A stretch of 60,768 bases of DNA, filler included, from Bipalium vagum (taxonomy: Eukaryota), in the NCBI GenBank assembly GCA_037834085.1. It is 3 parts of 3 records of this genome, joined end to end, with 100 filler letters (N's around TTAATTAATTAA, not from the genome) between each part and the next. Parts side by side here need not be neighbours in the genome. Positions count along the whole stretch, not along the records: positions 41,209 to 60,768 come from JBBMKC010000118.1; 2 more parts are not named here. The stretch is one strand, 5' to 3'. Position 1 is the stretch's first letter; every line of letters starts with the position of its first letter. A model generated the notes under the pieces. The model was not told where the DNA came from. It ran no database searches and saw only the letters and a list, made by a program, of their open reading frames with translations. The translations under genes and the position numbers were made by a program. Shown piece by piece: positions 1 to 60,768 of this stretch.

Positions 1-425
1 AAATCCAATTCCAAAATCTTCTGAAGAGATGTTCTCGATATGCCTAGTTGAGAAGAGCGACGACGAGTAGATGCATAAGGATTTTGAAGCACACTTTGCT
101 TTTCACGCACAGTCCTCTTAGGACCTCTTCCGGGAAGATCTACGACTGATCCAGTTTTTTCAAAACGAGAGATTAGGTTCCAAATCATGGTTGTGGTAGG
201 TGATTTTTTTACATTAAAATATGTTCGATATTTTGTTTGGGTTTTAATAATTGACTTTTCATTTGCATAGTATAACTCAATTAGTTTTACTCGGTATGGA
301 ATATTATAAGCATTCATTTAAATTCCAAGAAATGCTTTATATTATCTAAAAAAGATATTAAAAAAATCATTTATATTTTCAATTTCAGATCAATTTTAAA
401 TTGGTAAGTCTTAGTGGCCACCCTG
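1..425 (-). mobile_element. Tc1/mariner-superfamily (rosa/maT-like) transposon, 5' end, truncated by window edge
   Basis: Minus strand begins TA|CAGGGTGGCCACTAAGAC (TIR with TA target). It encodes ..ELYYANEKSIIKTQTKYRTYF..WNLISRFEKTGSVVDLPGRGPKRTV..NPYASTRRRSSQLGISRTSLQKIL, an HTH-type transposase N-terminus. Confidence 0.75.
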
Positions 426-599
426 TATTATTATTTATTTGGAACAAATGTAAATTTCTTCAAAGGATACGAAAATCGTTAATTATTGAATACAAATTAA
501 TTATAGCACATTTTAGGAAGAATGAATAATTGTTTCAATGTTTTTTATTATTAAAATTTAACATTATTTTGCTTGAATTATTGTGTAAGGCACAATTTT

Positions 600-2400
600 A
601 TTATGGCGTAATCGCCTTTAAATATTGACTAATTGTGTCATATTATGACATTCATCCAATTTAATCGTTTAGTAAACAAACTTCAAAATGATCGATGATA
701 TATAAAGAATATTTCTTTCATCGTTTAATTTTCGAAAAGGAAAATGCTAACCAAATACAAAAGAAAATATGTTGAGTTAATTAAAGAAAACTCGGTTATT
801 GATCGCATTTATCCAATTATTATGAAATTTAAAGAAAGCGATTTATCTTATCCAACCCAGATTACACAGGATGACCTTCGCATGTCAATGATGAATATTT
901 AGTATTCTTAATTCAAGAACAGGAATTAACAGAACGAGAGATTCAAGAAATATTAAAAATAAGCAGTTGAGGTTATTCATTTAGTAAAGGTCGAAATATT
1001 GACATAGTAAAAACTGAAATAGTTAAAAATCAACCGGAATTTAATTGTTGTCTAACATGTAAGATACAGTTTAACTTCTTTTTTAAAAAATCTATCAAAC
1101 CAATGTTGACGTTTTTTAGATAGACCCATGTCATCATAGGTTGCCACAAAAGTAAGGTAATTCAGGTTAAGTTTTTTTTAGAAAATGAAGAGAAGTTAAA
1201 ACGAGTCTCAAATGAATATTTGTTTATCGGAATTCAAGACACTTTTACTGACAAAAATGAGACGTTATGATGTCGGACATATTTTGAATTAAAAGGCGCG
1301 AAAATTATTGTATAAGCAAATATATGTGAATATGAAAACAATTTAATTAAAAAAATTGGAATATCGTTCATTAAATCTTCCTTTTCGTTGGGATCATTTT
1401 ATCATACTGTGTAGATCGGTTTATAATATTCAACTGATCATGATCAATAAAAAATGGAAATCAAGTAATTTTAAGTTCCAAATGAAATTTGGACATCGGG
1501 TAAATTCAAACTGATCCCTATTACACATTATTATTTGATCACCCCCATTTCGACCTAAATTGGATTATTCTAATTTATTAACCATTTTATACGTCAATTA
1601 TTACGGATCAAAATCATTGTAGAATTCCGCAGTCGACAAATTCATACTTTCTATTCTCATAATTCTCACAAAATTGCATTCTTCCTCTTTGAGTTTGATA
1701 AATTTTTTTTTGACATTAAGTATTTTCGTTTCAGTAAACGTTCTCAAAGAATCGTTCTTCGGCCTGGTATAATTTTGCACTTTGTTCTCGCAATATATTT
1801 ATGAAGCTAAATGAGCTTGAATTTAAGTTTCATTTAAAAAGCTGTTATGAATGAGACCTAGCGCAAACCATCAAACAGTTGTCATTACCTTTATGTGATT
1901 TTGTAAAATATTCTTAGGCTTCATCATAGTTCAATCGTAGTCGGTTGTACATTATTCAATTTTCATCGAATATTACAATAGGGGTGAAAAAAGAATCCTT
2001 ATTTTTGAGCGAAAAGAAAGGTTACAAGTTCAAACTGACGATTGTTCTGATTTTCGTTCAGTTCTTGTGGAAGAGACTTGTTGAGTTTTATTGACCTATC
2101 CAATTATGTCAAGTGATTCGAAATTGCTCCATTTTTAATACATAAATATAATGCAAATTCTCAAACTGTTGTACGAAGATTTGGATAGACCAAAAATGTC
2201 AACTGATTATTATTGATGACCGTCTTTCATCCATGAACTTGCTCGTCTCCGAGTGAGTCATCTCCATCGTGAAACTTGTGAACCAACGTTGTAGCGTTGG
2301 TTCGTATGTTCGCCAAATGAGTAGTTACTGTTGCGACTTGATTTCGCTGTGTTGTAACCTATCTTAAACTCTTATAAGAAATAGATACTTATCTGCTTAA
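600..2400. mobile_element. Cluster of heavily decayed Tc1/mariner transposase fragments (both strands)
   Basis: Frameshifted mariner-like HTH segments near 700-960 (+) and 2050-2400 (-), plus a DDE-like remnant at 1400-1900 (-). No intact ORF; boundaries approximate. Confidence 0.45.
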
Positions 2401-2471
2401 TTTCAATATTACCCTTATTTTAATAACGAAGTATTCTAAAATTAAATAACAAACAAATGTCATCAGAAATA

Positions 2472-2724
2472 CAGTATCTGTAAAAAGTATTCGTACGATC
2501 ACCTTTTTCATAATAAAACTTAGATTTAGAAAAGATATAGAAAAAATGGGTCAGAACCTTTCTGAGTGATCACATGGATTGGAACACGGTCCTCTAATCT
2601 GATGAAAGCAAATTTAATGTTTTTTTGGAGCGATGGAAAAGTTATTGTGTGGAGAACTGTGGCAGAAATAAATCTAACTATTTTAGAAATTAAGTGATGG
2701 TACGAATACTTTTTGCAGGTACTG
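2472..2724. mobile_element. 253-bp non-autonomous Tc1-like element (MITE/deletion derivative)
   Basis: Left TA|CAGTATCTGTAAAAAGTATTCGTACGATCAC and right GTGATGGTACGAATACTTTTTGCAGGTACTG|TA form an imperfect ~30-bp TIR with TA duplication. The same TIR recurs at 16758. Confidence 0.8.
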
Positions 2725-4029
2725 TATATCGGAAATCGAACAATTTCAAATGATATTATATAATATCAATTAAAACAACTCCAATGATGTCTAAATAACG
2801 TAAAATAAATGAGATTTATAAAAACCGAAAATAACTTTTAAGCAACCTAACAATTTAAATGGTTTATTTTGTACAACAACCAATGAGATAGTTGGTAATT
2901 ATTTTTAAATAATTTAAAACGTTTAAGTATTGAGGATTTTCGTTTTTCAAAGTACCTTCACGTAAAAAGTTAAATATCAGAATACTTTCTATACTCATAT
3001 TTTTAAAAAGAATTTTGAACGACTTTTGCAGAGTGAAAACACAAAGAATGACCCATCGAGGCTGATATAGATTTTGAGTTAACTTTAAGTGATTTCTATT
3101 AAAAGTTGACCACGAAGGTGTGTAAAAGAGAAATCGAAAGACCTTATGAAAGTGGAGGTCACTGCCAAATATGGTTATATACAGAAATTCTCTGTCCATT
3201 TCTCTCAGAGTCAATACTAAATTTCATGCTAATGATTCTCTTTCAGGGATACCAGGAATAAGCTTAACAGTGACCCAGAGGACAAGAATTATATAACAAC
3301 GAAATAAATAATTCTGGTAATCTAACTCTCTTGTCTTTTCTTTTAATGTATTAAAACCATTATTAATAAAAAGATGTTCTCAGGAGAATTATTTCAGTCG
3401 TTTCTTTAAATGTAAATTGTCAGGAAAAACAGAAAAGACAGAGGTCCACTGAAATCCTTTTAAATACTGATGGGTCCTCAATGAATGAAAGACTTAAACC
3501 AATAGAAATGCCATTGTCCTGTGCGAGGCTAAAAGGTTTCATGACAGATTTTGTTGGAATCTGCCAACTGATCAGAAACAAAAACGTCTGAAACTTTAAC
3601 TTAAGACTAACGGTGGCGATTTGCGACGTGATTTTCCTTTTTTTGTGTTGAACTTCTCCTCATACGAAATAAGTTTGAGAGAGTAAGAGGACTGAAAATC
3701 TCAAATCTAACATTTTTTTGTTCCAATGAAATCATGATGCCCTCAAACAAATTATTTAATTAAAGCTGTCCTAGGGATGGCACAGACTCAAAAGTAAAAA
3801 TACAAATTAGAGAGGATGAATTGTGCAGCTTAGAAAAATGGTTGAAACCAAGAGCAACTGAATGGATCTGCAAATGAACTCTTTATAAGTTGCAAGAATG
3901 TGATCAAATTAAAAAAATCAAAATAAGATTGTGACTTTATTTGCGACGAGAGTTTCGATTTGTAAAAAACTTTATTATATTTTCTTTATATTAAAAGTAT
4001 GAGGCAAATATTATTAATATATACATTGT

Positions 4030-4520
4030 GAGCTGTTGTAACCAAACGAAACAATCACGGGGATCAGTATCAAGATCGGTTGTTGTGCTTAAGTCAAGCA
4101 TTAAGGGATAAACGGTCACATTCTGCAGACAGACATGATAAATCATTATGCACATGACAATGCTCAGTCACATGTTTTAAAAACGGTTAAAACATTCATG
4201 GAAACTATCAAATAAGAAGTTCTACCACACCCGTCGTATTTGCTCTTTATTGCCCCTACAGATTAACACCTGTTCCGCTCAATGGTTCATGGCCTGCCTA
4301 ACCAGTATTTTCAATCTTACGATAACACCTGAGCTCAAATCTTGGATCGCCACAAAAATTTCAGAATTTTTTAAAACACGGAATCGGTACCTGGAAGATG
4401 GTAGAAAGTATTGACAAGCAGTGGAAAATATTTCGAAGAATGAATGTTTATTTTTATGATAAAATTTATTTATTTCTTCTTTGTTATTTATTTAAAAAAT
4501 TTAGGAACTATTTCACTCAC
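4030..4520 (+). mobile_element. mariner transposase C-terminal remnant
   Basis: Translates to HDNAQSHV..VLPHPSYLLFIAPTD*HLFRSM, matching mariner HDNARPH and YSPDLAPSDYHLFRSL motifs; contains stops. Confidence 0.75.
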
Positions 4521-5533
4521 CTGATATATTTTCTTTATATTAAAGGTATGGGGCAAATAAAATAAATTATCTAACCCCTTGGTTATCTATATTATTAATT
4601 GAGTTATCGAATTTTATTTTATAAGGATAATAAAATAATAAAATAAATGACATAATAAAAATAATAAATAATAATAAAATTATTATATAAAAAATAATAA
4701 TAGTAATATTTTTTTTTAAATATTTGTTGATTACTCGTAAGAAATTCTTAAAATAAGCATATTTTTAGGAAATATTATATCATTTTAATTATCAAAAAAT
4801 TGTGAATATAAATATATCATAATTATATTATTTAAATAATTAATAAATTAATATATATAAGCCAAAACATAGAAAAGTAATAGCATAAAAAATAAATAAA
4901 AAATTTTAAATACAATAAAATTATTTACGTAAAGTAATAATCTTTCAGTTCCAATTTTATATGAGAAAAATGATTTCTTTTATTAATTAAATAATTAATT
5001 TCAGATAAAAAAGCAAACCAGCAAACTCACCAATTTTCGAACCATTTCTTTCATCTTTAATGAAAACCGATTTTCACAATTCACATAATGTCTTTTATAA
5101 ATTAAAATGAATTTAGAGAACCAATGAAAAGAATTGAACAATATTTTCAACCAATCATTTTGCACCTAAGAAGTACTTAATAGTTATATATTATATTTTC
5201 ATTTATATTATTTAATATTTTATGTCACGAAAGGTAAAATATTATCAGTAGAAAATTATTTATGCATATAAACCTTAAACTGAGAGTGAAATTCTCTTTC
5301 CAATGTAAAATAAAACAATATTTGCACAGTCGGATCTCCTAAAGGAAAATTATTGAATAAATTCTTCTTAATGAATTTGATGAAAATTGAGGTAGGTTAT
5401 AGTGATAAAATATATGGAACGTCAAAATAAGAAACCTTTTAGATAAGAAAGCTCTATATAAAGTATAATGAACATCTTTGTTTGGAAGAGACCTAGGATA
5501 ATTTAGCTTATAAGTATGATTAGAAAGATTTTA

Positions 5534-6240
5534 CAGGGTTTTCGGGTCAATTTAATAATTTTCGGGTCAATTTTATTATTTTCGGGTCAATTTCATTATT
5601 TTCGGGTCAATTTAATAATCATTGTTTTAATTTTGAATATTTTAAATTTCTTTTTACATAGTATTACATTATATTTTTAGAGAAAGTTGTACATATGCAG
5701 AAGCAAAATAAAGTAAATGTCAGTGAATTATACAAACATTCTAGAACCCGAATTAATGGTGTCAACAATAAGAAAGTGACAAATGAACAACACGAAAGAA
5801 TCATATTAAATTTTCAATGCGGAAAAGGTGCAAAGGAAAATTCCAATTACCATATAATGGAGACTGGTTTTTTGGATTTATTCTTGGAATTTGTTCAATT
5901 TCTTGATTTTAGAAATTGCTTGATTATGATGGAAAATGTTCCATTTTAGAAAATAATTTCTGTTTCTGAAACATTTTCATAAAATGCTTATACTTTATCA
6001 ATTCTCCACCCATATTCACAATTTCTCAATCCTATTGAGAATATGTTTTTCAAATGGTAAAATTCCGTCAGGGTTTCTTTACCAAAGAATGAGAAAGATC
6101 TTTTTTCCGCATTTCATTATAATGGAATGGCGACAATATCAAGTAATGATTTGGACGGGTGTTATCGAAATATGAAAAGATATATCCTGCTATCTCTCAC
6201 GAGAACAACTATTACTGAGTAACTTTAAATGTGCTTTTCT
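5534..6240 (+). mobile_element. Internally deleted IS630/Tc1-like (DDE_3) transposon
   Basis: Starts TA|CAGGG followed by subterminal repeats. Coding remnant LIMMENVPF..SPYSQFLNPIENMFFKW corresponds to the DNxxxH and PPYSPxLNPIExxW motifs. Confidence 0.65.
5539..5619. repeat. 4 x ~20-bp tandem repeat (TTTTCGGGTCAATTT + AT-rich 5 nt)
   Basis: Four directly visible copies of TTCGGGTCAATTT at 20-bp spacing. Confidence 0.9.
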
Positions 6241-6589
6241 TATGTGATCAATGTAAAAAACTATTAGATACATATATGTATATTTAAATATGTGTTTTAT
6301 CGTCTTTTTATATTAATTGTTTCATAATCTCAATTGGTAATCAAAAAATTATTAAATAAAGCCAAAAAATATTATTTTAAACAAATTTTGTATGTTTTAT
6401 TATAGCAATAGCTAAATTATAAACAATAATAAAGAGTGTATTGAAAAGTATGGAAACACAAAAAAATTAGAATACAACGAAACATCCCAAAATATATTCT
6501 TCAAAAGTCAAAACAAGGTTTCTTTAACACTGAAGCATAACAAATGTGAAACGTAATAGGTTACTATTTTTACTTTGCTATTTTATTGA

Positions 6590-7400
6590 CTTTTCGTCGA
6601 AGAGTACCCATTAAGTTCTGGACCACTGTACTATCCCTCTTTTTGGATTCACTAATTCAATCTTCTCTGAACTGATCTATGATTCCCGATGGCTGAAAGT
6701 CTTTTCGCAAGTTTGCTTTTATAATTTCCAAATTTTCTCGATAGTTCTAATTTCAGGACAATTTGGCGGATTCAAGGATTTTTCTACCTACTACACATCG
6801 TTTTATTATACATACTTTCTTAGGTAGTGTATTGCTGCCAGGTTAGGCTAGGGTAACATCTCTCCCTCATGCAAACATTTTATCGGTAGTAGACTATTTT
6901 TTAAACATTGCTCAATGTATGACATCACTCCTCATTGTAGATGTTGTCACAAATAGAGCAGATTTTATGTCACAATGACAGAAAGTTTGAAACACCATAG
7001 TTTTAGGACTGGATTTCTCAGCGGCAATTACGTTTGGGGATTTCGGCAGATCCGTACCTCTGTGAACCGCATTAAATTGAGACCCTGGTAATGACGAGTA
7101 GCCGAATTTTACAGAATTTTCCACGATAATGCATTTTACCTTTTTTGTTAAAATACAGTCATAAATTTCGAACCCGGGGTTTCACAAATGCTGCCTGTTT
7201 TGAACTTCGTTTTGGCGCTTTCAGCTTCTTGTAATTCTAAAATCAATTTCGTTTTTTAATATATTTAATCATACCAACACTTGACTAATACTTTCTCGAA
7301 GTATCTGGTAAAGAGGAATAGGTCATCTTTTTCACTGATAAAAAAATAATAGAATCTAACTTAACGTTGCTTGAACCTTGAGTTACACCTAATATGAACA
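6590..7400 (-). mobile_element. Decayed Tc1/maT-like transposase
   Basis: Minus strand gives ENSVKFGYSSLPGSQF (DExY..LPGxQFY-like) and NPPNCPEIRTIEKIW (PPNxPxxRPIExxW); many stops. Confidence 0.65.
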
Positions 7401-7539
7401 ATTAATTTTTTCTGATGAGGATTAAGTTTTCACATTTTAGTCAATAATAAAGATTTTCAATAATAAATTTTCTGAAGAGGCTTGAAATGCGATAGGTTAT
7501 ATTTATTAACCTATATTTCAATTTTACAATGCGGAGATA

Positions 7540-8050
7540 TGGGATTGGTTACGTTACTTGTTATTGATGAACTAAATCCATTTTTCATCTCAGGTGACCA
7601 AGAAGTTAAAAAATGGTCTTACACCATGTCGTGAAAGATGAGAAGACCAAGTGATGGTCTTTAAAGCTTGTTCTTCTTTGGTAATGCATCTGGAACTCAA
7701 TTGGTCCTTTTTCATGATTGTTCAATTGCAAGCAAATGTGAGTAACATATTTTGTCATTTACATTAAACCTTTAGGTTAACTTTTGGCATAACATTTTGG
7801 AATTTTCTTCAATAATATTTTTAAACACTTCGTCATTGATATCTGGTGACCTCCCAGAACGTGGTTCACCTTCAAGTGACTCATCATCGTTCAGAAATCT
7901 TCCAAACCTCCTTTAAGTCACTATCTTCAAACGGTAGACACATCCTATGACTTCCCTATAAAGCCTAAGACCCGAATATTAATTCATGCAGCCAATATGG
8001 GCCCATTACATTTTTATCAATATGCATTTTGGATTTGAATGAAATATATA
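7540..8050 (-). mobile_element. mariner transposase N-terminal remnant
   Basis: Minus strand RFGRFLNDDESLEGEPRSGRSP (mariner xxFxxGxxxLEDxxRSGRP motif) and a WVPHEL-like segment. Confidence 0.7.
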
Positions 8051-11000
8051 AATTCTTATGGAAATTGATAATTCAAATAAAATCAATAAAAATGAAATAT
8101 GAAGCTTCATTTTAAAACAATATTTCTTTTCAAAATTCGGCTATTTATGCGTGCCTAATCCACTTATATAAAGAGACCCCAAGAACTGTTTTGGTTACCT
8201 GATATATTAAAGAGAATGTTTAAATCTTCCATGTTAAATTAGATAATTCAAACAATTTTTTTGATAAACAAAGCATTCAAAAAAGAAAACAGAAAACCCG
8301 CTATTTCATGTTACACTCTAATTTAATTTATAATTAAAAACGAAAATTAATAATTAAGATATCTTCTTGTCTTAAGATTGTCTTCGTGACATAAATTTAA
8401 TAGATATAAAATGAAAAGGCAGAAACAAAATCCAAAGTCATCGAAACCTGAAGATCAACAATGACCACAATAGAAGGAGATAGGACAAAATAATCAAAAG
8501 TTGTGAGTTCGGAAGAAATATATTTTATTTTTATATAAATATTTCGGTAAAACTTTACTGGTACAAAACATTTTTATGCAGAAACTATTTTTAATAAAAA
8601 AATTAATTACAATTTGACGAATTAGGTGTTTTAAATAACTAATAAAAGGGTCTGATTTAAAGAAACTGGAAAAACGGTTATAGTAAAGTATACCCAATAC
8701 TTCTTGATTAATTAAAACAAGTTTTAATTTTATGAATTTTTACTTATCATTTTTAATGCCTCATTCTTAAAAAAAACAGTAAGCCATATTTTGGAAAAGA
8801 TTTAAGACATTCAATTTTAAACAGTTCAGATTATTTGGCCAATAAGTTTTCGCAATTTGTAATAGAATATTTTTACTGAATACAAAAAATATATCAATAA
8901 ATTTTAATCATCGAAATAAAATTCGACATAATTAATGTTATCGATTTAAAAAAAATAATAAACTAAAAATAATATTTAAAATGAAGTCTGTGAGGCCTAA
9001 TATGAAGAACATTTTATATAAACTTTATAATATATGATATAAATTTTATAAAACATTTGTTTTAATATTGATATTATTTACGTTCAATTTTTTGAAAAAA
9101 TGCTGAAAACAAAACAATTTGTAAAACGTCAGTTATCATTTTAAAGTTTATTGCGATATTGAGAGAGAAGTTTCTAATTAAACTGTCATTTGATTTAATA
9201 TTTATTGACTTATTTTTATCCATTCTTCTAATTTCTTCTTCAACATCATATTTACATATTTCGATTTTAGGGAATTTTATTAAAGAAATAATTATAAAAT
9301 TATCTAAATTAAAATCAATAAAACTATTATTATTAATATTATTATTTTATAATATTTTATTTATTTTAAACCAATAAAATGATTTAAATAATTTTTCTTA
9401 TAGATAATAATTTTAGAATCATAAAGCATTGTAATAAACAAGAAGAAAATATCAAAAAAGAGTATAATAATATATAATATATTAATTTTTAATTTTTAAA
9501 ATATATTTCATTAATTATTCAAATTTCATTGGAAACACCAGGTCCCATATCAGAAAATAATTGGGCGAACTTGTTTTGTTGCAGGCTTCTCTATTTTGAA
9601 GTAATGTGAAATAAAATAAATATATTCAGGATTAACCAAATATCCTTATCAAATCCTTTGATCTGTACAATAAAGGCAAATTATCACTTTCACTGACAAG
9701 GAAATAATTAAATTCGCCATTCGTTTTATCCTTTCATATCAAAGGTTTCGGGAAAATATTGATTTAAATTTAGATTTTATAACCAGTCCCAAGCTTGAAA
9801 GGGAAATTTCGGAAAATATATTCATAGGGAAATATATTGGAAATAAATATATATTTATATTCATAATATATTCATAGTATACTCATAGACAGCGGGTTGG
9901 AGGCACATTTTACTTTTTGTTTTAATTAATGATTTAGACCGAAGTATGTGATAAATAATCAATTAAAAAAAAAATAATATAATATTTTATTATAATATTT
10001 AAAATTATTATTTTTGGACATTACACGTTCTAGAATGAATAATTTGATCTTGAACTACTGTTATTTGTGTTTTATAATAATTATAATTAAAATAATAATA
10101 ATAAAAATTGTTAAGTTCCTAAAAATATGGACTGATTTTAAAAGACTTAAAACTGCTTTAGGTTACTTAACAAAGTATGTGCTATCAGAAGGATTTACGA
10201 ATGAACGCTTGAAGCACCAAATAATCACTGACACAAGATAAAAAGTCGATCAAAATAAACTAAGAGAACACAGATTTTAAATAAAATCTTTATTGATAAA
10301 TTTTACTGAGGGTTACTGAGATTTTGTGCTGATTTATCAGAATCTTTAAACACAGGCTTAGCCTAGTGTGTTAAAGCCCTCAGGAAGTTTACCAGATAGC
10401 GGCTGTGTAAACTTTAAACAAAAAAGGAAGAAATGGAAAAACAAAAAACTTTTATTTGATCAACGGTGAAGCACCGAGTAGTTATTTTCGAGAGAAATTA
10501 ATTAAAAGTCATGTCAATCGGTTAAGATAGTGCAACTGTGATTGATTATTTATTTTTAAAAAAAGTAGATTTAATACTTATGTGCTCACAGAGTATAAAT
10601 CGATTTAATAATAATTGAAATAAGGATAATAATAACAATAATAACCAAATGATTTACCTTCAGGTATTTGTGTTCGTTTATGTTTATTAATCTCCTTCTT
10701 GTCTTAACCCTTGACTACTCTTTTAATTCAGTTTGCAATTTCTTTTTACTACGTTGAACGCTTTATCTTATATGGACAGTGATGCAAGTGTGTTGGAATT
10801 TGGTTTTTGGTTTTGGAATGTGCACCTTGATATTTAACTGGAATTTGTACGTGACTGCACTGCTGTCTGATTTGTTTTATCAACGATTTCTTGGCTTTTC
10901 TATGAATTGCTTTACGTTGGAGAAAATCTTATTGTGTTTTTATGCTCTTAGGTAAGCGTTTTTATATTATTTATTTTTATATATTATTATTTTTAGTAAT

Positions 11001-11699
11001 ATGTAATTTCCTTTTTTAGAATCTACTATACTTCTATTTATCTAAAAACTATTTTTAACCACTTGTATAATTTTATTTCTATTGTTTTCTATTTTTAGTA
11101 ATGATTATTTTCTATTTTTATTGTTTATATAAATTCTTTATTTATTGCTTTTCTAATAATGATTTATAATTAATAATATCAATGATAATAATAATAATAA
11201 TTATTATTATTATTATTTAAAAGAGAATTTTTTATAATCAGCAATAAATCTTTACATGAATAAATAAAATCAAAATGTTTATTTACTGTAAAATCATAAC
11301 ATTTATTGATCAGATAAAAATCAGTAAACAGCAAAATGGGATATGTTAAAAAAATGTCTATTTTGGGATGCTCCACAAAATAATAAAAAAAAATAATAAT
11401 AAAAAAAAGATAATCGTTAGCTGAAAATTATTCGGAGATACCGGAGTTCGAACGTACAAAATTTATTTATAAACAAAGTTTTACTTCCATACACATAGAT
11501 ACAGTACATCGCGTAACGTGTCTATGTACACAAATTAGGCTTTTCTTTACATCATCGTAGTGCAGATTGTTCTGGTCAGTATCGCTTTGAGAGTCATCAT
11601 CGTCAGGATTTCTGTTCTTTCATTGATCGATCTCTTCAGTAATTGATAAGCTGGACAGGGCTCTCTCGCGGTATAAGTTCCATTGTGCGGCACTCCACT

Positions 11700-12959
11700 T
11701 GATATTGGATCCGGTGCAAAATGTTCACAACATTCAACAAGCCAAAGTGCGTCAGAGAACTACGCAGCATTTTAGGAATATGTAATTATTACAGAAAGTT
11801 TATAAAGGAGTATGCTAGGAGTCAAAGTTAGAGAAAATGGAAATGAATGAATACCAAGAAATTAAAACGGAATTAGGCTGCAGAAGAAGAATTTGAAGGC
11901 ATAACGATAGCACTCACAAGTCCTATTCTGAGCTATCCGGACCGACAGAAGGGATTTATTTTGGACACCGACGCCAATTTTGGAGCAATACGAGCAGTGT
12001 TGACAAAAATAGATAAAAATTGGCTGGAAAGGGTAATAGCATACGGATCTCACTCGCTGAATAGCAATAAAAGATATTTCTCTATCACACAGAAAGAATT
12101 ACTGGCAATTTTCTATTTTTATAAACATTTTAACCATTATCTATACGACAGGAAATTCTTACTTAGGACGAATCACAAGGCAAGTATGTATTTCTAGTTG
12201 CGATTGGGAAACAAGATGAAAACACAATTCAAAAAATATTATTATACGAATGGATCTTGAAATTTGGATGCCCAAGACGACTACTTATGGACTGCGAGAG
12301 AGTTTTCGAATCAAGAAGCATGACATGATTTTCAGAAAAGCCTTTTCAAGTCCTTACCACCACAACCCGAGTGGTCAAATTGAGAGACAGTTTTGGAAGA
12401 TGAGATATCTAATGAACGCAACGTTAGAATAGAGAAAAATTATAGATTGGCCTGACGTACTCGAAGATATCAAATTTGCTATGAACACCACATCGCAGAA
12501 ATCAATAAATGCAAGTCCAGCTGAATTTGTGTTTGGTAGAAGAATAGCAAGAACAAATTCGGAACAACACACGAGTGACGTAATCAAAGGGAAGCTCATA
12601 GATACAACAGAGACCAGAAGAAATTTCAATGTTGGAAAAGAAGTACGGGTAAAGGTCGAATGTCGGAATAAGCATCAAGGATGCTTTGAAGGCCCATAAA
12701 AAGTGATAATAAATGTGTATGACCGAAAATAGATCCTACAGAACAGTGACGGAAAGCAGATTGAAAGGAAAAGCTGAAGAGATTTCTTTAAAGGAGGATA
12801 TAAGGAATTATAAAGGTTTTACTTAATCTTAATAATTCAGTAAAATCATTAATTAAAATTGTTTTAATTATTGATTTTTATGAAAGAGCAGATTTTTGAA
12901 ATAAATAAATGTTAGTAATTATTTAGTTTGTTTCATATGAAATTCGAGCAACTTACCAA

Positions 12960-12960
<1 letters not shown>
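11700..12960 (+). mobile_element. Gypsy (Metaviridae) LTR retrotransposon remnant: RT end, RNase H, deleted integrase, putative PPT/3' LTR
   Basis: LRSILGICNYYRKFI (RT end); FILDTDANFGAIRAVL..YFSITQKELLAI..FLLRTNHKA (RNase H); SSPYHHNPSGQIER (integrase); purine tract AAAGGAGGA near 12790. Confidence 0.85.
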
Positions 12961-13001
<41 letters not shown>

Positions 13002-14219
13002 TGATAATAATAATAAAAATAATTTAAAATGATTATTTCCCAAATCCGAAAAGTACAAAAAATTTCTTTGAAGAAAATTGTCATGAACTAATGTTTTTGA
13101 TTTATGTTAGAAAATCTCATAAAGAGAATAATAATAATGATGATTTATCTAATTAATTTAATTATTATTTTTTACTGAAAACTTTACGTTTGCTGTAAAT
13201 TTTTATTTCCTTCATCAGAGAATATCGCTAAATCAACGATGGAAAAGATGAACAAGGTTCACCCCAAAACGAGAAGAAATAAATAATATTGAATTAAAAT
13301 ATTTCTTTTCATCGAAACCAGAAAATGTTGTTGGTATTGAATATCGGAAATGAAATAATTATCGATCTTTGTTACAAAAATTGTAAATAAATAAAAAATA
13401 ACGTTCGACGGGCGCGAGATGGGAATTCAATTATATTTTTCCACAATGGAATTTGATTCAAGGAAACGGAGAAGGATATTTTTTCCCCAGATTTATTTGC
13501 GAGATTTGTAGGAAAAAGGGATAATTGTTTAAATTATTTCGCATTTTATCGTTTTCCAATATTTATTTATAATTTTTGTTGCTTAGTTGCTTTTGAGATA
13601 TTTTTGACATAAACTGGCCAAAGGGTTGTTTTTACTAAATTCCCCGACCTCCTTCTTCAAAAAGAAGTATCTCTAATTTTTATTCGGGCTCATTCATTTA
13701 CTTAGAAAAGATGTGGAAGCTTTATGACATCTTCAAGTTAAAATCGGTCATTTTGATTTTAAATAATAATAATTTGTTTTAAATTAAATATACTTAAAAA
13801 GTCAACATTGTTTAAATTCATCAAGTAGTTAATTTTTTTTTAAATTACTTTTTTCTGGTTATTTTTTTATTTAAATTTTTTCTCAAATTTTCATTATATA
13901 TTTAATAAAACTTTTTAAATATTACGAATAAATATTATTTAATGTTACTTAGTTACAAAGCGAGAACGATAAATTGGCAAAAGATTTTATAATTGATTTT
14001 TGTTTTAATATTTATTAACATTGAAAATTTTTGTTTAAATAATTTAATTTAACAAAATAGTTTCATTTAACACGCGATAAATAAATGGAACTTTTATAAG
14101 TTAAGTAACTTAATAAATAATATATAATTTGTTTAAATTAGTTAATCTATATTGATCAGCAAGTTTAAAATGATGTACAGATGTACGATAAACATACCAG
14201 TATTATTATTTCATTAATT

Positions 14220-15500
14220 ACATTTTCGGAAATGAATCTCAAGAATCGTATTGTAAATTTTTATAATGAAAATATACATTGGTGAAAAGTTTTGTCTTTG
14301 ATGAAAACATACCAAAATAGTCTGTGTATTCTCACTAACCAAAGCAGGTACTGCATTACTTAAGAAATGAGAATGTGAAAATTTTCAAAAAAGTTAATCA
14401 TCCAGTAAATGACATTGTGCCAGGCCAATTGAAGAGTTTTGGGCAGATTTGAAGCTAGTTGTATGCAATAAGAATTGTAGTGGTCAAAGTTCTCAAAAAC
14501 ATAATCAAGGAATATAAAATTGTTTAAAGAAAATAGACCTAAAATATATACAAAACAACGGGGATTTACCGTAGACTTGAGAATATAGCCTGGTTTGGCT
14601 TCAAAAATATGCTTTTTTTATAAAAGAAAAGAAGAGTTTTAGGACGTTTTCAAATCCTTGTATTTTTATCGAATATCTTGATCCGTTTATTTTTATGTAA
14701 CATTAAATAAAAGTGCAATTTTTTAAAAGGGTGTTTTAAAGCTAAATATTAGAAAAATCAAAGGAATACTAAAGAAGAGAAACCAAAATTACTGATCTTT
14801 TTGTCGGAGGAAAAGCTAAGCATGTTTCTGAGGTGTATAACATCCCATTACGGACTGTTTAATGTGAACAAAGGTTATTATGCAAATCCTGGCTCAATAA
14901 ATGAAAGTATTAGTTTTTTCAGACAATTTCTAAATTATATTTTAGTTTCAATTGTCCCAATAACTGCAAACTCTTCACTTTTTTGTCAAAATGGTTTGTC
15001 ATATCAATTATTTTTACACATGTTTCAATATCTTTTTATTTCCGTATTTTGGTGCTGCCTTCGTTTTGTGTGGCAACATAAACATCGTAACAACGCAATA
15101 TATTTCGTCTCAAATAATGCAGAATTCACATCTTACTTAAAACTTTGTATATAAACTTTTACTTCCTTCTTGACTTCCACTTCCTTATTTTCATCTCAAC
15201 CTTTGAATCTTAGAATGAATTCAAACCAGCTGTACGAACAGTTGATGCTGACGTACCAACTTTATTGGTCAATAGGCTTGGGTTTCCTTGTAGAGCTTGT
15301 AAAACTTTCTTTTCAATTATTATTTATTGTACCAGATTTTCTGGAAAGAACTTATTTTCCACTCATTGTTTTAGTTTTGCGGATAAGTTCCCAAAACATT
15401 TTATTGTTAATCGAAGCACTTTTAATTGTCTGGCTGTTACATTGCGAAATATTCAGCCATTAATATTTTTCGAAAATAGATTTCATTTTCTTTCACATTG
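14220..15500. mobile_element. Two decayed Tc1/maT-like transposase remnants (14220-14640 on +, 14800-15500 on -)
   Basis: Plus strand shows NVP-ARPIEEFWADLK. The antisense ORFs at 14801-15501 mirror a minus-strand transposase with HTH and DE-YF-like motifs. Confidence 0.55.
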
Positions 15501-15629
15501 ATTATCATTAATATGATTAAAGAAAAATGAAATTTTTACTACATATACTGTCTGATACATTAAATTGTCCTGTAAAAAAATTTACAACATTTATAATATA
15601 TATGTGTATATATATGTATATACAGAAAA

Positions 15630-16620
15630 TAATTATTAATATTTGGTATATCCTCCAGCTGCATCGATTATTACGGAAAGCCTTCGCTCCATAGTATCTA
15701 CAAGCCTGTACCGGTCATTCTCATTCCCATGATCGTGGTCCACAAATCCTGACACTTGCTGAACAGGGTGTCAGATGTATTTGGCATTATGAGCATATTA
15801 TTATACTAGTATTTCATGCGCCCTCACGCATTTTCGACGGGCTTAGAATGGGGACTGATTGCTGGCTACGGCAGAAGAGGTAAGTCATGATCATCGAACC
15901 AATCTCTTGTAAATTTGGCAGTATGTATTTGTGCATGTCTTGCTGGTAGAATTCCATGTTGTTCATTTTATCGACGAAAGGAAAGAGATTCCGTTCTAAC
16001 CAAATTTCTGTAACCATCTCTAGAAAATGATCCCCACACCATGCAGTGACATGAAATTCTGTTTGGAAGATGGGTAACTAACCGATCATGCAGCCTAGTG
16101 CTTTTCCTACACCATACAAGCTGTTGTCTATAATTCATCTGAACTTTGATTCATCAGTGAAGATGATTGCTGATCAGTTTGTTTGGTGATAATGATGTGC
16201 CAACAACAAACGCACTGCTTTGTGAGCCTTTGAAAGGAAGGACTTGTGTGCTCCAGAAAAAGAAAGAAAACCAATATTCTTCAAGCGGCGATTGATCGTG
16301 CCATATGATAATTTTTGGATTGCACACAAGTTTGATGCTACTTGCCTAGTTCCTTTGAAGGGATATTGTACGACATATCTCGCAATATGTATGTCAAACC
16401 TATCTGTCGTTTCTCGTGGACTCTTGGATTTGATATGGTTTTCTTCATGTGGCAGATCATTATTGATGTTTCGCTGGCAATATTTACTGACAGCAGACAG
16501 TGCCAGATCAATAGTATTGGCTATCTGTTCATATGTCCATTCCGCATGTTTGCGTAATGCATAAATCTGTCCTTTGTCAAAAGGTGTTAAATCGAAACCA
16601 CGGATAATTTGAAAAATATA
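15630..16620 (-). mobile_element. Tc1 transposon remnant, near full coding length, many disablements
   Basis: Minus strand: PFDKGQIYAL..IAIFTDESKF..MVWGSF..KYILP..SPDLxPxEN..W-like motifs. Confidence 0.8.
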
Positions 16621-16757
16621 CTGGAAATTAAACTAAACTAATATTCTAGCTAAATTATAAAGCATAAAACACTCACATAGTCTAACAAAATGACTTACAA
16701 AGCTTTAAATTAGAATTGATAACTATCTGATATATAAAAATAAATAAATCTGATATA

Positions 16758-17270
16758 CAGTACCTGCAAAAAGTATTCGTACGATCACTTAATTTCTAAA
16801 ATAGTTAGATTTAAGAAGCACTATGACAAAAAAAATATTGAAAAATAATTTTAATATAATGGACAGCAATTAATCTGGAAGTATGATGTAGCCTAAAGAT
16901 CAAACTAAAAAAAAAATCTATAAACTTATTTTTGGAAGACTCAGGAAATAAAGACCACAAGAATTATATTTATGACATATAAACAAAAAAGTATTGAATG
17001 TATGTGGCATGTTTAATATTTTATTGGACTTCCTTTGTTATTAAGCACCATTTGACATCTATTATCCATTGATTGCACCAGTTTTTTGCAAAAATCAGAA
17101 GCAATTTTCTGCCATTCTTATATAAGACATGCTTTTAACATTTCTTTTCCAGTTATCTCCCTTTCCTTCACTTTTCTTTTCAAATAGGACCATAAATTCT
17201 CAATATGATTCATGTCCGGTGATTGACCAATTCATTGCAAGACCACAACACTTGTATCTTCCAACAAATT
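16758..17270 (-). mobile_element. Tc1 3' end with TIR (same family as 2472-2724)
   Basis: TIR TA|CAGTACCTGCAAAAAGTATTCGTACGATCACTTAATTTC. Minus strand gives QSPDMNHIENLWSYLKRKV. Confidence 0.8.
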
Positions 17271-18779
17271 TATTTAATTGAAAAAGTTTTGAATTTCTTT
17301 TACTGTTCAATTTAATGTGTCAGACTGTATATTCACACGCCAAATCTCCATTCCACGTAATGAGAAAATTATGCCGATCCGAAAAAATGATATGCTGAGT
17401 ACATAATTTCACAATAAATAAATCATGTTCAATTACGTGTTGCTCAATTACAAAATTATTTCTAAATGGATAAAAATTAATTTTCCTTACGGAAATAAGA
17501 ATAAATAAAATTATATTTACTAAAATATAGCAGAATAAAAATAGAAAAATAAATTCTTCTTAAAAACATTTTTATAATTAAATAAATAATGCAAATTGTT
17601 TTAATGAATAAAATCAATACATTATTTAATGTATAATTAATTTATTATAAATCAATTTATTTTTTTTGTTCTAAAGAAGTTGATAATACTGACAGCTGAG
17701 TTTTTGTTAATTTTTATCTGAAACTTTACTTTAAATTAATAAAAAAGCATTCATCTAAGTGAACCCAGGGAAACCTTCTTTTCTCTAAATGAGTCTGATA
17801 TTCTCTGGGGAATATCAGGAATGCTAACCAAAATCTGTGGAACATATTAGGAATTATTTTTAATTTTTTTATATTTTAGCTATTCAGTTTCAATAATAAA
17901 TTCAATAAAGTTGTATCATATTATAATAATAATTTTTTAAAAAAAAATTTAATCAATATTATTTTTATTATTTTAGATTTGATATTTCATAATTTTTTAA
18001 AAACACTTTTATTTTTAATTTATGAAAAAATTTTAAATAAATTAATAAATAATATTTTTATTAAAAATTTTTTTCAATTTCAAAAAAATTATTTTAATTT
18101 TTGTTTAATTTTATGAAAAATGCACAACACATATATCAAAATTTTTTTAAACAAATAACAATTTTATTAGGTCTAATCACAGTTTTAAAAATATTTAAAA
18201 ATATTATTTTATTAAAAAAATATAAATATTTTGTATTGCAATATATATATTATATATAAACATAATAAGAAGAATAATTTTGATAGATAATACTAATAAT
18301 TATGCTAATACTAATTATATATATCATAATAGCCTATATGTAGAGGAACGCGTCACCTCAGGAAACGTATTAGTGAAATTTCATAATTAAGCAGAACCAA
18401 TAAAGTCTTAGACCATTTTATAAATTTCGTTGTGCTCAAAGTATACAATTATGAGAAATATAATTAAGTAATAATACGTTTATCCAACCAAATAATATTG
18501 TAATTAAGAAATTATACTATCGCTTAATGGATTAAAAAATATATATAATATTAATTTTAAATATTATTGATTGGAGAAAAAGTGATAAAAATTTCAAAAC
18601 ATTTCTCATAATAATAAATTGTATAAAACTTTTTTTAAAAATTAAAACAAAGGCTTAAGTAAAAAATAATATTTAGAATAATATATAATATATTAATAAT
18701 AAATAATATCAATAAAATATTAATAAATATATAAAAAATATAAATATTTTTATTAAATATTATATATCCTATTTATAAG

Positions 18780-19060
18780 AGAAAATATAAAACCATAAAT
18801 AATATATTATTTCTTCAATATTTTTACGACATAATACTTTCTCTTTATTCCCCTGAATATTTAAATAAAATCGCTCAACGGTTTGATTAGTTCTAATGTT
18901 CAATGGGTTGAAAAGGCCTAATTGAGAATTTTTATTCCGAATTGCCCATCTTTCCTTTATTGGGCAATAATTCATAATTAATCATATTTCCCAATTTTAA
19001 CCAATTTAATCATCCAACATTCCCCAATTGATAAAATATCGTTGCCCACCATCCAAATTG
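18780..19060 (-). mobile_element. Possible Mutator/MULE transposase fragment
   Basis: YCPIKERWA..LNIRTNQTVERFY resembles the MULE W-A...TNNxxEx[FH] catalytic-E motif. Confidence 0.4.
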
Positions 19061-19125
19061 GGTTTACTTAAATAATATATATGATAAATACATTATCCAA
19101 TATTCCCCCACAATAAGTTATAGAA

Positions 19126-19225
19126 NNNNNNNNNNNNNNNNNNNNNNNNNNNNNNNNNNNNNNNNNNNNTTAATTAATTAANNNNNNNNNNNNNNNNNNN
19201 NNNNNNNNNNNNNNNNNNNNNNNNN
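19126..19225. other. Assembly linker: 44 N + TTAATTAATTAA + 44 N
   Basis: Directly visible. The 12-mer places stop codons in all six frames. Confidence 0.97.
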
Positions 19226-19489
19226 TGTCTATTTAAATATTAAATTAAATTAATAATAGATGCATCTAATGTCATTCAAAACGACATCGAAAAAAAACGG
19301 CACGAATTTATTAGACAACCTAATATATTGGTTGCAAGGCATTGAAAATAAAATTATTTGTTGTTTTAAATTGATACTAACTTATTTCACACCATGTATT
19401 ATGAAATAAAATAGAATTGTTACTTAAAGGATTTGAAATAGTGAGATGTCCAGGATAATTTTAATTTATAGGTTTATTTAATATATAAA

Positions 19490-20130
19490 ACTGATTTCAT
19501 CCGTCGGATCATAACTGTAAATGAGACTTGGATTTATCATCATGATTCTTAATAACGTTTGCAGTTGACAGAAGCAGGATGTTCCGTTCCCAATGCAGCA
19601 AAAGAGAGAACGATCATTAAGAAAGATTATGGCATCCATTTTCTGAGATCTGAAAGGTCTTTGTTGATCGATAACCTGGAAAATGGAAAAGCTGTCAAGT
19701 CCAATTATTATACTAATCTATTAGATCAGTTGGTGCGAAACATTCTTATAAAAAGACCTAGACTGAAAAAATCATCTTTCATCAGGTAAATCAGATCACA
19801 AACATGATTTGACAATGGTAAAACGGGACAAAATAAATTTCAAAATTATTAAACAACCACTTTATTCTCCAAGCTATTTTTATCTCTTTAGAAACCTTAA
19901 GCATTTCCTTCGTGTTAGGATTTTTTGCATCAAATGAGGAGATTGCGACAGCTTTAAATCATTACTTTCGCGATCTTCTAGATTCGCACTTAAGATAAGG
20001 AATGGAATTATTGGAGAAAGGGTGGACTAGTTGTCTTACATTGTCACGAGATCATATTGAATAATACATGTTTTTTTCGGTAATTTTTACATTCTTTCCT
20101 TTCTAGACTTAAGATTTTTCACGCAACCTA
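19490..20130 (+). mobile_element. mariner transposase catalytic-domain remnant
   Basis: IITVNETWIYHHD, KIMASIF*D, LLIDNLENGKAVKSNYYTNLLDQL and QPLYSP motifs; disrupted. Confidence 0.8.
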
Positions 20131-20567
20131 TAATATTTGGAAATATATTTACCATATTCAATTTTGTTCCATTTTTTCCAGATATTTTAAATTTCTTAGT
20201 TTCAGCAAAGAGTAATAAAAGTTTACTATTCATTGTGCTCACTAATCTCTTTGTTATTTCGAAATATTTTTAGCTTCATATTGATTGTGTGTATTTTATC
20301 GACTTTATTAAAAATCTATGGAATATCACCATCACACATATAGCAACATTAGAACGTACTTAATCTTAAATTAATTAGTGTCTTTAATTCTTTTTCTTAA
20401 TTCTATATTAAATAAATATTACAGATTTAAAATTATTTTTCAATTCAAAAGCAACACAATGCCCCATTTGATATCAATAACTTTAACTTATGAATAAAGG
20501 GGTTCAGTTTAAAGACAATTTTTAATGTTTTGTATTTATGTTCATATTTTCACTGAAAAACGATACA

Positions 20568-21271
20568 CAGCCACACCTCGATTATCCGACCTTTTGGTTG
20601 CAAGCTTTTTTTGAATTGAATACCAAATTTGAATCATCAAAATTCACTTAGTTTATTCTCAGTTCATCAGTTTCAGTTTCTGTTACATTTAGTTTCTGAA
20701 ATTTTCAAAAGTTCTTTTATGACATGAAAGAATTTCTCTCACGAAAATTCTTTCTAAATCATCAACATTCTTGTAAATAGCTGCTTTATCAATATTCCGT
20801 CTAAAATAACCCTCTTTTAAAAGTATTTTGAAATTGTTAATACTTTCTTTACAAGTACTGCAGAAGGACTATTTTGAATTTTTCCTTATATAGAAATTAC
20901 TTCTTTTTACTGAGTCTTTAATGTTGGTTAATCAGTCATCCATTTGACCTTTCCCCAAAGTTTTTCTGGAATTTCTCTGAATGTTGTTTTTGGATTTTGA
21001 ATTCTTAATGACCAAATAAAAGATTATACGAAGGATAGTTAAAAATGATCTTTTTTAAATTGATTTTATATTTATTATATATATTATATATTATATATTT
21101 ATTAAATATTTCCAATTTAAAAATAAATGCTTCTTAAATTAAACAATTAATCTTATAAAATCTATGACCACCCTCTGAGATCGGTTAATTCCTATTTAAT
21201 TATCAGAGACTTTAGAAATTGGTCAATATTTTGTTCGGATAGCAAAAAGTCGGATAATCAAGGTTTCACTG
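20568..21271. mobile_element. Non-autonomous pogo/Tigger-like element with TIRs
   Basis: Left CAGCCACACCTCGATTATCCGACCTTTT is an imperfect inverted repeat of right AAAAAGTCGGATAATCAAGGTTTCACTG|TA. The CAGT..CCTCGATTATCCG type of terminus is typical of pogo-family TIRs. Confidence 0.7.
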
Positions 21272-22169
21272 TAAAAAAAACTCTTATAATTTATGTGAAA
21301 GTTTTTTAATTTGTACAGAAGAATATGTTTAGTACTAGATCAATATATTTAATAAAAAATGTATAAGTTTCACAATTTTTCTAAACTTCACTTAATTCAT
21401 CACTAGTTTATAAATGCTTGCTTTTTTGACTGAGATTTTTAAAAAAATATCTTACTTTCGACTATTTTATGTAATAAAAAATATTTTGTTGTTTTAAAAT
21501 TTTTTAAATATTCGTGGAAAAAATGATTTTCTGAAAATATAGAATGGAATTATTTAAAAAGATACAAAAATTTTAATGAAATATACAATAAAAAACTTTT
21601 ATAGACAGTGATAAAAAATAATAGTAAAATAAAAATTAAAAAAAGAAATATATTTTTTAAATATATAAAAATATAAATCCATTTAAAAATTTTATAAAAA
21701 AATAAAAATTTATTCAAGTGTTATATATTTATATTTATGAAATATAAAAAATGAAGCATTTTACTATGAATCTGCTTAAATGTAAATATATTTTATTTTT
21801 TAAAAGTAATGTATTTTAAACCATTTATTAATATATATAATTATTTTATTAATAAATATCATAATAATATCTAAATATCATATACATCTTTAGTATTACT
21901 GGATTTTTGAAAATAAAATTAAAAAATATATTTAATATTAAAATGTACGAATAAAAATAGTTAAAATAACAAATAAAAGGCGAAAATGAACAAATAATAA
22001 GAATAATAAAAATAAATGAAAAAAATATAATATAAAAAATATATTTTTAAAATAGACTCATTTCAATAATTTTGAACAATTTTTTTATAAATATTTATTA
22101 TCACGAAACACTTTTCAACGCCTGTTACTAAATTATAGTAAAAAAGGGTTCATTTTTATTTCGTGTAAG

Positions 22170-22740
22170 GAGAAATATGGCAAAACCGAAAGCTGCACTT
22201 TATTCCTTTCAGTCATTGTATGCGACTTATTAGAAACCTATTCCAGGGTCTTTAAATTCCATATTGCGGTCGAAATATTTACACCAAGGCCCATAAGAAT
22301 CTCCTGTATTGAAATCTTAAAATTTTTTCTAACACGGTACCACTCATATCCTCTTTAATTGCTGAAGGTCGTCCAGAACGAGATTTATCTTCCAATCTAA
22401 AATCCCCATGAAGAAATCATTTCTTAACAGTCTTTAGAGAAAGACTGCCATCTAAATAGACGCCATGAACGTTTTAATATGAAATTTCATCACTAACACT
22501 TTCATGAAATTCATTTAACATTACATAACTAAATGCATTTCATCTGTATTGATATTTTAAATAATACCGCAAGTTAAATATATATTATTTAAAAAACCAT
22601 TTAACCTAAAATAATACCTGATAATATCACCTAAACAATATGATTTATTTAAATATAAAACATTAGTCATAACGTCCTGATTCTGGTTTGTAATAAAGTA
22701 TTTAAAAATCTGTCACAAACATTTGCAATGACCCAATATA
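22170..22740 (-). mobile_element. mariner N-terminal remnant
   Basis: Minus strand GDFRLEDKSRSGRPSAIKE motif. Confidence 0.7.
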
Positions 22741-24401
22741 TTATTTCCAGTATAATTTATAATTTATGTATTTTATCGAACTACTTTTTCAGTTCATTAT
22801 GTAATATTTTTTTAATTAAAATATATTTATTTATATATTATTTGTATAATTATTAATTTATTTATATATTATTTATTTATTATATTTAATTTAATATTTA
22901 ATATATTATTTAATAATATATATATTAATATTTTTTTATTTTAAAGAAAAAATGTTAATATATAAAACTAAGTTCAGTGCGATTCAATAAGGACAAATAT
23001 TAATTATAAAGAAAATAAAATAATAATTTTTCAAAGATGTAAAGGAAAATAAAATTATTAAAACATGATAAAGTTGATGTATATATTTTTATTAATTATT
23101 TTATTTATACTTAAATTTAGAAGAGTGAATGTACTAATATTAATAATAAAAAATGAAAACCAATAATACTTTCCATATACAGAAGGAGAAAAAATAATAT
23201 TAATAATGATTGTTCATATTTAATATCAAATCTGCCTCATTCCATGCATGAAAAAGAGAACAAGCCGAAACCTAATCGGATTTTCATTCTTTTTCCCTTT
23301 TGAAGCAAAGTTGTTTAATGTGTGTTTTAAAACTAATCATCTAATAAAACGGCATTGCAGAATTATAAATAAATTTATAAAAATATTTTTTAAAAAGATT
23401 TTCTTAATTAAAAATATTATTTGGAAAAACAGTTGCAAAAACAAATAAAAAATATTAAAATAAAAATATTTTGTAGAATTACATTTTCATTTTAGGAAAG
23501 AAAAAGCATTAGTGTTTTATAAGAATTAAATAACGAAAAAATATGATAAAAAAAAATCAACATCTTTTTCTGGAATAATCTTTAAATTTTTTTAAAAAGA
23601 GCTAATAAATTATTTGAAAGTAAATATTAAATATATATTATAAAATGGGCATGGTAATTAACAACTAATAAAACAATTAAAAATAAATATATAAAAAATA
23701 TAATATATAGTAAAAAATATATAATATTTAAGCACATGCTATATTAAATAAAATTATTAAATAAATTATTAAGATTAGCTTTAAAATGAAAATAATTAAC
23801 CAAATTCCTCATTATTATTTATATATTAAATTATAGTTTTATTATTTTATTTTATATTTATATTGTTCCTCAGTTCCTTCTGGACCCCGATTTTTGATTT
23901 CATATTAAAAGGGAACAAACCAGAGAATCCAACTGAAATCATATAAAAAGAAATCCTCAAAAAAGAGTCTAAAATTCTTTTCCTCGTCCAAATTTAATTA
24001 GAGCCAAGAAATAATAATTTTCTCAACAAAAACCAAATTATTAACTATTAAAATTTTTTGTCTTCTTTTAACATTTAATTAAAATTTACATTATGGATTC
24101 TTAGAAGATTATAAATTATTAAATATTATAACATTAATTCTTTTATATTTTTATTTATTTAAATACAATTTTTTAAGTGTATTCAATATATTGTCAAAAA
24201 ATTTAAATATTAAAAAAAAAATTTTAGAATAATTAAAAATTTCAAGTGGGCTAAAAAAATTAATTTACTAATTCTTAGATAATATCCTAAATATTTTTAT
24301 TTTTTATTTATTAAATAAAACAATATATTATTAATTTAATAGTGAAACAAAAATAATTCAATTTGTTATTAATTCAATATTAAAGAAAATATTGATAGAT
24401 A

Positions 24402-25150
24402 TTAGGTGTACAACTATAACTCAAGCTTTTTTTAAAATGATAATAAAAATTTTGTTTGCACATATATCTAAATTATATTGAATTGATCTATAAACAAAAA
24501 TATCATATAATTAATAATATCACGAGACAGTTGTTTTAATATTCCTTGTTTAAATATTATAGTGATTCAAAATGTCAATATTCATCCCAAATAAACGACA
24601 TTTGCGGAAAGTAATTCTACATTGCTCTATTGCCAAGAAAACTGCAGCGGAAAAGTACCGCTTGCAACGAGATACCTGTGGAGAACATGCTCTTTCGCTG
24701 ACCACATGTAAAGATTGGTTTGCCATTTTAGAAATGGCAAATATGTTACGAACGACAAGGAGCATGTGAAGCCACAAAAATAATGTGAAGATAGAGATTT
24801 GAGAAGACTGTTGGACGAAGACCTATGCCAAACACAATCTGATCTGGCTGTCGCATTAAATGTGACTCAAGAATGCATTTCAAAAAAACTGGCAGCTTTA
24901 GGAATTATTCGAAAATTAGGAATTTGGATCCCACATGAATTGACAGAAAGATGCATTGAACAGCGAAAAACAATTTGTGTTGTCTTTATTCAGAAACAAA
25001 AAAGGAAAAATTTTTTTCATTGAATTATCACAGGAGACGAAAAATGGATTCCTTATGACAATCCAAAACGCAAAGCAGCTTGGGTGATGACAGGTGAACC
25101 CGGCCCATCAACACCGAAACAAAATTTCCACGGTTTGAAAGTTATGTTGT
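24402..25150 (+). mobile_element. mariner (Mos1-like) 5' half, 3'-truncated
   Basis: TIR TA|TTAGGTGTACAACT. Coding MSIFIPNKRHLRKVILH..KDWF, LLDEDLCQTQSDLA..GIWIPHELT, IITGDEKWIPYDNPKRK. Confidence 0.9.
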
Positions 25151-27916
25151 GTCTTAGTTGTTAGTTCAATTGAACTATCTTGATTTTTAGGATTAATTTA
25201 AAATCATTAATTAATTCAAATAATTTTTCATCGTTTGGTTTGTTTTCACCTGGATTACTATATTTCAATGAATTTCATATTTTTAGCTTAAATGAAATTT
25301 ATTTATAGTTAATGTGTTACCTAAAATTGAAAGGGTTGTGGCTGGTTTTAAAGTAAATACGAGTATAAGTAAATCAAAATATAAAGATGGTAAAATTGGT
25401 TGTATACTAAAATTTATTTTCATCTATTAAAATTTAAGTTTTTTTATCATTTTTATCTTTTTCATTTTTTATATTTTTATATTTTTTAATTTATTATGCA
25501 ATGTCTTCGTACTTAGCGCAGTAGTAATAGGTTTATGATATTTTGTTTAACCTATCTGTAACCTTTTTCTACACCCTGTTGATTTAATTGAGAGTTTCAA
25601 ATTCATTTTTCAGCATAATTGTGTTGAGATCCACAGTAAAACTGGTAAAAAAAACAAGTCAGATCAAACACAAAATCAAAAGAAAAAGATTTTAGAGATC
25701 GCTGACGAACCTCAGAAGCCGATGGAGAGTGATAACAACTCTCCGAAACTAGTGATCTACATTAGAAACATTTGATTTTATATTTGATATTTGAATTTGA
25801 ATTTACATTACATTTTATTTTACATTTTATATGCATAAAAAGGTTCGTAAGGCCTACTATCTTTATTTTATATTTATAAAAAAGGAATGTGGTTTTATAT
25901 TTTATATTGTAAAAATAATATTTAAATAATTAATAAAATTATAAATAATAATAATAATCATTTTAAAAATAAAGTAAAAGTTAATTAAAACTGGAGTTAG
26001 ATATTTCAGAAATAATGATCAAAATAAAAATGGTACCAGCAGGTCGAAAATTTATTTTTGATATAGTTCATATAAAAAAAAATTTTTAAATGATAGATTG
26101 AGATTAAAGATTTTTCTATGCAAGTATTTATACGCATGCTTAATTGTGAGTGTTTTCAAAGAGTTTCCCTGTTGTAAATGATTCTGCTGAGCCATTTATT
26201 TTTTAGAAACAGGATGTTTTAAAACCTTTAATGGTTGAAGTTGGTCTCGAATAGCCATTTTTACTCTACTCTCCTGGTGTTTACATTTGTTACTATTATA
26301 CGTAGTAACGTGTGCTCGTGTACTCGTAACTCCTCACTTTTATAAAATGTTGTGTCCGTCCCTCTCAACCTTATCTGAATCAAAATACGCATAATAATAC
26401 TGTATTCCCACCCCAAGAACTGAATCAAAACGTTCACAATAAAACTTTATTGATAAAAACACAATCCCAAAAATGCTGATCACCACGATAAGTCCTAGTA
26501 AGTCCAAAAATAAATAATAATAAAATAAACACACTGCTATTAATGAGATGAGAGAGAAAGAGAAAATCACTAAGAGAAGTTTGGATAGTATCACCGGAAA
26601 TCAAAAATAAACGGTGTCACCTTCTGCGTTGTCATAGTTAATCTATATTGATTAATCAAACAAACTTTTCAAACTTGGACCTCACCTTTTATTAAATTAA
26701 ATCATTTACTTTTATAAAATTAACTAACATTTACTTTTATAAAATTAACTAACATTTACTTAAAATATTTTTTTTAATTTAAAAAACGTAACATTATAAT
26801 TTATAAACTTTAAATTAAAACCATTTAATAATTGTTAATCTAGGCGTGATGTCCTTATTAAAAAAAACAATTCAAACAAACTATTGTTCGAATCACTCCT
26901 TAAAATCATGTCCACGGAAATTTTGATATACCTTCGTCGTCGTCCTTAATTCGTAGTTATCCTGATTAATCATTCTGAATTCGTAGGTCTCCGTAGTTTA
27001 CTCTGCTTTATTAACGTTAGTGGGTAGATTGATGGGAATAGTCGTTTCTTTATATAGGCGTAGAGATTGGGCTACGATCACCAATCCCTACGCTTCGACA
27101 CGGCTATCTCTCTCAATATCCTCCAATTGCTATTTTTGCCTCCACGCTGAAGCAAAAGAATTTAGTAACTCAAACGACCGAGTACTATTCCTATTTTAAA
27201 CCTCGACGCCGAGGTTAATTACTATAATAATAATAACAAAGGCACTAATTATTATTACTTTATTATTATCTTTATTGCTACTACTTTCCCAATTAAAAAT
27301 GGGAGTATATAACCACTGTTATTATTTTTATTATTACACAATAATAAGATTTAAAAAATAATTAATTTAAAATATCTGATACCAAAATGCTTCGATTTTC
27401 ATAATTTAACATAAAATTCTTCTGTTAACGGATTTCTATTACTTATACTTCACGCAATCTCACATAAAAAAATTCAACCTTGAAATTTTATTTTGATGTC
27501 CTTTGTTTATCTAAATTAAAATTTTAATATTAACAACCTTGGATATTTTAAAATTTGAAAAATATATATTAAGAATTATTACAAATTCATAAAAATTTCC
27601 TCAATAAACTAATCTATTGGAAACTACTGTTTCAGATTATTCTACTTTTGAAAGAAAAAAGGTGATCGCCAAAATTAAGGATAATACCATTTATCCTTTA
27701 TTCCACAAGGATAAATTGTAAAATGCCAATGGTTACAAAAGATTTCTAAAGAATCGGAAAGAGGAATTTGCCAAAAAAGTTTATTATCAGAATCGATCTA
27801 AACTAGATAGTTGTGTTTAACTCTTCATTCATTAAATATTCCGATTTCAAAATATAAAGATCCAGTTGATTTAACAACAAAAAATTTGAAGGCTAAATAT
27901 TAAAACTGAAAAAAAT

Positions 27917-28756
27917 CTATAATTTTAAACCACTATTAAACTTTTTGCTGGCAACATCATGAGACAAGGTTTTTCTGAACGTACCCAGCTTGACCAGTAA
28001 TTTATCAATCCATGAAATTTCGATGTTTTTAGTTTGATCCGGTTTGTTGATTTGAGTCAAATAAATCTGATTGATTTTTAAATTTTTTGTGATATGAATT
28101 TGACCTCTGTAATTATACCAAACTCCATCCCGTTCGATGAATTCGTCCAGACGTTTCAAATCTTTAAACGGAACATTTCCTTGATAACATCTTATACCGA
28201 AAGTCATGTCCAGGTATGATTCCCTTTCACAGCGTTCCATGCTGGTGATAATCAACCGTCTAATCGGATATTTGATGTTGAAATACATCCTAAACCCAGT
28301 GAACCACAATAGATATCGTAAATATCCTTTGGTAGTGATTACATCATTAATACTTCTTTCAAATTTGAATAATAAATTTTTACTATAAAGCGTTGGGTTG
28401 TTATATTTAATTAAAAATTGAGGCTCAAAATAATGAGGCAAGGCCATTTCGATATATTCTTGAAATTTTATTAGGTGATCAATACTATCATTATTGTCAT
28501 TTGACTGCTGTTTTGGTTTCATATTAACCAATGGCTTGTTTGAGTAAAGCCCATTAATTTCGTGTTTTTTACATTTTTGAAGAGATACTTTTGGGTAATC
28601 AATTTCATTTTTTGACAAAAAGTGGATTACTGATAGTGAATGACTTTTATCTGCTTCACAAGAAATTCCTTGATAACTACTGCTTGAGTTGGTAAATACT
28701 CTTAAATATGAAAGCGTTGTCTTATTCCTTAAAAATAGCATTGACACTATCTTCAT
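27917..28756 (-). CDS. C6orf136-like / DUF2358 (NTF2/SnoaL-like fold) protein, probably mitochondrial
   Basis: Intact ~279-aa single-exon ORF with ATG at 28756 and an R/S/L-rich, acid-free N-terminus. The core EMALPHYF..LYSKNLLF..TKGYLRYLLWFTGFR..RLIITSMER..WYNYRGQIHITKNLKI follows the C6orf136 pattern (ELPxLF..LYSxDVEF..TKGRxxY..LEVL..YDAYSTFYL) as recalled. Confidence 0.6.
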   Translation of the reverse strand: MKIVSMLFLRNKTTLSYLRVFTNSSSSYQGISCEADKSHSLSVIHFLSKNEIDYPKVSLQKCKKHEINGLYSNKPLVNMKPKQQSNDNNDSIDHLIKFQEYIEMALPHYFEPQFLIKYNNPTLYSKNLLFKFERSINDVITTKGYLRYLLWFTGFRMYFNIKYPIRRLIITSMERCERESYLDMTFGIRCYQGNVPFKDLKRLDEFIERDGVWYNYRGQIHITKNLKINQIYLTQINKPDQTKNIEISWIDKLLVKLGTFRKTLSHDVASKKFNSGLKL

Positions 28757-29859
28757 CAATACCTAAAATATTAGTTAATTATTATAAAGGTTTGAATTAT
28801 TTATTTCAACCAGTATTTAAACAATATATATATTATTAAATAAATGGTTATTTTATTAATAAATATCGAATAAATTGCAAATGTTTTAAAATATAATAAT
28901 ATTATTAATTTTAGTGAGAAATTTTTTATTACTATTGCGAAATTACCTTTAATATAATATTAAACTGTACTTTAAAAAAATGATTTTATACTATAAATAA
29001 TTTATAAAATTATACAAATTAAAAGTGTTTTTGATTAAAAACCTTAATATTGAATTTAAGATTTCCTTAATTTTTAAAATAAATGTCTTTAATTTATTTC
29101 TTAAACTATATTATCCAATTTGTTTGGATCCTATGCATATTCAATAAATAGTTATTTATTATATTTTATTGAGATTTACAGTATATTAACAACCGTTTAT
29201 TTTTATATTTTTTTATTAGTAGAAATATAAATAATTGTATTTGTGAAGATCATAACAGTGAAACTCAACGATGGACAACAAGAGATAAAGAATCATTTAT
29301 AAAAGATATTTATTCAAACTTTGATTTTATTTTTGATTTTATTTAGTATGATTTATATGATTTTAATTTTAATTTGTATCATGTATTTTAATATTTATAT
29401 ATTTTAGGTAAAGACTGATTTGTTTTAGCTGGTAATTAAATAATTCTGTCTTGTTTTCTGTAAGTCCTTACATAAATAAATTAAATAAAATTTACTCCAT
29501 ACCATTGTTGAGGTTCAACTCCTATCTTATAATTTCTGTAAATAAAATTTTGGCGAAAAATTAAATTTAAATAATAGGCTGGCTAATTAAAAATTTCGTA
29601 TTTTAATTGTTAATTTATTAATTTAAAATTAATTAAATAAACTTTAAATGTTATAATTTACCACAATCATTATAATAACCGTTGTTTATATTATTTGTCT
29701 TATTTTATTATAATTAATTTTAATAAATCGATTGTTTATGGTATGGAATAAGTATATACTTAAGGATTCACATAAAAAATAAACGGATAAAAGGAAATAA
29801 ATAAAAATAATGGATACACTGATTTCAATAATGTCATAAAATAATAATGATTAGAATGG

Positions 29860-30720
29860 CAATAATAATATATTTACTAAGGGCTTAATGAGGTCAAAAG
29901 TGGTCGTAAGTCGAAAAATGCACAAATATCAGAAAGATCACTTATTCGGATGTCAGAGCAAAATCTCCATAACACAACAGGTGATCTTTTATCTATTGAA
30001 AATCAAGCCAAACTTCCTCAGTTAGTACTGTGAAGCACATTCTGAGAAAATATGGCTTGTTCGAGGAATTGCAGCGAAGAAACCATGTTTAAATGACCCA
30101 CAAATCAAGAATCGCTTAAAGTCGTGCTGAGATTTTAATGAACCGCTTCCTTCTTTATGAAATGAGGTCATTTTTACTGATGAAAGCGGAATATAACTGT
30201 TCTCTTGAAGAAGGGAATACGTCTGCTAACCATATGGATCCAGGTAGAATCTAAAATATACCACGAGAAACTGTAAAATTTTGAGGAAATAGTTTGATGA
30301 TTTGTGACGAAATCAAAGAAGATGGGACCAGAGTTCTCATAAGGTGTCCGGATTGGATGAATTCTGGTGCCTACCAGGATGTATTGAAAAAAGGGTTGCT
30401 ACCAATATATGAGGAACAGAATATATTTCAACAAGACGGAGCTTCATGCCATAAGTCAAGATTGGTGACTTCATTTTTGGATAAGTCCAAGTTATGTGTA
30501 CTGAGTGATTGGCCTTCTCAATCACCAGATCTGAATATAATTGAGCCGCTGTGGGCTGATCTGAAAGCCAGGGTTGCTATTGAGGCACTGTGGGAGAATT
30601 CGGAAGAGTAGTGGACGATGATTCTATCATCTAAGATTAAAAGTCTTTATGAAAGCATACAAAGAACGATCCAAGAGGTACCTAAAATAAAGAATAATAA
30701 ATGTAATTAAAATTAAAATA
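29860..30720 (+). mobile_element. Tc1 (DD34E) transposon remnant
   Basis: VIFTDES, IFQQDGASCHKSR and WPSQSPDLNIIEPLWADLK motifs; upstream part frameshifted. Confidence 0.9.
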
Positions 30721-31039
30721 TGACTACAAGGTATTAATTTCGAGTATCTTAATTGCTCATGAGGTTGACCGTTTCTTAAAATGTGTTTGAAATGTAAATA
30801 AAATATATTTTGCTGATGTTTTAGTGTTGTATTGAAAATAATTTAAAATTTGATTTTTTTAAAAACAATAAATAATGCTTTGGAAATTTTTTATTGGAAA
30901 CATGTACTTCAACATATTCTCTCATGTATTAAGGTGATTCATAAGTAATATTTCGATTATTATTTAAAATAATGAAAACTAAATTATATTATGTTTCAAA
31001 GTAAAGGCCATTTGAATCAATAGTTTTAATCCATCTGTC

Positions 31040-31400
31040 TCCTAGTTGTTGGATCCCTTATTGGTACAACTTCTTGTCCTTGGACCTGAAAAAATATTGG
31101 CACGCCGTTTCGATCTCATCCAAATTTTTGAATTTACGCCCTTGGAGAAAAATGTGCTATTGACCGAAAAACATGGAAATCCGATATGATCAGGACTGCA
31201 TGCTGGATGTGGTAACAGTTCAATAAATTGACATTCTCTGATTTTTTCGATTGTTTTCTCGGCAGTGTGCGGTTTTTCATTAACTTGGTGTAAGACGAAC
31301 CGCTTTTGAATTATTAATACCGGATAGTTTAGCTTTAATTTTTTTAAACATTTGATCCAATTGAGAACAATATAGGTCTGCGTCTAGTGATTTTTTTTAG
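31040..31400 (-). mobile_element. mariner C-terminal remnant
   Basis: Minus strand LLPHPACSPDHIGFPCF (PHPAYSPDLAPSDF-like). Confidence 0.65.
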
Positions 31401-31539
31401 AATTTATGACTGTCTGCTTAAAATTTTTGTTGATATGCCACAAATACTTTATTTTCTCGATAATTTCACATTTTGTAGTGACTTTTTCTAGATCGAGCTG
31501 ATTTTTCAAAGCCTACCAAACATTTTCTATATTTTTGAA

Positions 31540-32250
31540 TTACCTTAGCTCTTAATAATCACTTTCAGAAACCACAAGATTGCAAATTAAAGTGTTGTTG
31601 GAAGAAACAACCATGAATCAACATGAGATAGCGAAGAAATTTAATTTATCACAGTCTGCTATCAAAAATGTGAAGAAAGATGGACAGAAACTAAAGTCTC
31701 AGTATCAAGGACCAGCTCGAAAAAAAACTGCTAGAGACGACAGAACAATAATAGGCAATACTTTGCGACCTCGAAGGAAACCCATCAAAGAAATACACTC
31801 TGAAATTTTAACTTCAGGTGTAAGTGTTTCGGCAAACATTATTTCTCATCGCTAAACAACAGAGCCTTAGTTAACACATGCTATGGTAAAGAGGAGACTA
31901 ACTTGGGATCTGAAATACAAACACTACGGAGACATACTTTGGTCAAAAAATAAATTTCTACAAAATGATTTTCATTAAATCGGCTTAATTTTTTACGTCA
32001 GGTTTGCTTCTCAGATACTTACCTGAATGTGTAAGCCAAAGGGTTAAGAATCCGACCCAAGTAATGATATGGTCCATTATATCTGCAAAAGGGGTTGGAA
32101 AACTTTATTTTGTGGATAGCAATATGAATTCGAAACAGTAACTGCATGTTCTCCAGAATGAATCACAGCCTCAATTGCGAATTTGGTTTCCTGGTCGTGA
32201 ACAATTTCAGTTCATGCATTATGGAGCATCTTGCCACAGAGTGTTCACCA
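31540..32250 (+). mobile_element. Tc1 transposon remnant
   Basis: HTH (EIAKKFNLSQSAIKNV..RKKTARDDR), VMIWSIISAKGVGKLYFV and FMHYGASCH motifs. Confidence 0.8.
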
Positions 32251-32899
32251 ATCATCGACGTGTATACAGGTGTCCATTTCTATTTGTGTTCTTATTTATA
32301 TAATCTTCTTTAATTCTTACCAAACACCTTGTAACTGAAAAAAAATCATCGAAACGCGTATATTTTAACTACTATTCACTATTCAACTTAATTGCGGAAC
32401 CGATTACTATTAACTTAAAACTACATTTCCATAAACTTTAATACACTAATAAGTTATTAGTAATAACTATTAATATATTAAAACACTTTATTATTACTTA
32501 AAAATTTCTAAAAACTTAGTAGAAATATTTTGAAATTAAAAAATAATACTAATAATATTAATTTTTCATTTGATTTTATAACTTTTATTATCTAAGAACA
32601 CACTTTTTCTTTTTACTATCGTATATCACCTAATTTTCAAATATTTTTAATTATTCTTAGTCTTAATTAATTACACAAACTATTTACATTTCAACTAAAG
32701 TATTTACTTAACTTTAAAAGTTTTTATTCAAGAAAGTTTCCCCACATGGATTTTGATCACATCGTAATCGTCGCCTACAGTACCTTCCATTGGTACCACC
32801 CATCACCATTATAATAGTATAAATTATTCATACATGAAGGTAATTTCTTTTATCTTCTAATAACCTACTCAGATTTTTATATAAATAACCGAACTGTAT

Positions 32900-33560
32900 T
32901 GATACACAATATCAACATGTTATATTATCCATGAAAGATTATAGTTATTCAACATAGGTTCCATGGGATTCGATACAACATATGGAATGTTAGCTAGTGC
33001 ATCGATAGATTTTTCAAAGACATTTAATGAAATTTTCTTGACCATTCGTGTCACGGCTGCTTGAATAGTTTGAACATCATAAAATACACCTTTCAATGCC
33101 AATTTCAGTTTTGAGAATAGAAAATAGTCGCATGGTGATCGATCAGGTGAATATAGTAGATGTCCGATAACAATTTTTCTCGTCAAAAATAGACAAACTT
33201 GTATGGTCTTGTAGGGTGGCAATAAAACAATTGCTTTTCTTCTTGATATTGCGGTTTAACTAGAACAATTCATTAATCACAAACGATTTAAGACATTTAA
33301 ATAATATTCCCTATTAATAGTTTGACCTTTTGAATCATAATAAGTAATAAGTATTGTATTCATTTTTGATTTTTGAAAACGCAATTTTTTTGGTTTTGGC
33401 TTTTTCTACTAATTTTTCATTCACTTCTTTGACATTTAGTTTGTGGATCATATTTGAAACAGCACGTCTCATCACCAGTAATAATTGAATCATTATAATT
33501 ATATCAAACCGTTTCTCAAATGCATTTCAATATATGATAATAAGTAGGTTGTACACATCA
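32900..33560 (-). mobile_element. mariner catalytic-domain remnant
   Basis: IITGDETCCFKYDPQT and HLLYSPDRSPCDYFLFSKLKLALKG motifs. Confidence 0.85.
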
Positions 33561-34701
33561 ACATTAAACGATCATAACCTAAGCAATAACAACAGAGAAG
33601 TACGTCCGATAAAATAACGGAAGAAATTTGAAAGTTAATGATTAACAAAAGAATTGATAAAAAGAATGTTTTTTCACCACAATACAAGACATGTCTCGAA
33701 ATGACTGCAAAAGTTGCACGAATAAAGCGGTAGAATGATCGGTCACATTGGTAATTTTATCTACAGACTTAATTACATTTTTTCAAGAATAGAACTACTT
33801 GATTTCTACAAGAAAAGCACAGAAACTCGAACTATTTTAAAAGTGCCTTCAATGACATTGGATCCTCTAGAACTACAGAATTTTATGCATTGAGAATAAA
33901 TAACATTTTTATCCTTAGAAAAATGTGTCAAATCGATTTTTTAATTTCATTAAAATATTTTTATGGATGCCTTATCAGTTTAAAATTTAATAAAATAAAA
34001 ATTTTTTTGCACCAACCTTTATTAAGCAGGAATAAAATAAAATTTCTGAATGATTTTTATTTTTTTTGCAACTTTTATAAATTATTCTTTCATTAACAAT
34101 ATTGATGAAAATAGGAAAAAAGTTATTCAATTTTTGTTAATCATTGAGAATTTTTTAAATTTATTTTAATTTAATTTTTATAATTGTGTTATTTATTTAT
34201 TATTATATTAACATCTAAAACATATATGATTTTGTTTTAAGATCAAAGCAAATTGAAGTGAAATATTCTCAGTGCTAATATACACTTCAAATGATTTCAT
34301 CAGTTTTCTATCAGCAAAGATATTTCAAAGTAATAAAGAAATAAAAGGGGGAAAAATTGGAAAGTCCAAATTCACAGGAAATGGTCTATGTTCATCAAGC
34401 TTTCAAAATACTTTGTAATTTGCAATTTGATATGTGAGGAATAAGTTCCAAAAAGTTCTTTGTAAACACCTATCATTCATATATATATATATTTAATAAT
34501 TGAGAATCGCAAATTATTAATTATATTTTCTTTAAAGGACGAAAAATATATTAGAGCCTTTTTAATAATAAAATTTCGTTGAAATATTACAAATTTTATT
34601 TCATAATTTTTAAAATATAATTCTCAAAATTTTATATATTTGTTAGAACATCAAAATTAAGGAATTATTAATTTAAACTCCATTGATAAGTTAAAAATAT
34701 T

Positions 34702-34769
34702 TGATTGGCTATGAAATATGTGAGGAGAAAACTTTTTAACCAATGAGAACGTTTGATTATTTATATAAA
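34702..34769 (+). promoter_or_regulatory. Putative core promoter of the prohormone gene (CCAAT boxes plus TATA)
   Basis: ATTGG near 34704, CCAAT near 34740 and TATATAAA at 34762-34769, about 30 nt before the ATG. The AT-rich background lowers specificity. Confidence 0.4.
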
Positions 34770-34798
34770 TTTCCACAAAAAGATTTTCGAATTGAAAA

Positions 34799-35014
34799 AT
34801 GAGTGCTTTAGCCATTTTATTGTTCAGCTTTACATTGACATGCTTTTTACAAGGAACAATGACGGAAAAGTATTTACCAAATTTGATACAGTATGAACCG
34901 GAAGAAGTGAAACGTCATTACAATCTGATCAATCCCAGATTAGGAAAAAGGTATTTGATAAATCCTCGACTTGGTAAAAGATTTCAATTCGATTCCAGCG
35001 AAAATGTAGAGTGA
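34799..35014 (+). CDS. spp-3: Neuropeptide prohormone encoding HYNLINPRL-amide and YLINPRL-amide
   Basis: Hydrophobic signal peptide (MSALAILLFSFTLTCFLQG) followed by KR-HYNLINPRL-GKR-YLINPRL-GKR-FQFDSSENVE: dibasic cleavage sites with Gly amide donors. AATAAA at 35071. The gene symbol is from recollection of planarian secreted peptide prohormone-3 (LINPRLamides) and should be confirmed. Confidence 0.9.
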   Translation: MSALAILLFSFTLTCFLQGTMTEKYLPNLIQYEPEEVKRHYNLINPRLGKRYLINPRLGKRFQFDSSENVE

Positions 35015-35248
35015 TAAGCAACTTAATATAATTATACATATTTTTGTCAAGAATCAGTTATTTAATGATGAATAAAGCTTAAATTTGAACCGTTGTTTCT
35101 TTTCGTAAATTGATTTTCTGTTTTAATTTCTTCAAGTAATTATTAAAACAAATTCCTCAAACCCAAATATCATAGATACAGTTGCTAGAATTTCATCCTC
35201 GAAACTTTATTTATATTTTAAAGTTGTCTTCAAAATGTGTTTTACTTT

Positions 35249-35285
<37 letters not shown>

Positions 35286-36929
35286 TATTTATTAAAAATA
35301 AATAAAATTATATATTTCTAAGTTGTGAAATCATTTGAAATGATTATGAACAACATTTATTGTCATACATTCTTTTATTTACAGGGAAGTATCTTTTGCA
35401 GCTACCGCAGTTTTTGATGATCATTGGAGTATGATATTATAAATAAATAATAAAAAATAATCATTGTTTTGATTATAATGTAAGGTTCTTAATTTTTCAT
35501 GAAGTTAATGAGATTAGAATTCGTACAGTTAAAGTGTTTCATTCCTTTTATCAGTAGTTTTCACTGTCGTTTTTTTACAAGCTTTAAAATGTTGTGAAAG
35601 ACCATTTGTTATTTTATTGATCAGCCGTCATATTATATATATTATATATGATAATAGGTTACCTCATAAAAGTTATTGTTTGAAACTTTGAAATAACCTT
35701 TTATTTTTATTATTTAACAATTTGTCGAAACAGATATTTGATTTATTTAGTTGAAATATATTCCTTTTTATAAAATATTTCAGACAAGAGTCTGTCAATT
35801 AAAACAAATATGCAAAGAGTTTCGTCTGTTAAATGAGTTAGAAAAAAGTTTGAATGGAATTTCATGGAGCTTGATGAATTAAATGATGAATTTTTTACGC
35901 GGAAAATGTAATTTTAAAATTTCCAAGTGTTTTTTATTATTACTATTGTAAAAAATATTCATTTAATAAAATTAAATAAATTTTTTATACAAAGAAAATA
36001 TTTTATTATAAATATAAAATAATAAATAATATTCAGTGGAAAATTATAAAAGTAATGAAATAATTATTTGAAAAAAATAATCACTCAGTTTTCTGAATTT
36101 TACGTGATGATATTAAAAATTCAAAATTCGATAAAAATGTTCAAATTATTTTTAAAAATTTTTTATTTTTTCTAAAAATTGTATAAACATAAATAATTTT
36201 TTATATAATGAAAAAAATTAAAAATTAATATCATCAAATTAACCAATAAATAAAAAGATTTTAAAACATTTCTCTTCAGTATTTTAAGAAAAATATATTT
36301 TCTTGTTTTATCCCACTTTTATGCCAAAGAAATTTATTTTATTAAAAGTAGGTGGTTTTAGAATTTTTTTATTTTTATTAAATATATCTTTATATATCTG
36401 AATATTCTTAACATAAAAATTTGGTAGAAATAACCAAAGTTCTCTTAAAATCTTTTCTGATAGAAAATTAACTGGTATGAATACATTAGAGGTTTACAGA
36501 AGTAGTCTAAGAGGTGTCAAATTCTTTGAGCTTCTCTGTTTGTGTTTATTGGGGCTCTGTAATAGATAAAATGATTTTGTGTTATAAGTGAATATAAGGT
36601 AAACCTCCTATCATCTATGCATCCTACAATGAACAAAGTATTATATAAAATCATTTGTATTTCTAAGACATCCAAAGAAGCGGTATTTTAGGTGATATTT
36701 CATGGAAAACCAAATTTTCCTTGTAGTGTGAGGAACAAGTTACAAATAATGAAGACTTTCACTAAGAAATCTTCACTTACTAAAAATTATTTATCATTTA
36801 TAACGGACATAATAATAATAAAATTCGACATTAAATTACCATAAACCATTTGAATAAATTAAAATGAACGGAGTTCTTTGGAGTATGAATTATAAAAAAT
36901 GAATTATGTTGAAAAATAATTATAAATAA

Positions 36930-37260
36930 AATATATAACTTTCATGGGAAAATTATCGTTCGATGATTTACAATGATTTCAAATGTGGTCGTACACTGAA
37001 ACAATATCTAGATCAACTTCATTTAGCCTTTTAGAATGACACACCATCAGAGAGCTGAATTTAAAAATTGTTTTCACAATTCCAACATGGACGTTCAAGT
37101 ATTGACTAATTTCGTGAAACTCATCCGACAACAAACATTTCAACCACTAATATTGATGATGTGCATGATTGAAAGCGATCGATATTTCACATATCGAGAA
37201 ATGAGGCATCCAATGACATTAACATGATAACAACTGAAATATTTAAAATGACAACACTTA
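36930..37260 (+). mobile_element. mariner N-terminal remnant
   Basis: MIYNDFKCGRTLKQYLDQLHLAF and MIESDRYFTYREM resemble mariner HTH regions. Confidence 0.6.
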
Positions 37261-38479
37261 GAGTGAATAGTAAGTAATAATTTTTGAACATGAAACTCGT
37301 ATAAGGTTTTTCTTCAAAGAATAAATTATAAATGACACATCATTTCTACAATTTACATCTGACAAAAGATACAAATAGATAAATAAATAAATAATAATAA
37401 CTGATATCAAAAACGATAATGAATCTTAAAAATAAACAAATTAAATTAGAAATAAATCTGGAATGAAATGTCATTAGTTTTCTATCTTATGCCCGTAATA
37501 AATTAATAATCCGCTTGAAATGATTAAAATTATTATTATCATCATTATTATTAATTATTAAGTTATTAAAATAATCAATTTAAAAGAATTTTTAATTCGA
37601 TTTATTCGTTGAAAATGTGAATAAGTAAATTCGGTAACAGGAGAAAAAAATGAAGAATAAAGAATTTCAAGAATAAAAATTATCAGATAAAAATAAGAAA
37701 AATTTAATTAATAGTGACTCATTATTTATTATTAATCAGAATAAAAATTATTTCATCTCCTTTCAATACATTTTTCATTGAAATTTTTAAAATATCCGGA
37801 ACAACATCACCATATGTGTGAATGCTTTTATTTTGAATGGTTTAGAAAAAAAAATTATAAAATATAATAAATAAAAAGGTAATGAATAAATACTATCCTT
37901 TACTTCAAATTAGTATTATTTTAATGTCAAAAAAGGCATAGAAACGGATATCTTACCCCTTCAGCAAACTTGGATGTGTCAGATTTATAATTACAGTATT
38001 AATAAAATAAAATTATAATATTTACTTTAATTTAAAAGTTTTTCAATATTCTCAATTCCAGTTGTATTTAGGCTAAACTCTCTTTGGGATTTTAATCCTT
38101 ATCTACCATGTTACCATGTGATCAAATGACATTCAGCATGTTGTTTGTAGGAAATCTTGAATTTTGGAATGTTTCTATTATGTTTCTAATAGTAATTATT
38201 TTATATAATATTTTACTTAACATCTTCATTTTATTTTATTTTATTATTTTTGAATACTGAAAGATTTAAGAACTAATTTTTAAAGTTTTATTACTATGTA
38301 TCCTAAAGAGTATCTTCAATAATAAAGGTATTTGTAAAAAAATGTGTGACTAAAATAAGATTTTATAATGTTATAAAGAATATCCTATTTTTTGTAAAAA
38401 AATAGCTTTAAAACTAATCAGTTTTATTCTATATAAAGAGTGAGTCGAAGGAACTAACGATTAATCAAGTATTTCTGAT

Positions 38480-38830
38480 TAGAAATGAAAGATTTACGTC
38501 ATTTCATATATCAACAAGACAGTGCACCCGCACATAACCCCAAGAAAGTTTACGGTTTTCTCCGGGCTGATGTTCCTGAGTTCTGACCAAAGGATATGTG
38601 GCCTCCTAAATCACCAGACATTTATCCTTTAGATTATTATGTGTCGAACATTTGCGAATGAGATTTTAATAATGAGCCTTATTCGATTATTGGTTCCTTA
38701 ACCCTAAAGATTAGCAAATTATTTGTGTCACTGGATAAGGATAACTTAGTTAGGGCTTGCTCCCGATTTTAAGGTCGAGGTTGAACAATTATTGCTCATA
38801 AAGGAGACTATTTTGAAAAAATCAATCATT
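38480..38830 (+). mobile_element. maT/DD37D-type transposase C-terminal remnant
   Basis: YQQDSAPAHNPKKV..PKDMWPPKSPDIYPLDYYV (SPDLNPLDY, with D as third catalytic residue). Confidence 0.8.
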
Positions 38831-39399
38831 AATGATCGTCTTTATCTATTTTTATATAAATACATTAAATATGTCATTTTTTTTGGTTTAACAAAATTTT
38901 TATTTTCTTACAAAAACAACATTTTTTGCCAATTTTTCGCACAGTAACTATTTTTTGTAAATTTGGTAGCTGTATACGTAGAATGAAATCTGTCCATAAG
39001 TGATATTTAGTGATATCCATTAGTTATGTACATTTTTGTAAGTAAACTTCAAACTGTTTTTAATATACAAAAAACGCAAAGAAATGTGAATTCTGAAAAT
39101 TAAAATGTGACAAATTGTTACTCGCACTTTCTTTATCAACAATATATATTATGCATTATACAAATTCCCTTTAGCTTTTCAGACTTTACGAAAACGAGAT
39201 CTTACCGATCCATCTTAATCAATTATTTTTTGTCATTTTTTATTGTTCATCATATTGATAATGTCTATTATTCTCAGTTTAATCCTTGCAGATTGTTAAA
39301 TTTCGGTCCATCATATATCATTCCTGATATCATATTCCAGACATCTTCCACTTTGTTCAGATTTGAACTTTGATGGCTATTGAATTAAAGCTATTAGTT

Positions 39400-40190
39400 A
39401 TATTTGAAGATTTCAGGTAATCTTTAAATAAACTTGAAGTATGCACTATACAATTGTCCTGTTGAAAGAAAATTCTTGTCAAAATTAATTCTTATAGCTG
39501 GTACAATGTGCTTCTTCAACATTGCTCTGGTAGAAAAGGTTAAAGGTGGATACCAAGAGCTTATTCAAAAACTACTTTTAAAAACCTGCATCAATCTGGT
39601 TTTCCAAAATTTTCTGCTAAGAGAATGTTCAATTTAACCTTGAAGCATAAAACGAATAGAATTAAATGGTGTGAAGAAAACAGAAAACCAAGATGAAAGA
39701 ACTGCATTTTTAATGATAAGTATTGATTTTGGCTATATGACATGAAAGGAAAACTCTGGTCCTAGGCTAGACTTCAGATTTCTGCTTGGAAATTAGGACC
39801 ATCATTAATGATATGGAGTGCAATTAGATCTACAGATAAATCCAGCCTGATTTTTATAAAAGTAATAGTAAGCAGCCAAATATATCATAAAGACTCCCTA
39901 GTAATCAACAAGATGGTGCAATATTCCTCAAAATCTACCGCTGATTGGTTATAGAAGAATAAATGGATGATATCTTCATGGCCAACTAATTACTCTGACT
40001 TGAATCCTATTGAAAATCTTAGAGCACTAATGAAAACTGAAGGTTAATTTACAGTTAAGTTATTTGAGAAATTTAAGATGGAATTTCCATTACAACTATA
40101 AAGTCTTTAATGTAAGGCATGCCAACAAGACTTGAAAATTATTATTAGTATTATTGAAAAAAGGGGGACAAATTAAAACTTAATTTCTAT
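39400..40190 (+). mobile_element. Tc1 transposon remnant
   Basis: RIKWCEEN, SLMIWSAI, QQDGA and WPTNYSDLNPIENL motifs; many stops. Confidence 0.75.
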
Positions 40191-41037
40191 TGATTCACTG
40201 ATACGTATGTATGTGATTTATGTAAATGTTATTTTTTTTATTAAAATCTAACCACTTTATAAAATGGTAGTTAAAAAGCATCATGGTTATTATTATAATT
40301 ACATTGTAAATCAACAAAAAATAAAAGAATACACCAAGAAGAAGTTATTTTTTATAATTTATAATTTTTAAATAAATAATATTTATTATGGAATTACAAT
40401 GAATAATGCCAATTTAAAATATGGGTTTCATTTCAGCCCCTTTTACAATTCTTCATTTTGGTTTACTTATAATACTTCTCAACTTCATTTATTTAATAAT
40501 CACTACTCTTTCCTACACATTCATCTACATTATACAATCCATTAACAGGAGACGACCAACAACTTCCTGGATTTTAGATTATAATGAAGCTTATTTCTCA
40601 TTTTTCACAGACCCACAAAATCTTAGGCAAATAAAATTTTTGAAAAATAATTTTATATTATTTATATTATTATTATTATTATTATTATTAAATAATTATA
40701 ATTTTGCTAAATATCAGTAAAATTTATTATTTTATTTTTTCACCGGGTAATGTGATCAAATTTCTTATATCTAATATACTTTTATTTTTAAGTTATCTGA
40801 TATTTTTATGTACTAAATAACAGAAAAGAAATAAAATTCATCAAAAAACGTTGAATAGTTAAAATTAAAATGATTTATGGAAATTGAAAAGTTGAATGAA
40901 GAGACTCAGAAATTTAATATGAACCAAGAATATTTTTGAAATATAATATGCAATATAATTCATAACTGAAAATACGACCATATATGTGTATAGGAAAAAG
41001 AAAATCTTAAATAATATAGGTAAGTCTTGTCAAATAA

Positions 41038-41108
<71 letters not shown>
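41038..41108. repeat. (ATT)n microsatellite at contig end
   Basis: About 23 perfect ATT units running into the N-linker. Confidence 0.95.
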
Positions 41109-41208
41109 NNNNNNNNNNNNNNNNNNNNNNNNNNNNNNNNNNNNNNNNNNNNTTAATTAATTAANNNNNNNNNNNNNNNNNNNNNNNNNNNNNNNNNNNN
41201 NNNNNNNN
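41109..41208. other. Assembly linker: 44 N + TTAATTAATTAA + 44 N
   Basis: Directly visible and identical to the linker at 19126. Confidence 0.97.
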
Positions 41209-41299
41209 TTTACCAATTATTTTTAACATGGTTGGTCATTTTAATAATAAAAACGTCAAATTATAAAGTGTCCAATTAATTTGACGTTGACTATATTGT

Positions 41300-41940
41300 T
41301 TATGATCTTCTGCTATCGTTCTGGGAACTGGTGGATTCAATCATGAAAATAGTGTTTGTTTGGAAGAAATAAAGTCATCGATGAATTTTCGGATATCTGA
41401 TACATTTCGAAAACTCTGTCCAGCTAAGGAATGTTGCATTGACCTGAATAAATAATAATCTGAGAACTCCATGTCTATTGAATAATCCACACGAGGAAGA
41501 ACATTACAGCCTAAATTGAAGATAATGTCCTGCGTTGCAGCAGTAACAATTTGCATTGTCATGAAGCAAAATGACTTTACGAAATTCCATGTCCAATAAA
41601 TGGTATTTTTATCAATTTCTTTACTATAACGTCTTAATTGATCACTGTAGCATTGTGCATTAATTGCTTGACCCAGAACTAACCAATGAATGCTTACTTT
41701 TAGGATTACCGTAATGAATCCAATTTTAGTTATCATTGACTTCAGTTTTTTGGTACTTTACAAATAGAGAAAGACATATTCTAATCGTTGACCAATATTT
41801 GATTTCGGAAAGATGGTGTGGTACTAAAATTTCAGGATTTTTGTCATGTCACGTAATAAATTTTTTTTTATATAATTAAAAAAAGATAAAAATATATGTA
41901 GTTTTAAAAATGAGATTTTAAAATTTATGCAAACACCCAA
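41300..41940 (-). mobile_element. Internally deleted mariner remnant
   Basis: GQAINAQCYSDQLRR..LPRVDYSIDMEFSDYYLFRSMQHSLAGQSF. Confidence 0.85.
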
Positions 41941-42018
41941 TACACAAAATTATTAACCAATCTTCTTTGAAAGAAATACTTTATAAGTATTGAAAGTTTT
42001 AATATTATTATTCAAGTA

Positions 42019-43236
42019 TTAGGTCATTAAGTATGAAATGCATTACTTTGTATGGTCATTTTTAAATTCTAATACCTCTGCGAATTTTTATTCTTAAATA
42101 ATAAACTTTGTTTTAATATTTAACTAAAGCCACACTTTCAAAAAATCAAGTGACATATTTTAGATAAATATATGATTTGTAATTTACTGTTTAATGGAAA
42201 AATTCAAAATTCTTATATTAATGGAATTCGAGTTCCGTAGAAAATCCATGATTGCTCAGACCGTCCGGAACTTAAAGGATGTCTTCGGTAGTAATACTCC
42301 TTTTCAAATCATCATCAGCCGTTGGTTTGAAAAATTCAGATATTGAGATTTTTGCTTGGAAAATCAGCCCCGAGAAAAACCAAAAATATCAATTTGCAAA
42401 GGTGAATTAAAAGCTTTCGTGGAAAAAAATCCCAGCCAAACTACCACAGATTTACCAACAAGGTTTGGTGCTTACGTCTCAACTATTTTGATTCATCTGC
42501 GACAAATTAATAAAGTCAAAAGACTCTACCGATGGATTTCATCGGATTGACAGATATCCATAAGAAAAAAATGGCTTCAATACAAGCACAAGAGTGACTC
42601 ATTTTTGCACCGTATTGTTACGTGTGACGAAAAGTGGATCCCCTATGACAATCGAAAGCGTTCTACACAATGGTTAGATGCAGATGAACCCTCTAAAACA
42701 TGACCACCGTTTGGTGGACAAGTCTTTAAGTGATATACCATAGTTTCTTGAAACCAAGTCAGTCAATCACAGCAGAGCTTTACTGCACTCAAATGGAAGA
42801 AATAATGAAGAATCTGGCAAAAAACAGCTGAAATTGGCCAATAGAGATAAACCAATTCTTCTCCATGACAATGCCGACCGCAAGTTTGCAAATCGGACTC
42901 AATTAAAAATTATGGAGATGGATTTGGAAACAATCGATCATCCTGCTTATTCTGTAGACTTTTCACTTACAGATTATTGTTTTTTCCTTAATTTTGACAG
43001 CAAGGAAAAATATTGCGCAGAGGCTGCTTAAGGTTCATTCACTCAATTTATTGATTCCCTCAAACCAGAGTTTTTCGATAAAGGCATTTCCGACCTACTA
43101 ACGAGAAGTGTCTTCTTTCTGACGGTGCATACTTCGATTGATTCCCTTTTTTTTTATTATAGGTACAAAATTTATTAAAATTTCTATTAACATATTTATT
43201 GATTCTAGAAAATAATTATACATTTCATGGCCCGTA
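42019..43236 (+). mobile_element. Near full-length decayed mariner element
   Basis: TA|TTAGGTC left end; MEKFKILILMEFEFR; RIVTCDEKWIPYDNRKR; LLHDNA; HPAYSVDFSLTDY. About 1.2 kb with frameshifts and stops. Confidence 0.9.
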
Positions 43237-43674
43237 TATTTTTATAATTCGTCATTTCATTAATAATTATATTTTAAATTCAATCAATTTTATTTAGTTA
43301 TCAGTTCCTTAAAGTTAAAAATTTCTTAAAATAAATTTCCCTCAGAGAAAAATTTTATTCTACAAAGGAATTGTTTTATGATCTATCTTTATTAACCTAT
43401 CTTTATAATCTTAATCTTGTGAACAATATAAATTTACTTTTCGAATATACGCCTCTCCACATTATTATTATTAGTAGTTAAAGTAGTATACATATATTAA
43501 TAGTTAGTCGTTGGATCAATTTAGCCATTACAAAGTTTTAAACAATAATAAAGTTTAAATATTTTTATTATTATTTGTCGTTTTTGAAAAAAAATTAATT
43601 TAAAATTCTTGATTTCAATTCTTTAATGCAAGAAATTGTTGTTGATGTATTTTCGTTAAAAGTTTTTGCTTCAG

Positions 43675-46600
43675 AAAATAAATTTCAGCAAACTTATGCT
43701 TGGACTGCATTAACAAGAGCATTAATTTTATGCAACGAGGCTTTCCACATTAAATCGTCTGACGATAAATCGATTTTGGATATTGATGAAAGTCTATGGA
43801 GATCATTCAACGATTGTGAGTCGGTCAGGAAATGGGGAGGATCCATTACACATTATAAGCAAAAAAATATTTGTTTGTTTGGACCAAATTATGACAATCT
43901 AACCAACTGTAAGGTAAACTTACTATTTCTACTAATTTATTGATTAAAAATAATGAAATTAAAATTAGTCTTCTTTTTCCATTTTTATTACTCTTATTAT
44001 TTTTCTTAAAAATTATTTTATTATTATTATTATTACCAGCTCTCAATTCATAAACTAAATGATGGAGACTCTAGATTCTTGTTGGTTCTTCGAGGAAATC
44101 CTCTTAATGTTTTGCAATGCTGTTCAACAATATTAATTGATGGGAAAGAAGAAAATATAAATTTGTGGAGTTCTCGAATTATTGAGTTTTATGAAGAAAT
44201 GAAGGAACGAAGTCAATTTGTTCAAGCATTGTGTGATTATAGAATCAGTCCGGAAATATTTCCCCCTGAGTAAGTAAATTGAAACTGAAATTTCTTTTGA
44301 AATAATATAATTGTAAAAAGTATGTTTGAGTTGAGATGGATATGTTTACGTCTCCGTGAAAGAAATCTTTATCATTAATTTTAGATCAAAATATGATTGG
44401 ATTTGAAGTTGCAAAATTATTTTATTTGTTTTTGAACGTTGATTAAATTTTAATAATAAATCCATTTAAAGTTATTTCTATGTTAATTTTCGTATTTTTT
44501 CAAATTTTTTAATTGAACAAAATGTAACGAATTTTCGTAAATTTAGCACGAAAGAAATTACCACTGATTGTAACAGTCGAATTCCGAGAAATGGATTGAG
44601 ATTTATTGGCATTATTTCATTTAACGACTCCTTGAATCCATCAATAGTATCATTTGTAGAATCGTGCGATAAATGTGGGATAAGATTGGTGTTAAATGCT
44701 CAAAAAAGTGAAGTTCCTTTAATCTCAAATAATAAGGTTTACTTTTTACTGTTTTTGAATAAAAGCTTGTTTATTGTTTGTTATTTTTACTAGATTGATA
44801 CAACAGTTCGCTGACATAATTTGCATTTTTTACTTGTTATAAATTATAATTATGAAAAAAAAATTTTAGATATGCGCTTATTTCAATATTACTAAACTAA
44901 TGCAATGTTTTAAATATAATTTAGCTAATAATTTTTATAACGAATAACTTTTAATATTAAATAATATTTTTAAATATTTTTTAGAATTCCTACGATTTAC
45001 GTGTGTTATTATTATTATTATTATTATTATCATTATTACTGAAGTATATTTATTAATTGACTATGAAAATTTTAAGATCATTTTTATTTTTAAAATATTA
45101 TATGATCTAATATAAATTTTAATGAAGATAATAAAATATTTAATTTTAGCAATTTTTTTTCAATAATTAATTGTAATTAATTGAAATAATTATCTCATAG
45201 TAAAATGAAATTTATTTATATTTTTAAAAAATTTAAATAGAAAAAAATATGGAGAAATGATTGATCATATTAATTTTTGGTTATAGGAAATGAAATCGAT
45301 AAAAGAACTTCGCATCATATCTGAGACTGCATTGAGCTCATATTCAAACAAAATTTTGTTAAAAATGATTGAAAACACAAATCTTGTTATTTGTCAAACT
45401 GATAGGAAAAAAATACAGAGTCTGATAGATTTTTGTCGATATAAACAGAAATATATTGTTGGAGTGATAGAAAATGATAGTGAATATTTGCCAACTCTTT
45501 TATCATCCCATGTCGGTGAGTACATTTCCCACATATGAGACTGGATATAATCAGCTATTTTGACTCCAGGGATAATCACTCAATCTAGATCCAATAATCT
45601 TAGCAAACAAATCGCTGACGTTCGTGTAATGGATGACTTGTTGTCCTTGGTTCAAGCCATCAAAGAGTCGAGAAAAATATTTCGAGTGCTCACTATCATG
45701 ATCAGCATGGTGCAATATCCTAAACTAACGTTTTTATTTGGCTTCTTATCTTTTACATTTTTAGGTGTACCATTGGCTATAAACTTAAATTTAATTCTGG
45801 CTTTTGAGTTATGTTTTTTGGTAAGGATTTTTCAATTTTTATTTTTAAAAAATGCATAGTTTTTATTCTCGAAATTCTCTTATTTTTGATTATAATTTAC
45901 AGTAAGAAATAATCAATAATCTTGTCAGTTTTATTTAATAAAAATATTAAATAATGACCTACAAGTAATGAACTTATTTTAATCATTTATATTGTGTGTA
46001 CATTGAAAGTGAGCTTTTTTTAAAAATAAATATTAATAAAAATAATTTATTTGCTTAAGCGAATAAATTTATTTTATTCAGGTTGAATATTTTGTTTAAA
46101 ATATTTAGTAAAAACTTATATTAACAGCAATATAATTTTTTCAGATGCTTTTAGATGGTGGAAAATATAGCAAATAATCACAATTTGCGCGAAGTGATAA
46201 TGCTTCATTTCATTATCAGAAAATCAGCTCCTGAAACCTATAGAATACTTGTTAAGGCTTATGGCAACAATGCTTTTTCTTAAGGGACTTATGAAAGATG
46301 ATGTGTACATTTCAGAAAGGATTTAAGTGTGGAAAATAAAAAACTTCCCGGAAAACAGAACGGTTTGAAGATTTGGAAATATACGTGTTTAAAGATCCTA
46401 TCAAAATCAATATGAACTTGCAAAATCAAAGAAAATGCTCAATTAAAAAATGCAAAGGATGTGTTTTGAAGTAAAAATTAATGTAAAACGTCAATTGGCA
46501 CACTTCGTGTTTGCAGGTAGTTCATTTTCCCCGGGTTTCTAGTGTTAATAAGTCAACGTTTACAAACCATGTGGAAGAACTTTAATAAAGGAAAAGGAAT

Positions 46601-49067
46601 AGCTTACAAACACAAGCGGAGACACATCTAAAAACGTAAAACCACCTGAAATTTTGCTAGTTCGACAAAGAAAACGTTTTCTGTATCAAATTGTAATGAG
46701 TGATGAAAAATTGTTTTATTTTGATAAATCTAAATGCAGACAAAAAATGTAATTCTTTGCTGAGCCATTCAGAGCAACTTCAAACAAAAATTTCCATTAA
46801 AAGAAGGCTATGTCATGAATTCGGTGGGATCATAAAGATGTGAATCATCATAAGGGGATACAACCTGATCAAAGTTACAGAGTACCTGTACAGAGAACAA
46901 ATAATGCGTGAGCCGGAAATTGCATCAAAAACTATCAGAATCTGACAAAAGACGACATAAACTGATTTTGCTGCATGACAATGCTCGGCCATATGTTACA
47001 AAACGAGTGACACACTCACTTGTACAGAAAGCAATCATTTTTTTAATTGAAGAATATATTTTAAAATCATATATACTTCATATATGTTGTCAAATTTTTA
47101 AAAATAAATTTTAACAGAAAATCAAAAAGATCATATATGATTTTATCAACTATATTTATAAACTTTAAATTATTAAACTAATTTTTATCTTTATTATAAT
47201 CAATAATTGTAGTCCTGAAGAGAAACATTAAAATTTTCATTAGCAAAAGTTATAAAAATTTATTAAAAAGTTTGCAAAAAACCCATTTAAACAAAATGGG
47301 GCCAAACCAAATTTCAACCAATCTTATAATTGTGTAAAATTGATAAATCATACTTTTTACAAAGCAATCAAAGTAATACAAGTCTAAAAATTCTATTCAA
47401 TTGATACACTCAACATCACCTGTAATGTTTCAACATTGTCTCAGGTCTTCACGTGAAATAAAAAAATTTCTCAAATTACGAGCAAAAATATTAAATATTT
47501 CGCAAATGTTTCGAACTAAATAAGAAATATTTAGTTCCCAAAACCCACGAGATAATCATGTCAGAAAATAAAACCAAAAAAAATACAGAAAAGAAAGTAA
47601 AATACAATGGGATTATTAAAAATCGATTATCGTTACTTAAAGTAATCGGAGTCCATAAAGTACCCTCAAATTTACAAGTTTGATAGGGAGCCCAGAGCAA
47701 TCCTTATAATAATTGGGCATATCAGTTATTTACCTTTCATTAAGTTTTCAAAAAAATATCAGTTTCGCTTTTTTGAAATTACTCAGTCACACTGGAAGCC
47801 TATTATTTGCAACAAACCCACTAAGGGTAAAAAAAGAGTCTCTACTGTCACTGAGGAAGAGAGAAAATAATTTACTCCTAAATTCCTAATCTGGGAAAAA
47901 TTAATTAATAGCGTAAGCCTATTTTAAAATCAACACAACATTGTCTATGTTAAAAGTTTATACAACAGTTTTTATTTCGTGATTCTAGAAGATTTATAAT
48001 ACTTATAACTAAAGATAATAACAATAAATAATAATAAAAGTTTTGAAATCTAAATTGAAATTTGTTAACTTGATTGATAAAATATATATTTGAGAAAAGG
48101 ATCATACGCGCTATGGAGTTATTTGTGTGGAGTGATTAAATCTTAGGCAGAACTATCCCTTTGTCAATCTCTACTCAACATTATTTAATTTTTTTTTCAA
48201 TAAGTTTATTATAAATTATTATTAGTAGTAACGGTAATATGAATTATTATTTTTAATGCTCTCATATTTAACTATAAGTAAAACAAAAATAATTTTAAAA
48301 ACCGAGATCATTATTTTTATACTCTTATTAGTATTTTTATTATTTTATTATTAGTTCTTATAATTGGTAATTTTCAACTCTTTTATTGGACTTTAGATAC
48401 CAACAATATGTGTATTTTTGCAAAAGTTATATAATAAGAATGTCATTGTCCAAACATGGAAATTTATGGATTTCATGGTAGTTCTTGAAATCGGGTCCAT
48501 ACAATTAGTCGGTTCTATTTTCTCTTATATTGCAGTTTTGACACTCCACGGTTTTTGGCCACGAAAACTTTTGATGATTCGAAATTTGTGGTATTTGCAA
48601 ACGATTAACAGCATGGCCGATTCGTATGGACAGGAATGGGTTTGGGAGCAATTTGATTTTCCAAAATCATGATTCTCCTTTCCAATATTTAGACATATTC
48701 CCAAAGAATGAATCTCAATCTTTTAGCGTCATCTTCGTTATTCGTTACGCTTTGTATATTGCAAATCGTAGGTATTTTGACAACGGCAACCGATCTTGTT
48801 TCAAATCCGCTCAAATGTTTCAAGAATTATAAAATGATCTTGTCCATCACATTTTGTGGAGTTTTGGTTGCCTCATTCGTCTTCGGATTATCTCGGCTGA
48901 GAATCGTGGAATTGTGCCCAGTGGAGTAATTTTAAATTGATTTAAATCGACTTTGATACTATAATCGTTTTAGATGGATCTACTGTCTATTCTCTTTACC
49001 ATTCGCGCTCTACATGATTGTGTTCTTTAAAATAAAACACCTGATCGGGTTCGAAAATCCAAACTGA
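43675..49067 (+). CDS. Highly divergent Na+/K+-ATPase alpha (P2C) subunit-like protein, 3' portion (N-domain to C-terminus); probable pseudo-ATPase
   Basis: Eight GT-AG exons join in frame: 43675-43913, 44040-44269, 44547-44736, 45287-45515, 45570-45820, 48397-48639, 48693-48925, 48974-49067 (TGA). Collinear with ATP1A: WTALTRALILCNEA, LSIHK, CSTILIDGKE, LRFIGIISF, SKQIAD, ESRKIF, GVPLAI, IGSIQ, GFWP, DSYGQEW|TYSQR. The 5' exons, including DKTGT, were not found. Confidence 0.85.
46080..47010 (+). mobile_element. Decayed mariner inside the ATPase-like gene intron
   Basis: LREVIMLHFIIRKSAPETYRILVKAYG, IVMSDEK and LILLHDNARPYV motifs. Confidence 0.85.
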
Positions 49068-49415
49068 CCAATGCCGGTTCGTGTGGCCTTGTTTTCGTTT
49101 TCTTACTTTAGATTTTATTCATCTTAGCTTGGAACCTTGGCAACTTGCTCGGTATCAGCACATTTTATTTTATTTGCTCTTTCTTTTGCATGCCAGAGAA
49201 TTTTCAGTTTTCCTTGATAAATATACTTTTAACTTGAGAGATCTCGTTTTTCTCGCAAATAATAAAGTTCGATTTAGAACGACATTAGAAATCATCATTG
49301 TCTTAAATAAAAACTACGAAAACCAATAGTCGGCTCTGTTCAGTGAAGATGAAATAAAAAACTGATGATATTAAGGTATCAATCCTAAAGAAAAATGTTT
49401 ATTTAATTAGATATA

Positions 49416-50761
49416 CAGTAAAATCTCGTTACTATGCCACCCATCGGGACCGAGAAAAAGTGGCATAATAACAACAGTGGCATAATAGCGAGGGTTTGTA
49501 AAAAAAGACTATTTTTTTAAGTTACTATTAGCTAATCCAAAGACTTCAAAAATCGTCGGCTGACGCATTTTCTTTTGTCGGATTCTGTTTATCTCGTTAT
49601 CTAACCTATCGCACGCTAACATAACATCAGTTTTACCGCTGTTCTGTTGCATAAACTTTCGAACAATAATCCATGCACGCTGGGCTTCCTCGAAAGGAAC
49701 AACTTCCTCCTCGACAATTATTATTTTATTATCTTTGTCTTCCAACGGTTCCTCGCTGCACAGCACCTCCTCCGCAATCTCTTCTAACGTAAATGATCCA
49801 CCAGTCGCAAGGCGCTCGTCAGCATTAAGAAAATCCAACAGCTCAATCTCTTCGTTTTCATACATTTTTTCTTCTTCCGGCAGAGATTCCCAAATCTCGA
49901 GCAGCTCATTATCCTCTGGCTCAGTTTGGATTTCTGCTTTACAGAACTTGGCCTTTGAAAAACAGTTCCTAATTGCTAATTCGGTGACTTTCTCCCAAGC
50001 ACGTCGAATGACATGTAGAGCGTCAAGCAATGTAAACTTAAACTCTTTTCCTTCATCCATTGCTTCAAGTCGACGACACAGCAAAAGCTTTTTGTAGTTA
50101 CGTTTGAGAATCTCTATAATTCCCTGATCCATTGGTTGAGAATTGAATTTCCAATTACTAGAAGAGGAAATTTTTCGTTACCACTCATGTTTGCCCCAAC
50201 TAAAAGTGTAATTCTTTGCTTGCTCTTCTTTCCTCCTGTGCATCGCTCACCCCTGAAAGACATGGTCTTATTTGGAAGAAGCTACCAGAAAAGTCCTATC
50301 TCGTCTAGGTTGAAGACGTCGTTTGCGCTAAACTTTTTTAGTAAAGGCTGGAGAACCTGTTGTTTCGACTCAAGAAGAGATTGCGAATTTACTGTTCCAG
50401 CTTCACCCTGTACTGTCTTAAACACAATGCCGTGGCGCCTCTTAAAGTTATCTAGCCAACCGTCACTTGCCATAAAAATTTGGATGTGCATCAACTCGGC
50501 CATTTTTACAGCCTTTTCCTTGATAAGATCTCCGCTGACAGGCAGATTTGCTCCTCTTGCCTGCTTCAACCACATGAGTATGCACATTTTTAGTAGTAAA
50601 ATATAATTTAAATTTAAAAAATCATAACATCATCATTATTTAATGGTGGCATAGTAGGGCGGGTTAGGGGTGGCATAATAAATTTATTTTGTAGTAAATT
50701 TAGTCTGAAACGTAGAAAAGTGGCATAAAAGCGAGAGTGGCATAGTAACGAAATTTGACTG
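49416..50761 (-). mobile_element. pogo/Tigger (TIGD4/6-like) transposon, deletion derivative with both TIRs
   Basis: TA|CAGTAAAATCTCGTTACTATGCCAC ... GTGGCATAGTAACGAAATTTGACTG|TA, with subterminal GTGGCATA repeats. Encodes a CENP-B-type HTH (PVSGDLIKEKA..ASDGWLDNFKRRH), VFNLDEIGLFW and QPMDQGII; the central DDE region is deleted. Confidence 0.93.
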
Positions 50762-51779
50762 TATTTATATTTTTTCTTGCTTGATTACAAAATGAAACCA
50801 CTAAGATATACTATTCATTGACTTTAATATTTGTGCATTTTTAAGATGGTTACAGTAGAATAGTGATATTTTGTAGAATATGAAAACGTAATGAGTGTTA
50901 TATCTAGAAAATAATTAATTTTGGCCTTGTTTTATTTTTTATTATGATTGGTAACATTTTAAAATAATTTTGATCATGTTTAGTTTTCAATCCATGTTTT
51001 TTTCAAACCCACTTAGGGTTTTCATGTCTGTTTTATAATCACAACTAATCATGCTCACTTTCCAACCTGGGTTTTTTCCAATTAATTAAAGGACAATTAA
51101 AAAACAATGTATTAATAAAATTTATTTAATAAATCAAAGACGATATTGGAATCTTTCTCAAGAAAATTATGTCTCCAAGTCTATTTGGCCAGGTAAGACT
51201 TCAGTACCGTTGCATACATTCCGCTCAAACATTTTGTCTTACTTTTTAATGTTTCCAGATAGATTCAATTCTCTGGGTATTGGCACCGGTCTCTTTGTTT
51301 ACAATATTATGTTTGTGATTGACTTTGCGATGAGTAGAATTTTAATCCTTAGCCAGTTGACAATAGGCTTTCCACTTATCACTCATTATATATGATCCTT
51401 TTTAAACTACAGCTCTTATAATGAGTAACAAAGTAGCAGTACTTCTATTGTTGACTAAGATCAAAAATATTTTCAGGCATAAAAGTTTATATAACATTTT
51501 ACTTAACTTCTTGATGAGAACTTTTTTAAATCCATTGGTGACAAATTATGTGAATTTTACATATTACGTAATTGTGTTTTGTTTGAATAGATACTTTTTA
51601 TAACTTTTACGTCTTTTCAATATGTAGTAAAGAAGAATTAACTATCGATGAAATTCAACTGTGTGATAAATAATATTGAGTATTCAGACTTGATTAAGAA
51701 AATATCTGACATAGATAAGGAAAATCAAGTAATGATGGCATTTAATCATCAAACCAGTATGCCACTGCGTAATGTGTTA

Positions 51780-53220
51780 TTACGATTTTTAGACATACAG
51801 TGAGTACCGATGGAGTCAAAACTAACAAGAAGGTTGAACAAATTGTGAAAGCAAAACCACCTTGTTGCGTGTCTCAGTTGAGTTCATTTTTGGCTTGACA
51901 AACTATTACCGGCGCTTTATTGCCCATTATGCTTCATTGGACGGAACAATACCACAAGAGTTTTCAAGTACTGAAGAATAAACTATGCCAAGCACCAATT
52001 CTGGATTTTCCAAGCAGAGATCGTTTTTTTATTTTGGTTACAGATGCAAGCCTTGGAGCGATTGAATCTGTTTTGAGTCAGCTGAAGGAAGATGGAAATG
52101 AAACAGTGATTTCTTATGCCCCTAGACACTTATCAACTCGTGAATTCGGATATTGTTTCATCAGAAAAGATCTCTTATCAATCTACGAATTTGTTCTCCA
52201 TTTCAAGCAGTTTTTATATGGAAAACAGTTCATTGTGAGAACGGATCATAAAGCTTTGGTTTTTATGAACACCACGAAGCACCCAGTTAGTTCACAGCTT
52301 CAAACTTGGCTAGTTAATCTATCAGATTACAATTTTGAACTGAGATATAGAAAAGGCCAGGATCATAGTAATGCTGATGGCCTATCCAGAATTTCCCATG
52401 TGGTTTGCTCTCGATGCCAAACGAAGCATGAACAAACCAAGAATGAGAAGCCAAAAACAAAATACATCAGTGCCGTTCATAATATTACACCTCAATTGGA
52501 AAGAATAAGAAGCGAACAGAAGTCCGATAAACTGATATTTGGATTTATTCAATATCTTTCAGAAGGGAGGAGAGAATACCCTGAAAAGTTGAAGAATAAC
52601 AGTTTCTATCCTTTGAGAGATAGATTGGATGTTATCGATGACTTGTTGCTCTTATCAAGAAACGAACGAAATCTTATCACTATCCCAGAAAAATTTATTG
52701 ATGATTTTATGATGGGAACTCATACCGACTTGTATCATCTTGGTAGCAAGAAAATATTTAACTATCTGAAAGATCATTACTATTGGCCATTGATGTTGAA
52801 TTCAGTTAAACTATGTATTAAACCCTGCTATATTTATGCCAAGAGAAAAATTTATCAAACGCACACTAAAGAAATCCTTATACCGAGAAGAAACTCACAT
52901 TTCTTAGACCAGATCGTCGTAGATATAGCCTTTATGGAAAAAGCAGCGGCACACTAAAGATAAATAGTTATCATTATTGGCTGTTTTAGCAAACTAGTGA
53001 GTCTATGCGCGATGGGCAAACTTGATGATCAATCCATTTTAAAGGCAATAATGAACAATTGGATTTATAAATTTGGCAAGCCGAAGAGTATTTAAAGAGA
53101 TCGAAGGAAGAACTTTTTGATTTCTTGGATTCAACAAAAATGAAAAGATCTCAATATCCAATGTGAATTCAGTTCACCTTACCAGCACCAGTCCATTGGT
53201 CTAGTCGAGCGAGCAATGAC
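51780..53220 (+). mobile_element. Gypsy LTR retrotransposon pol fragment (RT end, RNase H, integrase)
   Basis: LTNYYRRFI; FILVTDASLGAI..VRTDHKAL..YRKGQDHSNADGLSR; integrase H-H-C region (HTDLYHLG..YYWP..C); IVVDI; SSPYQHQSIGLVER. Confidence 0.92.
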
Positions 53221-53229
53221 TTTTTATCT

Positions 53230-53640
53230 CAAAGCAGTACTACAATATCATCCAGTACCCTAAGAAGAATCCTCAAAAAATATTTTATTCATGGTTACAG
53301 AAGCATAAGGAAACCTTTCCTATCAATAAGACAAAGACAAAAGATAATGTTACGAACCAACAAGCATAAGGACTGGTATTTTAATAAGTTCAAAAATGTC
53401 TTCAGTAACGAAAGCATTTTCCAGTATTATAGCCAGCATGTAAAATATGGCGTAAATTATGGACACCAAATGACAAAGGCAAACCAGGAAATATACACCA
53501 AACTATGAGTCACGGACCTAAAATACATGTATGAGGATGTTTTTCTTCGAATGGTGCGGGATTATTAAAGAAGGTTCCATGGATGCCAAATTATATTAGA
53601 GAAGAATAGTAAATAACATTGATGTCGTTGCTTAATCATG
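53230..53640 (+). mobile_element. Tc1 fragment
   Basis: VFSNESIFQL and HGPKIHV*GCFSSNGAG motifs. Confidence 0.7.
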
Positions 53641-54717
53641 AAAATATTATTTGTAAGATGTCAATATAATGAAAGGGTATGTGATATATTTTGTCAATAA
53701 TTTTGGACAGATTACGAACCAAAACCGAGTTCTAACGTCTTTCGATCAAACCATGAACGTTCAACACAACTGAGTAGTCAAATAATATTAACAGAATAAT
53801 ATAAAGTCCTGTTACAGAAGAACAGCTCAATATTACAAAATATTAACTAACTGATAATATAACAAAACGAATTAACATAACCCTTATAAACGAACAGAAA
53901 ATTAAACTTATATTTCAAATAAATAACAATCAAATCATAAACAATATTATAGATGACTATTTGCAGTTAATTATTTTAGTTCAAGTTTCCCTAACAATCT
54001 ATCTCATTAAAGATCAGTTACTCGTTAGACATTAAACGAGTTCGGCACCTGAGCAAAATCCTTAAGAGCCACAACATACAAAGTCTTAACAAATGATTAT
54101 ATGCAAAATCTTTTATAATAAATTAATTTTGATGAGATTCTCAAAAAACGTTTTATCAAGCAACGTTTAATATTTTATAATGTTTCAATAACTTTAATTA
54201 TTTGCAGAGTAGTTCGCTCCTTTCACCATAATATTGAATAATAAAGCGTTGTTAACAATTTGTTAACTGCAAAAAATGATGAAGTTCTCGAAAAATGACT
54301 TTTGTCAATTATTTATATACTATAATTTCTGATGAGCCGAACAATCCAGGGATTCGATAAAAAATGTTTAAAATAATCAGGTCTTATAAATTTTTCGCCA
54401 AATTATTAATCTTATTTATGAATCTTATGAATCATGCTATATTTTGTCATCATTGCAGTTATTAATTAACTTTTAAGATAATCTTTTCATTATAACTGAT
54501 TGTCAATAAATTGCTATGATTTATTTATTAATTAAGTAATATTATTATCAATATTATCACAGTATTTATTGTTCTATTATCATTTTTGATATTTTTAAAA
54601 TAAATACATAAAATAAATTTTTCTTTATTAAAATTATGAACATTAATACTTCGTTAATGAAACATAAATGATAAAGCCGGTTTTGTTTATTCATTGTATA
54701 TTTTCAAATCCTAAAAC

Positions 54718-57301
54718 ATGGATAATATTATAAATGGTTGGTATACAGAAATGTCTGATGATTGGGCTGGACAAGCAACAAGTTTAAAAGTTAAGGAGAT
54801 CTTAGAAAAAAAGAAAACTAAATTCCAGGATCTGTTAATATTTGAAAGGTATTTTGTTCGTAAATATTATTGCTTTTAAATTATTAAACTCTGAAGCACA
54901 AACCACGGTAAGGTGTTAGTGTTAGATGGAGTAATTCAACTGACAGAAAAGGACGAATTTCTCTATCAGGAGATGATGTCAATGTTACCATTAAATTGCC
55001 ACCCCAATCCTCAAAAGGTATTGATAATTGGTGGAGGCGATGGTGGTGTCATGAGAGATGTTGTGAAACATCACAAAGTTAAAGAAGTTATTCAATGTGA
55101 AATCGATGAAGTTGAATTGAATGTTATTAAAACATTTTAAATCTGAGAATAGGACGTTGTCAACCTAAGTAAAAAGCATTTGCAATTTATGGCCATCGGA
55201 TACGAAAGTGACAAGGCTCAAATAGTCATTGAAGACGGATTCGATTTCTTAAAGAATCATAAAAACGAGTTTGATGTAATAATAACGGATAGTACAGATC
55301 CCAGAGGTTTTAGTTTGTAAAATTAGGCTTTTATTATATATTTTTACAGGTCCGGCTGAAGTGCTCTTCCAGGAAAATTATTTTAGATTGATTTTTGAAT
55401 CTCTAAAAGAAGATGGTTTAATGTGTTCTCAAGGTACTTTTTCATTTAATTGTCTTTTAAATAAGACATATTTCATAAGAAATAAAAATAAAATTTTTTT
55501 AATTGATAATTGTAATTAAATTTTTGTTTATTTATCTTTAAAATTAATCAATCTACATCGATAACTGAAACACGATAATTTTGTAAATTTATTTCATTTA
55601 TTATGAAGGTCAAAATATTTGGTTGGAACTGCCCCTCATAAAACTGGTGCTCAGAATATGCAAATCAATTTTCCCGGTGGTGAAATATGCTTTTGGCTGC
55701 GTCCCTACGTACACAAATGGCCAAATCGGATACGTGCTGTGCAGTAAAAATCCGGTAATTCTGTTGAATATTTTTATGTTACAAATTTCGTATTGTCCTT
55801 TTTCTTCCGAAAAATTTCATTTTTTCCTGTTACGATAAATAGTGGTTTCAGTGAAAATTGATTTTTATTTTCTGTTTATCTGTGGCTTGATAATATAAAA
55901 ATATTGATTGTTAAAAATACTTTCTACCGTAAGGAGTCAATTTCAACAAGAAATCGATTTTATTTGATGCAAAAAGAAAATTTCTAAATTAAATGTAATA
56001 TTTAAATAAAAAATTTATTCTTTTGAAAAATTGAAAGCTATCAATAAAGTAGCTGGGTAGAAAAATAGCGTGAAAACATAAGGTCGAATTTTCAAATTAA
56101 AAAAATTGTCATTGGTATCTGTTTGGTTTTCGTCTGGTTTCGTAGTCGATGACATCCGTCCAATCGATAAAAATTTGTGTCATGGGAGAAATGTTGAAGT
56201 TGCTTGTTTTAGAATAATATACTCACCTTCCGATCAATAGACAATAATCGATAATCACACAACGATTCGAGAAATGATGATTTTATAGTTTTAACATTAG
56301 TGATTTCTAAAAAATTGGCTAATTTGGTAATCAAATAAACTTAATCTGGACTAAATTTCATGGCTACAGACGGTGTAGATTAGCCAGACTTTACTAAATT
56401 ATTATTTTTCACTTATTATTACTGATTAATAGTATAATGATTTCTAAGATATGTTTATCAGTTCCTAGGTAGTAGGTAGTAAATCACGCTACAAATTAAG
56501 TCATGGTTTTTACTTCACTTACTTTTGTGACGTAACATTCTGCCTAATATCAATCTAAAAAAATTAACTAATAATTGGGATTTAGAATATTTTCATTTTC
56601 AGTATTAATTTGAATTTTTGATCAATTATCTGGAAATGTGTCTTTGAATAATTTGATCTATATTAAAATCATTGCAAGTCTTGTAATTACTTTTAAATAT
56701 TGACGAAGTATTAATGAGAATCATTAAATATATTTGTTTTTTAAAAAAATATTTATTTCCACAAGGTTTCCTTTTTTAGCACTTCTATTCTTCCGATTTT
56801 TGTAACTATTTTCTCCGTTATTTTTTATTAACCAAATCTGGGACACAAGTTCGATTGTTTTATCAAGTTCAATCTGTCTTCATGTTATTAAGAATGTTCT
56901 ACTCGGTCTGTCTTAAGTAATATATTTATAATAATAACAATTATAATGTGAATGACAATAATAGTAATATTCAAGTTTATAAAGCTTAAAATTCCCTTCT
57001 TGGAACTATTTAGTCATACTTTGCCAAACTTCTCAGCTTTGCGTTAAATTTAAAATGGTCTTTCATTTTTATTTTATTTTATCCAATTATTAATTGCTGA
57101 ATCGAAATAGAAAACGAATTTCAAAGAACCACTTGAAGAAAATTTACCGTTCCAAAAGGAGCTGAGACATTATTCACCTGATGTTCACCGGGCCTCATTT
57201 GCGTTGCCCTATTCCATCCAAAAGGTTCAATTTTAAATTATAATTAATACAATAATTGTTTCCGACAATTGTTTCAGGAGATCGATGAAATAATCTATTA
57301 A
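54718..57301 (+). CDS. SRM: Spermidine synthase (aminopropyltransferase), 7 exons
   Basis: Exons 54718-54848, 54897-55110, 55153-55306, 55350-55433, 55609-55754, 57111-57224, 57278-57301 join in frame. Motifs: [84 protein letters not shown]. Confidence 0.95.
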
Positions 57302-57984
57302 TTTCGTTTTTGAAAAGGTTAACATGTTTTCTTTTTTGTATTTTTTGTTTTAAATAATCAATAGTTGATTGATATTTTTTATTATCGATCGTTTTTTCAA
57401 AAAACCAACGGTCAATGTTCAGGGTGAGTAAGCTTGAGATAGGTTCCCGACTTGGAAATTCATTGAGTTAAAGATTTTTGCGTTGCGGAGAGTTTACTTT
57501 AATGTCGGACATGAGCATATTTTTCTGTGTCCTGCTCACAGTTTCTATTGATCTTAGGTATCTGTAAGTATGAGTAAAATTAGAAACAATGTTGTGGAAT
57601 TTTTTATCGAAGTAAAATTTTGATTTTTCCAACCATTCAAGCTTAGTTTGTTCGCTGATCTCATCTTAGGTCTTTTTTTTTGAAAAGAAGTATTACTTTA
57701 TCCTGTATTAGATCTTGAATAAAACCTTGTTTAATTAATGTATATATGTTAGTTAATAATGTGCAAAAAGTAAGATTTCCATTATGTTGCAGAAATAAGG
57801 AAATCTTATTTGACCAAATTTGATATGAAAATAACAATGAATTAATTACTATAAAAAACTTCTATAAATGCAACGAAAAATATTAAAATTTACAACAATT
57901 AAATATAAATAATCTCTAGCATGAAAACTATTAACTTTTAAATTAAATATTCCTGAAATACATTACAGATTTATGTATTAAAAG

Positions 57985-58734
57985 ATGGAAGTTTCTCTGC
58001 AAAAAATATCAAATCTTTTATCTCAAAAATTTTCAACATCATTTATTGTAGAAAGTAAAGATTTAGATATAACATTTAAGTTAGTTACCCCACTAAATCT
58101 TGATCCAAATTTTAACTATGAATTAGCTCTAATTTATTTCTTAACTTATAATTATATTTTTAATTTTACTGAAAAAAACAATGTAATATATGTAACTGTT
58201 ACAGAATCAAAAGGAAAAAAAGAATCTCTAAAGATAACTCCCGGAGCATATGAAATTTCTTATATATCTGCATATATTGAGAATGGACTTAAAAGTATAA
58301 AAGAATTAGAACCCCTTAAAAAGAAGAGTCTTATCTAATATTTAATGGTAATCCAATTTCTTCAAACTGTGTAATGAAAATTTTCCTAAGGAAAATTCAA
58401 TTGCTGAATTGTTAGGATTTGAAAATAAATCTTATAAAGAAGGTTGTTATGAATCAAAACCAGTTAAAATTTCAAAGACAAAATTATGTTTGATTGTAAT
58501 ATTGTAGAAGGGGGATTTTATAATGGTAGAAGAACAAATATTATTTTTGATTTTCCTTCAAATACTGTTCCAAAATGATATAGAATCATTGAAAGATCAA
58601 AATTCCTAATCTATCGTCCTTTACTTACAAGAAATATTTCTGAAATAAAATTTAAGATATTTGATAATAACAAAGAATTAGTAAATTTTAATGGAGAAGA
58701 AATTAGTTTTACTATTCATTTAAAACAAGTTTGA
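57985..58734 (+). pseudogene. Polinton/Maverick-type minor capsid protein (penton), frameshifted
   Basis: Reconstructed PLNLDPNFNYELALIYFLTYNYIFNFTEKNN..LKITPGAYEISYI..NSIAELLGF..DCNIVEGGFYNGRRTNIIFDFP..VPK*YRIIE..LIYRPL..ISEIKFKIFDNNKELVNFNGEEISFTIHLKQV follows the characteristic Polinton mCP pattern. Several frameshifts in 58320-58490 and a TGA at 58576. Confidence 0.8.
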
Positions 58735-58783
58735 TATAAGACAAAATCGTATTTAAAACAAGTTTAAAATTTAATTTAAAAAA

Positions 58784-58975
58784 ATGAATGGTTGTAACTT
58801 TTGTTCTGATTTCTTAAATCATAATTCTATAAAAATTAATAATCATAAAAATTTACTTTTTATATGTGGTAGATTTGGACATTTACAAAGAAGTTGCCCA
58901 ATGGCACAAAGAAACGTCAATATAGTTAGTGAAACTCAAAGTGATAATGAAGAAACTTTGGAAATACATGTCTAG
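58784..58975 (+). CDS. Small ORF with degenerate CCHC zinc knuckle (element-borne)
   Basis: LFICGRFGHLQRSCP fits CX2CX4HX4C except for the first Cys; N-terminal CxxC. Starts about 50 nt after the penton stop. Confidence 0.45.
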   Translation: MNGCNFCSDFLNHNSIKINNHKNLLFICGRFGHLQRSCPMAQRNVNIVSETQSDNEETLEIHV

Positions 58976-60007
58976 AATTGAAAAATTAGAATTAATGTTA
59001 AGAGAAGAATGTCTAAAAATTGATAGATTAAAGGAACAAGAAAAAGAGACCCACACACCAATAACAACAATTAGAGAAGAAAATAGATTACAAAGAAATA
59101 TAAACATAGCTTCAAAATGGATAAAGGGTGAAATAGCTATCGATAATGTCGAAGAAGTAAAACACTTTTTAAGATGGAATACCGTTCCTAAAACCTGGAA
59201 TTAGAATTGCTACAAAAAATAGGAAGAGAATGATCAACAGACGAGAAAACGTTTTATATTCATTATAAGTATCCAAATTATTTAGTAATAAAAAATGTGG
59301 TAGCACTCAATACATCTGTAGAAGAAATATTAGTATTGTTACACGAACAATTGGACAGAAAAGTTAGACTCACATATTACGATTACCACTCAATAACGAT
59401 AAAAGTTTATTGGAAAGTAGAGTGATTCCTGGTTGGTATAATTTGATAAATTATGAACCAGAAGAAGTAATTACAGGAGAAATGATTTGCACTTTTAAAG
59501 AATTAAGTGACGAGGAAAAGAAGTACATGAATAATATACCAGTAAAGTTAAATCAAGAATTAACAAAAAATAATGTAGATCATGTAAAAATTAAACTCAT
59601 ATTAGACGAAATAGCACAATTACCAATACCTATCAAAATTTTAGAGAAAATAGTAAATAAATTGAGGAATTGGATAACCTTTTCAGATTTACACCGAAAA
59701 GAGTTAACCTTAATATTAGCTAAATAAGGCCAAAGTCTCAGACAGTCTAAGCGAACTTATACACTTATTAAACTTGATGTAGTGATGCCAGATAATACAG
59801 TAAATCATTACGAAATTCCTTTCTTAAGTAAAGCTAAAAAATTGAGAAATATTGTAATGAAACAATTAACATTACCTATTATTCCATTAATTTAGTTTTG
59901 GTAAGTTTATCGATGATGATGAGTATTTTATTGATAATGGCTGTAATCCTAATAAAAGTAATATTGTTAAAATTTCATATTCAAGTTCCATTATGATATT
60001 ATTTTGA
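58968..60007 (+). pseudogene. Disrupted ORF with two predicted ubiquitin-like (beta-grasp) domains
   Basis: The ATG overlaps the previous stop (ATGTCTAG). Repaired translation gives FYIHYKYPNYLVIKNVVALNTSVEEILVLLHEQLDRKVRLTYY[G]LPLNNDKSLLESRV and IKLDVVMPDNTVNHYEIPFLSKAKKLRNIVMKQLTLPIIPL/FSFGKFIDDDEYFIDNGC, both matching ubiquitin hydrophobic spacing. Confidence 0.5.
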
Positions 60008-60038
60008 TGATATTATTGATTTAACTTCTAAATTTCAG

Positions 60039-60659
60039 GAAACAGATATACAATCAACGATAAAACCATTGGATGATTTTCGATCGGATGGTGAGGCTCA
60101 TAGCTCGAAATCCTTCGATAAATTGATAAATGAGTTGGCACAAGATTTTGCTAGTCCCGATAATGTGGAAGAAGCATGGGATAACACTGAAAACAAAGAT
60201 GTAGAGATTGTTGAAATTGATAAACCCGCAATATTTAAACGTTATTGGCTAACAGATATAGACGAAGGAGTAATACCAGAGTCAAAACTGGATAATAAAC
60301 ATCACGAAGTCATTCCCAATGCGAAACCATCAACCATTTATTTGGAAGAAAATGATTATGGCGATTTTATACAAACAGAAAAAGTGTCTGATGCCGATAC
60401 AAGCAATCGACAACAATCGAACGTCATATTTAAAGATAAAGCAATAACTGAGAAACCAGTTCAATACAAAGAAGAAAACGATTTGACTTCAGTAATACCC
60501 ACAATAAACGAGACAAATGCTGAACATAAATCGAAAAAGCAAAACCAATCGCCGAGTACGTACCGCGAAAGAAAAATGTCAAAAAAAGGATGCGTTAAAT
60601 CTCGCTCAGCAACGAATCCAATTTCGAATGGCTCAACAGTTATCAGAAGATGTAAATAA
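60039..60659 (+). CDS. Acidic, low-complexity ~200-aa ORF of unknown function
   Basis: Open from 59997 to 60659 with no in-frame ATG near its start (track start is TTG). Preceded by TTTCAG at 60033-60038, a possible acceptor. Confidence 0.45.
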   Translation, partial: ETDIQSTIKPLDDFRSDGEAHSSKSFDKLINELAQDFASPDNVEEAWDNTENKDVEIVEIDKPAIFKRYWLTDIDEGVIPESKLDNKHHEVIPNAKPSTIYLEENDYGDFIQTEKVSDADTSNRQQSNVIFKDKAITEKPVQYKEENDLTSVIPTINETNAEHKSKKQNQSPSTYRERKMSKKGCVKSRSATNPISNGSTVIRRCK

Positions 60660-60689
60660 TAAATTAGATGTAGAGAAGGAACCGTAACA

Positions 60690-60698
60690 ATATTATTA

Positions 60699-60768
<70 letters not shown>
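60690..60768. repeat. (ATT)n microsatellite at window end
   Basis: Run of ATT units to the end of the window. Confidence 0.95.

What the first reader, a model, noticed from the sequence alone, without database searches (positions are those of the whole stretch)
43675..45820. Na+/K+-ATPase alpha paralog with catalytic motifs replaced but frame intact (candidate pseudo-pump)
Seen: five consecutive exons splice in frame with canonical sites and no stops, including a phase-0 intron before LSIH as in ATP1A genes. Against ATP1A motifs: FNSTNKYQ becomes YDNLTNCK, KGAPE becomes RGNPL, MIDPPR becomes FNDSLN, VTGDH becomes NAQKS, and TGDGVNDSPALKKADIG becomes IENDSEYLPTLLSSHVG. In the membrane, M5 SNIPE becomes PKLTF and M6 IDLGTD becomes FELCFL. 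Known: these motifs mediate ATP binding, Mg2+/phosphoryl transfer and cation coordination in P2C ATPases. Inferred: a maintained, catalytically dead alpha-like membrane protein rather than a decaying pseudogene.
Basis: partly seen in the sequence, partly recalled or inferred. Interest (0 to 1): 0.8.

Follow-up and report, generated by a model that had tools for sequence, protein, structure and literature searches.

The report
Motif-less sodium pump alpha-like gene
This AT-rich animal genome carries a very diverged copy of the sodium-pump alpha subunit gene that has lost the residues for ATP use and ion binding but keeps an open, correctly spliced frame, all six C-terminal membrane helices and the beta-subunit docking loop, so it is probably a non-pumping protein, not a dead gene, though expression is unproven.

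Summary
I found three more exons (48397-49067) that complete the 3' end. Together they give 564 codons plus a TGA stop, with no in-frame stop against 46 and 47 in the other two frames.

Four exons match Na/K-ATPase alpha on their own: E2 at 3e-7, E3 at 0.06, E5 at 4e-4 and E6 at 4e-9. The other four are placed mainly by gene order.

- **Lost:** KGAPE is RGNPL, DPPR is DSLN, MVTGDH is absent, TGDGVND is IENDSEY, SNIPE is PKLTF, IDLGTD is FELCFL. D926 and the KETYY tail are also gone.
- **Kept:** six hydrophobic segments at the M5-M10 positions, and the M7-M8 SYGQ loop that docks the beta subunit. That loop matches 12 of 15 residues against about 26% identity overall.

Neutral drift would close this frame after about 2-3% substitutions per site, yet 73% of residues differ from a canonical pump. 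The frame was therefore kept open during the divergence.

Not shown: transcription (no RNA run), orthologues (none found), and the N-terminal half with DKTGT and TGES, which lies off the piece. My best reading is a maintained non-catalytic alpha-like protein (about 0.55). The main rival is a recently dead or untranscribed copy (about 0.3).

The parts
43675..43913 (+). Exon 1 on the piece (N-domain, up to the FNSTNKYQ position). The acceptor is either AG 43673-74 (phase 1) or AG 43687-88 (exon starts at 43689, phase 0). The donor is GT 43914.
   Evidence: Open frame and splice sites. No significant match on its own. Collinear global alignment to a canonical alpha gives z=2.3, p about 0.02.
44040..44269 (+). 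Exon 2: LSIH... RGNPL (the KGAPE position) ... to the FPP position. It starts in phase 0 and ends with two bases of a codon.
   Evidence: phmmer against PDB Na/K-ATPase alpha-3 residues 480-556, E=3.1e-7. Splice sites.
44547..44736 (+). Exon 3: LRFIGIISFNDSLN (the DPPR position), GIRLVL, with no MVTGDH motif.
   Evidence: phmmer against 8k1l_A residues 552-590, E=0.06. Global collinear alignment z=6.7.
45287..45515 (+). Exon 4: the P-domain part that should hold ARTSPQQK and TGDGVNDSPALKKADIG. It reads ICQTDRKK and IENDSEYLPTLLSSHVG. The donor is GTGAGT.
   Evidence: hhalign places residues 28-71 at profile positions 660-702, the expected place, E=0.11. Collinear alignment z=2.1. No PDB match to a pump.
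45570..45820 (+). Exon 5: the end of the P-domain, M5 (PKLTF in place of SNIPE) and M6 (FELCFL in place of IDLGTD).
   Evidence: phmmer against alpha-4 8zyj_A residues 700-773, E=3.7e-4. Hydrophobic windows at model residues 344-362 and 364-382.
45821..48396 (+). Intron 5, 2576 bases, with repeat and transposon debris. A mariner-like stretch lies at 46603-47111 and high-copy words at 46365-46555.
   Evidence: Frames. Repeat depth. The mariner call is by eye only: Pfam found no transposase family on the two pieces from this stretch.
48397..48639 (+). Exon 6: the M6-M7 linker (about 10 residues shorter than canonical), M7, and the M7-M8 outer loop up to DSYGQEW. The donor GT lies directly after W.
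   Evidence: phmmer against alpha-3 residues 842-896, E=4.4e-9. A canonical alpha gene (L003) has a donor at the same place, after GQEW.
48693..48925 (+). Exon 7: follows a 53-base intron. It reads TYSQR..., then M8 (QIVG in place of QWAD) and M9.
   Evidence: The join gives DSYGQEW|TYSQRMNL, 12 of 15 residues identical to P0149. hhalign places residues 1-33 at profile positions 884-916, E=0.03. Hydrophobic windows at 466-484 and 504-522.
48974..49067 (+). Exon 8: follows a 48-base intron. It holds M10 and a short tail ending ...GFENPN, with stop TGA at 49065-49067. There is no KETYY.
   Evidence: Translation. Hydrophobic window at 536-554. Placed by gene order only.
41209..43674 (.). Upstream flank with no recognisable alpha exons. 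It holds mariner-like debris on both strands (41344-41757 minus, 42176-43028 plus). The N-terminal half of the gene is not on the piece.
   Evidence: tblastn with canonical alphas at E up to 10 finds nothing for residues before about 498. Frames. Pfam PF01359 E=0.044.

Best explanation
[quoted passage not shown] It has been kept as an open, spliceable reading frame while losing what a P-type pump needs.

Shown: the P-domain Mg/phosphoryl-transfer motifs (DPPR, MVTGD, TGDGVND) are gone. The N-domain ATP-contact residues are changed (K480 to N and R544 to F; KGAPE reads RGNPL). The M5, M6, M8 and M9 cation ligands are lost apart from D804 to E, and the C-terminal tyrosines are missing. It keeps hydrophobic segments at all six M5-M10 positions. 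It also keeps, nearly unchanged, the M7-M8 outer loop (DSYGQEWTYSQR) that docks the beta subunit in real pumps.

Inferred: the product folds like an alpha subunit and pairs with a beta subunit, so it leaves the ER and reaches the membrane. There it would act without pumping, for example as a structural or junctional alpha/beta complex, or as a competitor for beta subunits. It can neither hydrolyse ATP through an aspartyl-phosphate cycle nor occlude Na+ or K+.
For: - **Frame:** 0 in-frame stops in 564 codons, against 46 and 47 in the other frames. Intron sequence carries 7.9% stop codons.
- **Splicing:** all seven introns are GT-AG with matching phases, and every intron would give a stop if retained.
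- **Neutral simulation:** P(frame still open) is 0.17 at 2% and 0.007 at 5% hits per site. Identity to canonical alphas is only 26-27%.
- **Homology:** E2 3e-7, E5 3.7e-4, E6 4.4e-9 and E3 0.06 against solved pumps, all in gene order.
- **Motif losses:**
- **Membrane helices:** six hydrophobic windows at the M5-M10 positions and none in the first 300 residues.
- **Beta-docking loop:** the best conserved 15-residue window is the SYGQ loop, 12 of 15, and it spans the 53-base intron. This loop is the beta-binding region (PMC11168508).
- **Composition:** exon GC is 0.29-0.39, against 0.14-0.21 in four of the seven introns.
- **Control gene:** the neighbouring spermidine synthase is ordinary (Pfam E=2.7e-20), so the genome as a whole is not hyper-diverged.
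- **Copy number:** single-copy depth, and the run's own contigs are identical over the exons.
- **Precedent:** pump-independent roles of the Na,K-ATPase are documented in septate junctions (PMC12125057).
Against: - No RNA run holds the stretch, so neither transcription nor the splice junctions are observed.
- No orthologue or closer paralogue was found. An exhaustive HMMER search with E6 gave ordinary pumps at 45-48% identity as the best real hits. A word search with E5 and two metagenome scans also found nothing closer. dN/dS therefore cannot be measured.
- The N-terminal half (A-domain, M1-M4, DKTGT) is not within the 2.4 kb upstream, which holds transposon debris. The copy could be 5'-truncated.
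- GC by codon position is nearly flat (0.356/0.33/0.34), against 0.479/0.256/0.358 in the neighbouring real gene. GARP residues are 14% against 26% in a canonical alpha. Both suggest weak constraint on the sequence.
- Four of the eight exons (E1, E4, E7, E8) have no significant similarity on their own.
- Beta-subunit binding is inferred from one conserved loop and was not tested.
Confidence: 0.55

Rival explanations
1. It is a pseudogene that died recently, or a partial 5'-truncated duplicate that is not expressed. A diverged alpha paralogue was functional in some way for a long time and lost expression too recently for stops or frameshifts to build up.
For: No RNA evidence. No N-terminal exons within 2.4 kb upstream, and a transposon-rich setting. 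Weak codon-position periodicity and an AT-driven amino-acid composition. No relatives anywhere.
Against: An open frame of 564 codons tolerates only about 2-3% neutral substitutions per site. All 14 splice dinucleotides are intact. Exon GC is above that of four of the seven introns. The hydrophobic helices and the SYGQ loop are preserved. Even on this reading, the motif loss happened while the frame was under selection, so the gene was a non-catalytic protein for most of its history.
Confidence: 0.3
2. It is an N-terminally truncated new protein. Translation would start inside the piece, for example at the in-frame ATG at 43626 in the open stretch that runs into exon 1. That would give a protein of about 585 residues with a rump N/P-domain and six helices (M5-M10), and no A-domain, M1-M4 or phosphorylation site.
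For: The frame of exon 1 stays open upstream to 43599 and holds an ATG at 43626. No upstream alpha exons are on the piece. The topology would work, with a cytoplasmic N-terminus and an even number of helices.
Against: Two good acceptors (43674 and 43688) lie just before the homologous part. That pattern fits an internal exon. The gene's intron 5 is 2.6 kb, so a long upstream intron is plausible. No promoter or transcript evidence exists. An ORF look-up for this product found nothing on record.
Confidence: 0.1
3. It is a working cation pump with unorthodox motifs.
For: It has the alpha fold and helices. F475 to Y, K501 to R and D804 to E are conservative changes.
Against: The Mg-coordinating TGDGVND aspartates, the MVTGD motif, DPPR, K480, R544, S775, N776, E779, D808 and D926 are all replaced or missing. 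To my knowledge, no P-type ATPase is known to work without these residues.
Confidence: 0.03

Closest known systems
Na+/K+-ATPase alpha subunit (P2C P-type ATPase; ATP1A1-4, ATP4A and ATP12A relatives)
   Same: Collinear homology from the N-domain to the C-terminus. M5-M10 hydrophobic segments are present. The SYGQ beta-docking loop is kept at 12 of 15 residues. It shares the intron position after GQEW with a canonical alpha gene.
   Different: KGAPE, DPPR, MVTGD, TGDGVND, the M5/M6/M8/M9 cation ligands and the KETYY tail are lost. Identity is only 26-27%. The M6-M7 linker is about 10 residues shorter. The N-terminal half is unknown.
Pump-independent function of Drosophila Na,K-ATPase in septate junctions, and C. 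elegans CATP-1
   Same: They show that an alpha/beta complex can act without ion transport. PMC12125057 cites Paul et al. 2007. PMC11631496 on CATP-1 was listed but not read, and I recall the older CATP-1 work from memory.
   Different: Those proteins keep all catalytic motifs, and pump-independence was shown by engineered mutants. Here the motifs are lost in the natural gene, and no function has been tested.
Flippase (P4-ATPase) modules of alveolate P4-ATPase/guanylate cyclase fusions with altered DKTGT and LDGET
   Same: They are natural P-type ATPase modules kept in the genome although catalytic signature residues are changed in some lineages (PMC13466520).
   Different: They belong to a different subfamily (P4, not P2C), are fused to a cyclase, and occur in protists. 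Loss of activity is not proven there either.
P0149, an alpha-like protein of another animal genome (NCBI GCA_030710605.1)
   Same: It is an alpha paralogue with eroded catalytic motifs (DKTGT to DMTGT, TGDGVND to TGQAAGD) and an intact SYGQ loop.
   Different: The erosion is much milder: KGAPE, MTGDH, SNIPE, the M6 aspartates and ETYY are kept. It is only 26% identical to this gene, so it is not an orthologue. Its annotation is partly faulty, with a tandem-repeat N-terminus.

Membership tests
P-type ATPase, P2C (Na/K-ATPase alpha) | DKTGT phosphorylation site, TGES (A-domain) and PEGL (M4) | not testable with these tools
   The N-terminal half is not on the piece. tblastn finds no match for residues before about 498.
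P-type ATPase, P2C (Na/K-ATPase alpha) | N-domain nucleotide-site residues (FNSTNK, KGAPE, R544) | tested here: not met
   KGAPE reads RGNPL and R544 reads F in the HMMER alignment. FNSTNKYQ reads YDNLTNCK by position only.
P-type ATPase, P2C (Na/K-ATPase alpha) | P-domain motifs DPPR, MVTGD and TGDGVNDSPALKKADIG | tested here: not met
   DPPR reads DSLN. MVTGDH is absent. TGDGVND reads IENDSEY.
P-type ATPase, P2C (Na/K-ATPase alpha) | Cation ligands in M5 (S775, N776, E779), M6 (D804, D808) and M8 (D926), and the C-terminal YY | tested here: not met
   SNIPE reads PKLTF. D804 is E, and D808 is L or F. QWAD reads QIVG, and the tail ends ENPN.
P-type ATPase, P2C (Na/K-ATPase alpha) | Significant sequence homology to alpha subunits in the same order along the protein | tested here: met
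   E2 3e-7, E5 3.7e-4 and E6 4.4e-9 against solved alphas. tblastn hits are collinear.
P-type ATPase, P2C (Na/K-ATPase alpha) | M5-M10 membrane helices and the M7-M8 SYGQ loop for the beta subunit | tested here: met
   Six hydrophobic windows at the expected places. DSYGQEWTYSQR is retained. Actual beta binding was not tested.
Pseudogene (decaying copy) | Frame disruptions such as stops, frameshifts or lost splice sites | tested here: not met
   No stops in 564 codons, phases consistent, all introns GT-AG.
Pseudogene (decaying copy) | Neutral-looking composition, with no exon/intron contrast and no codon periodicity | tested here: inconclusive
   Exon GC is 0.29-0.39, against 0.14-0.21 in four introns, while introns 4, 5 and 6 overlap the exon range. 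That mostly speaks against neutrality. The flat GC1/2/3 speaks for relaxed constraint.
Pseudogene (decaying copy) | No transcription or translation | not testable with these tools
   Only one run holds the stretch, and it is not on record as RNA.

The most novel reading that the evidence does not exclude
It is a natural, dedicated non-pumping alpha subunit. The gene has shed ATP hydrolysis and ion binding but keeps the beta-subunit docking loop. It would work only through the alpha/beta complex's pump-independent roles, such as junction or adhesion scaffolding, signalling, or titrating beta subunits away from real pumps.
Probability: 0.3. Interest if true: 0.75.

Novelty: new variant of a known kind. 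Interest (0 to 1): 0.5.

Why it matters
Whether the sodium pump has real functions apart from pumping (junction assembly, signalling, a 'non-pumping pool') has been argued for decades. So far it has been tested only with engineered dead mutants of working pumps. A natural paralogue that discarded catalysis and ion sites but kept the fold and the beta-docking loop would separate the two roles genetically. It could be knocked down without touching ion transport, and the residues it still conserves would show which surfaces serve the non-pumping role. It would also add a P2C member to the short list of P-type ATPase pseudoenzymes. If it proves to be an untranscribed relic, it is an ordinary pseudogene of local interest only.

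Tried and rejected
- **RNA evidence:** only one run holds the stretch, it is not on record as RNA, and it is probably the source sample. Its contigs confirm the sequence and single-copy depth but say nothing about expression.
- **Pfam on single exons:** only sub-threshold hints, Cation_ATPase E=0.24 and Cation_ATPase_C E=0.022.
- **Word search with E5:** nothing.
- **Exhaustive HMMER search with E6:** 285 hits. The two top scores are a repeat artefact (P0001) and a mis-assembled ordinary pump (P0002). No hit is closer than ordinary pumps at 45-48% identity.
- **Metagenome scans:** E5 found nothing, and E6 found two loci at 40% identity.
- **Exact-product look-ups** of three window ORFs, meant to reach more of the contig: not on record.
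- **Organism identity:** not established. Rfam found nothing. The relatives of the gypsy pol fragment are at most 53% identical and come from metagenomes. Assembly accessions carry no names here.
- **Pairwise BLASTP of E1, E4, E7 and E8** against canonical alphas: not significant.
- **Intron before LSIH 'as in ATP1A genes':** not testable with the two canonical loci I had, because neither has an intron there.
- It was used only in local scripts for counting and for alignment to sequences already fetched. No structure prediction and no alpha/beta complex prediction was made.
- **Contamination or mis-assembly:** rejected. The run's contigs match the exons without any difference.

Full report
**What is there**

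The piece (41209-60768) has about 27% GC.

| Exon | Coordinates | Notes |
|---|---|---|
| E1 | 43689-43913 | or from 43675 with the neighbouring acceptor |
| E2 | 44040-44269 | starts LSIH |
| E3 | 44547-44736 | |
| E4 | 45287-45515 | |
| E5 | 45570-45820 | |

Every intron starts with GT and ends with AG. The split codons join correctly (ga|c, g|gg). The intron before LSIH is phase 0.

After a 2576-base intron holding repeat debris come three more exons:

| Exon | Coordinates | Preceding intron |
|---|---|---|
| E6 | 48397-48639 | 2576 bases |
| E7 | 48693-48925 | 53 bases |
| E8 | 48974-49067 | 48 bases |

E8 ends with TGA at 49065-49067. The eight exons give 564 codons with no in-frame stop. 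The other two frames of the same sequence hold 46 and 47 stops, and the introns carry 7.9% stop codons. Each intron would introduce a stop if it were retained.

**Is it a sodium-pump alpha homologue?**

Yes, but a very distant one. I searched the model exon by exon against solved structures:

| Exon | Best match | E-value |
|---|---|---|
| E2 | alpha-3, residues 480-556 | 3.1e-7 |
| E3 | an Artemia alpha | 0.06 |
| E5 | alpha-4, residues 700-773 | 3.7e-4 |
| E6 | alpha-3, residues 842-896 | 4.4e-9 |
| E1, E4, E7 | no pump match | none |

The weak exons still fall in the right order.
- A profile comparison puts E4 at positions 660-702 and E7 at 884-916 of a canonical alignment. Both are the expected places, but the scores are weak (E 0.11 and 0.03).
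- Collinear global alignments against a canonical alpha exon (L003) give z=6.7 for E3, 2.3 for E1 and 2.1 for E4.
- tblastn hits are collinear.
- Overall identity is 26.8% to the L003 alpha over 448 aligned residues, and 26.0% to P0149 over 527.
- The E6 donor lies directly after GQEW, exactly where a canonical alpha gene from another animal has a donor.

**What is lost and what is kept**

Lost, in order along the protein:
- FNSTNKYQ reads YDNLTNCK. This mapping is by position only.
- KGAPE reads RGNPL, and R544 reads F.
- DPPR reads DSLN.
- MVTGDH is absent. The alignment cannot say whether it was replaced or deleted.
- TGDGVNDSPALKKADIG reads IENDSEYLPTLLSSHVG.
- SNIPE reads PKLTF.
- IDLGTD reads FELCFL, so D804 becomes E and D808 becomes a hydrophobic residue.
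- QWAD in M8 reads QIVG.
- The KETYY tail is replaced by ...FENPN.

Kept:
- Six hydrophobic segments sit exactly at the M5-M10 positions, and there are none in the first 300 residues.
- The best conserved 15-residue window of the whole model is DSYGQEWTYSQRMNL, 12 of 15 identical to P0149. This is the M7-M8 outer loop that binds the beta subunit (PMC11168508). The window spans the 53-base intron, which supports that splice.

**Gene or relic?**

Starting from the present coding sequence, random substitutions with the local base composition close the frame quickly. The chance that it stays open is 0.39 at 1%, 0.17 at 2% and 0.007 at 5% hits per site. Yet 73% of the residues differ from canonical pumps. 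Nearly all of that divergence, including the motif losses, must have happened while stops and frameshifts were being removed by selection.

Further points for a gene:
- Exon GC is 0.29-0.39, against 0.14-0.21 in four of the seven introns. Introns 4, 5 and 6 (0.389, 0.264 and 0.321) overlap the exon range.
- All splice sites are intact.
- The neighbouring spermidine synthase gene is ordinary (Pfam E=2.7e-20). The divergence is therefore specific to this gene.
- Depth is single-copy, and the run's contigs match the exons without any difference.

Points against a firm verdict:
- No RNA run holds the stretch.
- No orthologue or closer paralogue was found. This rests on an exhaustive HMMER search with the best conserved exon, a word search and two metagenome scans.
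- The N-terminal half is not on the piece, and the 2.4 kb upstream holds transposon-like debris.
- GC by codon position is nearly flat, and the protein is poor in G, A, R and P residues. Both are signs of weak constraint on most positions.

A copy that lost expression very recently would look the same as a live gene on all these measures.

**Mechanism**

- Shown: the protein cannot run the aspartyl-phosphate cycle in the known way, nor bind Na+ or K+ at the known sites.
- Shown: it keeps the membrane architecture and the beta-docking loop.
- Inferred: it pairs with a beta subunit and acts without pumping.

Precedents exist for pump-independent action of the alpha/beta complex in septate junctions (PMC12125057). 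There are also P-type ATPase modules kept despite altered signature residues (PMC13466520). One database protein, P0149, shows a milder erosion of the same motifs in another animal.

**Limits**

The joined protein was not sent to any search, fold or complex tool. It was used only in local scripts for counting and for alignment to sequences already fetched.

**Verdict**

- A maintained non-catalytic alpha-like protein is the best reading, at about 0.55.
- A recently dead or untranscribed copy stands at about 0.3.
- An internally started truncated protein stands at about 0.1.
- A working pump stands at about 0.03.

Noticed in passing
window 54895-55835 (+): Exons of a spermidine synthase gene (Pfam PF01564 E=2.7e-20, plus the tetramerisation domain). 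Its codon-position GC pattern is normal. I used it as a control for the genome's general rate of divergence.
   Followed up: partly
window 49512-50629 (-): A pogo/Tc5-type transposase remnant (DDE_1 E=3.9e-11, HTH_Tnp_Tc5 E=2.5e-14) in two frames. It starts about 450 bases past the stop of the ATPase-like gene.
   Followed up: partly
window 51899-52954 (+): An open 352-residue Ty3/gypsy pol fragment (RNase H and integrase zinc domain). The best relatives in the protein collection are only 53% identical and come from metagenomes.
   Followed up: partly
window 41344-41757 (-), 42176-43028 (+), 46603-47111 (+), 53167-53505 (+): Mariner-like and Tc3-like transposase debris upstream of the gene, inside its intron 5 and further downstream. 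The mariner call is mostly by eye (Pfam PF01359 only E=0.044). The Tc3 HTH match is E=8e-6.
   Followed up: partly
window 57982-60656 (+): A run of open frames (118, 66, 119 and 220 residues) with one CCHC zinc knuckle (E=4e-4) and no other Pfam family. It may be the gag-like part of a retroelement.
   Followed up: no
P0149 / locus L002 (NCBI GCA_030710605.1, CP092870.1): An alpha-like protein of another animal with DKTGT changed to DMTGT and TGDGVND changed to TGQAAGD, while the other motifs are intact. It may be a milder case of the same erosion. Its first 190 residues come from a tandem DNA repeat, which is probably an annotation error.
   Followed up: partly
window introns 45516-45569, 48640-48692, 48926-48973: Three introns of 48-54 bases sit beside AT-rich introns of 126-2576 bases. 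The canonical alpha gene in L003 also has an intron of about 50 bases. The long introns contain (ATT)n-type simple repeats, for example at 44006-44043 and 44998-45044.
   Followed up: no

Follow-up and report, generated by a model that had tools for sequence, protein, structure and literature searches.

Pentons are the proteins that occupy the five-fold vertices in capsids of the double-jelly-roll type (PMC4028283; PMC6048507), and pentamers at capsid vertices have been described for the penton of mavirus (PMC6048507). In the alignment of the Polinton penton protein PX published as Fig. S2 of PMC4028283, the rows of Nematostella Polinton-4, Nasonia and Tribolium measure 225–259 aa and those of Sputnik and mavirus 378 and 303 aa, respectively. 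Polintons carry an RVE integrase (PMC11161782), and in vertebrate Mavericks the genes follow one another in the order integrase, penton, PW and major capsid (PMC8097293). Broken copies are also on record: supplement 1 of PMC4028283 lists several Polintons in which PX is fragmented, 96% of 3,511 vertebrate Maverick loci are in a degraded state (PMC8097293), and Maverick/adintovirus relics are described in 10.1101/697771.

The locus considered here was recognized in a stretch of 60,768 nucleotides from the genome of Bipalium vagum (GCA_037834085.1), which is referred to as a whole as the window. It is very probably a non-functional remnant of the penton gene of an endogenous DNA virus of the Polinton/Maverick type. 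The relic and its immediate surroundings comprise the following features.

57985..58734, + strand: broken, intronless gene for a penton (minor capsid protein, Polinton PX-like), recognized by homology to relatives, a profile and the fold of a relative
57985..58338, + strand: the only ATG-led open piece of that gene, 117 aa, which probably carries the N-terminal jelly-roll strands and the start of the insertion domain, as placed on the model of the relative P0001
58468..58734, + strand: C-terminal piece, which contains the in-frame stop and shares 72% identity with P0001 (hhalign to profile A2, probability 99.8)
58718..58770, + strand: 20-nt direct repeat (90% identity, spacing 33 nt) that spans the 3' end of the penton gene and may be due to chance
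58784..60659, + strand: broken coding block, separated from the penton stop by 49 bp; it contains an incomplete zinc knuckle (58859-58900), an acidic frame of 220 aa and several further open pieces
54718..57301, + strand: host spermidine synthase gene, intact, 7 exons, a neighbour outside the relic that splices to an uninterrupted frame of 287-290 aa
60691..60768, no strand: (TAT)n microsatellite that runs up to the window end, the sequence beyond being unseen

The relic occupies exactly the interval given in a preliminary description of this DNA, from an ATG at 57985 to a final stop at 58732-58734, and begins 683 bp after the end of the spermidine synthase stop at 57301 (there given as about 700 bp). 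The first open frame of 117 aa, the frameshifts and the one TGA reported in that description were all found again: in a tblastn comparison with the relative P0002 (sum E 7e-63) the gene falls into four frame segments, at approximately 57985-58326, 58320-58382, 58370-58495 and 58477-58731, the frame changing three times, near 58320, 58375 and 58475, and a single in-frame stop, TGA, lying at 58576-58578. P0001, an intact protein of 258 aa, aligns end to end with 57985-58731 (tblastn, E 3e-69). The product of about 240 aa proposed earlier is upheld, its length being corrected to about 250 codons. Since the relic has 249 codons, versus 256-284 aa in the intact relatives that align with it end to end, and since homology spans every break, there is no room for introns, and the gene is intronless in the manner of Polinton/Maverick genes. 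Profile A2, which comprises 93 relatives with the window sequence left out, was compared with the 3332 stop-to-stop window segments of at least 12 aa as a chance control; it matched four pieces of the locus (E 4.7e-33, 4.1e-16, 2.6e-9 and 3.4e-7, the score of the N-terminal piece being inflated because many A2 rows were chosen by similarity to it), the next segment reaching E 0.13. This profile missed the short piece 58320-58412, and no second penton copy was found within the window.

P0001 was obtained with the C-terminal piece as query (one of 14 candidates) and is identical to the relic at 149 of 233 positions (64%). With P0001 as query 6 proteins were recovered among 719 candidates, and a profile of these 6 matched 3101 of the 8000 candidates scored, which indicates a large penton family; among the 120 family matches listed, lengths range from 254 to 284 aa and all are without a name and without a Pfam domain. 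With the N-terminal piece as sole query 100 representatives were retrieved at E<=1e-3, at least one of which is spurious (P0049). In a tree of 94 rows, computed with the quick version of the search, the relic clusters with P0001-P0004 (SH-aLRT 92) inside a six-row clade (99). These four proteins, from ENA and Logan contigs of 0.9-3.5 kb, share 47-64% identity with the relic over 231-234 columns, but their reading frames are unbroken. Relatives were found neither in GTDB genomes (two scans, with 274 and 40 pattern matches and 0 confirmed) nor, by tblastn, in phages and plasmids. Searches of Pfam, PHROGs and NCBIfam with the penton pieces and relatives gave no significant match (none below E 0.001 in Pfam and PHROGs), the nearest Pfam family being DUF5901 with E 0.002 in one of 13 relatives; as these collections are blind to the penton and its clade is small and unnamed, routine annotation would miss the gene. 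Comparison of P0001 and A1 with PDB sequences returned nothing meaningful, and the sole PDB sequence match of profile A2 was P1v1 of PBCV-1 (8h2i_bG, E 0.013), which is a penton variant (PMC9617893).

The fold was assessed on a model of P0001, that is, of a relative 64% identical to the window product and not of that product itself. The model, predicted from a 93-row alignment with a pLDDT of 96.1 and a pTM of 0.87, contains a single jelly-roll with a variable insertion domain. When it was compared with the PDB by Foldseek, ranks 1-6 were taken by the mavirus penton (best E 3.4e-11, TM 0.47), followed by adenovirus and Sputnik capsid chains; 40 matches were obtained at E<=0.001, and the first non-viral chain appeared at E 1.4e-3. 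VIA-align gave Z>=8 for 6 of 48161 chains, all of them viral capsid chains (Z 10.3-13.4, rmsd 2.8-7.5, 130-248 aligned residues): a PBCV-1 chain (Z 13.4, rmsd 2.8 over 130 residues), the mavirus penton (Z 13.4, rmsd 7.5 over 233), PBCV-1 8h2i_bG (13.2), Sputnik (12.4), an aviadenovirus (11.9) and EhV-201 (10.3); the best cellular chain reached Z 6.3. The P0001 model thus shares with the pentons of mavirus (PDB 6g41/6g42; PMC6048507), PBCV-1 (P1v1), Sputnik and adenoviruses (VIA Z 11.9-13.4) a single jelly-roll and an inserted, helix-carrying, beta-rich domain, whereas identity to them is 9-14%, TM is about 0.47 and the rmsd for both domains combined is about 7, and these pentons belong to virophages, giant viruses and adenoviruses. 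In BFVD the model obtained 56 matches at E<=0.001 with approximately 8-19% identity, the first being a Tetraselmis virus S1 protein (E 4.2e-16); also among them are Klosneuvirus/Catovirus minor capsids, that of mavirus, a penton from a MELD virus and adomavirus LO5, as well as adintovirus proteins, of which the named ones are placed lower than giant-virus minor capsids. Taken on this model, the comparisons support membership of the relic's protein family in the single-jelly-roll pentons (minor capsid proteins): the predicted fold settles the penton and leaves the virus group unsettled. The penton call of the preliminary description is borne out in this way, and the Foldseek comparison which it had proposed for the repaired protein was made with P0001. 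Of the two outcomes that it had named as contrary to its call, no jelly-roll match or homologues that are intron-containing host genes, neither was observed.

As to the virus group, the relic family displays by eye the same series of motifs as the published PX rows (PMC4028283), in line with the Polinton minor capsid pattern noted earlier for this locus. Five of six short motifs drawn from the Nematostella, Nasonia and Tribolium PX rows were found in order in the relic and none of 2000 shuffles reached three, a test that is biased, as the six motifs had been written after both the PX rows and the relic family had been seen; across the 93 relatives, four motifs at most occur in any one protein. 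With Polinton/Maverick PX (PMC4028283) the relic has in common a similar length, the order of the motifs by eye, the lack of introns and its position in a eukaryotic genome rich in transposon relics, and it differs in being broken, the comparison being one with published rows by eye and with motif patterns. The motif match makes Polinton PX a strong lead, short of a formal assignment, and the label "Polinton" rests on the match by eye together with the host context.

It is improbable that the relic goes back to the chance integration of some other penton-bearing virus (a Polinton-like virus, virophage, giant virus or adomavirus) and not to an animal Polinton. Such an origin would agree with the top BFVD matches (Tetraselmis virus S1, Klosneuvirus/Catovirus minor capsids and adomavirus LO5), with the Atlas neighbours, unnamed and mostly viral clusters whose commonest phylum is mostly given as Nucleocytoviricota, and with the fact that Polinton neighbour genes were not found in the window. 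However, the structural matches in question are of the low identity given above, the length of about 260 aa and the motif series are by eye closer to the Polinton PX rows than to Sputnik and mavirus (PMC4028283), and many members of the family lie on long ENA contigs (10-1200 kb), as expected of integrated copies.

Other parts of a Polinton/Maverick-type element were sought by comparing all 356 stop-to-stop window segments of at least 45 aa with Pfam (E<=0.01 for 300 of them and <=0.05 for 56), a scan that covered a minority of the 579 segments of 30-44 aa and whose sensitivity is limited here, the penton itself being missed by Pfam. Among the 356 segments no Pfam match was obtained to pPolB (the window ends 2 kb downstream of the penton), to the RVE integrase or to the packaging ATPase and cysteine protease; for capsid families, the major capsid included, the same was true of these segments and of the pieces downstream of the relic, with Pfam equally blind to the penton. 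The earlier statement that pPolB, integrase, ATPase, protease and major capsid genes are not visible accordingly stands for the scanned segments, with the exception of a Gypsy-type integrase zinc-binding domain at 51899-52954. In addition to this domain, the window contains relics of mariner/Tc1, pogo and Gypsy elements, listed below.

51899-52957, + strand: Gypsy-type pol relic (Pfam), RNase H joined to an integrase H2C2 (zinc-binding) domain, which is not the Polinton integrase
11877-12197, + strand: Gypsy-type pol relic, RNase H
49509-50629, − strand: broken transposase of the pogo/Tigger type, HTH_Tnp_Tc5 and DDE_1
3-317, 16177-16632, 19556-19786, 24566-25161, 30285-30608, 39544-39693, 42176-42343 and 53167-53505: at least 8 fragments of transposases of the Tc1/mariner type (Pfam)

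Four end hexamers tested ((AGT)2 or (AG)3 ends, vertebrate-type motifs) were not found beyond position 55800, there is no long inverted repeat in 57250-60768, where the far end of an element may fall outside the window, and Rfam gave 0 matches to the window. Polinton PX as a rule adjoins the PY/major capsid gene or lies one gene away from it (PMC4028283), but no such gene was recognized within 2 kb after the relic; neither were integrase, PW and major capsid neighbours of the vertebrate Maverick type on either side of it, the upstream side being closed by the host spermidine synthase gene. Because no other viral gene was recognized in the window and no element end near the relic, the locus is filed as an orphan penton relic and not as a Polinton element, none being demonstrated in the window. 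Of the endogenous dsDNA virus-like element proposed in the preliminary description, the viral penton gene is upheld and the surviving element is not, one viral gene having been identified. No literature linking spermidine synthase with Polintons was found. GC content is slightly higher in 57400-57560, between the host gene and the relic, in a segment with no Rfam or Pfam match, and the boundary of the penton insertion may lie near it.

The coding block downstream of the relic is open on the penton strand in pieces of 66, 92, 63, 119, 55, 38 and 220 aa (58784-60659), lengths that were reached in 500 shuffles 0 times for the 220-aa frame, 20 times for 119 aa and 96 times for 92 aa. Its sole domain match is zf-CCHC_6 (E 1.7e-4), just below the curated cut-off. 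MATH, SUMO/ubiquitin, gag, protease and RT domains gave 0 Pfam matches and none that was significant in NCBIfam, and a PDB sequence search with the block reached a best E of 0.12, which is not significant. A SUMO-like domain was considered and rejected, Pfam giving no match and an ICAD chain being hit at E 1.4 only. The single-sequence model of the block (pLDDT 41.6) is too poor to judge a major capsid, and its best structure matches (BFVD E 0.054, VIA Z 5.0) are meaningless.

That the penton and this block together represent one undescribed mobile element, for example a giant Gypsy-type retroelement with a captured Polinton penton gene as accessory ORF or a Polinton lineage in which an unknown large gene follows the penton and replaces PW and the major capsid, is an unlikely proposition; it draws support from the 49-bp same-strand junction and from the decay shared by the two, a literature search on pentons beside zinc knuckles found nothing relevant, and, if it were true, a DNA-virus capsid gene would be carried by another class of element. 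It is decidedly improbable that the penton was carried to this site as cargo by the element encoding the block (e.g., a giant retrotransposon of the Gypsy type that bears accessory ORFs). The strand and spacing just mentioned, the broken state of both genes and the weak CCHC match are compatible with such a passage, as is the order of knuckle, coiled-coil-like, beta-rich and ubiquitin-like regions in the block, which by eye recalls ORF1 of the planarian element Burro (PMC6431247). On the other hand, the retrotransposon and accessory domains sought in the block gave no match, no LTR was seen at the block, it has no similarity to the Gypsy relics of the window, and a penton is absent from the Burro domains listed in PMC6431247. 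Of the set that characterizes Burro-like giant Gypsy elements (Gag with CCHC, Smc, MATH, SUMO-like, BCL2, Env, PR-RT-RH-IN and LTRs), the block offers one sub-threshold knuckle only.

That the organism itself has an intact or almost intact gene, the breaks being assembly errors or the collapsed consensus of many copies, is very improbable. Of the 41 columns conserved in the clade 39 are retained in the relic, on a par with intact relatives, the draft assembly contains linker gaps and the frame changes sit in A/T-rich runs, all of which would suit artificial breaks; against this, the 873 coding bases of the neighbouring spermidine synthase splice unbroken, the relic has an in-frame stop as well, the downstream block is also broken and the nearby pogo-type transposase is likewise in pieces. 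With two of the 41 conserved columns changed, versus a deviation of 4-23% in 19 intact relatives, the excess of changes at conserved columns that is expected in a relic was not found, and sequence erosion is no independent proof of pseudogene status. The columns kept would point to a young relic or, in part, to assembly error, and the decay of the gene looks recent. An ordinary host gene with short introns is in practice refuted: although the host uses such introns (37-53 nt in spermidine synthase, plus two of 175 and 1356 nt) and GT..AG pairs occur in the broken zone, the relic has no spare sequence to hold them, and its fold matches are viral.

For a remnant of a Polinton/Maverick-type penton gene, the following history can be proposed. 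In the source element the protein, with a single jelly-roll base and an insertion domain, would have occupied, as pentamers, the twelve five-fold vertices of an icosahedral capsid of the double-jelly-roll type. An integrase-bearing Polinton would have been inserted into the germ line of the host, most of it may then have been deleted or separated, or may lie beyond the window, and the remaining penton gene would have kept decaying. Its present output would be at most the truncated 117-aa piece, which lacks the C-terminal strands, and hence no functional capsid protein. The locus resembles the degraded Maverick/adintovirus fossils (PMC8097293; 10.1101/697771), of which the majority state is likewise one of stops and frameshifts with no discernible ends, and differs from them in that a single viral gene is recognized here, in a host of about 27% GC with very short introns, the latter a feature that may bear on the host lineage. 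The relic is confirmed as real, correctly read and an ordinary viral fossil of a common kind, degraded Polinton genes being very common in eukaryotic genomes. It would nevertheless record the colonization of this host lineage by a Polinton-type virus, and it provides a probe for intact copies in the host genome.

The window is AT-rich (GC 0.16-0.38 per kb) and is composed of at least three contigs, with the penton in the last; N runs surround a 12-nt TTAATTAATTAA linker at 19126-19225 and 41109-41208. The second-longest open frame in the window is a stop-free frame of 281 aa at 27917-28762 (− strand), for which Pfam, PHROGs and NCBIfam gave no match and the PDB no real one, a match to RecA having been rejected because its rows derive from a repeat-fusion construct. 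A 65-nt inverted pair (97%) at 2669-2733 and 16749-16813 and an 85-nt direct match (71%) at 2462-2546 are probably Tc1 terminal repeats of related elements. At 5539-5638 a 20-nt unit is repeated head to tail in four to five copies.

Follow-up and report, generated by a model that had tools for sequence, protein, structure and literature searches.

A likely Gag remnant with predicted ubiquitin-like units behind a likely Polinton-type gene fragment in Bipalium vagum

The locus and its left flank

The window, by which we mean the whole stretch of 60,768 nucleotides that was analyzed, was taken from the Bipalium vagum assembly GCA_037834085.1 and joins three parts of that genome end to end. Its last part (positions 41,209 to 60,768, from JBBMKC010000118.1) carries a decayed penton-like gene, probably of Polinton type, followed by a broken long frame that spans 58784-60659 and has its ATG at 58784 (Table 1). 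The frame is interrupted seven times, namely by frame breaks near 58967, 59197, 59381, 59893, and 60000 and by stops at 59231 and 59725.

Copies in the public runs X1 (which shares 58% of words) and X3 show small indels relative to the window at 58967, 59197, 59382, and 59893-59895. Among the indels listed, these coincide with four of the five frame breaks of the window, the break near 60000 lying outside the coverage of those rows. Because the X1 and X3 copies have indels at the same places, the four breaks at 58967, 59197, 59381, and 59893 look like decay specific to the window copy. As to the stop at 59231-59233, each of the 11 X1 contigs listed deviates from the window inside the stop itself.

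Table 1. Features of the penton-like gene and the broken frame behind it, in window positions
Positions	Strand	Feature	Basis
57872..58734	+	Decayed penton-like (minor capsid-like) gene, Polinton-type; start approximate; several frame breaks and a stop	
58784..58855	+	ATG and 24 codons of the penton-side element, in frame into the knuckle	X3 contigs
58856..58858	.	Junction of penton side and putative Gag fragment; codon of the first knuckle Cys in relatives	Contig loose ends
58856..58897	+	Last Gag CCHC zinc knuckle, truncated, without its first Cys	Pfam, blastp
58898..59233	+	Linker plus the presumably helical portion of unit 1; one stop and two frame breaks	
59234..59455	+	Predicted ubiquitin-like domain 1, broken at ~59381	C-terminal half, profiles; N-terminal half, P0005 unit 1 only
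59456..59760	+	Linker and predicted four-helix domain of unit 2; stop at 59725	P0001-P0004, L003 model
59761..59990	+	Predicted ubiquitin-like domain 2, broken at ~59893	Profiles; fold via L003 relative
59997..60659	+	Acidic low-complexity tail, 220 aa, after a further frame break	Position as in relatives

The penton-like gene has Atlas features at 0.97 to unnamed clusters of animals and Preplasmiviricota. We presume it to be a penton from a motif pattern; Pfam, the PDB, and the viral contigs gave no match, and its best PHROGs match (E 0.006) is of unknown function. The penton-like part is a fragment of ~1 kb with single-copy DNA to its left, because the X1 depth stays at ~26-35 (single-copy) on one contig of 4.4 kb that ends at 58022, whereas from the bin 57872-58027 onward it climbs into the thousands. 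Directly behind the gene, 58784-58855 opens a small ORF that has a CxxC among its first codons and may be a Polinton-side gene because in X3 it continues into other sequence.

Six-frame Pfam searches of 49001-57903 returned a Gypsy pol piece, DNA transposases, and a spermidine synthase, and not a single Polinton core family; the integrase found there pairs with an RNase H in Gypsy pol. pPolB, ATPase, protease, major capsid gene, and terminal repeat are all lacking nearby. An accessory gene of a Polinton would lie within an element with core genes, and the broken frame is not so placed in the window, which ends at 60768.

The flank holds several features of its own. A Gypsy RNase H-integrase remnant lies at 51899-53200 (+), a Tc5/DDE_1 (pogo-type) transposase at 49509-50629 (-), and a host spermidine synthase gene of several exons at 54.7-55.8 kb (+). 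An ISXO2-like (IS1595) transposase domain at ~51.2-51.5 kb (-; E 3.5e-9) is probably part of a Merlin-type element. Two adjacent open frames of 65 and 90 aa with one stop between them occupy approximately single-copy DNA at 57195-57665 (-), where Pfam and PHROGs provide no name. Further to the left, an open frame of 281 aa at 27917-28762 (-) is without a match in Pfam or PHROGs.

Gag-type relatives and the predicted ubiquitin fold

When the middle piece of the window was searched with phmmer against 1.84 billion proteins, seven matches at E <= 0.001 were obtained (P0001-P0007), one of which (P0006, a repetitive unrelated protein) was dropped. A search with an alignment of P0001-P0004 led to six loci (L001-L006) of 1.4-3.5 kb each, all from one metagenome data set. 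A repeated unit, consisting of a helical and a beta-grasp domain by prediction, occurs in six of the seven phmmer proteins and in the six metagenome loci. These relatives are ~25-40% identical to the window and have a GC content of 39-45%, versus 28% in the window. A word-based protein search yielded only P0007 (582-2000 aa, top 7996 candidates scored), the others nothing. P0007, P0005, A3, and two pieces of the penton side were also scanned against viral contigs, and P0007 against metagenomes, in each case without a match.

Every relative with upstream context (P0007, L001, L002, L004, and L006) is a Gag. In L006 the units are preceded by Retrotrans_gag (E 1.3e-5, above the cut-off) and by knuckles (E 9e-14). 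In P0007 (949 aa), a Gag domain (Retrotrans_gag E 0.008, under the cut-off) is followed by a CCHC knuckle, a single unit, and then an acidic tail. Four of the six loci (L001, L002, L004, and L006) reach back to the knuckles; the contigs of the other two start later. The order of P0007 is collinear with the window in tblastn (unit, E 3e-11; knuckle, E 0.087; tail, E 0.11), and P0005 (332 aa) carries two units at the same spacing as in the window. Only L003 is long enough to show what follows: its unit 2 is succeeded by an acidic proline-rich tail, a BCL2-like stretch, and a fusion glycoprotein (Monjiviricetes_fusion, PF24664, E 8e-32). The BCL2-like stretch was recognized by eye only and is without a Pfam or PDB match. 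No reverse transcriptase (RT), protease, integrase, or long terminal repeat (LTR) was seen in the six short loci.

Two features had been passed over by the first-pass annotation, namely the knuckle at 58856-58897 and the acidic tail. The piece 58775-58972 reaches Pfam zf-CCHC_6 at E 4e-4 (under the cut-off), and in a small blastp comparison the knuckle matches L002 (E 1e-6), L006 (E 8e-6), and P0007 (E 7e-5). The tail is placed as are the acidic tails of P0007, L001, and L003 and is repeated in X1; its tblastn similarity to P0007 (E 0.11) is not significant. Between them, 58898..59233 has no significant match to the Gag-type relatives and is assigned solely by its position relative to L002, L004, L006, and P0005, and 59456..59760 is 34-41% identical to P0001-P0004.

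The ubiquitin-like peptides quoted in the first-pass annotation are present in the window where it had placed them, and none of 14 window pieces is assigned to a ubiquitin family by Pfam. We describe the units by a profile of relatives, A6 (nine natural rows, without any window sequence), in which the repeat unit comprises a helical domain and a second domain of 80 residues. Units 1 and 2 align within it almost without gaps, at an identity of 8-16% only. Against 2678 window pieces, three matches fall below E 1 (59368-59724, E 1.3e-10; 59891-60004, E 1.8e-9; and 59728-59892, E 2e-5), the next best being at E 1.3. In the PDB the profile has 54 matches at E <= 10, of which 46 are ubiquitin-like or UBX domains, with ubiquitin-fold chains reaching E 5e-4 at best.

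The expected beta-grasp fold was supported by structure prediction for unit 2 of L003, an intact relative. Its model (pLDDT 84, pTM 0.74) places four helices ahead of a beta-grasp arrangement. Searched with Foldseek, it has 196 matches at E <= 0.001, those listed all being ubiquitin-fold, and viral ubiquitin-like proteins stand on top of the BFVD matches. By VIA, the BAG6 Ubl is found at Z 11.0 (78 aligned residues, rmsd 1.8) and Rad23 at Z 10.5; many rows tie with these, a difference within 1 Z counting as a tie. Unit 2 is accordingly labeled here as a predicted ubiquitin-like (beta-grasp) domain, with the fold taken from the intact relative and not from the window's broken protein.

For unit 1 the picture is more mixed. 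The earlier claim of tandem ubiquitin-like domains is upheld by A6 for both halves of unit 2 and for the C-terminal half of unit 1, but the N-terminal half of unit 1 (59234-59380) is weak. Two profiles missed it, and the score it obtained with a half-domain profile was reached by 103 of 943 scored shuffles. In pairwise comparison it matches one of six targets (P0005 unit 1, z 3.5, 0/500 shuffles). The model of P0005 is of low confidence (pLDDT 48); Foldseek with it returned nothing at E <= 0.001, VIA gave generic helical matches only, so that we assign the helical domain to no named fold, and the Atlas structure rows of unit 1 fall under the bar. Judged by these comparisons, the support for unit 1 falls short of that for unit 2.

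One could read this as a lineage in which only unit 2 is ubiquitin-like, the fold of unit 1 having been lost by decay or divergence, as the two negative profile searches, the five negative pairwise tests, and the never confident unit 1 model would have it. However, in the relatives the two units can be aligned with hardly a gap, a unit-1 profile of the relatives matches the unit-2 piece of the window (E 0.001), and with profile A2 all six PDB matches of the first unit are ubiquitin-fold chains, each weak (E 0.6-1.3). We regard this reading as improbable.

The helical spacer that had been proposed between the two domains is likewise to be redrawn: the helices are real, but the spacer is a domain of the repeat unit itself. 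The observation that neither domain ends in a conjugatable GG stands, with zero GG in five window pieces. GG is also absent in the frames of P0005, L002, and L003, and the sole GG of P0007 is residue 67. The Gly-Gly at the domain end that marks conjugatable modifiers (ubiquitin, SUMO, NEDD8, and ISG15) is not present. The A6 column three before the conserved Gly, which corresponds to Ile44 of ubiquitin, is E, V, K, or L. Because this column is not conserved, a plain ubiquitin mimic is disfavored, and the ubiquitin decoy suggested earlier is doubtful.

The junction near 58857

The similarity to Gag starts at ~58857, within the last knuckle; the codon 58856-58858, where the first Cys of this knuckle would stand, encodes another residue. 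Other copies part at this very place. Four X1 contigs and two X3 contigs have loose ends at 58858, with other sequence in front, and three X3 contigs follow the penton side up to 58856 and then run into other sequence. Of the three X3 contigs that cover the knuckle, two lack a connection to the penton side; the X3 records 18 and 19 match from 58858, have ~230 other bases in front, and account for 25 of the 28 depth units at 58915. No X1 or X3 piece bridges the junction among the pieces listed; 711 loose ends and 2993 pieces lie beyond, and X1 contigs that cross the junction may be among them. Because the one X2 contig that runs across it is identical to the window and has a depth of 2, we take it that the junction exists in the reads and that this contig is not an independent second copy. 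In at least two of three X3 contigs and in four X1 contigs the ORF is not linked to the penton, which for organism C is the outcome that the first-pass annotation had itself named as refuting its reading. Nor does the penton side match any of the six metagenome loci by tblastx.

We consider it likely that the frame is the broken C-terminal half of a Gag, probably of an Env-bearing Burro-like Gypsy element, which came to lie behind a 1-kb, likely Polinton-type scrap via a one-off junction at ~58857. Its parts would be the last CCHC knuckle, two units (each a helical domain and a predicted ubiquitin fold), and the acidic tail. The parent would be an Env-bearing Gypsy element, although no RT was seen; the junction may have arisen from a nested insertion or a deletion, without amplification. 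The window copy would be inert and make no protein.

Alternatively, a Polinton-type element of the host may have acquired the C-terminal half of a Gag, in frame with one of its start codons, and multiplied it as cargo, with the window holding a truncated and decayed copy. The junction is indeed in frame behind the ATG at 58784 (random chance being one in three). The two sides have comparable summed depths in X1 (4403 at 58778 and 3988 at 58915, where depth is no copy number), and the other copies diverge to a similar degree on either side (~8-15%). Nematode Mavericks, moreover, bear Ubl cargo (10.1101/2022.07.12.499685). Against these points, the knuckle is cut at its first Cys, X1 and X3 contigs show other sequence before 58858, X3 contigs coming from the penton side continue differently, no listed piece of either run bridges the junction, and no other Polinton gene lies nearby. 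We hold such a capture to be unlikely, and we are equally doubtful that the junction was amplified in the host. If the capture were real, a gene would have passed from a retroelement with an Env to a Polinton, and the Ubl-bearing cargo of Mavericks might have such a source; were the junction amplified, it would demonstrate that a Polinton had acquired a retrotransposon domain.

Least plausible by far is the proposal from which the analysis departed, namely an undescribed native accessory gene of a Polinton that serves as a ubiquitin/SUMO decoy or as partner of the adenain-type protease. The ORF does lie directly behind the penton-like gene on the same strand, and the fold predicted for its L003 relative is a beta-grasp. 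Yet all relatives with upstream context are Gag polyproteins, the similarity begins at a break point inside a truncated knuckle where the contigs part, the Ile44-equivalent column (in ubiquitin numbering) is E, V, K, or L, and the domain ends are free of GG.

Comparison with known systems and a proposed role

The probable Gag fragment is best compared with Burro (GYPSM1), giant Gypsy-like LTR elements of planarians, in whose Gag polyproteins Ubl domains have already been reported (PMC6431247). The order given there is Gag, two or three knuckles, MATH, a Ubi2/SUMO-like motif, BCL2, a mononegavirus-like Env, protease, and pol (PMC6431247). Between them, L006, L002, L003, and P0007 show a comparable succession of Retrotrans_gag, CCHC knuckles, Ubl, and a mononegaviral-type fusion glycoprotein, and decayed fragments are described for Burro too (PMC6431247). 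Retrotrans_gag followed by CCHC knuckles is apparent in L006 and P0007, with only a truncated last knuckle in the window. The mononegavirus-like Env is apparent in L003, one of six loci being long enough; the window ends earlier. The likeness to Burro is one of domain order.

There are also differences. The Burro review gives one Ubl motif (PF11976), whereas here the unit occurs twice (once in P0007) and escapes Pfam. L002 and L006 lack a MATH domain between the knuckle and the Ubl, and P0007 ends after its tail, unlike the 5,000-aa polyprotein of Burro.

A Ubl domain on a Polinton would not be unprecedented because in nematode Mavericks cargo genes carry them, namely on WASP proteases and KRMA kinases (10.1101/2022.07.12.499685). 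Both cases concern low-identity, non-conjugated, modular Ubls on a mobile element, with control of protein abundance as the role proposed for the nematode ones. The nematode Ubls, however, are described as single, N-terminal, on enzymes, and linked to Mavericks in many copies, whereas those found here are internal, tandem, and Gag-borne.

Polintons, Mavericks, and adintoviruses resemble the locus in its penton-like gene at 57.9-58.7 kb, and no Ubl gene appears among the Polinton accessory genes in the available portion of PMC8502044. The locus differs from the elements described there by the missing pPolB, ATPase, protease, major capsid gene, and terminal repeat nearby, and its Ubl ORF traces to Gag. 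PMC11161782 names ubiquitin only in its references. In the literature searched, we found neither the capture of a Gag by a Polinton nor a tandem helix-plus-Ubl unit, though the Burro domain maps may hold a tandem.

Integral (type II) Ubls such as those of BAG6, Rad23, and UHRF1 share the beta-grasp fold and the missing C-terminal GG, and tandem Ubls such as ISG15 and Rad60 are a further class for comparison. Across both classes the identity is 10-24% only and no family stands out; they also differ in that here a four-helix domain precedes the Ubl.

In intact elements, the Ubls could be built-in, non-conjugated modules by which the Gag product has its turnover controlled or is docked to proteins of the ubiquitin system, in the latter case via a surface other than the Ile44 patch. 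We put this at about even chances. It is proposed by analogy because integral Ubls are among the top fold matches, because of the MSFT-1 Ubl result (10.1101/2022.07.12.499685), and because Burro carries ubiquitin- and apoptosis-related domains.

What appears to be new is the helical-plus-ubiquitin unit itself, missed by Pfam and seemingly present, singly or in duplicate, downstream of Gag in several divergent retroelements that bear an Env. The Burro-type design would then have a wider spread than we found in print, and the A6 profile may serve as a tool for finding such elements. L001-L006 are six diverged copies in one metagenome; L003:1-3465 (GC 39-45%, as in the whole set) looks like a Burro-type element in which a Gag tail with two Ubl units, the stretch likened by eye to BCL2, and the fusion glycoprotein follow consecutively. 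The ENA contig of P0007, at 14,848 bases, may hold a near-complete element, P0007 itself ending after the acidic tail.
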